Positions 1 to 64,000 of a stretch of DNA of 64,000 nucleotides are shown here, piece after piece; positions within the stretch are counted from its first letter, which is position 1, and every line of letters starts with the position of its first letter. The notes below the pieces were generated by a model that worked only from the letters and a program-made list of their open reading frames with translations, did no database searches and was not told where the DNA came from. The position numbers were made by a program, and so were the translations under genes. The stretch is from Octopus sinensis (Eukaryota), in contig NC_042999.1 in NCBI RefSeq assembly GCF_006345805.1, positions 17,236,001-17,300,000 of the forward strand, read 5' to 3'.

Positions 1-213
1 TATTATTTGCCAGTTTATAGCTGTGAATATTTCAGCTTTATACATTATTTTAGAAACTATTTCACGTCTTGTTCAATGCTGTATAAAACCTTACACAATG
101 TTTCATTTACGCACTTAATAATAACTTATTGACATATATTCTTTAATAGCCATTGTCAAATTAATCGTAACGAATTCATTTCGCTTTTATCCACGGCGGT
201 TGTTCTAACGGGA

Positions 214-445
214 AAGGCGATGAGCCGGCAGAATCGTTACGTTGCCGGGCGAAATGCTTAGTGGTATTTCGTCTGCCATTACATTCTGAGTTCAAATTCC
301 GCCGAGGTCGACTTTGCCTTTCAACTTTTCGGGGTCGCTTAAATAAGTACCAGTTACGCACTGGGGGTCGATATAATCGACTTAACCCGTCTGTCTGTCT
401 CTGTTTGTCCTCTGCGTTTAGCCCCTTGTGGGTAGTAAAGAAGTA
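214..445 (+). mobile_element. tRNA-derived SINE, family A, full length
   Basis: A-box-like head, B-box GAGTTCAAATTCC and family A body; 16-bp TSD GGTTGTTCTAACGGGA at 198-213 and 446-461. Confidence 0.9.
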
Positions 446-873
446 GGTTGTTCTAACGGGATAGTCTATGTCAATAATTTTGTTTCTCGAATGGCTAAGT
501 ACGAAATCCGTGTTGCAGACCATTACTAGTTTTGTTAGTGAATTTTATTATCGATATCAAAATACATTTTTGTGAGAGATATGACCAGATTTACACTCTA
601 CCCGTTCTAGTCATAGGGTGGTATTATCATTAATAAACTACCTTAGAGTTGTTATTTTTTCTTTTACTTACGCACATGTACCACAACCAGGAGATTGCAG
701 TTAGATTCAATGTATATGGTTAAAACTGGTGGCTTTAAAAGTCATACTTTACATACTTTGGTGTTATGCGTATTTTAACAAAATATCAATCCGTTAGTTA
801 TCAAACTTTACAGTTATAGTAAGCACTTCACTTGCACTTAGACATGTTGAAATAAATGAAAAGATTGCTTCCC

Positions 874-985
874 ATATACATACATACATACATACATACA
901 TACGCACATACATACATACATACATACATACATACATACATACATACATACATGTATACATACAAACATAAAACATATATACATA
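874..985. repeat. (TACA)n microsatellite
   Basis: Direct reading; explains the overlapping MYVC/IHTY ORFs. Confidence 0.95.
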
Positions 986-1084
986 GAAGTCGACTGCGAC
1001 ATCGGGACCAACCCCCTGCAAGCATGAAGGCACGCTGACTGAATTCGTTTACAATATTGAAAAGAAAAATATAGTACGAAAGAA

Positions 1085-1323
1085 AAAAATTGTGTTCTCA
1101 CCAGCAATACCCATCAAGCAAGGAGGATTGCAGAAAAACGAAGGCGAGAGACTCAAGACATAAGGGCCATGAGGCTTTCTCAAGATTTGCAAAGCCGTGC
1201 TGCGGAACGTAACATGGAGTTTCGGGAAAGAAGGAAGAGGAGACTTTCTCAAGATCAACAAAGACATCCTGCAGCACGTCCGATTGGGTCTCAAGAGAGA
1301 AAGGAGATGATACATTCTCATTG
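1085..1323 (+). pseudogene. Helitron-like Rep/helicase N-terminal fragment (decayed)
   Basis: Hand translation gives [55 protein letters not shown], resembling the charged RET/RLSQD repeats at Helitron ORF N-termini. Recognised from memory, no search run. Confidence 0.45.
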
Positions 1324-2191
1324 AATCATTAAAACAGCGTTTACCACGCCAGATTACTCAGAGGTACAAAAATACCATAGCACTCAGAAATAAACTACGC
1401 AAAAATTCGTTCTTCACAACTCCTGGAGTTCCTTACAGATATGATCTGTTCCATTCTTATAAAAATTAAAATGCTGTTCAAATTACTGTGCGAAACTCAA
1501 ATTCTCGTTTCTGCACAGCATTAACATTTACTCTACAAATGTTTTGTCGTCAAACTGCACTTTCGGGTATTATATATATATATATATACATACATACAAA
1601 CTATGCTATCTTAATCCCGAGCAACGGTGGGTATATATATATATATAAATAAACACACACTCACATATGTAAAAAATATTATATATATGCGTGTATCTAC
1701 ATATGTATCCATCCGCATTATTTCCTAGTGTGTGTCGGTTGAAAGAGTAGATAGATATCTTTCAGTATACAAACACTGTCAAAGTCTCACTCTCTCTCGC
1801 GTGTTATGGTGGCCCAATCGATTTAATCTATAAAAAAAAAAAACGAACTACAAGTAAGATGAAAATGCAAATATAAGGGATTTTTATAGTTACAATACAA
1901 CTTGATGAATGTAAAAAGGTCAGTATAATATAATAATTACTTCTTTCTACAACTTGATATGAGAATGATAATCAAATTTGTTAATTTTTGAACTGTTAAT
2001 CTGTCTACAGCACGTATATCAAACAGAGAAAATTCAAATAAAAATATTCATCATTCTGTATTGATGTCACGCATAACGATTAAACGAATTCATTGACATT
2101 ATTAATACACCATCTTTTATAGAATACATTTCGATGAAAATGTATAAAATGTGTAAATGACACTGGCTTTCTAAGGTTTTATATAATTTAT

Positions 2192-2400
2192 GGCGGCGAG
2201 CTGGCCGCATCGTTAGCACGCCAGGCAAAATGCTTAGCAAGATTTCGTCTGTCATTACGTTCTGAGTTCAAATTCCGCGCAGGTGGACTTAGCATTTCAT
2301 CCTTTCGGGGTCGATAGATTAAGTACCACGAAACACTGGGGTCGATGTTATCGACTAGTCTCTCCCCAAAATTTCAGGCCTTGTACCTATATTAGAAAAG
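2192..2400 (+). mobile_element. SINE family A variant with alternative 3' tail
   Basis: Head GGCGGCGAGCTGG, B-box, tail CCCCAAAATTTCAGGCCTTGTACC; GTTTTATATA present on both flanks. Confidence 0.85.
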
Positions 2401-2501
2401 TTTTATATATTACTGAACGGGTAAGCAATTCTCTCTTGAATATTATATCGTACTCAAAAATTCTACATACGCTTAAACACGCATGCATTGAAAGACATAC
2501 A

Positions 2502-2720
2502 TTCTTTTATTCTTTTATTTGTTTCAATCATTTAACTGCGGCCATGATGGAGCACCGCCTTTAGTCGATCAAATCAACCGCAGTGCTTAGCCTTTGCGAG
2601 TCTAGTTCTTCTAACGATCTCCTCTGCCGCACCGCTAATTTACGGGGACGTAAACACACTGGCATCGATTGTCAAGCGATGGTCAGGGGACAAACACAGA
2701 CACACAAACATATACACACA

Positions 2721-2783
<63 letters not shown>

Positions 2784-3001
2784 CCGTGCACGCACGCGCG
2801 CACACACACACGCACACGCTCACACACACACACATATACGACGGGCTTCTTTCACTTTCCATCTGTTAAATCCATTCGCAAGGCTTTGGTCGGCACGGGC
2901 CTTTAGTAGAAGACACTTGCACAAAATGCCACGCAGTGAAACGGAACTAGTAACCATGTCATTGCTAAACAACCTATCTACCACACAGCTACTCCTACAC
3001 C
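2502..3001 (-). mobile_element. tRNA-derived SINE, family B, full length with internal (CA)/(TA) tract
   Basis: Reverse complement matches the B copies at 36862 and 25477, including the GGCGGTGCTCCAGCATGGCC-type tail. Confidence 0.85.
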
Positions 3002-3163
3002 ATATACATACATATATATACATATACATACATTCACACTCGTGCATGTACACACACACATACACACATATATACGTATGTGTATATGTCCATAAAAGAA
3101 ATCCTTTTGAGGCTAGATTAGAACTGACCTAGACATGACAAACTGCACAATTTATGTATATAT

Positions 3164-3226
<63 letters not shown>

Positions 3227-3228
<2 letters not shown>

Positions 3229-3453
3229 TTCTTTACTACCCACAAGGGGCTAAACACAGAGGAGACAACAAGGACAGACAAACGGATTAAGTCGATTACA
3301 TCGACCCCAGTGCGCAACTGGTACTTAATTTATCGACCCCGGAAGGATGAAAGGCAAGGTCGACCTCGGCGGAATTTGAACTCGGAACGTAACGGCAGAC
3401 GAAATACGGCAACGCATTTCGCCCGGCGTGCTTAACGTTTCTGCCAGCTCGCC
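3227..3453 (-). mobile_element. SINE family A; its 5' end abuts the palindrome
   Basis: Full A body on the minus strand; the head ends at the palindrome boundary. Confidence 0.9.
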
Positions 3454-3662
3454 GTAACTTTTAACGCACACACAACGCACTTTAGCTAATCCTCGGATTT
3501 AAACCGTTGTATGGAAATGAGTAAATTATTCGGCCCAAGGGTATAGTACAAAAAAATTGCCGAAGGTGCCACGCAGTGGGACTGAACCCGGAACCATGTG
3601 GTTCATAAGCAACATACTTACTACACAGTCACTCTTGCACCTATGGTATATATATATATATA

Positions 3663-3693
<31 letters not shown>

Positions 3694-3773
3694 CGTTTGT
3701 GTGTGTATGTATATATATATATATATACACATATATATATGTACATATATATATATACATACACACACAAACG

Positions 3774-3809
<36 letters not shown>

Positions 3810-4003
3810 CCATAGGTGCAAGAGTGACTGTGTAGTAAGTATGTTGCTTATGAACCACATGGTTCCGGGTTCAGTCCCACTGCGTGGCACCTTCGGCAAT
3901 TTTTTTGTACTATACCCTTGGGCCGAATAATTTACTCATTTCCATACAACGGTTTAAATCCGAGGATTAGCTAAAGTGCGTTGTGTGTGCGTTAAAAGTT
4001 ACG
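3453..4003. repeat. ~550-bp palindrome (fold-back inverted duplication)
   Basis: Outer arms (~3453-3660 and ~3796-4003) are exact reverse complements by eye. The inner microsatellites are also mirrored, centred near TGTACA at 3740-3745. The ORF track shows identical N-termini at 3557(+) and 3899(-). Confidence 0.95.
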
Positions 4004-4115
4004 TCACAAGTATTGTTTAGCTATGAAACATATGTAGTCTTTACGTACCTTTCTCGTTGCTTACATTCTCGTACTATACCCTTAGTAGACGGAAACTGAA
4101 ACAAGCCAGTTGTAT
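3810..4115 (+). mobile_element. SINE-B 5' part interrupted by a ~140-bp piece of another repeat
   Basis: B head, then a foreign segment homologous to 8680-8820, then the B body resumes (AGTAGACGGAAACTGAAA); GTACTATACCCTT at 3907-3919 and 4071-4083. Confidence 0.75.
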
Positions 4116-4160
4116 ATACATATGCATAAATACACACACACACACAGACACACACACACT

Positions 4161-4195
<35 letters not shown>

Positions 4196-4861
4196 TGTAT
4201 GTGTGTTTCTGTGTGTATGTAAGTCTTTAGTCATTAAGAGAAATAATTACTATTAAAGCTTTAGCTAATTCTTGAATTTGAACATATCCGCAGGTTTTTA
4301 CAGAAATTTGCTCGTGTTGACGTTGCTGTTCGCGTTCCATTTCACAATCAGCAAGCATATGTAATAACATGAAGGTGGTAACACCTCAAACTTGAAACCC
4401 AAGCAAATAAATGATTATTTTACTATGGCTGTGTGTGTGATTTCGCATAAATGCATCACTCATAAAGCTTGTCTATTCTAAGCAAAATATAACCTTTTCT
4501 CCTTTCACTGATAGCATTATACGTTTAGTCAGGTATATAGAAATGGATTTATTGAGGTTTCTGAAAAGAATTGCGTGATAAACAAATTCACATATTCAGT
4601 GTTTATCGTCATATTGGCAGCAGTGATTTTTTTTTTTTTTATAATCTAGTCAGAAGGCAAGTGATACGTACGGGTAGGAGAGTAATCAGATTTACATGCA
4701 TACAATGCGTAGCTGGTATTTTATTATATCGACACCGGTAAGAGAGAAGGTGAGCTGACCTTGGAGGAAGCCTCAACTCAAGTCTTAAGCAACTAGGTTA
4801 TATTTCGCAAGGTACTTTTCCCGACGCGTAGCGGTTATGCCAATTCATGACTCTACATACC

Positions 4862-5330
4862 TATTTCTTTACTACCCACAAGAGGCTAAACACAGAGAGG
4901 ACAAACGAATTAAGCTGATATACCGACACCAGTGCGTAACTGGTACATACTTAAGCGACCCCGAAAGGATGAAAGGCAAAGTAGACATCGGCGGAATTTG
5001 AACTCAGAACGTAGCGGTAGACGAAATATTGCTAAGCATGTCGCCCGGCGTGCTAACGATTCTGCCAGCTCGCCGCCTTAAAGACAGAAGAAATACTTAT
5101 TTCTTTACTACCCACAAGGGGCTAAACATCGAGAGGACAAACAAGGACAGACAAACGGATTGAGTCGATTACATCGACTCCAGTGCGTAACTGGTACTTA
5201 ATTTATCGACCCCGAAAGGATGAAAGGCAAAGTCGACCTCGGCGGAATTTGAACTTAGAACGCAACGGTAGACGAAATGCAGTTACGCATTTCGCCTGGC
5301 ATGCAACGTTTCTGCCAGCTCGCCGCCTTC
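4862..5330 (-). mobile_element. Two complete SINE-A units in tandem inside one TSD
   Basis: Two heads and two tails; 16-bp TSD CATGACTCTACATACC at 4846-4861 and 5331-5346. Confidence 0.9.
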
Positions 5331-5620
5331 CATGACTCTACATACCATTATTACTAATACGATATGTAGTTTAATGCAGTTACTTCGGCCCCTAAATAAT
5401 TTGATTTCAATCATTGTCTTCTATGTTTTACACGCTATATTCAATAGACTGCAGCTTTGCTTGTGAATCACCTTCAAAGATTTCCAGTCGAAAGAAATTG
5501 ACCGCAGTACAGTTCTTAAAACCTGGCATTTAATCTTTTGGATCTCTTTGGCCAAAACACACTGATCTCCTTGGACGTAAAAGAACCGACGCCGCTTATG
5601 ATGCTGTTTGTCCTCTATAT

Positions 5621-5700
5621 CATTGCTGCTCAAAGTAGTGGTCCGCGGACCGGTGCCAATTCGCGAGCCATCAGCTGCCGATACGTGGTCGGTTTCCAGA
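5621..5700 (+). mobile_element. hAT/Charlie-like MITE terminus
   Basis: CATTGCTGCTCAAAGTAGTGGTCCGCGGACCGG resembles Charlie/MER5-type ends; no partner end found. Confidence 0.45.
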
Positions 5701-6214
5701 AAAGAAACAATATATAATGCTTATAAAATACTTATGTAATATTGTACTATTTGCTTACAAAATAAATATATGATAGAAAAGAAATTGTCATTTTTTATTA
5801 TTCTCATTATATATATATTGTTTCCCGTATAAATTAATATTTCTAAGCAATATTACCGGTCCCTCGCACATTCGAAAGACAAAAAAACAAAAACAAACAA
5901 AACTAACGGTACCCCACATCCGAGACACACAGACGTGTACACATAAATGTACGTATAAACGATGCGCTCCTTTCAGTTTCCTTTCACTCAGAAAACTTTG
6001 GTTGGCCCCAGGCTGTAGTAGGACTCACTTGGTCACTGTTCCACGGAGTAGGACTTGAAACCAGAACCATGTCGTTGGGAAGCAAGCTTGTAATGTTTAT
6101 AAAAATCCCTCTATAGCCTATTAGTTCTGATTCAACAACAGGTAGAACTATAAAAATGAATAATTAGTCCTCGGAAATGAGAGATGAAGACTGTAGAAAC
6201 AGTTATAAAACAAG

Positions 6215-6590
6215 GCGGCGAGCTGGCAGAATCGTTTGCACGGCGGGCGAAATGCTTAGCGGTATTTCGTCTGCGTTACGTTGTGAGTTCAAATTCCGCC
6301 GAGGTCGACTTTGCCTTTCATCCTTTCGGGGTCGATAAATTAAGTACCAGTCACGCACTGGGGTCGATGTAATCGACTTAATACCTATGTCTGTCCTTGT
6401 TTGTCCCCTCTGTGTTTAGCCCCTTGTGGGTAATAAAGAAATAGGTATTTCGTCTGCCGCTACATTCTGAGTTCAAATTCCGCCGAGGTCGACTTTGCCT
6501 TTCATCCTTTCAGGGTCGATAAATGAAGTACCAGTTACGCACTGGGGTCAATCTAATCGACTTCATCCCTTTGTCAAGTCCGTGTTTATC
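6215..6590 (+). mobile_element. SINE-A with duplicated body
   Basis: Full unit followed by a second unit starting at GTATTTCGTCTGCC. Confidence 0.9.
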
Positions 6591-6765
6591 CTCTAATAAA
6601 CAGTTATAAAAGAGAAAACTTGTTACAAATTAACAAAAAATGTACACTTTAATTTTATGTCACCGAATCTGCTCCTCCTTGAGAATTGAAACAATCTTTT
6701 GGTACTTTTATAGAAATAGATATATGCTAATATAGATTACTATAAGACTGAATATATCATGATGA

Positions 6766-7086
6766 ACAGGAGTGGCTGTGTGGTAAGTAGCTTGCTTACC
6801 AACCACATGCTTCCGGGTTCAGTCCCACTGCGTAGCACCTCAGGCAAATGTCTTCGAATATAGCTTCGGCTTATGCGTGTGTATCTGTGTTGGTCCACGC
6901 AACATCGCTTGGCAACCGATGCTGGCATGTTTACGTCCCCGTAACTTAGCGGTTCGGCAAAAGAGACCGATGGAATAAATACTAGGCTTACAAAGAATAA
7001 GTCCTGGGGTCAATTTGCTCGACTAAAAGTCTGCTCCTGCATGACCGCAGTCAAATGACTGAAACAAATAAAAAAGAATAAAAAGA
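6766..7086 (+). mobile_element. SINE-B with internal deletion
   Basis: Head and tail match other B copies; the GGAAACTGAAAGAAGCCC segment is missing. Confidence 0.85.
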
Positions 7087-8399
7087 GTGATACAGTTTCA
7101 GTATTTACTGAACCCTTGATGACCCCTATAGCTGGTTATCTATATCTGCCTGTTATAACGTTGCTGTTATTGTTGTTTGTTCCTTGTTGTGACATCTCTG
7201 ACTCATAAGAGCCGGTTTCCCCGATTTCATTGGTGTATAGTTCCCCCAAATGGACTTGACACCGGTTCGTCGCATCCAAGTATACACTAATATTAAATAT
7301 TCGTTCTACTGGTCCGTATATTGCACGGTCGACTAAGCCCGTTCTCTGCTTACGATTTTCCAATAGAGGCGATTTTTATAAACGCTCTCATTGATATAAA
7401 GAAAAGCTGAAAACAATAAACTCCCATATTTATTTCATAAGGAAGTGTCATACCGATAATTTTGAACAATCAGTTGTCATAATCTGTAATTCCTATCTAT
7501 GCTGTACATCCTCTGCTTCTGGCAATTTCAACACAAGAAAATCATATGATTTTACACGATTCTTTGATGATTTGATTTCTTTGAAGCTATTTAAAAATTT
7601 CTTTAAATTTATGTTATTTATCCTTACAAGATCCTTTGTCAAGGCAAAACACCCGAGGCTAAATTCCTAATTGTAAAGCTAAATCAACCAACATGAGATT
7701 TGTCTGTAAACGAAACTTTCATTTTATTCTTTAGTTTTAGCAAGTTACTCCGCCAGCTTAATTATTACATTTTCACGATAACTTTATTTCTATCATTGAA
7801 AATGATATTTAATAATATTTTAAAATTTTCATTTCAAGTAGTTATGAAACACTTTTATGGAATAATGGAATAGAAAAAATTTTAGTTGACCTAACCTTGA
7901 TATCATGAAGTTCATATTATACTGAAAAAGTGCGGTAACGATTTTCCAAGTGTTATGCTTATTGGACTGTGTACAATATCGAATTATCTGGAATAGATCC
8001 GAAAAGTTTTCAAATATAATTTAGTTTAGCTGTGAAATCTGTAACTCTGCCAGTTTTCCGAATTTACTGTTTCTTTTCTACTTCTTCTTGAAAGTTCGTA
8101 CTTTAATTTAAAACTATATGATAATGGTTGGTTGAAGATTTGCTGTAGTTGCTTATCCGTAAATCAACATCGACCAACTACATCTACATTGCAAGATGTT
8201 CAATCCGTGACCATCCAATCTTATTCTCCGATCCTGGGCTATATTGCACAACGCATCTTGATTGTTGGATCAATATCGAAGATGATTACACTAAAATTTG
8301 AATTTTGTCTTGAGAGAAATTTGAGAAAATTCTAAATTATTCTTGAGAATTATTATATTCATTCCATCACACATGTCTTAGTTTCCACACATTATCGCG

Positions 8400-8820
8400 T
8401 AGATTAATGTACAATCAGTGCTGCAGTCCTACTTTCGTCGACGCCAGAACCTAATGAATTTATTGCACTGTCTCGCAACTCCCTCTTCCCTCATTCACTT
8501 TTGTTCTTACTAATCCCTTCCCTCACCCCGCTTCTTTCTTCTTCGGTAAACTGTCATGTATAAACAGACTCACTATTTTTTCCTTTTAAACCTACTTGCC
8601 TAATTAGAAATAATTTCATTGGTCATTTGCTTTTGCTTTTTCAACACGCTATTTCCGTTGTGATTAAAGTAACCAATCATTTACTCATTTACATGCAACG
8701 ATTTAAACCCGAGGATTGGCTAATGTGCGTTGCGTATGCGTTAAATGTTACGTAACAAGTATTGTTTACCTACGAAACATATGTAATCTTTACTTACCTT
8801 TCTCATTCCTTACATTCTCG
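8400..8820 (+). repeat. Unclassified interspersed repeat
   Basis: 8680-8820 aligns by eye with 3930-4070; the 5' boundary is approximate. Confidence 0.55.
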
Positions 8821-9896
8821 ATATATATATGTGTGTGTGTTGTGTTTGTTTGTATGTGTGTGCGTGTATATGCATATATGTATATGTATATGAATAAAGT
8901 TATATAATTGTGCATAATGCAAATTGCACAGCTGTTTCACTACTTGAGTAGAGACTCTTTCGCAGTAAATAGATTGCTAATGAAAAGCTAAAGAAAGCTA
9001 AAATCAACTTGAAATTGTAAGTGAAATATCTTAATTACGTGATGTCGGCATATATAGAGAATAGCTCTTTATATCAAGGCACAAGTAATTTAGTCGACGA
9101 AACGTTTGCTTGCTAAGCTTACTTTGCTTACACAGGTAATGTTAACTGAACATATTTTGCTGAGTGAGTTAGTTTAGCAGCTATCAATCAACTAGATCAC
9201 GTCCTCTCTAGAAGAAACTAAAACACATTTAATTCAAACTCTTTAACAATTTCAACATCATATTAACTATTTTAATAAAAATGACAAGAACATAGCTGCA
9301 AGAACGGAATAAATAGACGCAGCTGCAGTTACTTATATGTAAACAGCAACAGCTTATGCCACACACATAAAGCCATCACATTCGTTAAAAGTTTTTAAAA
9401 AATGTAACTTGAAACAAACAAAATTATTATTTTTTCGTCTGAACACATTGAGTTAACTAACAGCCAATCAACTGAAAACTTAAGCAAATAAAAATAAACT
9501 ACGTTAGCGAGAAAAAAATAGCATTTAAGAAGAAGTGTAGTTTGGTCGAGAATAGGTTGAAAGTAAGTTTGAGAAAGTCGTGTTAAAAAATATTAAATTA
9601 ATAACAGAAAAAGTTTGTTTGGGAAAAATGAACCATGATGAAATTTCGTTTATTAATAGTTTACACTGTTGCTGGTTCAGACCTTGCTAGAGCAAAGCAA
9701 GAAACACGTATGGAAAAAATGAAGTGCTTGTGTAATGTTGTAGGTTAATTTGAACCGTTATACGAGACCATAGAATTCGTAACCTACATTAATAAGTGAT
9801 GCAACAGGTTCAGAATGCAATGTTTTAAGTGATAACAAGACAGCAGGGCTGAATAAAGACAGCCGCCATGGCGAGACATTATTTATAATTACTAAG

Positions 9897-10445
9897 GTTA
9901 GCACGCCGGGCGAAGTGCTTAGCGGTATCTCGTCTGAGTTCAAATTCCGTCGTGGTCGACTTTGCTTTCATACTTTGGGGGTCGATACATTAAGTACAGT
10001 TATGCACTGAAGTCGATGTAATCGACGTAATCCCTTTGTCTGTTCTTTGTCCCCTCTATAAGAAACGTTAGCACGCCGAACGAAATGCTTAGGTATTTTG
10101 CCTGCCGTTACGCTCTGAGTCCAAATCCCGCTGAAGACGACTTTGCCTTTCATTCTTTCGGGGTGGATAAATTAAGTACCAGTTACGCACTGGGGTCGAT
10201 ATAATCGACTTAATCCGTTTGTCTGTCCTTGTTTGTCCTCTCTGTGTTTAGCCCCTTGTGGGTAGTAACGAAATAGGTATTTCGTCTGCCGTTACGGTCT
10301 GAGTTCAAATTCCGCCGAGGTCGACTTTGCCTTTCATCCTCTAGGGATTCGATAAATTCAATACCAGTTGCGTACAGGGGTCGACCTAATCGACTGGCCC
10401 CACCTTTCCAAACATTTCGGGCCTTGTGCCTAGAGAAGAACGGAT
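9897..10445 (+). mobile_element. Cluster of 3-4 partial and complete SINE-A units
   Basis: Repeated GAGTTCAAATTCC/GTCGACTTTGCCTTTCAT blocks. Confidence 0.85.
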
Positions 10446-10544
10446 TATTTATAACTACCAAGATATACTATAGTCACTAAGACATTAATCTCTGTCAGTA
10501 CATGCCATTGGCTCACTCATAAGCGTGTGCCAAGAAGGAATCCT

Positions 10545-11150
10545 GGGATCGTTACCTTTTGACCGACAGATTTAAAATATAATTTTTTGGAAATAAAAAC
10601 GTTCAAACTTCGGACACTTGTAGAATGTGTCATATAAAACATCTTTTGCTCTAAGCATTTTTGAGAAAAAACTTATATTTACGAAGTTATTTCACATTAA
10701 AGTTGTCATATTTCGGTAATTTCAACCAATCAATGACGTGCATTCAGCTCAAAATTACTGCTATTGTTTGTCAACAAGAACCTCCGGCAGTGTATATTTC
10801 GTTTGACACATATTTTTAACAACCGTAGCCCTAAAACCCGAACCCTAACTCTAAAACTCTAACCCTAACCCTAAAACCTTAAAACCAGTACAAACGGACG
10901 AATGATGTCGGGATCATCACTGCCGAACAGTTTTCACCATAAATCTGAAGAATTGCACAACCAACACGACTTTTGAATTGGTGTTGTATTAATAATGATC
11001 ATTATACAGATGGATTCGGAAACTATTTTACTATATTTTAAGAGCATAATAAATATTTTAGAATCAATTGTCTTTCCTCTATTTTGGCAACAACTATTAC
11101 ACGCTGAATAATTGTTCATTTGAAGCTACGGTCAATATTAAACAAAAATA
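10545..11150. mobile_element. Non-autonomous DNA-element-like repeat containing degenerate (CCCTAA)n
   Basis: Telomere-like tract at 10829-10886; short subterminal inverted motif TTGACCG...CGGTCAA. Class uncertain. Confidence 0.4.
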
Positions 11151-11708
11151 TTTCTATTGAATAGAAAACGTATGTGTCTAAGAGTGCATGCAACTTTGAA
11201 AGTCACCACTACCAGCACCACCAGCACCATCACCAGCATCATCATCATCATCATCATCATCATCATACTACTTTTTACGATTTTTTTTATTAGTACTGTA
11301 TTTTTTTACTTTCATTTGCAAACAATGGGCATTGTGCAGTTTGGACTTTATTGTCATTAAGTATAGAGAAATGACTATCTTTTTAGCATTTATTTTATTT
11401 AAAGAATAATAGTTCGCTTCTAATAATCTAATATGGTTTCCTTTGGAGAAGGGTGAAATGTATTTGTAACAAACAACGCATATCAGATAAAATACACGAG
11501 TAGTATCACACACCTGAAAATAAAACATTGGCACAAAAATCTGTCATAAGTAGAAATGAATGACAAATAATTATTTACACCTGATCAAGTGAAAAATACT
11601 ACGATATAACAGCGTTGCAATAACATCTGCAACAGTTTTGCTACAGTGGTTGATCAGAAAGATGCGCAGGTGAAGGCGCGTATCTTACTGGTTAAGGTAT
11701 TCAGTTCA

Positions 11709-11826
11709 GTTTACGGCCATATCACGTTCAAAGCACCGGTTCTAGTCCGATCACCGAAGTTAAGCAACGTCGAGCCTAGTTTGTACTTAGATAGGTGACC
11801 GCTTGGGAAACCTAGGTGCAGTAAGC
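11709..11826 (+). rRNA. 5S rRNA-derived copy 1 (pseudogene or SINE head), 118 nt
   Basis: GTTTACGGCCATATCACG...CCGATCACCGAAGTTAAGCAACGTCG...GGTGACCGCTTGGG...GTGCAGTAAGC; the ends can pair as helix I; no T-run terminator follows. Confidence 0.9.
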
Positions 11827-11840
11827 GTCACACATTGTTA

Positions 11841-12256
11841 AGGCGGCAAGCTGGCAGAAACGTTAGCACGCCGGGCGAAATGCTTAGCGGTATTTCGTCT
11901 GCCGTTACGTTCTGAGTTCAAATTCCGCCGAGGTCGACTTTGCCTTTCATCCTTTCGGGGTCGATAAATTAAGTACCAGTTACGTACTGGGTCGATATAA
12001 TCGACTTAATACCTATGTCTGTCCATGTTTGTCCCCTCTATGTTTAGCCCCTTGTGGGTAATAAAGAAATAGGTATTTCGTCCGCTGTTACGTTCTGAGT
12101 TCAAATTCCGCCGAGGTCGACTTTGCCTTTCATCCTTTCAGGATCGATTAAATAAGTACCAGTTACGCACTGGGGTCGATATAATCAACTTAATCCGTTT
12201 GTCTGTCCTTGTTTGTCCTCTCTGTGTTTAGCCTTTGTGGGCAATAAAGAAATAGG
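11841..12256 (+). mobile_element. SINE-A with duplicated body, fused downstream of 5S copy 1
   Basis: Standard A head 14 nt after the 5S end. Confidence 0.9.
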
Positions 12257-13304
12257 TCAAGGTATTCAGTTCACGATCTTAAGGTCTTCCATACTTGACG
12301 GTTTGTTGTATCTTTGAGAAAGAGGCTTTATTTCACGTTATTACTGTCCAATCAATCGGTAAAAAACGTGTAGTAACTCTATTTGAAAAATCCAGCTTTA
12401 TCACATTCTGTGTCATGCCAAATAGCACTAAAAACTACATTAAGGTTACATGTCTGTGGTGTGCTCAGCCACTGGCGCCTTAATGCCATGAGTGGGATGT
12501 TCCGTTGATTGGGTCGTGTCACGTTAGATTCCAAACCACACACGTGGTTATTCAACTTAGTGGCTTTACTTTTGCACATGTTCTGTTTAGCACAATGATA
12601 TTTAAAAACACCTTCACATAGCCAGATGCAGCCCTTTTTCTCCACTGCACGCCTGAATTCCAGATATGAAATTTTCAGCGTTTGTAAAGAATGTATACAT
12701 TCCTGTTGGAACCTTATAAATAATATATATAAGAAACACCATACAGCACCAATATAGTTATTAAACAGTATAAGGTAAGATGGTAGAAAGTGGTCCGAAA
12801 ATCAAAGAACATCGATATGATTTAGAATTAACGAAGCAGGCCCCCAAAATGTGGGTAATCGGAATCCTCCGTAGCACACAAACTGCATGTCGACGATTAG
12901 ATCTATCTGTTGCAAGTATTAGGAGTGGAATTCTTCCAATAGTATTGAGTTTACTAATAAAACAAGTATTTCGGCTGCTCCTTATTGAATTCCTTTTCCA
13001 TTCGTTTATTTAGATTATAAATGAAAGTACACACACACACACATACGCACACAAACACACAAACACACACACGCACACACATAAACACACACTTACATAC
13101 TCGCGCACGTGTATGGAGAATATTTTATCCTTTTCTCCGTTAATTTTATTTGCGTTAAGAATATTTTAAGCAGTTAATATATTGCATAACATTTTTGCCT
13201 CAGTCGTTGATTTTATGAAACTGCCTGTGCATTTCCACTCATCTTGTCATCGCTTAGTAATATCTCGTTATATTTCTAGTGAGTCATTGTGTCTTACTAG
13301 TAAA

Positions 13305-13367
13305 TATATTATTATTATTATTATTATTATTATAATTTTTATTGTTATCATCATCATCATTACAGAT

Positions 13368-13399
<32 letters not shown>

Positions 13400-13504
13400 T
13401 ATAATATATATATATATATGCATATATAAACATATATATATGCATATATATATATATAATATATAGCAGTAAATAAATGAATATATTATTATCATCATCA
13501 TTAC

Positions 13505-13555
<51 letters not shown>

Positions 13556-13740
13556 TATAATTATTATTATTATTATCATCGTCATCATCATCATTAATTT
13601 TGTTATGGTGGCTGTAGTGGCGGTGTCATCATTGTTATTTCAATTCTTATCAACATCCATCGCAATCTTCGTCATCGTCATCATCATCATCCTCGTCATC
13701 GTCATCGTCATCGTCATCAACAGCATCATCAACATCTGAG
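13305..13740. repeat. Compound (ATT)/(TA)/(AAT)/(CAT) microsatellites
   Basis: Direct reading. Confidence 0.95.
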
Positions 13741-14163
13741 TCAGCAACACCAGTCACCAGCCTCATCACGACTTCATAAAACTACTGACACTTTCCGAAT
13801 AACAATGCACTTTGCTTCGGTGAAAAGCTGGATTTCAGCCCAGAGTTAGAATTTGTTCCAATTATTTTATTAGTTGTAGAATTTTAAAGAATAATGGGAG
13901 TACACTAGTATGTGTCCGGAGGCTTAACGCATATCTTATTGACGAAATGATGCATTAAATTATAGCGAGCCATTCAAAAACGTTGGTTATCGAACAGGAA
14001 CATAATATATGTGTGAAACTGTGTTCAATATGTATGATATCATATATATATATATATATATATACATATATATACACTCATATAGTCAAATACACACAAC
14101 CGCGAGAGTATATATGAGTATCTGTTTTACATTACATCATATATATGTTGTATATATATGTTG

Positions 14164-14235
<72 letters not shown>

Positions 14236-14337
14236 TAAGTGTGAGTCCGTATATTCATAGATACGTGAGAAAACATATATGTATGCACAATCATACATAC
14301 ACGTGCATATATATATATATGTATATATATATATATG

Positions 14338-14550
14338 ATTCAAATTTACAGAGAACAAAAGAAAAATAATTTTGTAAGAACTACATGTGAATGTATTAGT
14401 TTGACGCTCGAGAATAATAGTAAAGTCCTTTACGTTTCGAGCGTACGCTCTTCTATAGAAAAGATTAAGAAGAAAGAAAAGGAGAGGGATTGAAAAAAGA
14501 AACGGAGATAGAAAAATATTTCTTGGGGATTAACGATTCAGCATGACTAT
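14338..14550 (-). mobile_element. PLE-type terminal repeat (my family G) with hammerhead-like core
   Basis: Reverse complement contains CTATAGAAGAGCGTACGCTCGAAACGTAAAG; homologous to the copies at 16322, 22935 and 24543. Confidence 0.65.
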
Positions 14551-14628
14551 ATCTATATAGGTGAGTGTGTGTGTGTGTGTGTGTGTGTGTATTCCTGTAT
14601 TTACATATATATATATATATATATACAT

Positions 14629-14681
<53 letters not shown>

Positions 14682-14764
14682 ATATATTCTGAAATAAATA
14701 AATATATATACGAACACACACTCGCATATCTATTATATACGATACCAATACATACGATACCAAC

Positions 14765-15175
14765 AGTTAAAAAATACAGACGACCCGATTGTGGTACATG
14801 TCAATAGCTAACTGGAGGCTCGGAATTCATATTCCGGCAAGGACAAAAATTCTCATATAAGACCAAATTCACATGTGCTTCCCAGAACCTTATCTGTGTC
14901 CTAACCTTCTCAGTTTGTGGTTACAATTATGTGGGCCGAATGAGCCTTACTTTGCGACACAGAGTCACGCTGTATAAAGAACAGATTCGTTTCCCTCAAA
15001 ACAGGCAGATAGCACTGAGTGGACATATCGACAGATGCGCAAGTAATAAAACACCAAATTTTCATATCGTTCGTTATAAAAATGCAAATATTCAATCTCA
15101 ATACAAGAACGCCTAAATAAGGAAAACCTGTACAAAAAGTACAGACCACACCTCAATATACAAATTTGACCATTT
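14765..15175 (+). pseudogene. Penelope-like (Neptune-like) GIY-YIG endonuclease remnant
   Basis: Hand translation CGTCQ*...KFSYKTKFTCASQNLICVLTFSVCGYNYVGRMSLTLRHRVTLYKEQIRFPQNRQIALSGHIDRCA...ERLNKENL...RPHLN shows the VIY...YIG motif spacing and Cys/His linker; stops and frameshifts present. Confidence 0.75.
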
Positions 15176-15476
15176 AAAAAATTATACTAACGAGCCAGTT
15201 GTCTCTCTTGACTCCTGTTGCTTCCCTTGGTTCAATTTCTAGACACATTTTTGTCTTTCAAACATCCAAAATACGGAGACCCCTCTGTCACGAGAATTAA
15301 TTACTGTACAATGTCACTTAAAAAGATAATTGGAATAGCGAAAATCGGTTGGATTTCCCAACATCCATATAATATGTATATATTTATATAAAGATATTAA
15401 ACTAAATGAAACGAAGGCATTTCTCTTACAATTTTCCACAAAATATTTTCAACTATATATATATATATATATATAT

Positions 15477-15533
<57 letters not shown>

Positions 15534-16321
15534 CTATATATATATATATATTATATATATATATAATATATATATATATGCGTGTGTATATGTTTGCATC
15601 ATTTATATTAAACTAAAGAACGTCAAGCATCAGCAAGATATTATAATACACATCAATATCAATATTTTATTCTTAGAATTGTTAATGAGAGAAAAAATCG
15701 ATCAAAATGACATTACAACGCTTAATTGTGAGGTCCAAAATATGATCTAGAATTCTGTTCTAATTAACATTCTCATCTTCAGTTTAATTCATATTATCGT
15801 GACAACGATATGAAATACGTGCCAGATTCACAATTCTCAGGTCAAGGATTGTGGCAGCTCATTAGCACTGCACCTTGGCTATTACCAAAAGGCATGTTCT
15901 TCAAACGTTGCAGTTCGGAGCGGTATATATTTATATGTGTGTGTATTTAAGCGATTCGTTTTGATAATACGTCATTCCGCGTTCTTCCTTATTCTATAGC
16001 CACTGAAGTAAATATATTCGCGCACGATTTTTGCTTTGACAAACATATTATTTAGTAAATGTGCAATATACAGCTAGTTAAATATATATCAGATTATATA
16101 TATATGGACTCCGTGCGGGCAGTCATCTAAAAGTTTTTGTTCATCATGATGCTGACATAAGTTCCTTGTCTTTCCTGGTGAGAAGGCGGCATAATGCACC
16201 CCTTATTCCTTCGAAATTAGGAATATGCAGTCTTCGAAACATATGTCGAGAATACATGAATTTTGTTAAATCGTCGTTCAACTCCATTCTTTCATTTATA
16301 TATATATATATATATATATAT

Positions 16322-16436
16322 CAGTCGCCATGATAGATCGTTAGCCACTACACACATTTTTTTCTCTCCTTGTTTCTCTCTTTGTTTTTTCTGTTTCCCT
16401 TTCTGTAGAAGAGCGTAGGCTCGAAACATAAAAGAC
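16322..16436 (+). mobile_element. Family G repeat, 3'-truncated
   Basis: TCGTTAGCCACTACACAC...CTGTAGAAGAGCGTAGGCTCGAAAC directly after (TA)n. Confidence 0.7.
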
Positions 16437-17080
16437 CAATGGAAATGGAAAGCGCCAAAATATATTGAGAAATCATCAAGAGAACCCAGCTTTTGCTTGT
16501 TTTCTTGATACAGAGCATGTAAATTACAAGTAATTCTTTGAATTGATGTTATATAGAAACGCAATATATTTGTGTATACATATATATTATATAAATAATA
16601 TAATATCGCATTAAAGTTTTATAAGCTGACAGGATGATGTACTATTCAAAGTACGTTAATCTCGCTGGAATACTACAAGGTCAATGAAAGAAACTAAGAA
16701 AGAAAACGAGGCGCAAACAGTAAGTACCATAATGTCAGATTAAATACTAATATTGATTTTAGAAAGCAGTCGAAATTTATTTACTTTCTGTAGAATCGTA
16801 TAAATCGGTCAACAGCAGCCTACAACGCAGCGCAAAAGAAATTGTTTAACAGAAAACAATTACGATAACGAAGAAAAATAATAGTGGAAGATGTCAGAGT
16901 ATTCTTGTAGACATCTCAAAAGAGGTTTGGCCTTACGAAAATTACGTAACAGCTTTTTATTATGATTTCTGTAAACATATAGTAAGTTTCGTGATCTTGA
17001 CGGGTTCTTCTGGCGTCATATCGAAATCCTTTCGGTTAAGAAATGATTGTAACTGACAAAATATATTACTCTTTCCATTC

Positions 17081-17749
17081 TTGTATCAAGATTATTAACT
17101 TATCAGAATTAACTGGTACCTTTATTTTCCGAAGCATTTACGGTGTTCTTCAGGTCGTACTGGAATTCGCTGCCAACTATCCTGAATGTAATTTTTCGTA
17201 GAAATGATAACCACCACCTCCGTGTGTGAGTGCAATTGATTATGAATTGGGCGACTGAAACATGCTTTTGTTACATTATTTTAATTGGCCGTATAGCCAC
17301 GAGCAGACAAAGACATCCTATCGCACACTTATGATCCATAAGAAGATCCAAGCTGTTGGGGCTGGGTGGAGACAACTAGAGGGTGAGAGAGTTGCACAAG
17401 CCTTGAGTCAATACTTTTTATGCATTAGGAATAAGAATGTAGATCATTCAGGTACTGTTTCCCTCTTATTTTCTATGTTTTCTTCAGCTATTTCGGAATG
17501 AATTAATCTAGATAGTTGTAGACTAATAATCTGTATTAAACTGTACTCTTCCACGCCTTGCTTATAATATATACTCTGCATAGAATCTTTGTATTTATCG
17601 TAAATTGGTGTCAATACATGGGTAATAACATGCAAAACAGCTTTAGTTGAAGGTTAACTGAATTCCCGATATATTATTATGAAATCCCCGATATGTTTCG
17701 AAAAATAAAGGTACGAGATAATTCTGATAAGTTAATAATCTTGATGCAA
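17081..17749. repeat. 57-bp inverted repeat pair (17081-17137 and 17693-17749)
   Basis: 52/57 complementary by manual alignment. Confidence 0.85.
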
Positions 17750-18824
17750 TCGTTTGGCTTCAACATTATTATGAAATCTAATCGAGTTTTTACCGCTTGT
17801 ATGACTGATGACTTTTTTTAGAAATGGAAGTTATAGGATCGGAAGAAAAATTGCAAAAATTAGAAGTGTTGTTTTCTATTGTCGTTAATTTGCTAATGAT
17901 GTGAAATCACGCCATCAGCAAATAAACTATATAGAATCCTCAGAAAACGAAGTTTTATATGAGGAAGAAAATTTTAAACAAATCACCATATACTCCAATG
18001 TATGGGAAACCCTATGCAATCGTTTGGCTTCAACATTATTTATTTTAATTTTGGTTCCGTAATCTTTCGGTCCCGAGGTCGAACGTTATTGTATTTCATG
18101 ATTAAGAGGACGTCAGCTTCACCGACTCCATTTGGCTGCTTTTCTCGAAATGTTAAATATTCCAGTTTAAATTACATATATACAATGAAAATACAAATAA
18201 ATATATAAAATTGAGAATTTTACCAATTATACAAAAAAGTGGTTGTCAACGTAAACAAATTACTCGATTGTACATGTAAGTGAAAGAAACAGACTAAATC
18301 TTATATTACAATGTGTAACGGAACAAACAAAGAGAGGCAATTCGTGATATCACGAGTTACAAATGTAACAAGGGAAAATAAAAAAATGTTAAATGTCAAC
18401 TTGTTTACGGAATATCTACGTATGGCTTTAGAGAAAACCAATAAAACAACTTTTCTTAGGGGGCAAAAAAATTTATGGAAGGTTAATGTACGTTTTAAAC
18501 AAAAAACGTTATCACTATTGAAGCTAATTGACCATCGGGTTATTGGAATCGGAATACTCAGGACTACAGGACTACTTACGCAACGATTGTGTAAAAGCAA
18601 TTGAGAATATAGTTGAAAATGTAGTTAAAGTTACAGACTAGTTACAGACTTTAATATTTTTACACACACACACACACAAACACACATACATGTTTATTTT
18701 AAAAAAGGTGTACAGATGGCTTTTATTTTGTTACATCAATATCAATGCCCATATAAAATATACATATACAAATACACATGCACATACACACACGTATGCA
18801 CACACATTCGCACACGTATATAGT

Positions 18825-18975
18825 TGAAATTTATAGAAACACAAAACATGAAGATCGGTGTATAAACAACAAACAGGTGTATTAATTTAACGCTCGGGGA
18901 GGTGAGAAAATCTTTTGCATTTCGAGCCTGTGCTCTTCAACGGAAAGGAACACGAAGAAATAAACAGAGAGTATA
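18825..18975 (-). mobile_element. Family G repeat, diverged
   Basis: Reverse complement CCGTTGAAGAGCACAGGCTCGAAATGC...GAGCGTTAAATTAATAC. Confidence 0.6.
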
Positions 18976-19101
18976 AAATGCCCTTTAGAGTTTTATCTTG
19001 ACTATTGAGTAATTGAAACATATTAGTTTATAGATAAATTTCCTCTATTTACTTAATATTGAGGTCTCTTTTTTTCTTTTGTTATCTTACCGTTTTTACC
19101 A

Positions 19102-19159
<58 letters not shown>

Positions 19160-19837
19160 ATATAAGAAAATAAAAACGGAAAATACGCACACTTACATGG
19201 TTATTGTATAATTTTTAATGTATCGACCGGTTTCGCAATCGCTATTCATGATACAATGTTTAATTTATATGAAAAAATATTTTTTCTTAAGAAGAAAATG
19301 GGTCCATGTTGTTTCTAATGAAATTCACGATATATATTTGCATATGTGTACACACACACAGAGGCACACACACGCAGAAATTACATACATACATACATAC
19401 ATTCGTCCGTGTATCCTTATATAGAAGGGTGCTGTTTTGGAAAAGATGAGACTAATCCGCGGAACGATGCATGGTGACTGAAAACATCACTGTCTCTAAA
19501 GATACTAAGCTGACTGAATATATATTCCACATATGTTTAATAACTACAAGCACATTTGCACACGCCTTCATACATTCATATGTGTTGGCAGGTCCCGTTA
19601 TATATAGTTATACATATCGGCGTTCGCACACATACATACACAAACACATACATAAATATAGAAAAAAACATTTCAAAAATGTATACCAAATTAATACATT
19701 ATACTAGAAAGCTCTAATTTCAAAGTAATGTTCTATTAGCAGGAAATTAATAATTAGTTAATTAAACAAAATGTATTATTATCATAATGAGTTTTCTCCA
19801 TACACACACGTCCGTATATATATACATGTATGTGTCT

Positions 19838-19882
<45 letters not shown>

Positions 19883-19890
19883 ATATATAT

Positions 19891-19948
<58 letters not shown>

Positions 19949-20215
19949 GTACTCTGTAACTACGCTCCATAACTTTTATATAATTCTTCATTCGAACGCA
20001 GTCTGCTTTGCTGGGCATGTTTGATTTCATGTGAAAATTTCACCAGATTTGGGCTTTTTCAGGTCTAGTCATTATTTTTATGCCGAGAAGAGAACCAGGT
20101 TGGTCTTTCGAGCCTAGATAATAAGTATAAAAATTTGAAAACCGGTTAAACATATCCCACTTAACTAATGCCATTGTTGGGACTGGAAAAACGAATGAGA
20201 TCCCAAAGTTAAGAT

Positions 20216-20250
20216 CAGGGCTGGCCAACCTGAGTGCTGCGGGCCGAATG
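20216..20250 (+). mobile_element. hAT-like terminus
   Basis: CAGGGCTGGCCAACCTG...GCGGGCCG is typical of hAT ends; no partner found. Confidence 0.4.
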
Positions 20251-21187
20251 CTTTATACTTTATACTTTCTTGAGTAAGTATATACTTACTCTCTTGAAAT
20301 GGGCGAATTTAGACAAACATTTAAAAACATCATGAAAATTTCAATTTTGTCAGTATACAAGCAGCCATCGGAAAAGATATCTGTGATTAAAATGGTTGAC
20401 AATGTAATTCGAGTTGGCCAGGCCTGGTTAACACTGAATGACATATTGACAGGTATTAGGGATAATAAACAATGGACAATATAGATCTGCTTCGTTCATG
20501 ACATCGAAATTTAAAGCATTTTTCTCTTGCATTTAATGCCTCACGAAAGCGCAATTTGTACGGGAAATAGCTATCAAACCCACTCTGTTTTTCTTTATGT
20601 CTCTCTTTTCGTCTGTCTGCCTGCTACTCCCTGTGTTACTGTTCTTTTGTCTTTCTTTACCTGCATAATATATATTATATAGTCGATCAGACATATTCAG
20701 GTTAATTTAATATGCGGGATTAATATGGTATGTGAAGTTAACTTATTCTAGAGACAAATATTCATTACATGAGGCATTACCCCTAACAATATCAATCATC
20801 ATCATAATTGTTCGACCGTGGTCGAGACTTTCATAGTCTTTTCAAATGGCTAATAATGTGTGCGCGCGCCACTACTACACACATTGGAAAGCATTGTACA
20901 ACCAAGTACTAAAGAAGATCTTTCCTCCTCCATGAAACAAAGCTGTTCCCGCTGGACGTCAACCCAGTATTTCTAAGCTACTGACCCAGTGATTTATTGT
21001 AAGGTTATCTCCCTAGACAGATTGCCTTCACTATATCAATAGTATAGGTTGTGATAATATATCTTGCTAGAACACTTTTTATTTTAAGTATTTTAGTTTT
21101 TGTTTGTCTTGTGAGGGTCATTATGCCAATAAAAATACAGTCACTGATTCAATATCACTTATGTCTTAATATACAATTGGTTAAATA

Positions 21188-21567
21188 TGTAAATAAGTAA
21201 CCAACAGATTCAGAGAAGAGCTTGAAGAGAGAAGGCAAGTTATTGAAAAGGTTACTGAAAATAGCAACGGAAAAACTTCGACTAACAGGCAATCAATTTA
21301 TTGTTTAAGCAGCACTTTAATAAAAAGCAATCGATTATTTAGTTGGTTAGATATATAATCAATTGACTAACTGTTATATCGCCTTCTACTCAACTCGACT
21401 CAACTCTACTCTGTTCTACCCCTCGACTGCTACTCAACTCTGCTCGACTTATACTCTCTACTTCCGACTGATACTCTCTAGTCCGAACTCTCACGTCTAG
21501 GCTTCTCCCAATATATATACGTATTGGGCTAGCCTACTTCATCGTCTGGGGGCGTCCACACAACACA
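21188..21567 (-). mobile_element. Candidate solo LTR
   Basis: TGT...ACA termini with AATA on both flanks (21184-21187, 21568-21571); TATA-like and AATAAA-like motifs in the expected order on the minus strand. The AT-rich 4-bp TSD is weak evidence. Confidence 0.45.
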
Positions 21568-22704
21568 AATAAAAAATAGTAATATCAAACCAGTGCATGT
21601 ATTATTGTTGGCGCAACGATCCTCCCAAACTCAACAAGATATATTTTAATGCACGAATTCATACCAATGATCTTGTAAACCAAATACAAAAAGCTTTTGG
21701 TGCTTGCACGTATAATAGAAAAAAATATTTGTAATCATCTCTTTTTTATATATATACCATATCAAATACTCCATTATAGAAAATGATCTATTAGCTGATA
21801 TCTGAGTCTGATTTGGACGCTACTGTAGCAGTTTCAGTTTCCGTCTAGTACTTCTTGGAAAGTATTACGACATGTTTTACATAGCAGATTATGTTTCATG
21901 ATGTAGACATTGGCTCAACGTGACGTGTAATTTTATTTTCAATTGGCTTATATGGGTTCACATAAGATAGAGCTCTAATTTGTAATAATAACAGGCTACA
22001 CTTGTATTCGCCAGTCTCCAGTGTATTCGTATATGCTTTTTCATTTCCACTTGTTTGATGAATTAAATATCAGTAGAGTAGTAATCTAATTACATCGGTG
22101 TTGCATGTCACCTCCCCAAACTGAGTCTGTATCTACACAAGGGAAATCAATATTATCGAGTAGAAAGAGAAGTTAGCTCTAAAATCCCTTTCCTTCAGTT
22201 CTGTTCCATTAAATCTTAAGCTCGGAGCTAATTATTTTCATAGTTTTTTTTTTGTTTTGCCCAGTTCAGCCCCTGTCCGACTTTTCATCAAAGATATTCC
22301 AGCCGTTGATATTAATTCATTCTAGCATGTGTACGAAAGGCTGAATTATTATATGCAGGGCTATACAAGAAATAGATACCAATGATAATATATCGGATAA
22401 GAGCTGATTGCTCAGTAGCATAATCGGCTCGGGTGTGATATGAAAGGGCAAAATTGATTGACTAAACTCTGTATTTCTCTGTATATCGCTAGTACGGAGG
22501 TTACTGTTATTGCCATTTGTGAGACATCTGCTGTTGACAATGTCAAACGAAGCCGAAATCACGTGTTCTGGTTGTCCTGGATGCGGAAGTCGTAGTGATT
22601 ATATCTTGGTAAATATCACAGCATTTGTGCATTCTAAAGTAGTTGGGTGGGAAATATTTTACATTTTGGCATCAACATTGCTGCAATCGATCCCTTTATT
22701 TTCT

Positions 22705-22861
22705 ATGTATGTATGTATGTATGTATGTATGTATGTATGTATGTATGTATGTATGTATGTATGTATCTATCTATCTATCCATCCATCCATCCATCCATCT
22801 TTCTATATATCTATCTATCTATCTATCCATCCATCCATCCATCCATCCATCCATCCATCTT

Positions 22862-22934
<73 letters not shown>

Positions 22935-22935
22935 A
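22705..22935. repeat. (TATG)/(TCCA)/(TCTA) compound tetranucleotide microsatellite
   Basis: Direct reading. Confidence 0.95.
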
Positions 22936-23127
22936 TCGTTAGCCACTACGCACACATTTTTTTCTCTCCTTGTTTCTCCCTTTGTTTTTATCTGTGTCCC
23001 TTTTCTGTAGAAGAACGTAGGCTCGAAACGTTAAAGACTTTTTCAATTCCTGAGCGTTAAACTAATATATCTGTTTGTTTTGTACACCACCTATCTTCGT
23101 CTTTTGTTTTTTTCCTGAACTCTCCCT
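22935..23127 (+). mobile_element. Family G repeat
   Basis: Nearly colinear with 24543-24758; flanked by microsatellites. Confidence 0.75.
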
Positions 23128-23510
23128 ATATATATATATATATACATATCCATCTATCTATTTATTTGATGCTATTTTTCTGAAGCGGCTTAACATTCAC
23201 AAACTATTGCTTCTTAGCGTCACACAGTAGTGATAATAATAAAACAAACTTGTCAAAAAAGAAGAGTAAATAACAATTTACTCTCTCACCTCATCTCTGT
23301 TATATATTCTCTCTCTATCTCTCTGTGTATATTCATTGAAAGTTGTGAGTATTTACCAATGGTTATGAATACCAAGTCAATGAATAGATATGATTGGGTA
23401 ACAACTTTTAAAATAAGAGAGAAAATTTGGCTGAAATGGGGAATGACCGTAAAGGGAAAAAAGAATGTATGTAACAATAGTTGAAACGAAAAGTGTTTGT
23501 ATAAAATGTA

Positions 23511-23981
23511 CAGTGCTCCGTGATAATCGCGAATGTTACGTTCGAAAACCTCTAGCAATGGGGGAAAGTTCGCGAAGTAGAAACAGTACTGTACTGTATA
23601 TATTTGCTATCACTCTTGCAATTTGTATGTATTTATTTTAATATAAATGCAAAACAATACCTCACACCCGCCTCCCGGCTTTCGTTTTCTATGCAGTATG
23701 GGCGATTCCTTGTTTACTTATCTTCGGTACACTATGTATTTACTTTTAATATATCTTAATTAATGTGTTATTCAGTGCCCTTATTTTACCACTAAATTAA
23801 TTAAAATAAAAAAAAATATAAATTCCTATAGGTCACTGAAATCCGCGATATACTGAGGAGGCCGCGAAATAAATTTACAAATATTAGCCAGAAAAATTTG
23901 CGATGTACTGATTGCGCAATAGGTGAACCACCATGTAGTGAGTGCGCAATAGGTAACCCGCGATATGGTGAGGGGTTAATG
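23511..23981 (+). mobile_element. Tigger/pogo-like MITE
   Basis: TA|CAGTGCTCCGTGATAATCGCG...CGCGATATGGTGAGGGGTTAATG|TA: TA on both flanks, diverged TIRs, ~30-bp tandem subterminal repeats at the right end. Confidence 0.65.
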
Positions 23982-24511
23982 TATACGCTTGGTATGAGTA
24001 AAACAGATTGGTAGACTATAATGAAATTAAGAAATTGATAGTAATTAAAATAGAATAAAATAGACTTTAGCCTAAAATTAAAACTGAAATTGAAATTAAA
24101 AATCATAGTTGAGATTAAAATTAGGAAAGAAATGAAAGTATACTAATAATAAAATCAGAGAAAAAAGGATCGGTAGAAAAGGGAAGAGAGGAAAGAGAGG
24201 TCATTTGTTTTTAAGGCGGTAGAGTAGAAGTAGGGGCACAGGGGCGATGGAGGACACAACATCTATATATGATGCATCGAATATATCTTGGATTGAAATG
24301 ATGGAGGAGGTGAAAACTTGATAGCTTCGTGATAAAAACAGATTATATATACATATACTGAACGTGAGAAAATCGGAAGACAATAACAAATACTGAAATT
24401 GGAGAGGATAAATGAAGTTCCAACACACAGACATAGCAAAAGATATAAGCCAAAAACATACAGTGTATGATTGTGTGTGAATGTGTATGTATGTATGTAT
24501 GTATGTATGTA

Positions 24512-24542
<31 letters not shown>

Positions 24543-24754
24543 GTCGCCATGATAGATAGTTAGCCACTACACACATTTTTTCTCTCCTCATTTTCCTCTC
24601 CTTGTTTCTCTCCTTGTTTTTTTCTGTGTCCCTTTCTGTAGAAAAGCGTAGGCTCGAAACGTAAAACACTTTTTCTATTCGTGAGCGTTATACTAATTCA
24701 TCTGCTTGTTTTGTACACCACCTGTCTTCGTCTTTTGTTTTTTTCGTAAACTCT

Positions 24755-24758
<4 letters not shown>
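24543..24758 (+). mobile_element. Family G repeat
   Basis: Same sequence family as 22935; microsatellite flanks. Confidence 0.75.
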
Positions 24759-24834
<76 letters not shown>

Positions 24835-24904
24835 ATGCATATATGTGTATGTGTGCCTGTGCGTGTGTGTATATGGATGTATGTATATATCAAATATTTT
24901 TATC

Positions 24905-25340
24905 TTTTGTCAATGCATGATAATATGAACATTCTCAATAAGCCTAGAGGAATAACTGCCGAACCTTAAATGAAATTTCAAAGACCCAACGATCTGCCCT
25001 TTAAATCGTAATTTCCTAGTTAAAGGTGTTGTACAGAAAACAGCTTCAAAACAAGGCCTTACTGACACGAACATTACTTCACATAACAGAAAACAGACCA
25101 ACAACGAGCCTAGCTAAATACGTATGCCGTCTAAAATCTATTTCTGCTCCCTTTAAATTACAATGGTGTGCTTTGGTAAAATCTAACAGTTATAGGTATG
25201 GGTGCTGTGCAACCTTACGATGCCCATTCCGCGTGAGTAAAAAGTTCTTAATACTTTGTTTATGAGTACAAAATTCATGTTTTGTGATGTGAAATCGTGT
25301 GTTGAAATAGATATTGCTGCTGAAGAGACCAGAGTATGTA
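24905..25340 (+). pseudogene. Penelope-like (Poseidon-like) GIY-YIG remnant
   Basis: ICPLNRNFLVKGVV, then after a frameshift TTSLAKYVCRLKSISAPFKLQWCALVKSNSY...KKFLIL; CTGAAGA...GAAA (degenerate hammerhead-like core) from 25320. Confidence 0.65.
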
Positions 25341-25476
25341 TAACGAAAGATTTAATACAAAGGACACTAAAATAAGAACAATAAAGCTGAAGGAAAGAAT
25401 GATTATATACTACGTGTGTTTATTTCGCGAAGAAAATATTCCTATGCCGAATTATAACAATATTTAATACAATTAT

Positions 25477-25870
25477 AGGAGTAGGATACGCTGTGTGGTA
25501 AATAGCTTGCTTACAAATGACATGGTTCCGTGTTCAGTCCCACTGCGTGGCACCTTGGGCAAGTGTCTTCTACCTTGTCCTCGGGCCGAACAAAGCCTCG
25601 TGAGTGGATTTGCCAGACGGAAACTGAAAGAAGCCCGTCGTATGTATGTACATGTATATAAGTGTGTTTGTGTTTGTCTCCCCCCCCCCGACATGGCTTA
25701 ACAACCGATGCTGGTGTGTTTTCGTCCCCGTAACTTAGCGGTTCCGCAAAAGGGACCGAAGGAATAATTACTAGGCATACAAAGAATAAGTCCTGGGGTG
25801 GATTTTCTTGACTAAAGGCGGTGCTCCAGCATGGCCACAGTCAAATGACTGAAACAAGTAAAAGAATGAA
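25477..25870 (+). mobile_element. SINE-B, full length
   Basis: Head, body and GGCGGTGCTCCAGCATGGCCACAGTCAAATGACTGAAAC tail. Confidence 0.9.
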
Positions 25871-26505
25871 CGACAAAACGAGGCGTTCGAATTCCTATAG
25901 TCACGCGTCGAAACGTCTTTTGTGTTGATCTTATTTTCTCAATCGGTTCCACATGGATGGTTCAGTTTCAAACTTTTCAATATAACTTTATTCTTTTGAT
26001 GGCATTTGATATGTTTCTTGCATCCAAACCTTTTATTCAGGACTTCGAATTTTGTAATATCCGAATTTAATGCCGCACAATGTCTTGATGTACTGTATTT
26101 TTATTTTGTTTTTGTGTTTAATTGTATTGTTTTTACGTCGTTTTTGTCACATTTTTTTCCTTGTTTTTACCCCTCTGCAAAGGAATTTTATTCAATTCTT
26201 TCGCAGGAAGGACTTGTTCGGCGAGTCGTGTTCTGTCCTCACCTTCGAAACACGCTGGAGTTGAACTTGGGACAGCTGATGAAAGGGATTTTTCCTTGTG
26301 TAGTTGTCTTGTACTCTGTTTTTTCGTTGTTAAAGAAATTGTCCGTTCCATGCTTGTTTTTACAGTTTCGTTTCTCGTTGAGTTCTACGTCTATTTGTGG
26401 TGTCCTGTACTCACGTATATATATTTATATATGCATGTATATATACATGTAGATGTAGGTACGTAATATATGTTTGTATGTATGCATATATTTTATTTAT
26501 TACAC

Positions 26506-26529
<24 letters not shown>

Positions 26530-26576
<47 letters not shown>

Positions 26577-26755
26577 ATTTATGTGTTTGTGTGTGCGTGT
26601 GTGCGTGTGCGTGTGTGTGTGCGTGTGTGCGTGTGTGTGTTGTGTGTGTATTGTGTGTACGTTGTGTGTGTGAGTGTATGTGCGTGTGTGTTGTGTGCAT
26701 GTGGCGTGCAAGATGCGTGTGTGTGTGCGTGTGAGCGTGTGTGTGTGTGTGCATT
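26530..26755. repeat. (TA)/(TG)/(TGCG) microsatellite
   Basis: Direct reading. Confidence 0.95.
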
Positions 26756-27445
26756 ATGAGAGCAATGACTTCAATGACTGCTGCTATTAAGTAACATCGA
26801 ACGTGATACTCCTCTGCCTCACGACCAAAATCTGTATCCTGTGGAAGGGAGAGTCGCGTACTTGCTTACAGTGTTTAAATCCTTAGAATAAAAGAGAGAA
26901 GCCAGAGCTATGCTTTGTGGAGGTACTTTCAGGTGCTGAGCCATAGTCTTACGAGACGTAGAAAGAGGGCGGAAGTGTACGTTTGTGTAGGATGTAAATA
27001 TTTGTTTGGTACTAATATTACCGTTACGTAGATGTGAACAGTGTAAGCAAAATGGAAGTGTTGAATCTGTATATAAAGGAAATGCTATTACGTAAAGTAC
27101 TGGTTAACTGTGTCAATAAAGTAGTTTATTTCAGTTTGTACATGATGCAAATGCGCTGTAAATAAATTACGTTATTTACGGTGTGTAGGATATTTAGATA
27201 AGTAATGCATGGTGTCTTTGAATTCAGGAATATTGCATAAGCTTGGTGTTGATGTTCGACGTTGATCGTAACTACCTTGATAACTATGACTTATAACCCT
27301 CTTGGTATTAATACTGTTCATTAGTGGCATGGCGGAAGAAACAGTTTAGTTACAGCATGGTGGCGATGTGAATTGACGTGGCCGGTCTTCCGTTTGAATC
27401 CCGTCGAGAAATTTTTTTTTAAAAGTTCTATACTTATTTCGTGTT

Positions 27446-27677
27446 TGGCGGCGAGCTGGCAGAAACGTTAGCACGCCGGGTGAAATGCGTAGCCGTATTT
27501 CGTCTGCCGTTACGTTCTGAGTTCAAATTCCGCCGAGGTCGACTTTGCCTTTCATCCTTTCGGGGTCGATAAATTAAGTACCAGTTTCGCACTGGGGTCG
27601 ATGTAATAGACTTAATATCTTTGCCTGTCCTTATTTTTCCCCTCTAAGTTTAGCCCCTTGTGGGCAGTAAAGAAATA
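27446..27677 (+). mobile_element. SINE-A, full length, young
   Basis: 16-bp TSD TATACTTATTTCGTGT at 27428-27443 and 27678-27693. Confidence 0.95.
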
Positions 27678-28279
27678 TATACTTATTTCGTGTAGATAAA
27701 ATTAGTATCTGTCAAGTATTGAGGTTGGCAAAATCTATGATAGTCAACATTATAATATGTAACCTTTTCTTAACTAAAAAATCAATAAATTGTTTATATG
27801 CACTCTAACTTATTGATATACATTCTTCGACATCCACACAAAACGTGACAAAAAGGATGAATATAAGTCATGTATTAAAACGTGACTGTGAAGCTGTAGT
27901 CATGGTTACCCAAAGATGAGAAAACACTCCTGTCCTTGTATAGTTCTATATCCTTATTCACCTATTTTCTACTTGTCGCAAACATTTTTATTTACATGAA
28001 TGAATTTTTCATGTTATCATTTCCGCAGTAAATTCAGGATTTTATAAAATACTTTGAGCTACACAACATGATGTACTTAGTCAGTTATGAATATGAAATA
28101 TGTAACCATTATACATTATGCATACGCACATAAAATACATAGACAGACATGTACACACACACGCGCGCACACACACATATACACTTTCATGCATATATTT
28201 TTGATTTTGATTTGATTTTTCCAGTTTCAGCTCATGAGCTGTGGCCATGCTGGGGCACCGCCATTAAACAATGTGCTAT

Positions 28280-28391
28280 GCTTACTGCACCTAGGTTTCC
28301 CAAGCGGTCACCCATCTAAGTACTGACCAGGCTCGACGTTGCTTAACTTCGGTGATCAGACAAGAACCGGTGATTTCAATGTGATATGGCC

Positions 28392-28397
<6 letters not shown>
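28280..28397 (-). rRNA. 5S rRNA-derived copy 2 (head of a SINE3-like element spanning 28197-28397)
   Basis: Reverse complement is a 118-nt 5S sequence (first 3 nt replaced by a TA run), followed by an 18-nt linker and the LINE-type tail. Confidence 0.9.
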
Positions 28398-28453
<56 letters not shown>

Positions 28454-28646
28454 GTGTATGTATGTATGTATACATACATACAGGTTTGCCTAAAATTAAA
28501 CCGTCAGTAAATGAAAATTCCATAACTACTTAATATTCAATTCTATCTATTCATTCCAATTATGAATATTTAATAATTGAATGTTCAGTGTTAAAATCAT
28601 CGTTTTTCGTTTTCAACATCTGTCTATTAATTAGCGCAGTCTCAGT

Positions 28647-28760
28647 GGAGGAACGTGGCCTAGTGGTTAGAGCAGCGGACTCGCGGTTAAGGGAGCACGG
28701 GTTCGAATCTCAGACCGAGCGACGTGAGTGTTTATGAGCGAAAAACCTAAGCTCCATGCA
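28647..28760 (+). mobile_element. SINE family D 5' fragment (tRNA head)
   Basis: TGGCCTAGTGG A-box and GGGTTCGAATCTC B-box; homologous to 56400-56510(-). Confidence 0.8.
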
Positions 28761-28769
28761 AAAATGAAG

Positions 28770-28983
28770 GGCGGCTAGTTGGCAGAATCTATAGCACGCC
28801 GGGCAAAATGCTTAGCGATAAGTCGTCTGCAGCTACGTTCTGAGTTCAAATTCCGTCGAGGATGACTTTCCCTTTCATCCTTTCGGGGTCGGTTACGCAC
28901 TGGGGTCGATGTAATCGACTTTATCCCTTTGTCCTTGTTTGTTTCCTCTATGTTTAGCCCCCTGTGGGCAATAAAGAAATAAA
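28770..28983 (+). mobile_element. SINE-A, diverged
   Basis: A-type head, B-box and tail. Confidence 0.85.
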
Positions 28984-29080
28984 TTATCGCAGGCTCATAT
29001 AAAATCATTTTTGTTTTGATCTTGGAATCAAATGTTTTTTTTTTTTCTGTCAGGTGACTCTTGGTCATATATATGTATAT

Positions 29081-29111
<31 letters not shown>

Positions 29112-29345
29112 GACAGCAGATTCTGAAACGTTCCTTCTGGGTTCTATTCCAGGGCTTAGAAAACCTAACTGACTGCTGAAATAAATGTATGATTCTAAGA
29201 CGGAAATATGTTGAATAAAATCATACTTAACAGATCCTCCTGTATATTCTTTAACCTAAAGCCAGGAAATCTTCAGCACACTTCCTTTAAATGTAAGTGT
29301 GTATGTATGTATGTATGTATGTATGTATGTATGTATGTATGTATG

Positions 29346-29391
<46 letters not shown>

Positions 29392-30018
29392 ATATGATAT
29401 GCTGTCTCGCGTTTTATCAAGTAAAATAGATATTTTACTGTGTAGCAGTTTGCACACACACACAAACACACACACACATACACAAACTTACACACTGACA
29501 TACATACATATATATGTACGCATGTGTTGTTTTTGATTAATAAATGAACGGTATCGATAACTGTTGAAAATAATTATTTAAATAATGAAATTTTAACTGA
29601 TGATCACTATCTTCTTCATAAAACACCGAACGGGCCAGATTACCAATTGATTACTATCCTGACAAATGGGTCTTGATAGTTTGCATTTTTCAATAACATT
29701 TATAGTAATAAAATATCATCAAATGCTGCAATTTTCATTACTATTTGCATGGTTATATCAAATAATTTCAATTAGCGTTGGTATATTGTGTTTCAAACCT
29801 GAGTCGAGATTACAATTATTGATAAAGATCATACGCCTCATTAGTATACTGCTATATAATCATTTCGCAATATGTATCAGGTCGCAACATGCAACATTAC
29901 ATTTAATAACTTGTAATATTTATTGTATTTAAGGAGTGTCATTATGCCAAAATCATAATATTTAAATACGTGCTAAAAGATATGAGAAAAAGGACCACGG
30001 GTCTTTCCCGAACAAGAG

Positions 30019-30442
30019 GTTCATAAGGCTGGTTTCCCCTTCTCGGCTGACTGGACCCCGGATTACACATTTTTGTCATCTGGGGGGGGGGAGTATAAGG
30101 ACAAGAAATGAACACAACGCATCATTGTAATTAGGAATCGAAACCACAATATTGCGATCTTGTGTGCAAAGGCAGCGAGCTGGCGGAAACGTTAGCATGA
30201 TTGGCGAAATGCATAGCCGTATTTCGTCTGCCGTTACGTTCTGAGTTCAAATTCCACCGGGGCCGACTTTGCCTTTCATCCTTTCGGGGTCGATAAATTA
30301 AGTACCAGTTACGCACTGGGGTCGATGGAATCGACTTAATCCCTTTGTCTGTCCTTGTTTGTCCCCTCTGTGTTTAGCCCCCTGTGGGTAATAAAGAAAT
30401 AGATCTTGTGTGCACCATGCTAACCACTAAGCCGCACACCTC
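30019..30442 (-). mobile_element. SINE family E split by a SINE-A insertion
   Basis: B-box at 30134-30145 and A-box at 30423-30433 are separated by the insert. Confidence 0.7.
30169..30401 (+). mobile_element. SINE-A nested in the SINE-E head
   Basis: 13-bp TSD GATCTTGTGTGCA at 30156-30168 and 30402-30414. Confidence 0.95.
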
Positions 30443-30567
30443 TATGTTAAATATGTTACTGCATCTTAATACATGCTATCTTTTCTATCTTACAGAATGT
30501 AGGTTTACAAAAATATTTAGATTATTTACCAGATCTGCTTAATCGCAAAATTTGAAATATCCTCAGT

Positions 30568-30710
30568 CTACATTATTTACATTATTTACGTTACTTACAT
30601 TTGACGGATATTTGTCCTCATCTTGTTTGTTGTTAACACGTTTCAGCTGATATACCCACCAGCCTTCATCAGGTGTCTTGTGGAAATTTAGAACATGGGT
30701 TCCCATTCTA
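30568..30710 (-). mobile_element. Family H SINE 3' part with hammerhead motif (30635-30677)
   Basis: Reverse complement GACACCTGATGAAGGCTGGTGGGTATATCAGCTGAAACGTGTT; (AAATAATGT)n tail. Confidence 0.8.
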
Positions 30711-31109
30711 GGATTGTGGACACCTCTCTCAAAATGCTTCCTCCTCTTAAATTACTGAGTTTAAATTCCGCCGAGGTCGACTTTGCCGTTCATTCTCATG
30801 CGCATCGCTAAAACAAATAGCAATTGAACATCTGTCGATGTAAATCGAGTTTACGACTACTTTGAAATTACTGACCTTGTTCCACAATTGGAAATCATTG
30901 TTCTTTTCAACCATACGAAGTGCATTGAAGCAGATTATTAATTTATACTGGGCATTGATTTTTAAACTAAAAATGGCAATATCACCATACGCCCGACTTG
31001 TACTTCTCAATTTGCAGCATTTCATTGTGGTCGACAAAAAGTACTTTATGATTTTCTGTCCTCAATCTCACTTGTCCTCAATCTCACTGCTGTCCCCAGT
31101 TGCATATAT

Positions 31110-31327
31110 ATTTCTTTACTACCCACAAGGGGCTAAACATAGAGGGGACAAACAAAGTGATTAAGTCGATTACATCGACCCAGTGCGAAACTGGTACTTT
31201 ATTTATCGACCCCGAGAGGATGAAAGGCAAAGTCGTCCTCGGCGGAATTTGAACTCAGAACGCAACGACAGACGAAATACCGCTAAGCATTTCGCCCGGC
31301 GTGCTAACGTTTCTGCCAGCTCGCCAC
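31110..31327 (-). mobile_element. SINE-A, full length
   Basis: Reverse-complement A copy. Confidence 0.9.
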
Positions 31328-31583
31328 CTTTTCATATAGTTTATTGTATGAGCTTACCCCTGAAAATGCTGTACAGGTGCACTTTATATAAATCCTATAC
31401 CGCCACCTGGTATAAAGTAAAGGGCTGTGACATATTGGTTAGGGTGTTGCACTCATTATCGTAAGATTGTGGCTTCCATTCCTTGACTGAACAATGCGTT
31501 GCTCCACTCCACTAACCTGGCACCAAGGAGTAATCATGCGACAAGCCGGCGTCCCACCCAGCGAGTAATATATATGCCAGAAA

Positions 31584-31813
31584 GGCGGCGAGCTGGCAGA
31601 AACGTTAGCACGCCGGGCGAAATGCTTAGCGGTATTTCGTCTGCGTTACGTTGTGAGTTCAAATTCCGCCGAGGTCGAGTTTGCCTTTCATCCTTTCGGG
31701 GTCGATAAATTAAGTACCAGTTACGCACTGGGGTCGATGTAATCGACTTAATACCTATGTCTGTCCTTGTTTGTCCCCTCTGTGTTTGGCCCCTTGTGGG
31801 TAGTAAAGAAATA
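31584..31813 (+). mobile_element. SINE-A nested in the 3' part of an older E-type SINE (~31425-31885)
   Basis: 15-bp TSD TATATATGCCAGAAA at 31569-31583 and 31816-31830. Confidence 0.95.
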
Positions 31814-32295
31814 AGTATATATGCCAGAAAAATCAGAAACCAGAAAACCGACCTCATGAGTCTATATGACTTGAGAAGTCGCATCTAGTATTGGATCAAA
31901 CAAATCAGATCAGTTTTCGATATTTGTCTTGTAACTTGAAACGCAACACTTACGTCAGACTTCGGTATTTGTCTTTGAATTGTGTAACCTTATTTTGATA
32001 ATTAACAGGTCGTTAGTTTATGAATGTTCGTAGTAGTAAAGTTCTGTTTAGGGAGCAAGATATTTCTGGCTCGCAAACACGTCACGAATCCTGTTTTATA
32101 GCCTTGGTAAAATATTTAATTATGTAACAAATGGGAATTGCGTTCATATTTAGATTCAAGGGCTGTTCTGCAAAATTTAATATTCATTATTCATCCCTGA
32201 CAAACTGCTTTGTTATGAAATGGAAGCTACTGAAATGTAAATAATGAACCCTCTGCAAAAATAAGGAATACAGTTCATAAAAAATATATAATAAA

Positions 32296-32541
32296 TGTTC
32301 CTTCACGAGCCATGCCAGCCTCATAAGGGGCGGTTTCCCGGTTTCGGTGGCGTAGAAATTCCCCACCTGGACGGGACGCCGGTCCTTCGCAGAATTACTC
32401 ATTTTTGCCGGATGAGTGAACTGGAGCAACGTGAAATAAAGTGTTTTGCTCAAGAATACAACGCATCGTCCGGTCCAGGAATCGAAACCACGACCTTACG
32501 ATCATGAATTCAACACCCTAACCACTAAGCCACGCGTCTCT
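32296..32541 (-). mobile_element. SINE family E, full length
   Basis: tRNA head, central TTGAGCAAAACACTTTATTTCACGTTGCTCCAG block shared with family C, tail shared with family D. Confidence 0.85.
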
Positions 32542-33849
32542 ACACAATACAGTTTGCTATAGATTGAAATATAACAACGGATATACACATATATACGTAC
32601 TTACGCACGAATACATGGAAAAGAATGCTGCGTGGCCTACGGGTTACGTTGTCGCTCTCACTATCGAAAGTTGTGGTTCGATTCCCGGACCGGGAGCAAA
32701 ACACTTCATTTCACTTTGCGCAGTCCACTTAGTTGTAAATGGATAACCCTGCAACGAAATAGCTTTCTAAGCCAGGGAGAATGTTGGCCTCTTCGTCTAG
32801 CTATTAGAGTGGTATCGTTCAAAAGCTGAATCTACGCAAAGTGCATAGTGGCCTGGAATGTTTAACAAACTGCGATATTCTGGTTGGTACCATGATATCA
32901 GTATCTAACTATTTAGCAAGCTAAAGAGCGAACCTATCGTTATTTCTTCTGAGAGATAATAGCTTATAAAAGAGATTTTACACCTATCGAAATGTTGCCA
33001 AGTCTTTCCAATGTATCTTTTTGAAATATTTCTTATCACCAATAAACAATGGTATTGTCTCATTCATTTAGAGAAGGTATAATATACTGTTATTTAAAAT
33101 GAATATATTTCTCTGAAATTCATTATATACTAACAATTGGATATTTACACTTGACAAAACATATTGTAGTATTGACGTATGACATCAAGTATTAAAACGT
33201 TGTGAAAATACACAAACACACACATACATGTATGTATATTATTGTGTCCACTTATTTCAAAACAAATATATAAATTCGGAGGTAAAATATTTCATGCGTT
33301 TTTCACTTGGAATCGCAAATAGTTATTCTATTTTTGTCATAACACAATGCTATTTTAAAATATTTTCTAATCTCTGAAACGTTTTAACACTCAGCAATAT
33401 TCCAATCATATCGCTTACTTTGCAGTTATCACAAACTAAATTTGTTTACGGGAAATTGCAAATAAGTAGAAAGTGCTGAAATTTTGCATATATCAATAGA
33501 CGATATTGTATATATTATACGTATACAATGATGCATAAAATGCTAGTAATTGTTGTATTTCCCGGAAAGAGAGAGCATGAAAATTAATAATATAACAATA
33601 GGAAAATACGAGAATTTAACAAAAGACACTTGTAATTTGCCCGCAATTTGCCACTAGAATTTGATTTGTAATAGCAGTAAAATCAATTATTGTCGCTTTT
33701 CTGACGGGCGATTCGATTTATATTTGTAGCTTAATACAAAACACTTCTCAAAGGAAATATGCAAAATGGAAATTTTCAGGACGAAATGTTATTGTGTTTA
33801 GCGAAAAAATAACGAAGAAATAAAGATTATTGAATTGTTCTTTCAGCTG

Positions 33850-33919
<70 letters not shown>

Positions 33920-33964
33920 TTATATAAATATGCTTATATATATATATGCATATATATATATGTC

Positions 33965-34015
<51 letters not shown>

Positions 34016-34789
34016 GTATACATTGTATACAATTGAGATTATCATCATTCTTTCTAAGGCCTTCACCTTCGGAGAAAACATTTATACATTACTACTTTTG
34101 TTTCTCTCTTTGTTAAACAATTTATTTAACCCATATGTTGCTAAAACTGCTTACGTATATATAAATATATATATATATATAGAGAGAGAGATAGATATAT
34201 AAATATACATATATATATGTACATGTACAGGAGTAATTTTGATAGGAAATGAAGAACAAAAACATTTATCATCTATATCCTGTGCCATGATTCAAACTAT
34301 CTTCAGCAAATTAAATAATAAACTAGGCGCAGCTATATGAATACGAGGCAATACACAACGTGCCACGTGCCTACATGTGATAATTTTTCAAATCCACTGC
34401 GCAAGCGCAGTATTTTATTAGCAACAAAGAGAATAAATGCCGATTTTCTTCCAAAATTAGCCTATATATATAGTTATGTATGTATATGTATGTACATATA
34501 ACTACATGTATATTTCTGTGCTTGAGTAAATACAAATAAAATGATATCCATTCAAATTCCTTCCACGAAATTTAATTATGAAAATGCTAAATGTTGATAA
34601 ATATAATTTTCAATCAAGTTTGAGAATATATGTTTCGTATGATATTTATTTTTACGTCCATATCTCCTTAGCAGAGAAATCTCAATGCATAAAGGAAGGA
34701 TAACTCAGCAAGAATATAATCGATCGTCCAATTCTAAAATGATTGAAAACTTTTATACAAAATCCGATACTAAGCTAAAAAGCCAGCGA

Positions 34790-35150
34790 TTTGTGGGGAA
34801 GGGTAAAACGATTACATCAATCTCGTGCTGAACTGGTATTGATCTCGGAAAGGATGAAGTGCAAGTCAACTTCTGCAGATTTGACCTCAGAACCTTAGAG
34901 AGATGAAATACCGCCAAACATTTTGTTCAGGCGTGCTAACTATTCTGCTAAGTCACCTTTCCTTTACTACCTACAACTTCCAAATTCTGACTCAAGGTCC
35001 GCAATTTCAGAGGAGTGGCTAATTCGATTACATCGGACCCAGTCTTCAACAGCTACTTATTTTATGGACCCCGGAAGCATGAAAGGTAAAATCGAACTCG
35101 GGGGCATTTGAATGCAGAATGTAAAATGTAAAGATGAAAGAAATGCCGTT
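34790..35150 (-). mobile_element. Two decayed SINE-A-like copies
   Basis: Degenerate GAAAGG...TCGAACTCGG...ATTTGAA blocks. Confidence 0.55.
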
Positions 35151-35357
35151 AAATTGTGAGATTTGTAATTAAATTATCACATCTCATAAGAAACCAAATT
35201 ACCATATTACCTGCATTGTCCCTTTATTTTGTGAAATATTTTTGTCGCATATTCTATAGGAACCTAAATGTTTAAAACTATTACAAATATATATATATGT
35301 ATACACATATATATATATATATATATACATACACACACACACATATATATATATATA

Positions 35358-35462
<105 letters not shown>

Positions 35463-35487
35463 GATATATATATATATATAATATATA

Positions 35488-35567
<80 letters not shown>

Positions 35568-35940
35568 TTGTGTTTTAACTTCTTGCTCTGAAATTCAATA
35601 GTGAGATCTTAATTTGGTAATTATGGAAGCGTGAAATAAGGAATGAAAACCACCAGGGAACAGTTAATATGTTTTATAGAACTCAGCGGTATAAAATGCG
35701 ATTTCGACTCCTGCAGTATTCGGATATAGATAAAGAGAGGCGTTGAGATAACTTCTGCTTTTATTGTTCACTTCCCTTATACGTTGACGAAGGACGAATA
35801 CAGTTATGATATTCATAAGTTACTTAAATGTAACAATACCATAACTAAAATGCAATCGCTTAAATAAGAAACTGAAATCATGAGACAGACCTTGATTTTC
35901 GGTAGCATAAACGGTGAATAGATTATGTAATGAATATTAT

Positions 35941-36394
35941 TTTATTCTTGTATTCGTTTCAGTCATTTTGAACGCGGTCATGCTGGAGCACCGCCTTTAG
36001 TCGAGCAAATCGACCCCAGGCCTTATTCTTTGGAAGCCTAGTACTTATTCTATCGGTCTGTTATACCGATCCACTAAGTTACGGGGATGTAAGCACACCA
36101 GCATCGATGTCAAGCGATGGGACACACACACACATACGTACAAAGATACATACATACATACATACAAAAATACATACATACATACATATATATATATATA
36201 TTATATATATATATATATACACACATACATATGACGGGCTTCTTTCAGTTCCCGTCTACCAAATCGACTCACAAGGCTTTGGTCGGCCCGAGGCTATCGT
36301 AGAAGACACTTTCCCAAAATTCCACGCTGTGGGACTGAACGTGGAACCATGTGGCTAGTTAGTACTTACTTACCACGCAGTCACTCCTGCACCT
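35941..36394 (-). mobile_element. SINE-B, full length, 11 nt downstream of 5S copy 3
   Basis: Complete B on the minus strand. Confidence 0.9.
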
Positions 36395-36405
36395 ATAAAT
36401 GGATT

Positions 36406-36523
36406 GCTTGCAGCACCTAGGTTTCCCAAGCGGTCACCCATCTAAGCACTAACTAGGCTCGACGTTGCTTAACTTCGGTGATCGGACGAGAACCGGTACA
36501 TTCAACGAGAGATGGCCGAAAAG
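36406..36523 (-). rRNA. 5S rRNA-derived copy 3, 118 nt
   Basis: Reverse complement matches copies 1 and 2 (CCGATCACCGAAGTTAAGCAACGTCGAGCCTAG...GGGAAACCTAGGTGCTGCAAGC); no T-run terminator follows. Confidence 0.9.
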
Positions 36524-36861
36524 GAAATATATAAAAGATGTTAAATTATTTATTACTTAGATTGATCTTTTTTCTTGGTCTATCGTGATAGGCATAAACA
36601 CATACGTATGTCTACATGAGTTAGGTACGTTGATTATATATAACATGCATATGGTTGAGCAAAATGCTTCACTCTCGTGAGGACTCAGTATACTATACTA
36701 CATACGGTTACAGTCTCACTTTCATGGGTTTCACTTCAGGCGATTGAATTATCTATGGAACTAGTTTCTGAAAACCCTCACTATAGTTATTTCAAATTGG
36801 ATGTGACTGCAACCAGAGGATGTTAAGTTCATCGAAATTTTGGGGCATTAAAGACCAAATA

Positions 36862-37272
36862 GGCGCAGGAGTGGCTGTATGGTAAGTAGCTTGCTAACCA
36901 GCCACATGGTTCCGGGTTCAGTCCCACTGCGTGGCATCTTGGGCAAGTGTCTTCTGCTATAGCCTCGGGACGATCAAAGCCTTGTGAGTGGATTTGGTAG
37001 ACGGAAACTGAAAGAAGCCTGTCGTGTATATGTATATATATATATATATGTATCTGTGTGTATGTGTTTGTATGTCTGTGTTTGTCCCTCTAGCATTACT
37101 TTACAACAGATGCTGGTGTGTTTACGTTCCCGTCACTTAGTGGTTCGGCAAAAAGAGATCGATAGAATAAGTACTGAGCTTACAAAGAATAAGTCCCGGG
37201 GTCGATTTGCTCGACTAAAGGCGGTGCTCCAGCATGGCCGCAGTCAAATGACTGAAACAAGTAAAACAAAAA
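36862..37272 (+). mobile_element. SINE-B, full length
   Basis: Near-consensus head, body and tail. Confidence 0.95.
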
Positions 37273-37608
37273 GAGTAAATAATGTGATAATCTATAATAT
37301 AAATTGGACATGGGCAATCGTTATATTCTTTCTTGTCTTGAGGTTCACAGCCAAACGGCTGGGTGGATTCACATGAAAAAAATGACACACATGTGGAGAC
37401 GGATACATAGATTAGAATGCAGTTTGTATTTTTTTCCTAACCCCCATAGTTACCGAGAAAATCGATTAAAACGTTTTTTAATGGAACTCCCATCTTTCTT
37501 CCGCCATTAAAACAACCAGTTGCTTAGAAGCTGTTTTCTGATGAGGTGGGGTCAGGAAATTTTCATATAGCTGGAGGCTCCAATTGAAACAGGGGACCCG
37601 AAACGATA

Positions 37609-37624
37609 AGGTTGACAAACACTG
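37609..37624 (-). mobile_element. hAT/Charlie-like terminus
   Basis: Reverse complement CAGTGTTTGTCAACCT; partner end not identified. Confidence 0.4.
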
Positions 37625-37675
37625 TTATAGATTATGCCTAACCCAAAACGATCATAGCTACATCATCCAAACAGA

Positions 37676-37702
37676 CCGGGTGAAACCGGGCTTAGCTGCT
37701 AG
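37676..37702 (+). mobile_element. Helitron-like 3' terminus
   Basis: CCGG-GTGAAA-CCGG hairpin followed ~9 nt later by CTAG|T. Confidence 0.5.
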
Positions 37703-38003
37703 TGAACCAATAAAACCAACTGATATTTTACGATTTTATTAGATTTCCTCAGTGAAACATTCTATAATATGACGATAGCAAATACAGAGAATATAGTGAG
37801 TGAAGACGATTCAGAATATCATTGGCTCTGTGGTAATATCTCAGAGGAACATTCTGCACGATAAGTGTCAGTGCCATATCGTCTCGAATATGCAATCAAA
37901 TGAATGGGATTCAGAAACGATATCCACTTGCCTCTGATTTGTCTAACAATAGAATAATCTTAATCTCAGTTGGTTGACGCGACTTATTCTTATAACTATA
38001 TGA

Positions 38004-38035
<32 letters not shown>

Positions 38036-38169
38036 TTGTGTGTGTTTGTGTACATATATATACACACACGCATATATATATACACATACATACACATGTA
38101 TATAAATGTTTATGTAGATTTCTTTATGTGTATTACAGACACACGCACACACATAAAATATAATGATAC

Positions 38170-38209
<40 letters not shown>

Positions 38210-38403
38210 AACAAATGTGATTCTGGGATTATTAGTATAGAAGACACGTTGTAATGCTCAAAATATTCAAACATGTTCTATGTCTTTACAGGGGGCCGTT
38301 TCTGCAAGGTATAGAATGACTGTAAGTAGGATCAAGTTGAGTTGATATAGAGAAGATTATGCAGATAAGCAAATTAGATACATGAAATATATAACATACA
38401 TAA

Positions 38404-38525
38404 TATGTACATTATTTACATTATTTACATTATTTACATTTGGCAGATATTTGTCCTCATCTTGTTTGTTGTTAACACAACGTTTCGGATGATATACCCT
38501 TGAGCCCGCATCAGGTGTCTTGGGG
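38404..38525 (-). mobile_element. Family H 3' part with mutated hammerhead motif (38474-38519)
   Basis: Reverse complement GACACCTGATGCGGGCTCAAGGGTATATCATCCGAAACGTTGTGTT. Confidence 0.8.
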
Positions 38526-38540
38526 ACGCCATATGCCTAC

Positions 38541-38819
38541 GGGCATATGGCGTAGTGGTTAAGAGCGCGGCCTACTAACGCCAATATTCCGAGTTCAATT
38601 CCAGGCTGTGTACTGAATAATAATAACAACAACAACAACAATAATAATAATGATAATAATAATAGTAATAATAATAATAATAACAATAATAATGTCGAAA
38701 AATACCTTAAGAATGAGAACCCAGGCTCTAAATTTCCCCAAGAAACCTGATGAAGGACGGAGGGTATAACAAGGAACAAGATGAGGACAAATATCCGTCA
38801 AATGTAAATAATGTACATA
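38541..38819 (+). mobile_element. Family H SINE: tRNA head + (AAT)n + hammerhead region + tail
   Basis: A-box TGGCGTAGTGG (38548-38558), B-box GAGTTCAATTCC (38591-38602), CTGATGA at 38747; the second half of the ribozyme motif is deleted in this copy. Confidence 0.85.
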
Positions 38820-39332
38820 CATTTCGTTGCCTTAGTTGCAGGTTCACCTAGAAAAAAGTCTGTAGAAGGTTGTCTGTGCCAATGGACGAGTAATTTTCAA
38901 AGATTAGGTTTTTAAAAACACTTTTCCACGCTAATTCTACCTGATAATTATGTTAAGTTTTCTTGTTCTGAGGAATACGCCGCCATTTATTCTATAATTC
39001 AATGAACATGCAACTCAGTTGATTGAAGAACTGGTATACTCATTTCGAACAATATTGGATATTGCATTTATATATTTAGCAGAAATTTAACAGTTTGAAA
39101 GTAGGCGTTCGAGATATTTATTCAGCACCTGGTTAAAGACACTCGGTAGTTATTATTTCTGGAGACAGGTAGTGAATATTGCTTGGTCAACATATTCATT
39201 TCAAATATGAAATTTTTCGATTCCTCGTTGAAGGGCTTAACATCAATTACACTAATGAACCGCTTACATTCAATCGTTATTATTATTGACTAATCGGTAA
39301 AAATGATTATTATTATTAGTTCCATGTTTTAA

Positions 39333-39913
39333 GGCGGCGAGATGGTAGAATTGTTATCGCGTCAGACAAATTGCTTTGCTGCATTAAAAGACCCCCTTCG
39401 GTCATGAATGACCATGGGATTGCACCTAGAAAGTTACCCTCCTAGACACAAGTCCGGGCAAGGTTGTTTATGGAAGACCAGCAGTCGCCCATGCATACCA
39501 GCCTCCCCTCTCCACGCCACCAGCGTTATCCAAGGGAAAGACAAAGGTCGATACAGCTTGGCACCTGTGACGTCGCAACTCATTTCTACAGCTGAGTGAA
39601 CTGGAGCAACGTGAAATAAAGTGCTTTGCTCAAGAACACAACACGCAGCCCGGACCGGGATTCGAGCTCACAACCTCACGATCGTAAGCTCGACGGTCTA
39701 ACCACTGAGCCATGCGCCTTCACATTGCTGCATTAGATCCTGCTTTACGCAATGAATTCAAACTCCGCCGGGGTCGCTTTAGCATTATTCCTTTCGGTGG
39801 CGTGAGGTGTGGGTCTGTAAAATAAGCTCCAGTCAGGTACTGAAATGAAAGCAATCGCCTATCCCTCCCCTCAAAATTCCAGGTGTTTTGCCTATAATAG
39901 AAATAATTATTAT
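39333..39913 (+). mobile_element. Old SINE-A variant interrupted by SINE-C
   Basis: Own 13-bp TSD TTCCATGTTTTAA at 39320-39332 and 39914-39926. Confidence 0.8.
39387..39723 (-). mobile_element. tRNA-derived SINE family C, full length
   Basis: Head GTGAAGGCGCATGGCTCAGTGG; 11-bp TSD TTGCTGCATTA at 39376-39386 and 39725-39735. Confidence 0.9.
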
Positions 39914-39954
39914 TTCCATGTTTTAATCTACCTATCTATCTAAAACCAACGAAG

Positions 39955-40396
39955 AATCTTTTCTACTCCATGCACAAGGCCCGAAATTTTGGGGGGATGG
40001 AGCCAGTCGATTAGATCGACCCCAGTATGCAACTGTTACTTTATTTATCGACCCCGAAAGGATGAAAGGTCAAGTTGACCTCGGCGGAATTTGAACTCAG
40101 AACGTAAAGGCAAACGAAATACCTATTTCTTTACTAACCACAAGGGGCTAAACACAGAGAGGACAAACAAGGAGAGACAAACGGATTAAGTCGATTATAT
40201 CGACCCCAGTGCGTAACAGGTTCTTATTGGTAAAGCGATCCCGGCGGCGTTTGAATTTCGCAGAGGTCGGAATTGCCTTTCATCCCCCGAAATGATGAAA
40301 GTCAAAGTCGACCTCTGCGGGATTTGAACTCAGAACATAACGGCAGACGAAATACCGCTAAACATTTCGCCCAGCGCGCTAACGTTTCTGCCAAGT
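39955..40396 (-). mobile_element. SINE-A multi-unit copy
   Basis: Repeated A blocks on the minus strand. Confidence 0.85.
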
Positions 40397-42379
40397 TCGA
40401 AAAAGAAGAAAGTTGACTAAATGTTTGCGTTTATAAATTAACTCTGCAGTACATCAAACAGCACTCATAATTTCCGTGCATGTTATTAATTCCAGTGCAT
40501 CCATTCTAGACAAATTCGAAGTTACACCACAGTGCAGTTATTAACTTACCCCCAGGGCAAAAATCGGATAGATGTCACGGAACATCATTGTAACTTTGTT
40601 TATCGATTGAAGCCTGAATGGAGGCCATCGATAATTTACTATTTCGTTGGCTTCTATTTTGAATATAGCTCCTTACCATTACCGCTTTCTACTATACATA
40701 TTGATTTGCAAAGCTACAATACTTATTCTTTTCTCTCCACGAAGTAATGCTATTAATCAATGTCTCAATACAACATAAGCTATAATTTAGTCCTAGCGCA
40801 ATCTGCCATCAATATATAAAATAAAAGACATATATATGTCATATGTTTCTATGAGATAGAAATCGTTGAAGGAAAAATTTGTTTTCTTTTTTGTTGAAAC
40901 TATTTTCCAACCGAAGAAGATTATATATTAAATGGAAACACTTTCTTCTCGTAGAGGCAGCAGTTTGATAATTGATCGCTACTAGTAAGATAAATGGTTT
41001 TTAATTGCACCGTATATGAAACAGGACAGTACAATAATCCGTTTGAGATCTGACTTTAGGTGTTAACCTTATGACATTATCACAGTTATCGACTTGATGG
41101 ACTGATAAATGGTTTCAAACCAAAGCTGCGAACGTGCCATTAAATCTGATATGTACGTACTCGGCAGAATCTCATTATTCACTTGAAGAGATCATTCTAC
41201 CATTACTTTATTGAACTTATAGTACAAACGAATAAGTCTTGCAAATGTTCAACATTTAAGTCATTTTAATCTGCTTATGTAGAAATCTAGTGTGCAGACA
41301 ATGTAGCTATCTTTGTAGTAAGAATATAGGGGCTTGCCACGGTATTTAGATGTTAATTAAATTACAAATATGATTTTGCGTCTTAAAATATATTTGCATA
41401 AATATGTAGAAAACTACAGACTTCTTGCTTATTTACCGCAGGACAATTTACCTGACATTTTTGTCTTTAGTTGAAAACAGTTCCTACTATAACTGCTACC
41501 TACTAATGCCAGAAATATAAAATACAACGTCAAATCCTGAATTTCAACAAAACATACTTTAAATGCTGCACCATAAAAGTATTGATCTATAGTAATCTAT
41601 ATTATACCTTTACATCACTGTTATTGACAAACGATTTTGGCATTACTGGGTCAAGATTATTTCTGCATTCGTAATTACAAATTACAGGTTACAGAATGTC
41701 TGTTAAGGACTATACCTGGAATCGAATCTTTAACGTAGAGTTTGTTTAACTCTAAACAGCATTCCTAATGTACAATAACGCACATTAACGACAAAGAATC
41801 TACACAAAACTACACCGAACCTATATAGACATTAACCTAAGACACATATGCTTATATCTGTAAAGGTTTGTCAGTAATCTTATACTATTCTTGTATTTGG
41901 TGACTTTCCATTGTGGGTTTGCTTAATAATTTTCTGTTTGTAAATATAATTCAACAAATTTTTCATTTCATTTATCACCATTTCATGTAGAAGTCACTAC
42001 AAATTATAATGTCTTTGGAATACTTTGCAGATTTAGCACCTTACAGGTTTTACAACAAAATCATGAAAGACATTCGAAGATAGTAAAATTGATTTAGTGT
42101 TCTGAAGTGTTTAGCCGAGTGAGCTGTTTCACCCCTCTCATATCAAATATGCTATATTTCCATAATTTTATGATTTTTTCTTGGATAATCTACGTCGATA
42201 AACCATTTACGCTCACGCTATACATTAGGAGACATATAATTAGGGAAATATCTCCATACACATACATACATACAACAAACATGTAAAGATATATACATAT
42301 ATATATATATGTATATATATCTAAATATATACGTACATATATCTATATATATACGTACATATATATATATATATATATA

Positions 42380-42794
42380 CTCTCTTTTTTACTCTTTTTA
42401 CTTGTTTCAGTCATTTCACTGCGGCCATGCTGGAGCACCGCCTTTAGTCGAGCAAATCGACCCCGGAACTTATTCTTTGTAAGCCCAGTACTTATTCTAT
42501 CGGTCTCTTTTGCCGAACCGCTAAGTGACGGGGACATAAACACACCAGCATCTGTTGTCAGGCAATGCTAGGGGGACAAACACAGACACACAAACACACA
42601 CACACACATACATATATATATATATTTACATATATACGACAGGCTTCTTTCAGTTTCCGTCTCCCAAATCCACTCACAAGGCATTGGTCGGCCCGGGGCT
42701 ATAGCAGAAGACACTTGCCCAAGATGCCACGCAGTGGGACTGAACCCGGAACCATGTGGTTGGTTAGCAAGCTACTTACCACACAGCCACTCCT
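42380..42794 (-). mobile_element. SINE-B, full length, young
   Basis: Near-identical to 36862-37272 in reverse. Confidence 0.95.
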
Positions 42795-43765
42795 CATATA
42801 TCTACATATATGTGCGTGTATGTACATTGATATGCGCATTAGTATGTGTATGCCTGTATAAACATTTACATACATATATGCATACACTCCCACTAAACTA
42901 AAACACATTCTGGCTTTCTTTGAATATTATCATAATTCCAATACCAGTAACGATAGAGAGGCAAACTTATTAAAATAACATGCTGCGATTATTAGCCAGA
43001 TTTGTATGTATTATCTGTATCAAATATTATTATATAAGAAAACGAAACTGTGTCTAAGAATCTGATATATCATACAACGTGACAAATATCATTAGAGAAT
43101 TTTGTACACAATATTCTTTGCAAAAGGTCATTTTTATTTTTCCCATGCGGCTACATCTACTTGACATTTTTATGTTGAAATTAGCTTAAATTATACAGAC
43201 ACAAACATATAATTCAAAACTGCCATCTTACGCACATTGTTAATGTATATTTCTGCATTTATCTAGTTGCATAGAAGTAAACACACATATGTATACATGT
43301 CCAGTTGCATATTGATACTTTCCTTAATCTATTTTATTGCATAATATGTTTCTTCCATTATAAATCTGGAACACCTATATCGAACTGAAGTCATGCAATC
43401 ATCTTCTTGAAGACTAATATATGTCAACCGTTTGAATTACCAAGCGGTATACATCCTTTACGTTATTTTCCCAACATTTTCCATTCTATCATAAATTGCA
43501 GTCTCGAGAAAGCTGTTGACTTTTAGAAAATTCTAAAGAAGTTCCTAGGGAGATAAGTAGTCCAGAGTGTTAAAATCTGTCATCTTGAGTAAACAGAAAG
43601 TGCCAAGCTATAATTGTAGATTCGTTCGCATTATGGGAGAAAAAAGATATAAGATTTTATGATTTTCTATTTTCAGGTTGACTGGTATTTTTTGTGTGTG
43701 TGATTAGATAAATGTATCTCACATTTGCATTGAAAGCAGCGCAAATTGGAGCTCTATACTGCTAT

Positions 43766-44173
43766 TTCTCTTTTTCTCTTTTTTTTTCTTTTTACTTGTT
43801 TCAGTCACTTTGACTGCGGCCATGCTGGTGCACCGCCTTTAATCGAGCAACTCGACCCCGGGACTTATTCTTTGTAAGCCCAGTACTTATTCTATCGGTC
43901 TCTTTTGCGAACCGCTAAGTGATGGGGACATAAACACACCAGCATCAGTTGTCAAGCAATGCTAGGGGGACAAACACAGACATATACGCACACACACCAT
44001 ATATATATATATACATATATACGACGGGCTTCTTTCAGTTTCCGTCTACCAAATCCACTCACAATGCTTTGGACGGCCCGAGGCTATAGTAGAATACATT
44101 TGCCTGAGGTGCCACTGAACCCGGAAACATGTGGTTGGTAAACAAGCTATTTACCACACAGCCACTCCTACGC
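43766..44173 (-). mobile_element. SINE-B, full length
   Basis: Reverse-complement B copy; a further decayed B lies at ~44490-44700. Confidence 0.9.
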
Positions 44174-44759
44174 TGTGATAATGCTTTACATAAAATACGT
44201 CTTTCTGATGGTTCTTTACATATGCATCTTCCGATATACTTTGAGATGCATCGTATGAACATGGACCGACGATAGAAACTTTTGTTTAAAAATTTTACAA
44301 GGAAAATAGATACATCGTGTATAACAGCATCATCATATAAGGCAAGTATTACACTAACCAAGATTCATCTAATGTATAAAACCAACGATTGTCGAACATA
44401 TGTAAGGTAAATCGTCAATTATGTTATATACCCAATCGTGTGTGTGTGTTTATGTTTAAGAGAATCTGACATTGCATATGCATGTATCTTTTACATATTT
44501 CAGTCATTTGACAGCGTTAACGCTATTATATTTATATTTTTAAAGCATGGAGCTTCTTCTATTGGTCTCTTTTGCCGAAACACTAAGTCACGGGGTCGTA
44601 AAGACACCGACACTGTTTGTCAAGCGGTTGTAGTGGACAAACACAGATCCAAAGACATATAAGCACACATTCACACACACGTACAGATACACAAACATAC
44701 ACACACACAAACACACACACACACACATATATATATATAAAACAAAAAAATGTCACAAA

Positions 44760-44822
44760 ATGATGCATATATATAATATATATTATATATATATATATAT
44801 ATAATATATAATATATATATAT

Positions 44823-44854
<32 letters not shown>

Positions 44855-44929
44855 ATATCTATATATATATATATATATATAATTATATATATATAATAAT
44901 ATATATAATATATATATATATATATAATA

Positions 44930-44980
<51 letters not shown>

Positions 44981-45000
44981 TATATATATTATATATATAT

Positions 45001-45032
<32 letters not shown>

Positions 45033-45085
45033 ATATATATATCTATAATATATATATATATATATAATATCATATATATATATAT
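44760..45085. repeat. Long imperfect (TA)n tract
   Basis: Direct reading; one of many such tracts (e.g. 35280-35565, 49330-49585, 54110-54330). Confidence 0.95.
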
Positions 45086-45464
45086 TCAAAGTTACTCCCA
45101 CCGCAGAACGGGGCGCCGCTGCGTGGTGCCAAGGATTCCAACATCACCACAAAATACAGGTCCAGATACTGCAACAGCTTGGGTTTCAGAGGACCACAGC
45201 TCTTTAACATCCTCCCAAATGCCTGAGAGACTTACATGTGTGGTGTGGTTTCTTTAAAACTAACTGGATCTCTTCTTGTTGGGAGTCCCAGATGAACCTA
45301 CTCACGACAGGAGACACGGATGCGGGCAGCAGAATCGAACTCCCTTGTTGATCAAGTGCCACGTATCAGAGGTGGATTCACAAACTAGTGTAGCTCATTC
45401 AGCGGTGGTGCCCCAGCATGGCCGCGGCCTTCGGGCTAAAACATTTTTAAGGATTTAAGGATTT
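45086..45464 (+). mobile_element. 5'-truncated CR1/L2-group LINE: ORF2 C-terminus, 3' UTR and (AAGGATTT)n-like tail
   Basis: Frameshifted translation YCNSLGFRGPQLFNILP...CLRDLH...FFKT...LDLFLLGVPDEP...RAAESNSLVDQVPRIRGGFTN* (stop at 45386-45388); inserted in (TA)n. Confidence 0.85.
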
Positions 45465-46035
45465 ATATATATATATATATATATAATATATATATATATA
45501 TAATATATATATATGCATGTATATATATGTATTCGAAACTAGTTAAAAATAATGTCATTACACATTTTTATTTTTATTGGAGCAATCTGGCTTACAGATG
45601 TTTCGGGTAGTAATTATAGGTACATTACTGATAGGTTTACTCATTTGGTCTATCGACCGATGGAGGGGGGGTGAACGACCTAAGACAGTAAATGCTACTT
45701 TCGTCAGTCATTTCTGGTCATAACAAATAGAGAATTGGTGGAAGGTCTATTGTATGTGGATGATGGGAGGAGAAGATGGAAATTTTAAAGTACAATAGAG
45801 AATAGAGGAAAACAGGATAGAAGGAGGTGAAGGTAGGTGAGGATATGGTATAAGAGTCACTTACAAGAAGTAGGGGAATTACATTCCTAAATTTGGAAGA
45901 AGGACAGCCTAAAATATTACTGTTTTGTAGTCAGGGCAGCATCCATTACTATATTAGAATTGTACATAAGATAGATATATTCTCCAGCAATCGTGTTGAA
46001 ATATGATATTGGATTCTTATTCACATGATTTATAT

Positions 46036-46185
46036 TATTTACATTTGATGGATATTTGTCCTCATCTTGTTTGTTTTAACACAACGTTTCGGCTGATATA
46101 CCCTCCAGATTTCATCAGGAGTATAGGGGAAATTTCGAACCTGGCTTCTCATTCCTAAGGTATTTTTCGATGTTATTGTTGTTGT

Positions 46186-46229
<44 letters not shown>

Positions 46230-46300
46230 CTCCTACTACTACTACTACTACTGCTACTACTACTACTTCTATTATTGTTATTATTATTATTATTATTATA
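46036..46300 (-). mobile_element. Family H copy without head; hammerhead core at 46078-46123
   Basis: Reverse complement CTGATGAAATCTGGAGGGTATATCAGCCGAAACGTTGTGTT; preceded by a (TAG)/(AAT) tract. Confidence 0.8.
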
Positions 46301-46391
46301 GTAGAAGACACTTCCCAAGATACCACGAAGTGGAACTGTACCCGGATATATTTGGTTGGGCAGCAAGCTTCCTACCTCACTGCCATACATG

Positions 46392-46432
<41 letters not shown>

Positions 46433-46744
46433 GTACATACGTGCATACATACATAGCTACATACATTAAATACATGTGTGTCAGTGCTTAACAGTGTAAG
46501 AGTGTATGTTAGATCAGGTAGAACTGATCTAAGGTCTCGCTTAGGATGGATGCCGTCTGGAATTTATCAAGATGTGCCACCATTCCATCTGATACAAGAA
46601 AGTAATACTCTCTTATGCAATTCGTATTCTTTTGAAACATTACTGAAGCTTAGTAGATGTTTGGATATAGAAAAATTTGTGGCATTAAAGAAGCAAGGCT
46701 CTTCGTGTGATATAATTTTTGTTATATTAAATAGCTACATAATA

Positions 46745-47085
<341 letters not shown>

Positions 47086-47913
47086 TATAGATTGTTAGGT
47101 AGATTCATATATAGAGTAAGAAATAGGGAGAGAGAGAAAGGAAAAATAAGTGAACAATGACAGGAGAGAAAGAGAGATAGAGAAAGCAGTGAAGATATAT
47201 TAATATCCGAAGCTTCAGACAGAATCAAAAGCTAGTGAAGTAGAGAATCGCAGACACAGGGTATGAACTTGAGTGAAGTTACAAATTACTAAAAAGAAAA
47301 TATTAACATAGCATTAAGACAGACATAAAACCAAATATTCTGTCAAGTATTTCAAAGAATTACAACCAGTTTGACAAGCAATGATTTGAGAATCAATTAC
47401 AAAGATATACATAAAACACATCTCTATTTTGAGACTAGCAAAATCAATGAAACCTACGCAGCGTCTTCTGACTAATTGCCCGAGCAGTCCCAAAGAGAAA
47501 AAAAAATTATAATAAACGATCTTCAAATACTTTATTTGACGAATTGCGATATATAGTTACCCATGTATTTAATATTGGCTGGACTTTTTTGCTTTTATTT
47601 GAGCTATTGAATACATAGTACATTCTCTCTCTCTCTCTCTCGCCCCCTCTTTCTCTCTCTCTCTCTCACAGACGCACGCACGAGTACTTGCATACATAGG
47701 CAACATTTGTATCCAAATTAACGGAGAAGTATTGCTAGTAAATCAAATTCTGCGATATTCGCCTTGGGATGTCTTTGATATGCAGACATGGTGCATGAGA
47801 TAAGAAAGATATCGTAATGGTGATACTGCCTCCGTCGATAATATATACACTTATATATGTATACGTGTGTATGTGTATGTATATATATACATATATATAT
47901 ATATATTATATAT

Positions 47914-47949
<36 letters not shown>

Positions 47950-49336
47950 CATACATATACACATACAAATATATGCATATATATATTTATACATACACAC
48001 ACACAAACGCACACACACACACACACATATGTATATAAGCAAACTTTAGGTGAGATAAAATATGGTTGCGACATATTTGAACTCCTTAAAGATAAAAACA
48101 TTGCATATACCGTGGAGGAAATATCTCTATTATGGTAAAATGCGTAAAATCACTAAGTTTGTTCAGTGTCGCCATCTATCCAGAATCTCTGACATCAATG
48201 TTTCGAATTCATTGACTATTGTCAATGGGATATACCTAAGAGAGGCAACTCAGAAGAAACTTTTTACATAAAGCAATAGTTAACATCGTTGACTGATTTG
48301 CGCTAGTATGTCACCCGATTGAGGAAAATAATGAAATGATAGCGCCAATTATTGTTTAGGCATAAGCATAATTCATAATAGTTAAAATACGTTTGTGACA
48401 TGTTTCAACTGCTAAAAGGCAGATACATTGTAGTTACAATGGAGAAAATATCGCTCTTATTTTAAAGGGTGCAAAAATACATTGTTCAATGTCGCCATCT
48501 ATCAGAAATCCCTGCCTCAGACCCGGAGAATAGTTGTTGCTTCAGATGTGGAACACATGTATAGAAAATTTATGGTAGATGAGTTTAATGTCACTTTAAT
48601 ATTTTCTGTGTCCTGTCGGGTTGATGATAGAGAGGGTTTAGAAGAGACTGTTGAGAAAATGGAGCAGGCATTATAGGGATAGCACTCTCCTGACCCTCAC
48701 CGGATTTTCCCTGTCACACTTACAAATACCAATAAGACGCCTCGACGCTTTTTAAAATAATTTAAATATTACGACCTCTTTCGAAAAGGTTCACAGTATA
48801 ACCAAATATCTAAATGTTACACCATGCCTGGACTGGAAACTCTATTATACCTACCATGAAACAACAGGAAACTTCCACCACAGATTATGGAATCAACTCA
48901 GATATATTAGCGACATCATAGCTATCAATTCATCAAAACGAGTCGCTAAATGTGGAGCCAACGAACGGATATTCAATGACAATGTAGGTTACTTCAATGA
49001 GAGTCTCGGTTGCAAACTTTCTAAAATATACATCATTTAGTCGAAAATTCACTGCAGAAATATTGGGGAATTAACTAAAAATGTAAAGAGAATCCGGCAA
49101 ATATTGCTGTCGCAGATGGTAGGAGTAAAATTGCGAGGAATACCAAAGTCACTGGCGGGACCTATGGGGCACCACATCCACGGGAAGCTGCCATGAAGTC
49201 GGCATAAAAGAACTAACGAACATCAGGCTTCTCGGTGCAATTGGAGGGATACAGAAACACAGGGGTAGGTAATTTTTTACACTAACACACACGCAGAAAG
49301 TCACATAAATACAGACATACATATGCATATATATAC

Positions 49337-49383
<47 letters not shown>

Positions 49384-49384
49384 A

Positions 49385-49423
<39 letters not shown>

Positions 49424-49498
49424 TACATATATACGTATATATGTTTGTGTGCGTATGTATCTGTGAGCAGTCATTTATATGTAAATATAGACATATCT

Positions 49499-49584
<86 letters not shown>

Positions 49585-49589
<5 letters not shown>

Positions 49590-49950
49590 AATAATAAGGG
49601 TAAACTTAATTAATTATTAATTAATAATTTTACCAAGTAGTGTTCAATATGTAAAAAGACCATTACGGTATATTTAAAACATTATGTTATATAATTAGGG
49701 TTAACGAAATCTGGGGCTGATGACAGGAATGTTGATATAGGTGTGTATTTCTAGCATCTCTATATCGAACTAACCCAGAAACGGCGTTCTCAAGTAATCG
49801 ATGTACGTGTGATATTTCGTTATCGTTCCCTCTATACCTACGTGGATTTTTCTTTTGAGTATACATTGTCTGGGAGACTCTTCTTATAGTAGAGGAAATA
49901 GCTCAATTCTTTGGCTGCTATTTTTAAAAGTTAGGTGTGTGGTAAAGAAA
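49585..49950 (+). mobile_element. Probable PLE-type terminal repeat
   Basis: Bounded by (TA)n; its 3' part (~49895-49945) is homologous to the arm of the 53494 hairpin. Confidence 0.45.
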
Positions 49951-50619
49951 TATATATATATATATAGTCAATTTGAAGGTATAGACCTTTTATAGGGAAG
50001 GTGCCATCCAAGTTATACCGGTTTAATATATTATACCGTGAAGAGATATCCCTTCAATAAATATATTGCAAATATCAAATATTACTAACCAAGAAAACGG
50101 AGAGAGTTAATGGATAAAATTAATTAATTAAAGAATTAACATTGCCTACAGTTATTTCAATTCGCACTCTATTGGAGAATTTAAGTGGGCGAAAGGACAG
50201 TATGGAAGTTACATGTCGACCGGTTGAGACATTTTAACAGATTAAGATGTGGAGACTATGTTTAATCTTTTTACATGTGTGTTAATATTTTAATTAATTT
50301 ACCTTAATTTATTTTTATTTTCATGTTCATATGTGCATGTTACATTGTTTAATAAATTTATATATTTTAAGGAAAATATAAATACACAGACATACACACG
50401 CACATAACTAAACAGAGTCTCATCTACCTAGTCGGTTAAAATGTCTCAATCTGTCGGCATGTAACGTTCTTAATGTTCTATAGCCCTGATGACATTCTAC
50501 TCAAAATCTTCAATTGAGTGCGAATTGTAACATCTATAGGCAATGTTGATTAATTAACAAATTAATTTTATCCGTAGACTCTCCATTCTCTTGCTTAATA
50601 ATAAGTATATTCATAAAAA

Positions 50620-50990
<371 letters not shown>

Positions 50991-53406
50991 TTTATATTTT
51001 GCTAATCATGACTAAGAAATTGGTGAAAATATTGAAATTGCAATTTCTTATTAAATTGAGGAATATTTAGTCTATGTTCATTCTTTTGTTATACATCTTT
51101 TCACTACATGGTGAAAATGTCTTCAACAAAATTCTTTCCCATATATATATATATATATGTATATATATATTAATATTTCTAAGTCTCTGGAAAGGAGATT
51201 ACGGCAGAGGTACTGGATATTAATAGTTATCGCCAAGCTAATATAGCAGTTAAGAAATATAGGACGAATGCTGCTGTTGATTAGCACCAATGGGGCATCA
51301 CCTCTAGCTAGCTACGTGACACACGAACCTGTGTACATTATAACCTTCGAAGAGGGGAGGTCAGGCATCTGCAGACTAGTTTCTGGGTATTTTCCCCTTA
51401 TCAATGCAGAGCAGCCGAACCCAGCATATATGTATATATACTGATCATAAAAAATATTATCGGGAGTGCGAGGATGTTTGTGCCTGTATGTGTCATTAGT
51501 ATGTAAGAAGAACCAACATGTTTTACACTGTCGAACGTCAATGATTATTAAACGAATTTATGTGCTCTAACTTATTCTTTATATTCGGTGCTGTAAGTTT
51601 AAGATAGCACATATTACATAGCTTAGCTAATGTAATCATCGTTTTCTATTAGTTTCTATCATATCACAGAAACTGAAATTCATAAGCAATTACAATCAAT
51701 TGATAAGTTTATGGTTTACAAAACACACGCACACAAATTTGAAAGCCACATCAATATTTATCAGTCAAGTAGTTACACACATCTTTTAATCAAAAAATCT
51801 ACTGTAATGCAATAAGAATTACGGATAATGGAAATTGAATTGTTGACCTACTCACAGAGGAAAGACCATAAATATATACAATATTAAATACGAATGGGTA
51901 TTTAATATAACTCATACCAATTTAATCAACCAATCTAATGATATCGATGAGCTACAGCAATATTAATGGTTTTGTTTCTAAGGATGGATTTACAGTAAAA
52001 CGAAACAGGATTTGTATCTTACGGCATTTGCCGAATAAAGAAACGGGCTTAGCATTATTAGCAGCTTAACACAGTTATCTCTTAACTTGTAATATAGATT
52101 AAATCGTAGCTATTTGAGCGCATCTGCTATGTTATGCAATCTCTGCCAAAGAAATATATTTTTTCATAGAGTACGACCAGGTCTGACTGGACTCATATAT
52201 AGTTCATAAGTCCAATCTTTCTGTTGTTATCTAAGAAAGGGCAAAAAAGCATGGGCAAATGATATTAAAGATTAAGTCTGTCTATTTACACAGCCTGTTT
52301 AAATCATTATACCTAGTTAAAGAATTGCTTCATTGAAATAATGCAGTCCATCCTGGGGTTTAAAGATTTTACGAAGGCGTCCCACGAACTTTGTTACAGT
52401 CGGACATATCTCCAGGAAATTACCAGATAAAGAGAATTAATTGTTTTGCAACTAAAAAGTTGCACAATAAATGTTGAAATATATTAATGTTCGTTTAGAA
52501 CCGGCATATTTCTATAAATAAAATCATTCTGAAAGTAATTAATATCATGAACGTGCTAATTTTATCTGATGCAAAAAAAAAAAAAATGCCGCGAGGAAAA
52601 CTGTTTCCCTTGGTTCCGTTCTCATAATTGTTTCGCTAAACCAATAACAACAATACAAAGTATGTAGCCCTTAAAACGGTTTTTGTGGATTTACAAAGAA
52701 TACTTAAGTGTCTTATATAGGATTTGTTTTTTTAGGAATTCCCAATAAGTTATGAATACCGAATTGTGTAGTCAATTATGTAATAACATGAAATTAGTTA
52801 CCCGATTGTAAAAATTCAAATAAAGTAGCCTCGAAAAGGTGTTGAATGCGTTTCCAGAGTTATATAGAACATAGGAGGAAATACTAATAAGGTATGAATA
52901 TAAAAATCGTGAAGAATGACACGTAATAAAAGGGTAATCACATATGAGATAACAATACAAAGTAAATAACTCTGGAAAGGATCTGTGGGCGTTCCTAGAG
53001 AATATTACCCTCAGGGGCGCTAGTTTTGGTACATTCGTGAATAAATCACTAACCGAAATAAGTGGATCTATTGTTAAGGAAAATATTATTTGCTTGTTTA
53101 AGGGTTGTACTGGATAAATAGCGAAAATAATTCCAACAGTTCAAATACAAAGAAATAAGCATACTCAATTTCCTTTATACCAAATAATTAAGGAAAATGA
53201 ATGGGTTATTTTCCTTGGCTCTATATAAGGATCCTCTCCAGGGAACCTATTATCGATTCTTTTCAACAATCTGAGTATGCCAGGAGATTTCCAGACATGA
53301 GTTCCACTCACGTGTCAAGTTTCTTCAAAATCGATGAAACGATGCAGGAAGAATTAACTAACAACTCTGCAAGCGCACCCACAGTCAGAATTTCCCACAT
53401 ATGTAG

Positions 53407-53440
<34 letters not shown>

Positions 53441-53493
53441 ATATATATGTGTGTGTGGTGTGTGTGTGTGTATGTGTGTATATGTGTATGTAT

Positions 53494-53664
53494 ATACTAA
53501 GCAATTAAGGGTTTAGCAACGAATTGCCTCACCACACACCGAATTTAGAAATAGCAGTCAAAGAGATATAGCTATTCTTTGAATAGCTATAACTCTTTGA
53601 CTGCTATTTCTAAATTCGGTGTGTGGTGAGGCAATTCGTTGCTAAACCCTTAATTGCTTAGTAT
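53494..53664. repeat. 171-bp hairpin: 84-bp stem, TTT loop
   Basis: 83/84 pairs; single A-A mismatch at 53566/53592. Confidence 0.95.
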
Positions 53665-53766
53665 TACTTAAACTTTCCTAGAATGAGGCTTTTACATGCC
53701 GAAATCTACTTGGTGTAATTAATGATTATTCCAAATTAATTAATTTCACCCTATATTGTTACTGTG

Positions 53767-53851
<85 letters not shown>

Positions 53852-54133
53852 ATGTGTGTGTATATATGTATATATATATATATATAGGTATGCTGATGGT
53901 AAGAATCTACCTCTTCAACCACATGTTTCCGGGTTGAGTCCCACTGTGTGTCAGTTTGTGCAAGTGTCCTCTTGATGAATGGCCGGGCCAATCAAAGCCT
54001 AGTGAATCTATTTGATATACGGAAAATGAAAGAAGCCCGTCGTATATATATATATACTTTGTTGTGTACTTTTCTTCCACTTACTCTTCGTCATACTTGG
54101 GTAATGAGCCGATATTTATATATATATATATAC

Positions 54134-54185
<52 letters not shown>

Positions 54186-54235
54186 ATATATATAATATAT
54201 ATTATATATATACAGATATATATATATATATATTA

Positions 54236-54329
<94 letters not shown>

Positions 54330-55544
54330 CTCATTCCTGATGTATGAGGAAGACCAAATCAAAGAACACACACAACAAAAGAGTCAAGTTCAGGATGCTA
54401 TAACGAAAATTATGTATACCAATGTTTATATTGTTCTATTTATGTGTTTACATATAGAAGAGTGTTAAGTGGATATTAAATTTTTTGTTACCCATGGTTT
54501 TTATTATTTAGTTTGTTAACTAGGCATTATTATTGTACATTATTATTTCTGCATTTGTACATTATTTATTCTTTGATAGTTGGATGTATGGGTCACTGCT
54601 ATTCTTTAGCTTTCATATTAATTTTGATATTTTCCATAAATTGTGCTCCATTGCGCATGGTTGTGCAGGTCATAGCTCATGTTAAGTTGATTAGAGGTGG
54701 AAGTTTTATAATATTTAAATCAGAGTTCCCTTTGCATACCGGACAGTTTTAAGTTCTGAGTTCAAATTCCGCCGCGCTCAATTTTACCACCTATCATTTC
54801 AGGTTCGATACAATAATTGTTGAATAACTGGGTCGATGTATTTAATTTAAACCCCACCCTTACAACGGCTGGGATTATACTAAAATTTGTAACAAAAATA
54901 TTTCTATACAATGACGTATACATATGTGTACACCCGAGGGGCGACACAGACACACACCTTCGTCAGACATATATACGGAAATATGGATGCAAACACGCAC
55001 GCACAGATTTTTATGTAGGCAGATTTATGAGTGCTATGCTAGCAATTCGACAGTTTGGGTCTTTGGAACTTCTGTCGAATACAGTAAAGATTTTCATTTA
55101 TACTTCTACACAGATATATATTTCTATACGCACACATATATATTCGCATACGCAGGAATCTGATTTACGTATGTTTACAAATATATGAATGATGCATATA
55201 TGGTGGCTTCTACACAATTATTCCATAAATGTGTACACAAAATATATTTAATATAGTACGCATATACTACAATCAAGAGTCTATACAACCTCACAGCGTT
55301 CCATATATGTCCAGCGTTACATATATGCATAAAATAATAGTTATATATATATATATATATAATATATATAATATATAATAATATGGTATAATATAATGTA
55401 TGTATAATGTAATATATATGTATGTATGTCCATGATAAACGTGAAGCTGGATGCAAAGGCTGAAAAGAAAAAAAAAGAAAACTAGAGGTGTGTTTTGACC
55501 GCAAAGCTATTATACATTTACATGATTTAGAATGAATCAACGGC

Positions 55545-55925
55545 GAGGATTTTAACGTCTGTGATACAGATCTGGAAATCAGCGGTAAGAAACTGTTCTG
55601 GAATTTAGTAGTGCGGTGGAATTCATAGATCAAAAAAGGATATGCAGCTTTTCTGCTACGCATCAGTTGCATTTCTTAGATCCATTAATATAGAACATGG
55701 ATTTTCCTACGATTTTTCTCTTCGCTCTACGTGGCCTAGAGTTAGTCTTCAAACCCCATATGTGGCTAGCCAAATTAATGGCTTTACTTTTGTCGATGTA
55801 CCGAAAAGAAGATAGGTGGTTTGCAAAGTATCTTTTGAAGTTTTCCTCGTAATTCTTCATTTCAGTTGCTTTATCCACAATGCATAAAAATACCACTACC
55901 GCGTAACTGTATACTGTGTTCACTA
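55545..55925 (-). pseudogene. Penelope-like (Poseidon-like) GIY-YIG remnant
   Basis: ENFKRYFANHLSSFRYIDKSKAINLASHIWGLK...IVGKSMFYINGSKKCN*CVAEKLHIL...LLNSRT matches the PLE endonuclease C-terminal pattern from memory. Confidence 0.75.
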
Positions 55926-55947
55926 AACAATATTTCGTTCACTCTCT

Positions 55948-56018
<71 letters not shown>

Positions 56019-56259
56019 ATATATATGCATGTATACCAACATACGTACACTCACATGCGTTCCTATAGAAAAATATAATGATAAAAATTTAAAGCTCATA
56101 GATTTATGCAACTTCTTTGGTTTTCAGTATACATACCTATGCATACATATATCTAAAACTATAATTCTATGTGCCGATTGTATTCTAAATCAAAATTTGG
56201 TTGCGTATTCATATGTGTTTCACTTAGAATAACAGTAGTGCATCAGTATATAGCATAAT

Positions 56260-56728
56260 TCGTATTCGGTTCGATATGTGTTCCCCCCAGCTGGAGGGGA
56301 CGCCAGGTCATCGCAGCGTTACTCAAGAAACAGGAAGAGAGAGTGAGAGAAATTTGTGGCGAAGGAGCACAACAAGGGTCGCCACCATCCCCTGCCGGAG
56401 CGTCGTGGAGCTTTGGATGTTTCCGCTCAATAAACACACACAACTCCCGGTCTGCGAATCGAAACCGCGATCCTCCGACAGCAAGACCGCTGCCTTAACC
56501 ACTGGGCCATTTTAAAGCCAAGCCAGACTCATGGGCCCGGTTTCCCGGTTTCAATGGCGTATGTGTTCCCCAGCTGGACGGGATGCCAGTCCATTGCAGC
56601 GTTACTAATCGCAACGAGAAATGAAGTGTTTTGCTCAAGAACACAACGCGTCGACCGGTCTAGGAATCGAAACCACAATCTTACGATCATGATGCTGACA
56701 CTTTAACCACTATACCACGCGCCTCCAC
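56260..56728 (-). mobile_element. SINE-E (56511-56728) + SINE-D (56260-56510) composite
   Basis: Two different tRNA heads in tandem; 12-bp TSD ATATAGCATAAT at 56248-56259 and 56729-56740. Confidence 0.85.
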
Positions 56729-57949
56729 ATATAGCATAATACTAAGCATATATTTGAATAGTAAAGAAGGAAACCTATAGGTTTTCATAACAATAGTAGG
56801 GCAGTTGTATTATTGACACGCTTACTGCAAACGTGGTTCAACGAAAGATAAATACATAATAAAATACCCAGATAGAGGTCAGGATATGAATTGTAGGATA
56901 CAAATATGTTTATGATATAATTTGATAAGTTGTCATGACTTTCGTGTCTACTCGATAGATGTCCCATGAAAGCAAGTTATTTTTATTAAAGAATTAGGGA
57001 TATTGGTATAGATCATAGTATATATCGGTGGAACGCAGATGGTGCATGCCTATAAGGGAATCCAGCGAAACACCCCGATGAATTTAAATACCTCAGCAAT
57101 ATAGAACTCTTAGTAACTTTATGTTCACATTCGTATGATCAAATTTTAAACGATGGAATATTTGCGTCAGTATGTTAAAATTTTGAATCCGGAAAATAGT
57201 CCACTTCATAGCTACTGATATTAAAATATCCACTCCATATAATCGTCTAATTAATATTGTAGTTGAAAATACCATGATGGACTTTATATGGTTGCAAATA
57301 GCATTTTTGCTCCGTATCATTTTCTGTTTGAATGAATAAATATTTCTCGTCTCTGATTAAAATCACTTTCAATGACTTCAGTTTTGATGTCTGGTGAACC
57401 TTTACTAAAAATATTTCTAATAAATATCATCTGAAATTCTAATCAAATTGATACAGGAATGAGGACTATTAGAACTAGCATTCCAATGGAAAAGAACTGA
57501 ATATACATGCATAACACAGCATGTATTTGGATGCTATTGTTGACGTCATTGCTGCTTATCCACATTATTTATTTGAAAAGCATGCTTATACATCTTTTCA
57601 TTAAATGATATTTTCAATTTCTTTACCGTTGTCTGTGGGTAAATTCATACATATTCTAGTTAAGTAGTTAGTATTTTCGAAAATGTAATTTATAAACTAA
57701 TTTGATTTACCATAAACACTATAACTGTTTGAATCAACGTTAAAGGCAGTATTAAAATGTTTACGAAATTAGTTTTTGATACGAAATTCTTGAGACAATT
57801 ATACTTTCTTCTACATACAAAGAAAATTTACGATTTATAAATTTGTTAGCTAAATGTGATCGTCTCATTCAATTCTTAATTATGTACTTTAAAGTTAAAG
57901 TTAATCAGAAATAAAAATACTCTACTTTTTCCTCTGTGTATCGTCAAAC

Positions 57950-58200
57950 TCATGTATGTATGTATGTATGTATGTATGTATGTATGTATGTATGTATGTA
58001 TGTATGTATGTATGTATGTATGTATGTATGTATCGATCTATCTATCTATCTATCAATATATATATATATATATATATATATACTATGTATGTATATGTGT
58101 GTTGGAATATAGATATGTACGTATGTACGTATATATATATATATATATTTATATATATGTATACATACATACTATGTATGTATATGTTGGAATATAGATA
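57950..58200. repeat. (TATG)/(TCTA)/(TA) compound microsatellite
   Basis: Direct reading. Confidence 0.95.
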
Positions 58201-61200
58201 TGCACGTATGTATGCAAGAATGAGTGTGTCTGTGTGTGTATCTGTAATTGATACGTATGGTACTTAACGTAATTGCTATTTGAGAAAGAGCTAAAATGCC
58301 GGAATTTAAATTGTTTTATATTTATTCACGTCCTCTAAGGTTACGATAGAATCATATTAATACATATCATATTATCTTCAACACCATGATATATTATACA
58401 TAAATTAATGAGCATTTAATGTAGTTATCTTTATTCATTAATAAAGATTATTTAAATATTACAGTTTAGTTTTAAAATTCGTTTTAAAAAGGATATTAAA
58501 ATAAATTATGCATTGTTTACGTAAAATATATTGAAAAATTCAATTCACAAACTAATAATGAAATAAAAGAATTTTCGCTATGGAAACACAAGTAATATTA
58601 TTCTGATAATATGTTTCCATTTATTTTTTTGCTGTCTAATATTTGGCTGCAAAACATAGAATATTATAATAGAAATATTAACTCTGCAAATAAAAATAAA
58701 ATGTTTGCTCCTAATCGTTAAAAATAGGGAAAATATAGGAATTTAATGCACTATATATTCTATTATTCCTGGCTATTTCTCACCTCGTTATTTTCATCTT
58801 TATTGCTCAATGTTCCTCATAAGTGTGAAAAATAAATACCAAAATAGAAGTCCTGTATATTTCTATAAGATTCTCAATGTAGAAATCATTGAAAGAACCA
58901 ATACTCTATAACATCAGGTGAATGTTATACAGTAAACACTGCATATAAAATTACTTGATAGGTTATAATTTTCATAGAGGTAAAATGCAAAAGAAAGTAA
59001 ATGTTATCACTGGTAGTCCTATGTCATTTCATTTCATGGTCAAGTATTCTATCTTACCAAGAAATAACTTTCCTTAAGATATAATGTGGACGTTCGCTTA
59101 ACGACTCTCGGATCTAGAATATTTATTCTTCTGATGCATCATGGATTGAAATTAAATCTACAATATTTGAGGTTTGCGACTTCCATATACTTGGAAATTT
59201 TAAATATTCATTAAACGTAGACACACAGCAAACATGCTTGCAAGCAAATACACAATCACAAGCATTTATACATATGTGTACCTTGCGCACACAGGTATCC
59301 ATGCACGTAAGTATGTGTGGTATTAACAACGAATAAATATAGATATAAAAGAAGTAGTTTAACGGATTAAGGCGTAAAAAAACTTGTGCATACTTTCAAA
59401 CACACACATGCGTGTATTTGTGTGAGTGTGTGTGTGAATCGTGTGTGTATTTGTAGTGGTTAATGATTTAATACTGTTTCCAGCTAAATTGAATAAAAAA
59501 CATTTTAATTAAAATTACAGGGCGACAACTTTGCACATGTATCAGATCCATTTTACCTGAAGATCATAATGAACCATAGTGAAACCATTTCTGCCATATC
59601 TTAACATGTTGTGTGTGAGAGAGAGAGAGTATAATTTTAATGAATAAGCACTATGCAGTGTCCTAGTATACTATGCTATATCCACTGGAAATATACTCCA
59701 GATATACTCACAATTTTGTAAGATGTTATGAATTATATAACAGAAATATTAGTTCCCGTTTCCCCTTATAAATGTAGTTCAAATCGACTCTTTTACAGTC
59801 CTTAAATTGGTTATTTCGGTTGAAGAACGGATAGGGTACCTCACGGAGATTATTAAATCTTTGTGGTCTGAATCTAAATCCTGCCAAGATCATCTTTGCA
59901 TTTATTTCTTTCGAGGTCGATAAAAGTGTGTTATAGAGCATCTGAAGCGTACGAATAGCGGACCGGATGTCGTGCGCAATTTAATTCGGTTCTGTTTTCA
60001 AGCCTTGCTTTTACTTTCTCATGTTGGATAATTATTCCATCGCCCATATCACTTTCTTTCACACGTGAATTCTTTGGCGGAATCCAATCTATTACAAGCT
60101 TCTAGATCAGGTCGCTGGGTCGAGTATTCCTTTCCTCTCACTCACAAACATATACGGACATTTTATAAAGTATTATGAGCGGTTCTTTCTCTCCTAATAT
60201 GATAAATAAACGAATACGAAGACATATGCTTCTAGGAGCTTCTTACTTCTCTTCTAACTATTTCTTGTGTCAATTATTATACAGAAATCATTTCTCATAG
60301 CTATATACTTATGAGATCCCTTTAAATGGTAGTTACTCATATTTAAATGCAGTACGATGAAGATTATTATATACAGGCAAACAATATGCGCAGAAATGCT
60401 GTATAGGACGATGAAGCAAATGTAAATAGTGCAGGAAATGGTGACAAAGCTTTTGGAAGTCATAAATATTAAGCCTATTCAATTTCTGACGCTCCTGTCT
60501 TTCTCTAAATTATTGTAATATTGTCCATCCTGTCCTTCTTTGATAAGATGCCAGAGGTTGATTTGACGCGTATGCAGCTACTATTCCTAGCTAATCGAGA
60601 AAATGCACAGAAGCTACCTATATGTTTTCATCCCATGGTACTATGTAATTAAATATGTTCTATTTAGAACCAACCTTTTTTTTTGTCAACTTTAATTTTT
60701 GTAGTTGCATTGCCTGTTTTCATGCTAGTATTTGCAAGTAACGCAACTATCAGAGGGTACTCATGCTTACTTGTCTGCTTCGCTGTAGATGGCAACGTTA
60801 CAAGAATGTAAGCATCAAAAGAAGCATAGATATAAATTGCCATTAACAACACTTTGTGACATCGACAATATGTTTACATCTTATTTAGTTGATGCCATAA
60901 ATTTATCGGCTAGCATTAAGAAAAATCCATATAATTTTAGCTCACTTCCAATAGTTTAATTATCAAATTATAAAGTATAATGGTAGCTACGTCTTAAAAA
61001 TGGATGTTAAATCATATTAACATATCCTAGAAACACAATTGTGTTCTAATGCAATCAAACTACGCAAAGGGTTACGTCACACGAAGCATCGTAATGTTAT
61101 ATTGAATTATAGACCAAATAATTTTCACTCACAGATATTTATAATTCACATGGAAACTAAAACAAAATTTTAGATTATTTTGTTATCAGTATTTAATTAT

Positions 61201-62327
61201 GGCTATTCTTTAAATACCATTGACATAAAGTTTCTGTTATTATTCGAGGTTTCCAAATATTTTATTTTGACAAAAAGAATTTTATTATCATAACAATCTC
61301 TGACAGATTTTGTATAATGGATGGTATTTTATAATCGCCAGCGTCCATGCATATTCAAATTGCAATATCATTTTCACTATCAAGCGTAACGTATAACAAA
61401 CGATTAAATGAATTCTTATTTTCTAATCTGAAATCTTTGTCATTTTTTTTATCGTCATAAAATATTCTATGCTATACCTAATCTAAATTAATTTTTTCAT
61501 GATTCTGTCGTTTATTTACAATCAAATTCATGACTTCGAATAGGAGGTTGCTTCGTATGAGGAGACATGTGTATTCATAGTGTAACTCGACTAGTATTTA
61601 GTGTTACCCAGCAGTGCTAAGTCCACGGCAAGCACATCATAACATAATTGAGTTTGCTGAGATTTATATAACTCTGAGAGGCTTAAGTTAAATCATTTCT
61701 ATAAAGACCAAATATATGCATTAATCCAATGAGTTACAAATTGAGGAATAAAATGATATGAAGGTGATTACATATTCCATAATGATCCTAGTCACTTTTA
61801 TAGCAAAATTCAAGTTATAAATTTCCTGAACAATGATTAGTTTGAAACTTCTATAAAATGCACTTAGTACAGTACTGTATTGTAAATCAGAGTACGATAA
61901 AATGTATTATCAGTCAAGTACTATCATTGATATAATAGATTTACTCTTCTCCTTAAAATTGTTGGAATTGTGCAAAAATTACAAAGAATAATATGAACGT
62001 ATGTAAACAAATTACCTCCATAATATAAGTTACTGTTTAAGCCCAATTCACCGCTGAACAACTGAATCTAGAATGTTGAAGCTGATATTTCCTGAATATT
62101 AAAGGGCTACGCATACAGCTAATTTACTGTGTATGGTTAGTCACTCGTACTAAAGACGCCAAGACTCTCCATATTGTTTGTTGCAGAAGGAAGACGGGGA
62201 ATAAACATAATGAGACGGAATTGCAGAAAATAATATTAGAAAACGAGGAGTAATACTATCATTTTGTTATAGACGAGTTATTGTTTAAATTGAATACCAA
62301 AAAGAATTATCATCTGAAATTTCGTTG

Positions 62328-63211
62328 CAATTTGGAGACATTAAATTGCCAAAGCAGCGTCGTATAATTGAGGTATATTGTAGCTGTAATGATTTATTTT
62401 CCCCTAAACCTCGTTGTGTATTTTTTTTTTGTTGCAAAGCTTTATTAATTTTAAGGGAAATGCAATTTCTTATGATATGGCAGAAAAGTATGAAAGGTAA
62501 TTCCTTGATTTCGCGTACAATATAGTCGTGACTTCTTCATAATTAACCCCACATATTATTTTAGATAATTATTTCTCAGTCGAAATAGCACCTGCTTTGA
62601 AAGCAGTATGTTTGCCAAAATTAATTAGTTACTTAATAATTTTAGCAAAGTATGTTTGAAAGGAATATATTTGTAGCCACATTACAAAAAGGATTGTATT
62701 ACAAATATGAAAAAAAATCGAAACGAGGAAATGTAGGTGGCAAGGCAGGTGAAATCTTATAAACAAGTTGTCATATTATGTTTGTGGGCCTGGAGCTCTC
62801 ATTTATAATATGATTATTGTAGAAGTTTGCAACAATATAATTCTGATTAGGATGACTTCCTATAATGGTGTTGATTATCATTACACAAAGGCATCAACTG
62901 TTATAACTAAAATATCCCTTTTACAGTTATACCAATCCTTAAAACTACAGTTAATTGGTATTTAATATCTCAGACAATGCAAACTTGGACAATGTCTCAA
63001 AACGAAAGGAACACAGCGGATAACATTTTTAATATTCAGAAATAGGAGCTCTTCGCAAGTTCCTATCAAGAGATAGTTGAGGTTAGTCTTAAATCTGTAA
63101 ATTAGATCTCTATAGATATTCAGATATTAGAGGTCGAGATTATGTTTGCTAGGTTTCAATTTGGAGACGTTAAATTTCCAAAGCAGCGTCGTATAATTGG
63201 GGTATATTGTA
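62328..63211 (+). repeat. 55-bp dispersed direct repeat (62328-62382 and 63157-63211)
   Basis: 52/55 identical by manual alignment. Confidence 0.85.
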
Positions 63212-64000
63212 TGTATAAGGACTTACTTTCAAATTCATTTGAAATTAACTATTGTTTTTGTTTTAACTTTAGTTATAAAAGATAATAATGTAGAAGCGCA
63301 ACTTGGGTAGATTATCACAAAGTTTTTGCTTCGTGATACGTTCCTCTCAAATTGGGAAGGAAAGGTTATATGAAATACTAGAAGGGCGTTGTATAATTGC
63401 TTGTGACAGGTTGAGCGGGAGAAAATTTAGATAAGCATGAATTTTTAAGTAAGTTCCTGTAAAGACTTGGCGAGTGAATAATTTTTACATTCCAACTGTA
63501 ACAGAAATACCATAAAGATTCTGTATCTCCTCATTGTAAAGTATCACCAACTAGACGTGGTTTTCTTATTTTCTGCTTAAAAGAAATTTCCATCAATGAA
63601 TATAGATTTTGCAAAGAAACCTTTGGGATACAGATTTGATGCAACACTTTCAGATGCAGGTTTATCAATAATGCCTGTGTGTGGTTATCTTAATTATCTT
63701 TCGATATCGTGCAATTTGCGAGAGTTGTAGCCGATTGTATGGCTTCTGCATCATTGCAGAAGGGTTTTATTTTGTTATTTGTTCTTGTAAGACATTTTGT
63801 TTGGTATATATAATAACGACATATTGGATATGTGCTTTCATCCCTGTGCCATGGTGCTTTACAAATCATTATTAATCAGAGAGCTGTTAGCTCTTGGTGT
63901 GGACCGCCATTTTAAATGTAAACAACGCGCTGATAATAATCTATTCGTAAAGTAAGTTAAGTTTATTCTGTACATAAATATGCATTTGGATACCAAAGTG

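What the first reader, a model, noticed from the sequence alone, without database searches (positions are those of the whole stretch)
11694..12273. TSD-bounded 5S rRNA + SINE-A chimera inserted as one block
Seen: a 15-bp direct repeat AAGGTATTCAGTTCA (11694-11708, 12259-12273) encloses a 5S copy starting exactly at nt 1, a 14-nt linker and a SINE-A. The interrupted host SINE rejoins cleanly when the block is removed. The linker shares CACATTGTT with 5S copy 2, and the switch to SINE-A occurs at GGCGG, which begins both the SINE-A head and copy 2's LINE-type tail. Inference: a 5S-headed element swapped its tail for SINE-A by template switch or recombination at that microhomology, or a 5S-promoted read-through RNA was retrotransposed.
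Basis: partly seen in the sequence, partly recalled or inferred. Interest (0 to 1): 0.75.

Follow-up and report, generated by a model that had tools for sequence, protein, structure and literature searches.

The report
5S rRNA–SINE chimeric retrocopy in octopus
A full-length 5S rRNA copy, a 12-base spacer and a complete resident SINE were pasted into an older octopus SINE as one 550-bp unit; this is a clean new example of a known process (building 5S-headed SINEs) rather than a new kind of element.

Summary
An exact 15-bp direct repeat (11694-11708 and 12259-12273) brackets three parts: a full-length 5S rRNA copy (11709-11827, Rfam 90.8 bits), a short spacer, and a complete SINE-A. Removing the block and one repeat copy restores an older SINE, which has three other copies in the window. 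So the block entered in one event.

Three corrections:
- The spacer is 12 nt, not 14. SINE-A starts at AAGGCGG.
- SINE-A here is the ordinary quasi-dimeric subfamily. The same internal junction occurs at four window loci.
- The LINE origin of copy 2's tail was not shown.

All three 5S copies in the window are fused at their 3' end to SINE or tail modules. Each spacer ends in a T-run, and each partner starts at its own first base. A SINE-A+SINE-A pair inside one duplication follows the same rule.

Best reading: a reverse transcriptase jumped from the 5' end of SINE-A RNA onto a U-ended, 5S-bearing pol III transcript. Whether this copy is a one-off or belongs to an amplified family could not be tested, because no searchable genome of the host was available. 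The host is Octopus, since SINE-A matches an O. vulgaris locus at 91-95%. This is a known kind of element (SINE3, AmnSINE1, HaSE3, L1 chimeras). Interest is moderate to low.

The parts
11670..11693 (+). Left part of the host SINE ('SINE-C'), interrupted in its head region
   Evidence: The empty-site alignment to 32391-32539, 39583-39723 and 56613-56728 begins here.
11694..11708 (+). Left target-site duplication AAGGTATTCAGTTCA (possibly from 11690, 18/19 match)
11709..11827 (+). Full-length 5S rRNA copy, model positions 1-120
   Evidence: Rfam RF00001, 90.8 bits, E 3e-18. It has 4 private changes against the majority of the three window copies.
11828..11839 (+). 12-nt spacer TCACACATTGTT ending in a T-run; interpreted as a pol III 3' trailer carried with the 5S module
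   Evidence: 10 of 12 bases are shared with the spacer of 5S copy 2 (TAGCACATTGTTT), which has a different 3' partner.
11840..12074 (+). SINE-A unit 1, consensus positions 1-236, starting at the element's true first base (AAGGCGG)
   Evidence: 96.2% identity to the window consensus. The 5' end is defined by duplication-bounded copies at 214, 30169 and 31582.
12072..12258 (+). SINE-A unit 2, consensus positions 50-236 (quasi-dimer), ending ...AAAGAAATA(GGTC)
   Evidence: 92.5% identity. The same 236->50 junction occurs at 6212-6591, 10061-10395 and 40393-40005.
12259..12273 (+). Right target-site duplication AAGGTATTCAGTTCA
12274..12380 (+). Right part of the host SINE-C
28196..28397 (-). Related element E2: 5S (28397-28279) + spacer TAGCACATTGTTT + 42-nt two-hairpin tail module + (AAAATC)n
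35950..36523 (-). Related element E3: 5S (36523-36405) + spacer ATCCATTT + complete SINE-B from its first base (36396)
4846..5346 (-). Comparable composite: two different SINE-A copies head-to-tail inside one 16-bp duplication (GGTATGTAGAGTCATG). The upstream copy ends ...GTCTTT and the downstream copy starts AAGGCGG.

Best explanation
The block is a chimeric retrocopy made and inserted in one event.

Proposed steps:
1. The reverse transcriptase that mobilises SINE-A (from an unidentified LINE) primed on the 3' tail of a quasi-dimeric SINE-A RNA at a nick in an older SINE.
2. It copied that RNA to its very 5' end.
3. It then continued on a second RNA, a pol III transcript made of 5S rRNA plus a 12-nt trailer ending in U's, and copied it to 5S nucleotide 1.
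4. Integration produced the 15-19 bp target duplication.

The result carries the 5S internal promoter, has no T4 terminator anywhere, and ends in a tail the LINE can recognise. It therefore has what it needs to behave as a new 5S-headed complex SINE.

Shown: single insertion; natural ends at both junction sides; the 5S+spacer module is shared with a second element that has a different tail.

Inferred: the template jump itself; the trailer identity of the spacer; and whether the jump happened at this locus or in an ancestral master copy (roughly even odds).
For: - One insertion: exact duplication, and the empty site restores a SINE that has three other copies. No repeat flanks the 5S part or the SINE-A part separately.
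- The duplication length matches ordinary SINE-A insertions, which have 10-16 bp duplications.
- The junction lies at SINE-A's first base.
- The spacer travels with the 5S, not with SINE-A. E2 has the same spacer but a different tail.
- All three 5S copies in the window are full length and fused within 8-13 nt to a SINE or tail start. With about 40 repeat blocks in 64 kb, my arithmetic puts chance adjacency at about 0.5% per copy.
- In 4 of 4 composite junctions in the window the upstream partner ends in TT or TTT, against 2 of 9 ordinary SINE-A 5' junctions (Fisher p=0.02). A fifth case is in an Octopus vulgaris locus.
- There is no run of four or more T in the 550-nt unit.
- 3'-extended 5S precursors trimmed by Rex1/Rexo5 are established (PMC12129344).
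Against: - No second copy of this exact junction was seen in 64 kb plus 44 kb of Octopus DNA, so family versus one-off is open.
- Three 5S chimeras among roughly 25-35 SINE copies is far more than L1-type chimera rates. This argues that at least some are copies of propagating masters rather than fresh jumps.
- The native 5S gene flank of Octopus is unknown, so the spacer's identity as a trailer is untested.
- E2 and E3 have no detectable duplications, so their one-step origin is not proven.
- The AAKGGCGG similarity between SINE-A's head and E2's tail start (about 1e-3 by chance) is not explained by a pure end-to-end jump.
Confidence: 0.62

Rival explanations
1. This is an ordinary copy of an already established composite SINE family (5S head + spacer + SINE-A). 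The family is transcribed from the 5S internal promoter through the terminator-less spacer and retrotransposed by SINE-A's LINE partner. The chimera arose earlier, and this locus is simply one insertion of it.
For: - No T4 run in the whole unit.
- Private 5S changes are rarer in the internal control region than outside it (5/144 vs about 19/213, p=0.05), as expected for promoter-constrained masters.
- The density of 5S chimeras in the window is high.
- About 24,000 5S-derived loci, 'likely SINEs', are reported in the giant squid (PMC6962438).
- E1 and E2 share a spacer and the G7/A112 mismatch.
Against: Only one such junction was found in 108 kb of Octopus DNA. Copy number could not be measured. 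SINE-A keeps its own full head, which a 5S-driven element would not need.
Confidence: 0.4
2. An existing 5S-headed element of the E2 type (5S + spacer + short tail) exchanged its tail for SINE-A. The exchange was a switch or recombination guided by the shared AA(G/T)GGCGG motif, so the acceptor site was internal rather than an RNA 3' end.
For: Homology between E1 and E2 runs from the 5S through the spacer to GGCGG and stops there. The motif matches 7 of 8 bases, and chance is about 1e-3 by my arithmetic. E2's tail begins exactly where the two-hairpin tail module begins in SINE-B, which suggests a functional minimal 5S SINE.
Against: There are only two elements. Both motif positions are natural module starts, so the coincidence may be between modules rather than a sign of the joining mechanism. 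The direction (E2 to E1, or E1 to E2) cannot be told.
Confidence: 0.3
3. Read-through. A SINE-A inserted just downstream of a genomic 5S gene or pseudogene and destroyed its terminator. The 5S-promoted read-through RNA was then retrotransposed.
For: The spacer ends in a T-run, where a terminator would sit. The unit lacks T4.
Against: There is no remnant of a SINE-A duplication between the spacer and SINE-A, or after SINE-A's 3' end. The three 5S copies would need three separate terminator hits by different elements.
Confidence: 0.1
4. RNA ligation (RtcB-type) joined the 5S RNA to SINE-A RNA before reverse transcription, as proposed for U6/L1 chimeras.
For: It gives sense-oriented, full-length 5' partners, as seen in human U6/L1 chimeras (bioRxiv 10.1101/2025.02.02.635956).
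Against: SINE-A is joined at its first base. A primary pol III transcript carries a 5' triphosphate, not the 5'-OH that this ligase needs (established biochemistry; inference).
Confidence: 0.04
5. Two independent nested insertions, or a chance repeat.
For: SINE density is high: 18% of the window is interspersed repeat.
Against: One duplication encloses both parts, and neither part has its own. The empty site is restored exactly.
Confidence: 0.02

Closest known systems
SINE3 / AmnSINE1-type Deu-SINEs (5S rRNA head fused to a tRNA-SINE; Kapitonov & Jurka 2003; Nishihara et al. 2006, as cited in PMC4824008 and PMC4758252)
   Same: The 5S head supplies a pol III promoter upstream of a pre-existing SINE body and tail. 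The proposed origin is a reverse-transcriptase switch from SINE RNA to 5S rRNA.
   Different: Those families keep only part of the older SINE head and exist as consensus families with many copies. Here both modules are complete, a 12-nt spacer is retained, and copy number is unknown. The host is a cephalopod.
HaSE3 of Helicoverpa armigera (PMC3272025)
   Same: An invertebrate 5S-headed SINE that shares its body and tail with a resident SINE (HaSE1). It is interpreted as a template-switch chimera.
   Different: HaSE3 lacks the partner SINE's head and is a demonstrated multi-copy family with an identified RTE partner. Neither point is shown here.
L1-mediated chimeric retrogenes (U6/L1, 5S/L1, Alu/L1; Buzdin et al. 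2002-2003; bioRxiv 10.1101/2025.02.02.635956)
   Same: Two RNAs are joined in the sense orientation inside one target duplication, with a small pol III RNA as the 5' partner.
   Different: Human 5S/L1 chimeras are mostly antisense and truncated. Here the 5S is sense and full length with a 3' trailer, the 3' partner has no poly(A), and the enzyme is not L1.
Complex and quasi-dimeric SINEs as defined by SINEBase (PMC3531059)
   Same: It combines complete SINE-type modules. The SINE-A part is a quasi-dimer with an internal duplication.
   Different: Family status needs at least 100 copies, which was not testable here.
The ~24,000 5S-derived loci of the giant squid genome (PMC6962438)
   Same: Dispersed 5S-like loci in a cephalopod, suspected to be SINEs.
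   Different: That paper gives counts only, with no structure. The three elements here show what such loci can look like in Octopus.

Membership tests
5S rRNA-derived SINE (SINE3; SINEBase criteria) | At least 60% identity to 5S rRNA over at least 60 nt at the 5' end | tested here: met
   Full-length Rfam match, 90.8 bits
5S rRNA-derived SINE (SINE3; SINEBase criteria) | Short (<1 kb) interspersed element with retroposition hallmarks | tested here: met
   550 bp between 15-bp duplications; empty site restored
5S rRNA-derived SINE (SINE3; SINEBase criteria) | [quoted passage not shown] | not testable with these tools
   No searchable Octopus genome. One junction of this type in 64 kb, none in a further 44 kb.
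5S rRNA-derived SINE (SINE3; SINEBase criteria) | 3' tail shared with a partner LINE | tested here: inconclusive
   The tail is that of SINE-A, which clearly transposes (more than 14 copies with duplications). No LINE or reverse-transcriptase remnant was found in the window.
Template-switch chimeric retrogene (Buzdin type) | Two unrelated RNAs in the same orientation inside one target duplication | tested here: met
Template-switch chimeric retrogene (Buzdin type) | 5' partner is a full-length small pol III or nuclear RNA | tested here: met
   5S positions 1-120 abut the duplication
Template-switch chimeric retrogene (Buzdin type) | Poly(A) 3' end and an L1 endonuclease site (L1 machinery) | tested here: not met
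   The 3' end is ...AAAGAAATA with no poly(A). A different, tail-recognising LINE is implied.
AmnSINE1-like 5S + tRNA composite | Downstream module is tRNA-derived | tested here: inconclusive
   SINE-A has a box-B-like GAGTTCAAATTCC by eye. However, ARAGORN found no tRNA in the window, and the Rfam tRNA model does not hit it at E<=1 over the block or at E<=10 over the SINE-A copy at 31582. The SINE-C and SINE-B copies tested at E<=10 also gave no tRNA hit.
Functional 5S rRNA gene | T-run terminator at the 3' end, in a genic (usually tandem) context | tested here: not met
   No T4 in or after the unit. It sits inside a SINE between duplications.
Quasi-dimeric SINE-A subfamily | Consensus 236->50 internal junction | tested here: met
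   Same junction at four window loci and in O. vulgaris L001

The most novel reading that the evidence does not exclude
Octopus, and perhaps cephalopods generally, may carry an undescribed and abundant class of 5S-headed complex SINEs. These would be generated repeatedly when a LINE reverse transcriptase jumps end-to-end from the 5' end of a SINE or LINE-tail RNA onto the oligo-U 3' end of pol III transcripts (pre-5S RNA, or prematurely terminated SINE RNA). The block would then be a founding or propagating double-promoter element, the intact intermediate long postulated for the origin of SINE3/AmnSINE1-type SINEs. It would also explain the tens of thousands of 5S-derived loci reported in cephalopod genomes.
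Probability: 0.3. Interest if true: 0.55.

Novelty: new member of a known kind. Interest (0 to 1): 0.35.

Why it matters
Fusion of a 5S rRNA to a resident SINE by template switching has been inferred from consensus sequences in vertebrates and moths, where the junction is already eroded. Here every part is intact: 5S from base 1, a U-ended trailer, the partner SINE from its own base 1, one target duplication, and a reconstructable empty site.

Two further 5S fusions and a SINE+SINE fusion in the same 64 kb suggest a simple junction rule: the upstream RNA ends in U's and the downstream RNA starts at its first base. That rule can be tested genome-wide. If it holds, it would explain why cephalopod genomes hold so many 5S-like loci. 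It does not change what is known about how SINEs arise.

Tried and rejected
Attempts at a genome-wide census that failed:
- The SINE-A antisense ORF as a protein handle gave no candidates.
- Exact-pattern scans for a 26-nt 5S stretch and a 23-nt SINE-A stretch in metagenome, prokaryotic-genome and viral collections gave 0 hits.
- SINE and 5S strings were not found in the paper library.

Reaching Octopus assemblies through proteins:
- Rhodopsin gave a 24-kb O. vulgaris locus. This confirmed the host genus (SINE-A at 91-95%), but it had no 5S and no neighbouring genes to walk from.
- A decayed Tc1/mariner transposase remnant from that locus gave one O. bimaculoides locus (SINE-B only). It also gave ENA contigs from another organism that lack these SINEs.
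- No 5S was found in any of these loci.

Other negative results:
- No coding or LINE remnant in the window's longer ORFs.
- The Octopus 5S rRNA paper (PMC326244) and the octopus genome paper (PMC4795812) are not held. I therefore could not decide whether the window's 5S consensus is the cellular 5S or a diverged master.
- No duplications were found for E2 and E3.
- tRNA origin of the SINE heads was not confirmed.

Rejected explanations: nested independent insertions, a chance repeat, and formation of the SINE-A dimer in this event.

Full report
**What is there.** The 15-mer AAGGTATTCAGTTCA occurs exactly twice in the window, at 11694-11708 and 12259-12273. At two or fewer mismatches, none of 100 dinucleotide shuffles reaches the observed count. 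The match extends to 18 of 19 bases. Between the two copies lie four parts:
- A full-length 5S rRNA copy at 11709-11827 (Rfam RF00001, model 1-120, 90.8 bits). It starts on the base after the left repeat.
- The spacer TCACACATTGTT at 11828-11839.
- Up to four bases (GGTC) that belong either to the SINE end or to the longer version of the duplication.

**Single insertion.** I joined 11300-11708 to 12274-12700 and searched the window. The junction region aligns across the join with 32391-32539 (69% over 153 nt, E 1e-15), 39583-39723 and 56613-56728. In the multiple alignment, one copy of the 15-mer sits in register within the head of this older SINE, 'SINE-C'. Neither the 5S nor the SINE-A part has flanking repeats of its own. 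Two nested insertions, or a chance repeat, can be set aside.

**SINE-A.** The window holds at least 14 SINE-A copies. Copies with their own 10-16 bp duplications define its ends: for example 214-448 (TTGTTCTAACGGGA), 27447-27677 (TATACTTATTTCGTGT) and 30169-30402 (ATCTTGTGTGCA). It starts at AAGGCGGCGAGC and ends at ...GTAAAGAAATA. In the block it therefore starts at its own first base (11840), and the spacer is 12 nt rather than 14. The block's SINE-A is consensus 1-236 (96.2% identity) followed by 50-236 (92.5%). The same 236->50 junction occurs at 6212-6591, 10061-10395 and 40393-40005 and in an Octopus vulgaris locus. The quasi-dimer is thus an inherited subfamily feature, not a product of this event. 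I could not confirm that the head is tRNA-derived. ARAGORN finds no tRNA in the window, and the Rfam tRNA model does not hit SINE-A at E<=1 over the block or at E<=10 over the copy at 31582. Tested copies of SINE-C and SINE-B also gave no tRNA hit at E<=10. Only a box-B-like motif is visible by eye.

**The other two 5S copies.** The window has exactly three 5S copies, all full length, with no fragments.
- Copy 2 (28397-28279, minus strand) is followed by TAGCACATTGTTT and then AATGGCGGTGCCCCAGCATGGCCACAGCTCATGAGCTGAAAC plus (AAAATC)n. That 42-nt stretch is the terminal module of a second SINE family, SINE-B. In SINE-B it begins at the same position, AAAGGCGG, directly after a GGGGTCGAT...TCGACT hairpin. 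It folds into two hairpins (-17.8 kcal/mol, z -3.6). In copy 2 the second hairpin is kept through changes on both sides (CAGTCaaatGACTG versus CAGCTcatgAGCTG).
- Copy 3 (36523-36405, minus strand) is followed by ATCCATTT and then a complete SINE-B from its first base, ATAGGTGCAGG.

All three 5S copies are therefore fused, within 8-13 nt, to the start of a retrotransposable module. With about 40 repeat blocks in 64 kb, I estimate chance adjacency in the same orientation at roughly 0.5% per copy. Copies 2 and 3 have no detectable duplications, so only the block is proven to be a one-step insertion.

**A junction rule.** In all three 5S fusions the upstream part ends in a T-run (GTT, GTTT, ATTT) and the downstream part starts at a natural first base. 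A fourth composite shows the same pattern. At 4846-5346 (minus strand), two clearly different SINE-A copies (93% and 86% to consensus) lie head to tail inside one 16-bp duplication. They are joined as ...GTCTTT|AAGGCGG. A T-run precedes 4 of 4 composite junctions, against 2 of 9 ordinary SINE-A 5' junctions (Fisher p=0.02). A fifth, messier case is in O. vulgaris locus L001 (...GCCTTT-AA-AAGGCGG). Pol III transcripts end in a few U's, and 5S rRNA is made as a 3'-extended precursor trimmed by Rex1/Rexo5 (PMC12129344). I therefore read the spacers as 3' trailers of 5S-bearing pol III transcripts. I read the composites as end-to-end template jumps: the reverse transcriptase reaches the 5' end of the first RNA and continues on the 3' end of a U-tailed second RNA. 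This is inference. The native Octopus 5S flank could not be obtained.

The spacer belongs with the 5S, not with SINE-A, because copy 2 shares 10 of its 12 bases while having a different tail. The context AAGC-N-CACATTG occurs only at these two places. Copies 1 and 2 also share A at position 112, a G7/A112 mismatch in helix I, where copy 3 has T. Their homology continues through AA(G/T)GGCGG and then stops. A 7-of-8 match at both junctions has a chance of about 1e-3. The caveat is that both motif positions are natural module starts and there are only two elements. The two models give the same product and can be separated only by a genome-wide table of junctions.

**One-off or family.** This is the main open point.
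- For a family: the unit has no run of four or more T in 550 nt, so the 5S promoter could drive a read-through transcript. Private 5S changes are rarer in the internal control region than outside it (p=0.05). Three 5S fusions among a few dozen SINE copies is far above the rate of L1-type chimeras. The giant squid genome is reported to hold about 24,000 5S-derived loci, 'likely SINEs' (PMC6962438).
- Against a family: there is only one junction of this type in 64 kb, and none in a further 44 kb of Octopus DNA.

I put fresh jump versus copy of a master at roughly even odds.

**Host and the attempted census.** A cephalopod rhodopsin query led to the O. vulgaris chromosome assembly. That 24-kb locus carries SINE-A at 91-95% identity to the window consensus, plus SINE-B. 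The window is therefore from Octopus vulgaris or a close relative. Further attempts to gather Octopus DNA gave only one O. bimaculoides locus and contigs from another organism. Pattern scans of the DNA collections found nothing.

**Comparison with what is known.** The mechanism and the product type are established ideas.
- A switch from SINE RNA to 5S rRNA is proposed for SINE3/AmnSINE1 (via PMC4824008, PMC4758252).
- The same is proposed for HaSE3 in a moth (PMC3272025).
- Small-RNA/L1 chimeras inside one duplication are well documented in mammals (bioRxiv 10.1101/2025.02.02.635956).

The block differs in three ways. Both modules are intact and a trailer is retained. The 5S is sense and full length, whereas human 5S/L1 chimeras are mostly antisense and truncated. 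And it uses a LINE system without poly(A). By SINEBase criteria (PMC3531059) it has the structure of a complex 5S-headed SINE, but the copy-number criterion is untested.

**Verdict.** This is a new member of a known kind. Interest is moderate to low, at 0.35.

Noticed in passing
window 28196-28397 (-): 5S copy 2 looks like a minimal 5S-headed SINE: 5S, a 13-nt spacer, a 42-nt two-hairpin tail and (AAAATC)n. The tail's second hairpin differs from the SINE-B version by changes on both sides of the stem, which suggests a structure-constrained recognition element.
   Followed up: partly
window 35950-36523 (-): 5S copy 3 is fused through ATCCATTT to a complete SINE-B starting at its first base. No target duplication is detectable, so a one-step origin is not proven.
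   Followed up: partly
window 4846-5346 (-): Two different SINE-A copies sit head-to-tail inside a single 16-bp duplication. They are separated by 18 nt that resemble SINE-A positions 50-67 and end in TTT. This is a SINE+SINE chimera with the same junction rule.
   Followed up: yes
window 2192-2403, 10061-10449, 39958-40393; SINE-B copies e.g. 36859-37262: SINE bodies share a GGGGTCGATnnnnTCGACT hairpin, after which three different tails are attached: the SINE-A tail, a GGCCCCAyC...CAAAATTTCGGGCCTTGTGCC tail, and the SINE-B tail. This points to modular tail swapping at a fixed boundary.
   Followed up: partly
window 3453-3662 and 3794-4003: A perfect (100%) 210-nt inverted repeat with a 131-nt microsatellite spacer, including a SINE-B head and the end of a SINE-A. 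It is either a very recent inverted duplication or an assembly fold-back artefact.
   Followed up: no
L001 24000-24259 (-) (Octopus vulgaris OX597836.1): A mosaic of SINE-A 91-236, then 50-108 ending GCCTTT, then AA, then SINE-A 1-56. This is another junction of a T-run end to SINE-A's first base, but the downstream piece lacks its 3' part, so a later rearrangement is likely.
   Followed up: partly
L001 18558-19200 (-): A decayed Tc1/mariner-family transposase remnant with three in-frame stops, interrupted upstream by a SINE-B. Its relatives include an annotated O. bimaculoides protein (62% identity).
   Followed up: partly
window 11709-11827, 28279-28397, 36405-36523: The three 5S copies share an AT-shifted sequence that still fits the 5S model well (88-94 bits), for example GUUUAC/GUAAGC in helix I. 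I could not tell whether this is the cellular Octopus 5S or a diverged SINE master.
   Followed up: partly
whole window: The window is 66% A+T, has no convincing protein-coding ORF, is rich in microsatellites, and is about 18% interspersed repeat by self-comparison alone.
   Followed up: partly

What the first reader, a model, noticed from the sequence alone, without database searches (positions are those of the whole stretch)
28197..28397. SINE3-like element: 5S head + short linker + LINE-derived 3' tail
Seen on the minus strand: 118-nt 5S with A- and C-box regions retained and no T-run terminator, then ATAGCACATTGTTTAAT, then GGCGGTGCCCCAGCATGGCCACAGCTCATGAGCTGAAAC and an (AAAATC)-like repeat tail. 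The tail matches the 3' UTR end of the LINE at 45404-45442. Known: 5S-derived SINEs (SINE3) use the type-1 internal promoter and a partner LINE tail, and are much rarer than tRNA SINEs. Inference: a compact ~200-nt cephalopod 5S-SINE mobilised by the CR1/L2-group LINE. I do not recall it being described but could not check.
Basis: partly seen in the sequence, partly recalled or inferred. Interest (0 to 1): 0.8.

Follow-up and report, generated by a model that had tools for sequence, protein, structure and literature searches.

The report
Octopus 5S-headed retroposon with LINE tail
A roughly 200-base decayed mobile-element copy in an octopus genome joins a complete 5S ribosomal RNA sequence to the last ~70 bases of a CR1/L2-type LINE; this is a known kind of element (a 5S-derived SINE), and whether this compact version ever multiplied as a family could not be tested here.

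Summary
Window 28397-28197 (minus strand) holds four parts in order:
- a full-length 5S rRNA sequence (Rfam 88.5 bits, E 1e-17) with the internal promoter region intact and no T-run;
- a 14-nt linker;
- a 43-nt two-hairpin tail;
- (AAATC)-type end repeats.

The tail is LINE-derived. The same variant ends a CR1/L2-type LINE 3' UTR in O. vulgaris (L004) and occurs as bare ~62-nt stubs, one 98% identical to E1's tail. The abundant tRNA-type SINE uses a different variant.

The junction is unlikely to be chance. The window has two more 5S heads. Each is followed by a related short linker ending in T2-3 and then the exact 5' end of a different SINE. One of these (11709-12254) is flanked by a 19-nt target-site duplication around the whole composite.

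The best reading is a SINE3-type composite made when a LINE reverse transcriptase jumped from a LINE or SINE RNA onto a 5S transcript. The composite then inserted as one unit.

Family status is not shown. No second copy, and no other 5S head, was found in 307 kb of O. vulgaris, O. sinensis and O. bimaculoides DNA. E1's own flanks are microsatellites.

Novelty is limited. A 2026 O. vulgaris repeat annotation already lists four "5S" SINE families (9.8 Mb), though it does not describe them.

The parts
28280..28397 (-). E1 head: full-length 5S rRNA-derived sequence with the A box, intermediate element and C box region intact. The first 4-5 nt merge into the upstream (TA)n run.
   Evidence: Rfam RF00001, 88.5 bits, E 1.3e-17. 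Alignment with the two other heads.
28266..28279 (-). E1 linker ATAGCACATTGTTT. It is homologous to the E3 linker GTCACACATTGTT and ends in TTT. It may be the 3' trailer of a Pol III 5S precursor (inference).
28223..28265 (-). E1 tail AATGGCGGTGCCCCAGCATGGCCACAGCTCATGAGCTGAAAC. This is the LINE-type 3' module with two hairpins.
   Evidence: Same variant at a LINE 3' UTR end (L004:4305-4345) and in bare stubs (L006 98% identical; L001). Fold. Covariation.
28197..28222 (-). E1 terminal short repeats, GGAAAAATC AAATC AAAATC AAAAAT.
   Evidence: The L006 stub has the same repeats.
28398..28446 (.). (TA)n microsatellite abutting the 5' end of E1. Together with the (TG)n-rich 3' flank it hides any TSD.
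11690..12273 (+). Sibling E3. TSD at 11690-11708, 5S at 11709-11827, linker to 11839, type B tRNA-like SINE at 11840-12254, TSD at 12255-12273.
35950..36523 (-). Sibling E2. 5S at 36523-36405, linker AATCCATTT, then a full-length type A SINE down to 35950 carrying the SINE-type tail.
45086..45464 (+). 5'-truncated CR1/L2-type LINE fragment: decayed ORF2 C-terminus, 3' UTR, related tail at 45404-45442 and (AAGGATTT)2.

Best explanation
E1 is a dead copy (about 5% diverged) of a composite non-autonomous retroposon with SINE3 architecture: a 5S rRNA head plus the 3' recognition module of a CR1/L2-type LINE.

Origin (inferred): during target-primed reverse transcription, the LINE reverse transcriptase copied the last ~70 nt of a LINE RNA (the end repeats and two hairpins). 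It then jumped to the 3' end of a Pol III 5S transcript that still carried a ~14-nt trailer ending in UUU, and copied it to nucleotide +1. The chimeric cDNA inserted as one unit.

Activity (inferred from how other SINE3 elements work): such a composite has what a SINE needs. The 5S internal promoter can drive Pol III transcription through the tail to the first downstream T-run, and the tail lets the LINE machinery recognise the RNA.

The same process capped a type A and a type B SINE with 5S elsewhere in this window.

Open question: whether this E1 copy is the primary product of such a jump or a daughter of an amplifying master. I rate the two about equally likely.
For: Shown:
- A full-length 5S head with the promoter region intact.
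- The tail is the LINE-type variant, not the type A SINE variant.
- A LINE copy with RVT_1, YADD and a CR1/L2-type C-terminus ends in this tail.
- The tail folds into two hairpins in all variants. Hairpin 2 is kept by compensatory changes: 2 pairs changed on both sides, 93% of cells paired, against 20-40% in slid controls.
- Bare 62-65-nt stubs of the same tail start within 1-5 nt of E1's junction (L006, L001/L003). This suggests a preferred stop or jump point there.
- All three 5S heads in the window are followed by a 9-14-nt linker ending in T2-3, then the exact 5' end of another LINE-dependent module. These are the type B start AAGGCGGC and the type A start ATAGG.
- The E1 and E3 linkers are homologous.
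- E3 is flanked by an 18/19 TSD abutting 5S position +1 and the SINE end.

Literature:
- The template-switch origin of 5S+tRNA SINE heads is the published model of Nishihara 2006 and Buzdin 2003, as cited in PMC4824008 and PMC4758252.
- Four '5S' SINE families are annotated in O. vulgaris.
Against: - E1 has no readable TSD, because its flanks are (TA)n and (TG)n.
- Its first 4-5 nt cannot be told apart from the microsatellite.
- No second copy of the architecture was found in 64 kb plus 307 kb.
- The 3' flank of genuine octopus 5S genes could not be obtained, so reading the linker as a precursor trailer is untested.
- E1 and E3 share a helix-I change (GCAGTAAGC, which gives a G.A mismatch; E2 has GCTGCAAGC). 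This could instead point to a shared non-functional master.
- The LINE clade is assigned from C-terminal motifs and tail type, not from a phylogeny.
Confidence: 0.7

Rival explanations
1. E1 is one copy of an amplified, compact 5S-SINE family. A master element with exactly this 5S-linker-tail structure is transcribed by Pol III and mobilised many times by the CR1/L2-type LINE. This differs from the best explanation only on whether this copy is a daughter of a master.
For: - The promoter region is intact and the tail module is complete.
- Four '5S' SINE families (9.83 Mb) are annotated in O. vulgaris, and three architectures are seen in this window.
- The three heads are about equidistant from each other at 88-91% identity, as expected for copies of masters of similar age.
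Against: - No second copy with this junction was found in the window, in 307 kb of octopus loci, or in 400 kb of stored O. vulgaris transcript text.
- The sample is too small to exclude a family of up to tens of thousands of copies.
Confidence: 0.45
2. The junction is a chance juxtaposition. A 5S retropseudogene, or a truncated 5S-type B element, and an independent 5'-truncated LINE stub landed next to each other.
For: - Bare LINE stubs of the same length exist on their own.
- E1 lacks a demonstrable TSD.
- The region is dense in repeats.
Against: - It would need an insertion within a few bases of the end of the linker and in the same orientation.
- The same head-linker-module arrangement occurs at all three 5S heads in the window.
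- One of them has a TSD spanning the whole composite.
Confidence: 0.07
3. The 5S sequence is a functional or orphon 5S rRNA gene, and the downstream sequence is incidental.
For: The Rfam score is high and the internal control region is intact.
Against: - There is no T-run terminator for about 130 nt beyond the 5S end.
- Several helix mismatches are flagged in the Rfam alignment.
- The copy is solitary and not in a tandem array.
- The sibling E3 is flanked by a TSD, which marks a retrocopy.
Confidence: 0.02

Closest known systems
SINE3 / 5S rRNA-derived SINEs: zebrafish SINE3 (Kapitonov & Jurka 2003), AmnSINE1 and other 5S-Deu-L2 SINEs (Nishihara 2006), lepidopteran HaSE3 and its relatives
   Same: A 5S head that supplies a type-1 internal Pol III promoter, and a 3' tail taken from a CR1/L2-type LINE. 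The sibling E2 (5S + tRNA-type SINE + L2-like tail) repeats the 5S+tRNA composite head that the template-switch model was proposed for.
   Different: E1 has no body or central (Deu) domain at all. It keeps the whole 5S sequence plus a 14-nt trailer-like linker. A multi-copy family has not been demonstrated. It is a mollusc element, and the 2024 review table of 5S-promoter SINEs lists none from molluscs.
Fruit-bat MEG-RS / MEG-RL and springhare 5S SINEs (Gogolevsky 2009; listed in PMC10946416)
   Same: Short, simple 5S-headed SINEs, showing that compact 5S SINEs arise repeatedly and independently.
   Different: From my own knowledge, those depend on L1 and have A-rich tails. E1 carries a stringent-type hairpin tail with short repeats.
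Chimeric retrocopies made by LINE RT template switching: U6-, U3-, 5S- and 7SL-L1 chimeras (Buzdin et al. 2002/2003)
   Same: A full-length small Pol III RNA at the 5' end, a 5'-truncated LINE or SINE 3' end in the same orientation at the 3' end, and a TSD around the whole chimera (shown for E3).
   Different: The enzyme is a CR1/L2-type LINE rather than L1. A 9-14-nt trailer sits between the small RNA and its partner. The products carry an internal promoter plus a recognition tail, so they could propagate.
The '5S' SINE families of the O. vulgaris repeat annotation (Bonar et al. 2026, PMC13282606)
   Same: The same genus or a close relative: type A and type B SINEs are 81-95% identical between the window and O. 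vulgaris. The class label is the same.
   Different: Only counts are published (4 families, 9.83 Mb), with no sequences or structures in the text held. Identity with E1, E2 or E3 could not be checked.

Membership tests
SINE3 (5S rRNA-derived SINE) | 5' head derived from 5S rRNA that retains the type-1 internal promoter (A box, IE, C box) | tested here: met
   Rfam 88.5 bits, model 1-120. The promoter positions are identical among the three heads or canonical, with CCTGGT in E1.
SINE3 (5S rRNA-derived SINE) | 3' tail shared with a partner LINE | tested here: met
   The E1-type tail ends the 3' UTR of a LINE copy carrying RVT_1 and a CR1/L2-type C-terminus (L004). A related tail sits on the window's LINE fragment. 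The hairpins are conserved.
SINE3 (5S rRNA-derived SINE) | Dispersed multi-copy family sharing the same head-tail junction | tested here: inconclusive
   No second copy in the 64-kb window, in 307 kb of octopus loci or in 400 kb of transcript text. No whole genome was searchable.
SINE3 (5S rRNA-derived SINE) | Each copy flanked by its own target-site duplication | tested here: inconclusive
   E1 lies between (TA)n and (TG)n, and only a low-complexity ATATAT match is found. The sibling E3 has an 18/19 TSD.
SINE3 (5S rRNA-derived SINE) | Transcription by RNA polymerase III from the internal promoter | not testable with these tools
   Only the promoter sequence can be judged. The first T4 terminator lies about 60 nt downstream.
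5S-Deu-L2 SINEs (AmnSINE1 / zebrafish SINE3 in the strict sense) | Central Deu domain between head and tail | tested here: not met
   E1 has only a 14-nt linker between the 5S head and the tail. Whether the type A body of E2 is a Deu domain was not tested; that is my recollection only.
Template-switch chimeric retrocopies (Buzdin type) | Full-length small RNA at the 5' end, joined in the same orientation to the 3' end of a LINE or SINE | tested here: met
   E1 is 5S plus the last ~69 nt of a LINE. E2 and E3 are 5S plus full-length SINEs.
Template-switch chimeric retrocopies (Buzdin type) | One TSD flanking the whole chimera | tested here: inconclusive
   Met for E3. Not readable for E1 or E2.

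The most novel reading that the evidence does not exclude
Octopus genomes may show SINE birth in progress. On this reading, CR1/L2-type (and other) LINE reverse transcriptases repeatedly jump end-to-end from SINE or LINE RNAs onto unprocessed Pol III 5S precursors, meaning 5S plus its short U-ended trailer. The result would be a series of independent 5S-capped composites: 5S-LINE tail, 5S-type A and 5S-type B. Some of these would become the '5S' SINE families, and they would converge on the vertebrate 5S-tRNA-L2 design.
Probability: 0.35. Interest if true: 0.55.

Novelty: new member of a known kind. Interest (0 to 1): 0.35.

Why it matters
5S-derived SINEs are rare compared with tRNA SINEs, and their origin by template switching onto 5S RNA has mostly been inferred from old, reshaped families.

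Here three young composites share one head and trailer but have three different partners, and one has an intact TSD. They show the proposed intermediate state directly. A genome-wide census in octopus could measure how often such jumps happen and which products go on to amplify.

For genome annotation, the result is practical: 5S hits in octopus assemblies should not be counted as rRNA genes.

The element itself is an ordinary decayed repeat with no sign of host function.

Tried and rejected
Getting more DNA of this genome. These attempts failed:
- Protein search with a type B SINE-derived ORF.
- Protein search with the window's LINE C-terminus.
- Exhaustive HMMER search with the 46-aa LINE piece.
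- Exact scans of metagenome, viral and prokaryote-genome contigs with a 5S 23-mer and a type B 25-mer.
- String searches of the stored O. vulgaris transcriptome and RepeatMasker supplements. One search gave only a chance 12-mer hit.

What worked:
- I then did exact look-ups of proteins translated from the transcriptome supplement.
- This gave 11 loci totalling 307 kb.
- The COX11-like ORF was not in the collection.

Other negative results:
- ARAGORN finds no tRNA in the SINE heads.
- No ORF of 100 aa or more lies upstream of 45.4 kb on the + strand, so there is no intact LINE in the window.
- A TSD around only the SINE part of E2 is not convincing.
- An authentic cephalopod 5S rRNA sequence (PMC326244) and Albertin 2015 (PMC4795812) are not held.
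- One literature search was wasted on over-broad terms.

Considered and rejected:
- E1 as a real 5S gene.
- E1's tail as borrowed from the type A SINE. The variant differs.

Full report
**What is there.** Read on the minus strand, window 28397-28197 contains a full-length 5S rRNA sequence: Rfam RF00001, 88.5 bits against a gathering score of 38, E 1.3e-17, model positions 1-120. It is followed by:
- ATAGCACATTGTTT;
- AATGGCGGTGCCCCAGCATGGCCACAGCTCATGAGCTGAAAC;
- GGAAAAATCAAATCAAAATCAAAAAT.

There is no T4 run inside the unit. The first one lies about 60 nt beyond its 3' end. The stretch covering the A box, intermediate element and C box is identical to the other 5S copies in the window or canonical, with CCTGGT in E1. 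The one caveat is that the first 4-5 nt of the 5S head cannot be separated from an upstream (TA)n run.

**The window holds three such heads.** Rfam reports two more full-length 5S matches: 11709-11827(+) at 90.8 bits and 36523-36405(-) at 93.7 bits. I call the three elements E1 (the finding), E3 and E2. None has a T-run terminator. Each is followed, after 9-14 nt, by the start of a different LINE-dependent module.
- **E3** continues into an abundant tRNA-like SINE that I call type B. Standalone copies in the window begin exactly at AAGGCGGCGAGC, which is where the E3 linker ends.
- **E2** continues into a full-length ~450-nt SINE that I call type A. It has a tRNA-like head, an internal microsatellite, and the tail GGCGGTGCTCCAGCATGGCCGCAGTCAAATGACTGAAAC.
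- **E1 and E3** share the head and a homologous linker (ATAGCACATTGTTT and GTCACACATTGTT). They are 90.6% identical over 128 nt and diverge right after that.
- **E2's linker** (AATCCATTT) keeps CATT..T.

All three linkers end in T2-3.

**At least one composite inserted as a unit.** E3 is flanked by GGTTAAGGTATTCAGTTCA (11690-11708) and GGTCAAGGTATTCAGTTCA (12255-12273). The first abuts 5S position +1 and the second abuts the end of the SINE. This is a target-site duplication around the whole 5S + SINE composite. E1 and E2 have no convincing TSD, and E1 sits between (TA)n and (TG)n tracts.

**The tail is LINE-derived.** The 'LINE at 45404-45442' is a ~380-nt 5'-truncated fragment. It has a decayed ORF2 C-terminus (...SLGFRGPQLFNILPNA*...LDLFLLGVPDEP) and a related tail. 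The 17-nt core is identical to E1's, but the second hairpin and the end repeats differ.

To test the inference I needed more of the genome. Several routes failed; they are listed under what was tried and rejected. Exact look-ups of O. vulgaris proteins then gave 11 loci, 307 kb in all, from O. vulgaris, O. sinensis and O. bimaculoides. These loci carry the same type A and type B SINEs at 81-92% identity, so the window comes from this group of octopuses.

In L004 a 5'-truncated LINE (about 3100-4380) shows:
- an RVT_1 domain (Pfam E 4e-11) and a YADD box;
- the C-terminus RLKRLRLYSLEHRRERYAIIYIWKIL...DSLGFRGPQLFNILPKNLRDL...FKMKLDLFLSGVPDEP;
- a 3' UTR ending in AATGGTAGTGCCCCAGCATGGCCACAGCTTGTGAGCTGAAAC followed by short repeats.

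This is E1's tail variant. All type A SINE tails instead read GTGCTCC...CAGTCAAATGACTG, so E1's tail comes from the LINE rather than from that SINE.

I assign the LINE to the CR1/L2 group from its C-terminal motifs and its hairpin-plus-repeat tail. That rests on my knowledge of these clades, not on a phylogeny.

**Tail structure.** The E1, LINE and type A tails all fold into the same two hairpins. On 14 tails, hairpin 2 has two pairs changed on both sides (U-A to C-G, and C-G to U-A). In all, 93% of cells are paired, against 20-40% when the partners are slid. These changes probably reflect only one or two evolutionary events. Hairpin 1 hardly varies, so it gives no evidence either way.

**Bare stubs.**
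- L006:6716-6777 is a 62-nt copy 98% identical to E1's tail, including the AAATC-type repeats. It starts at GCGGTGCCCC and is preceded by A19.
- L001:7267-7330, and its O. sinensis orthologue L003:7037-7088, is another stub starting 5 nt further in. It is absent from O. bimaculoides L002.

The LINE therefore often leaves products that end just 5' of hairpin 1. That is the point where E1 switches to linker and 5S.

**Mechanism.**

*Shown:* the anatomy; the LINE origin of the tail; the recurrence of head + linker + module; unit insertion of E3.

*Inferred:*
- The reverse transcriptase began on a LINE RNA (for E1) or a SINE RNA (for E2 and E3).
- It jumped onto the 3' end of a 5S transcript. For E2 and E3 the jump came at the 5' end of the SINE template. 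For E1 it came after the hairpin module.
- The acceptor still carried a short U-ended trailer.

This is the model proposed for 5S+tRNA SINE heads and for U6/5S-L1 chimeras (Nishihara 2006 and Buzdin 2003, as cited in PMC4824008 and PMC4758252). Reading the linker as a precursor trailer rests on two things: the T2-3 endings, and the fact that the linker ends exactly where each partner begins. Genuine 5S gene flanks could not be examined.

An alternative is that E1 and E3 descend from a shared 5S-SINE master. They share a helix-I change, GCAGTAAGC, where E2 has GCTGCAAGC. Otherwise the three heads are about equidistant at 88-91% identity.

**Family status.** No further 5S head was found:
- none in the 307 kb of loci (Rfam on 214.5 kb, L001-L004, L006 and L008-L010; BLAST on all 307 kb);
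- none in 400 kb of stored O. vulgaris transcript text.

This is compatible with the published coverage of '5S' SINEs in O. vulgaris: 9.83 Mb, 0.35% of the genome, in 4 families. By my rough estimate the sample would be expected to hold only one or two copies. The result therefore neither proves nor excludes an E1-type family. The window itself is about six-fold enriched, with three heads within 25 kb, and I cannot explain that.

**Novelty.**
- 5S-derived SINEs are known from fishes, mammals, insects and fungi.
- A 2024 review table lists none from molluscs.
- I found no paper describing a cephalopod 5S SINE.
- Bonar et al. 2026 list '5S' SINE families in O. vulgaris in their tables, without describing them.

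The finding is thus a new, still uncharacterised member of a known kind. Its most interesting aspect is the set of three different 5S-capped composites, which looks like repeated SINE birth.

**Verdict.** Interest is 0.35.

Noticed in passing
window 11690-12273 (+): E3: a 5S head, a 13-nt linker and a type B SINE with an internal partial duplication, flanked by a 19-nt TSD with 1 mismatch. This is the cleanest evidence that 5S-capped composites retrotranspose as units.
   Followed up: yes
window 35950-36523 (-): E2: a 5S head, a 9-nt linker and a full-length type A SINE with an L2-like tail. The layout (5S + tRNA-type SINE + L2-type tail) recalls vertebrate 5S-Deu-L2 SINEs. Whether the type A body is a Deu domain was not tested.
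   Followed up: partly
window 11.7-36.5 kb compared with loci L001-L011: Three 5S heads lie within 25 kb here. None was found in 307 kb of other octopus loci or in 400 kb of transcript text. This is a local enrichment of about six-fold over the published genome coverage, and it is unexplained.
   Followed up: partly
L006:6697-6777; L001:7267-7330 (= L003:7037-7088): Bare 62-65-nt stubs of the LINE tail start almost where E1's tail starts. The L006 stub is preceded by A19, so it might be a jump onto a polyadenylated RNA. The L001/L003 stub is shared by O. vulgaris and O. sinensis but absent in O. bimaculoides.
   Followed up: partly
window 214-448, 2188-2356, 3226-3454, 4857-5329, 6212-6594, 9894-10395, 27447-27677, 28770-28981, 30169-30402, 31109-31330, 31582-31818, 40005-40393: At least a dozen copies of the type B SINE, some with an internal duplication, plus six type A copies at 2.5-3.0, 25.5-25.9, 36.0-36.4, 36.9-37.3, 42.4-42.8 and 43.8-44.2 kb. 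The window is dominated by SINEs and by TA/TG microsatellites. No credible gene was seen.
   Followed up: partly
window 28640-28700, 32190-32830, 39408-39667, 56228-56703: Further tRNA-like or SINE-like sequences of other families. Examples are GGCCTAGTGGTTAGAGCAGCGGACTCGCGG on the complementary strand at 28.65 kb, and repeated '...GFDS.TG.C...'-type spurious ORFs. They were not classified.
   Followed up: no
L005:4423-5052 (-): An annotated 209-aa gene with an integrase core (rve) domain lies beside the THAP-domain gene in O. sinensis. No such gene call appears in the O. vulgaris orthologous locus L006.
   Followed up: no
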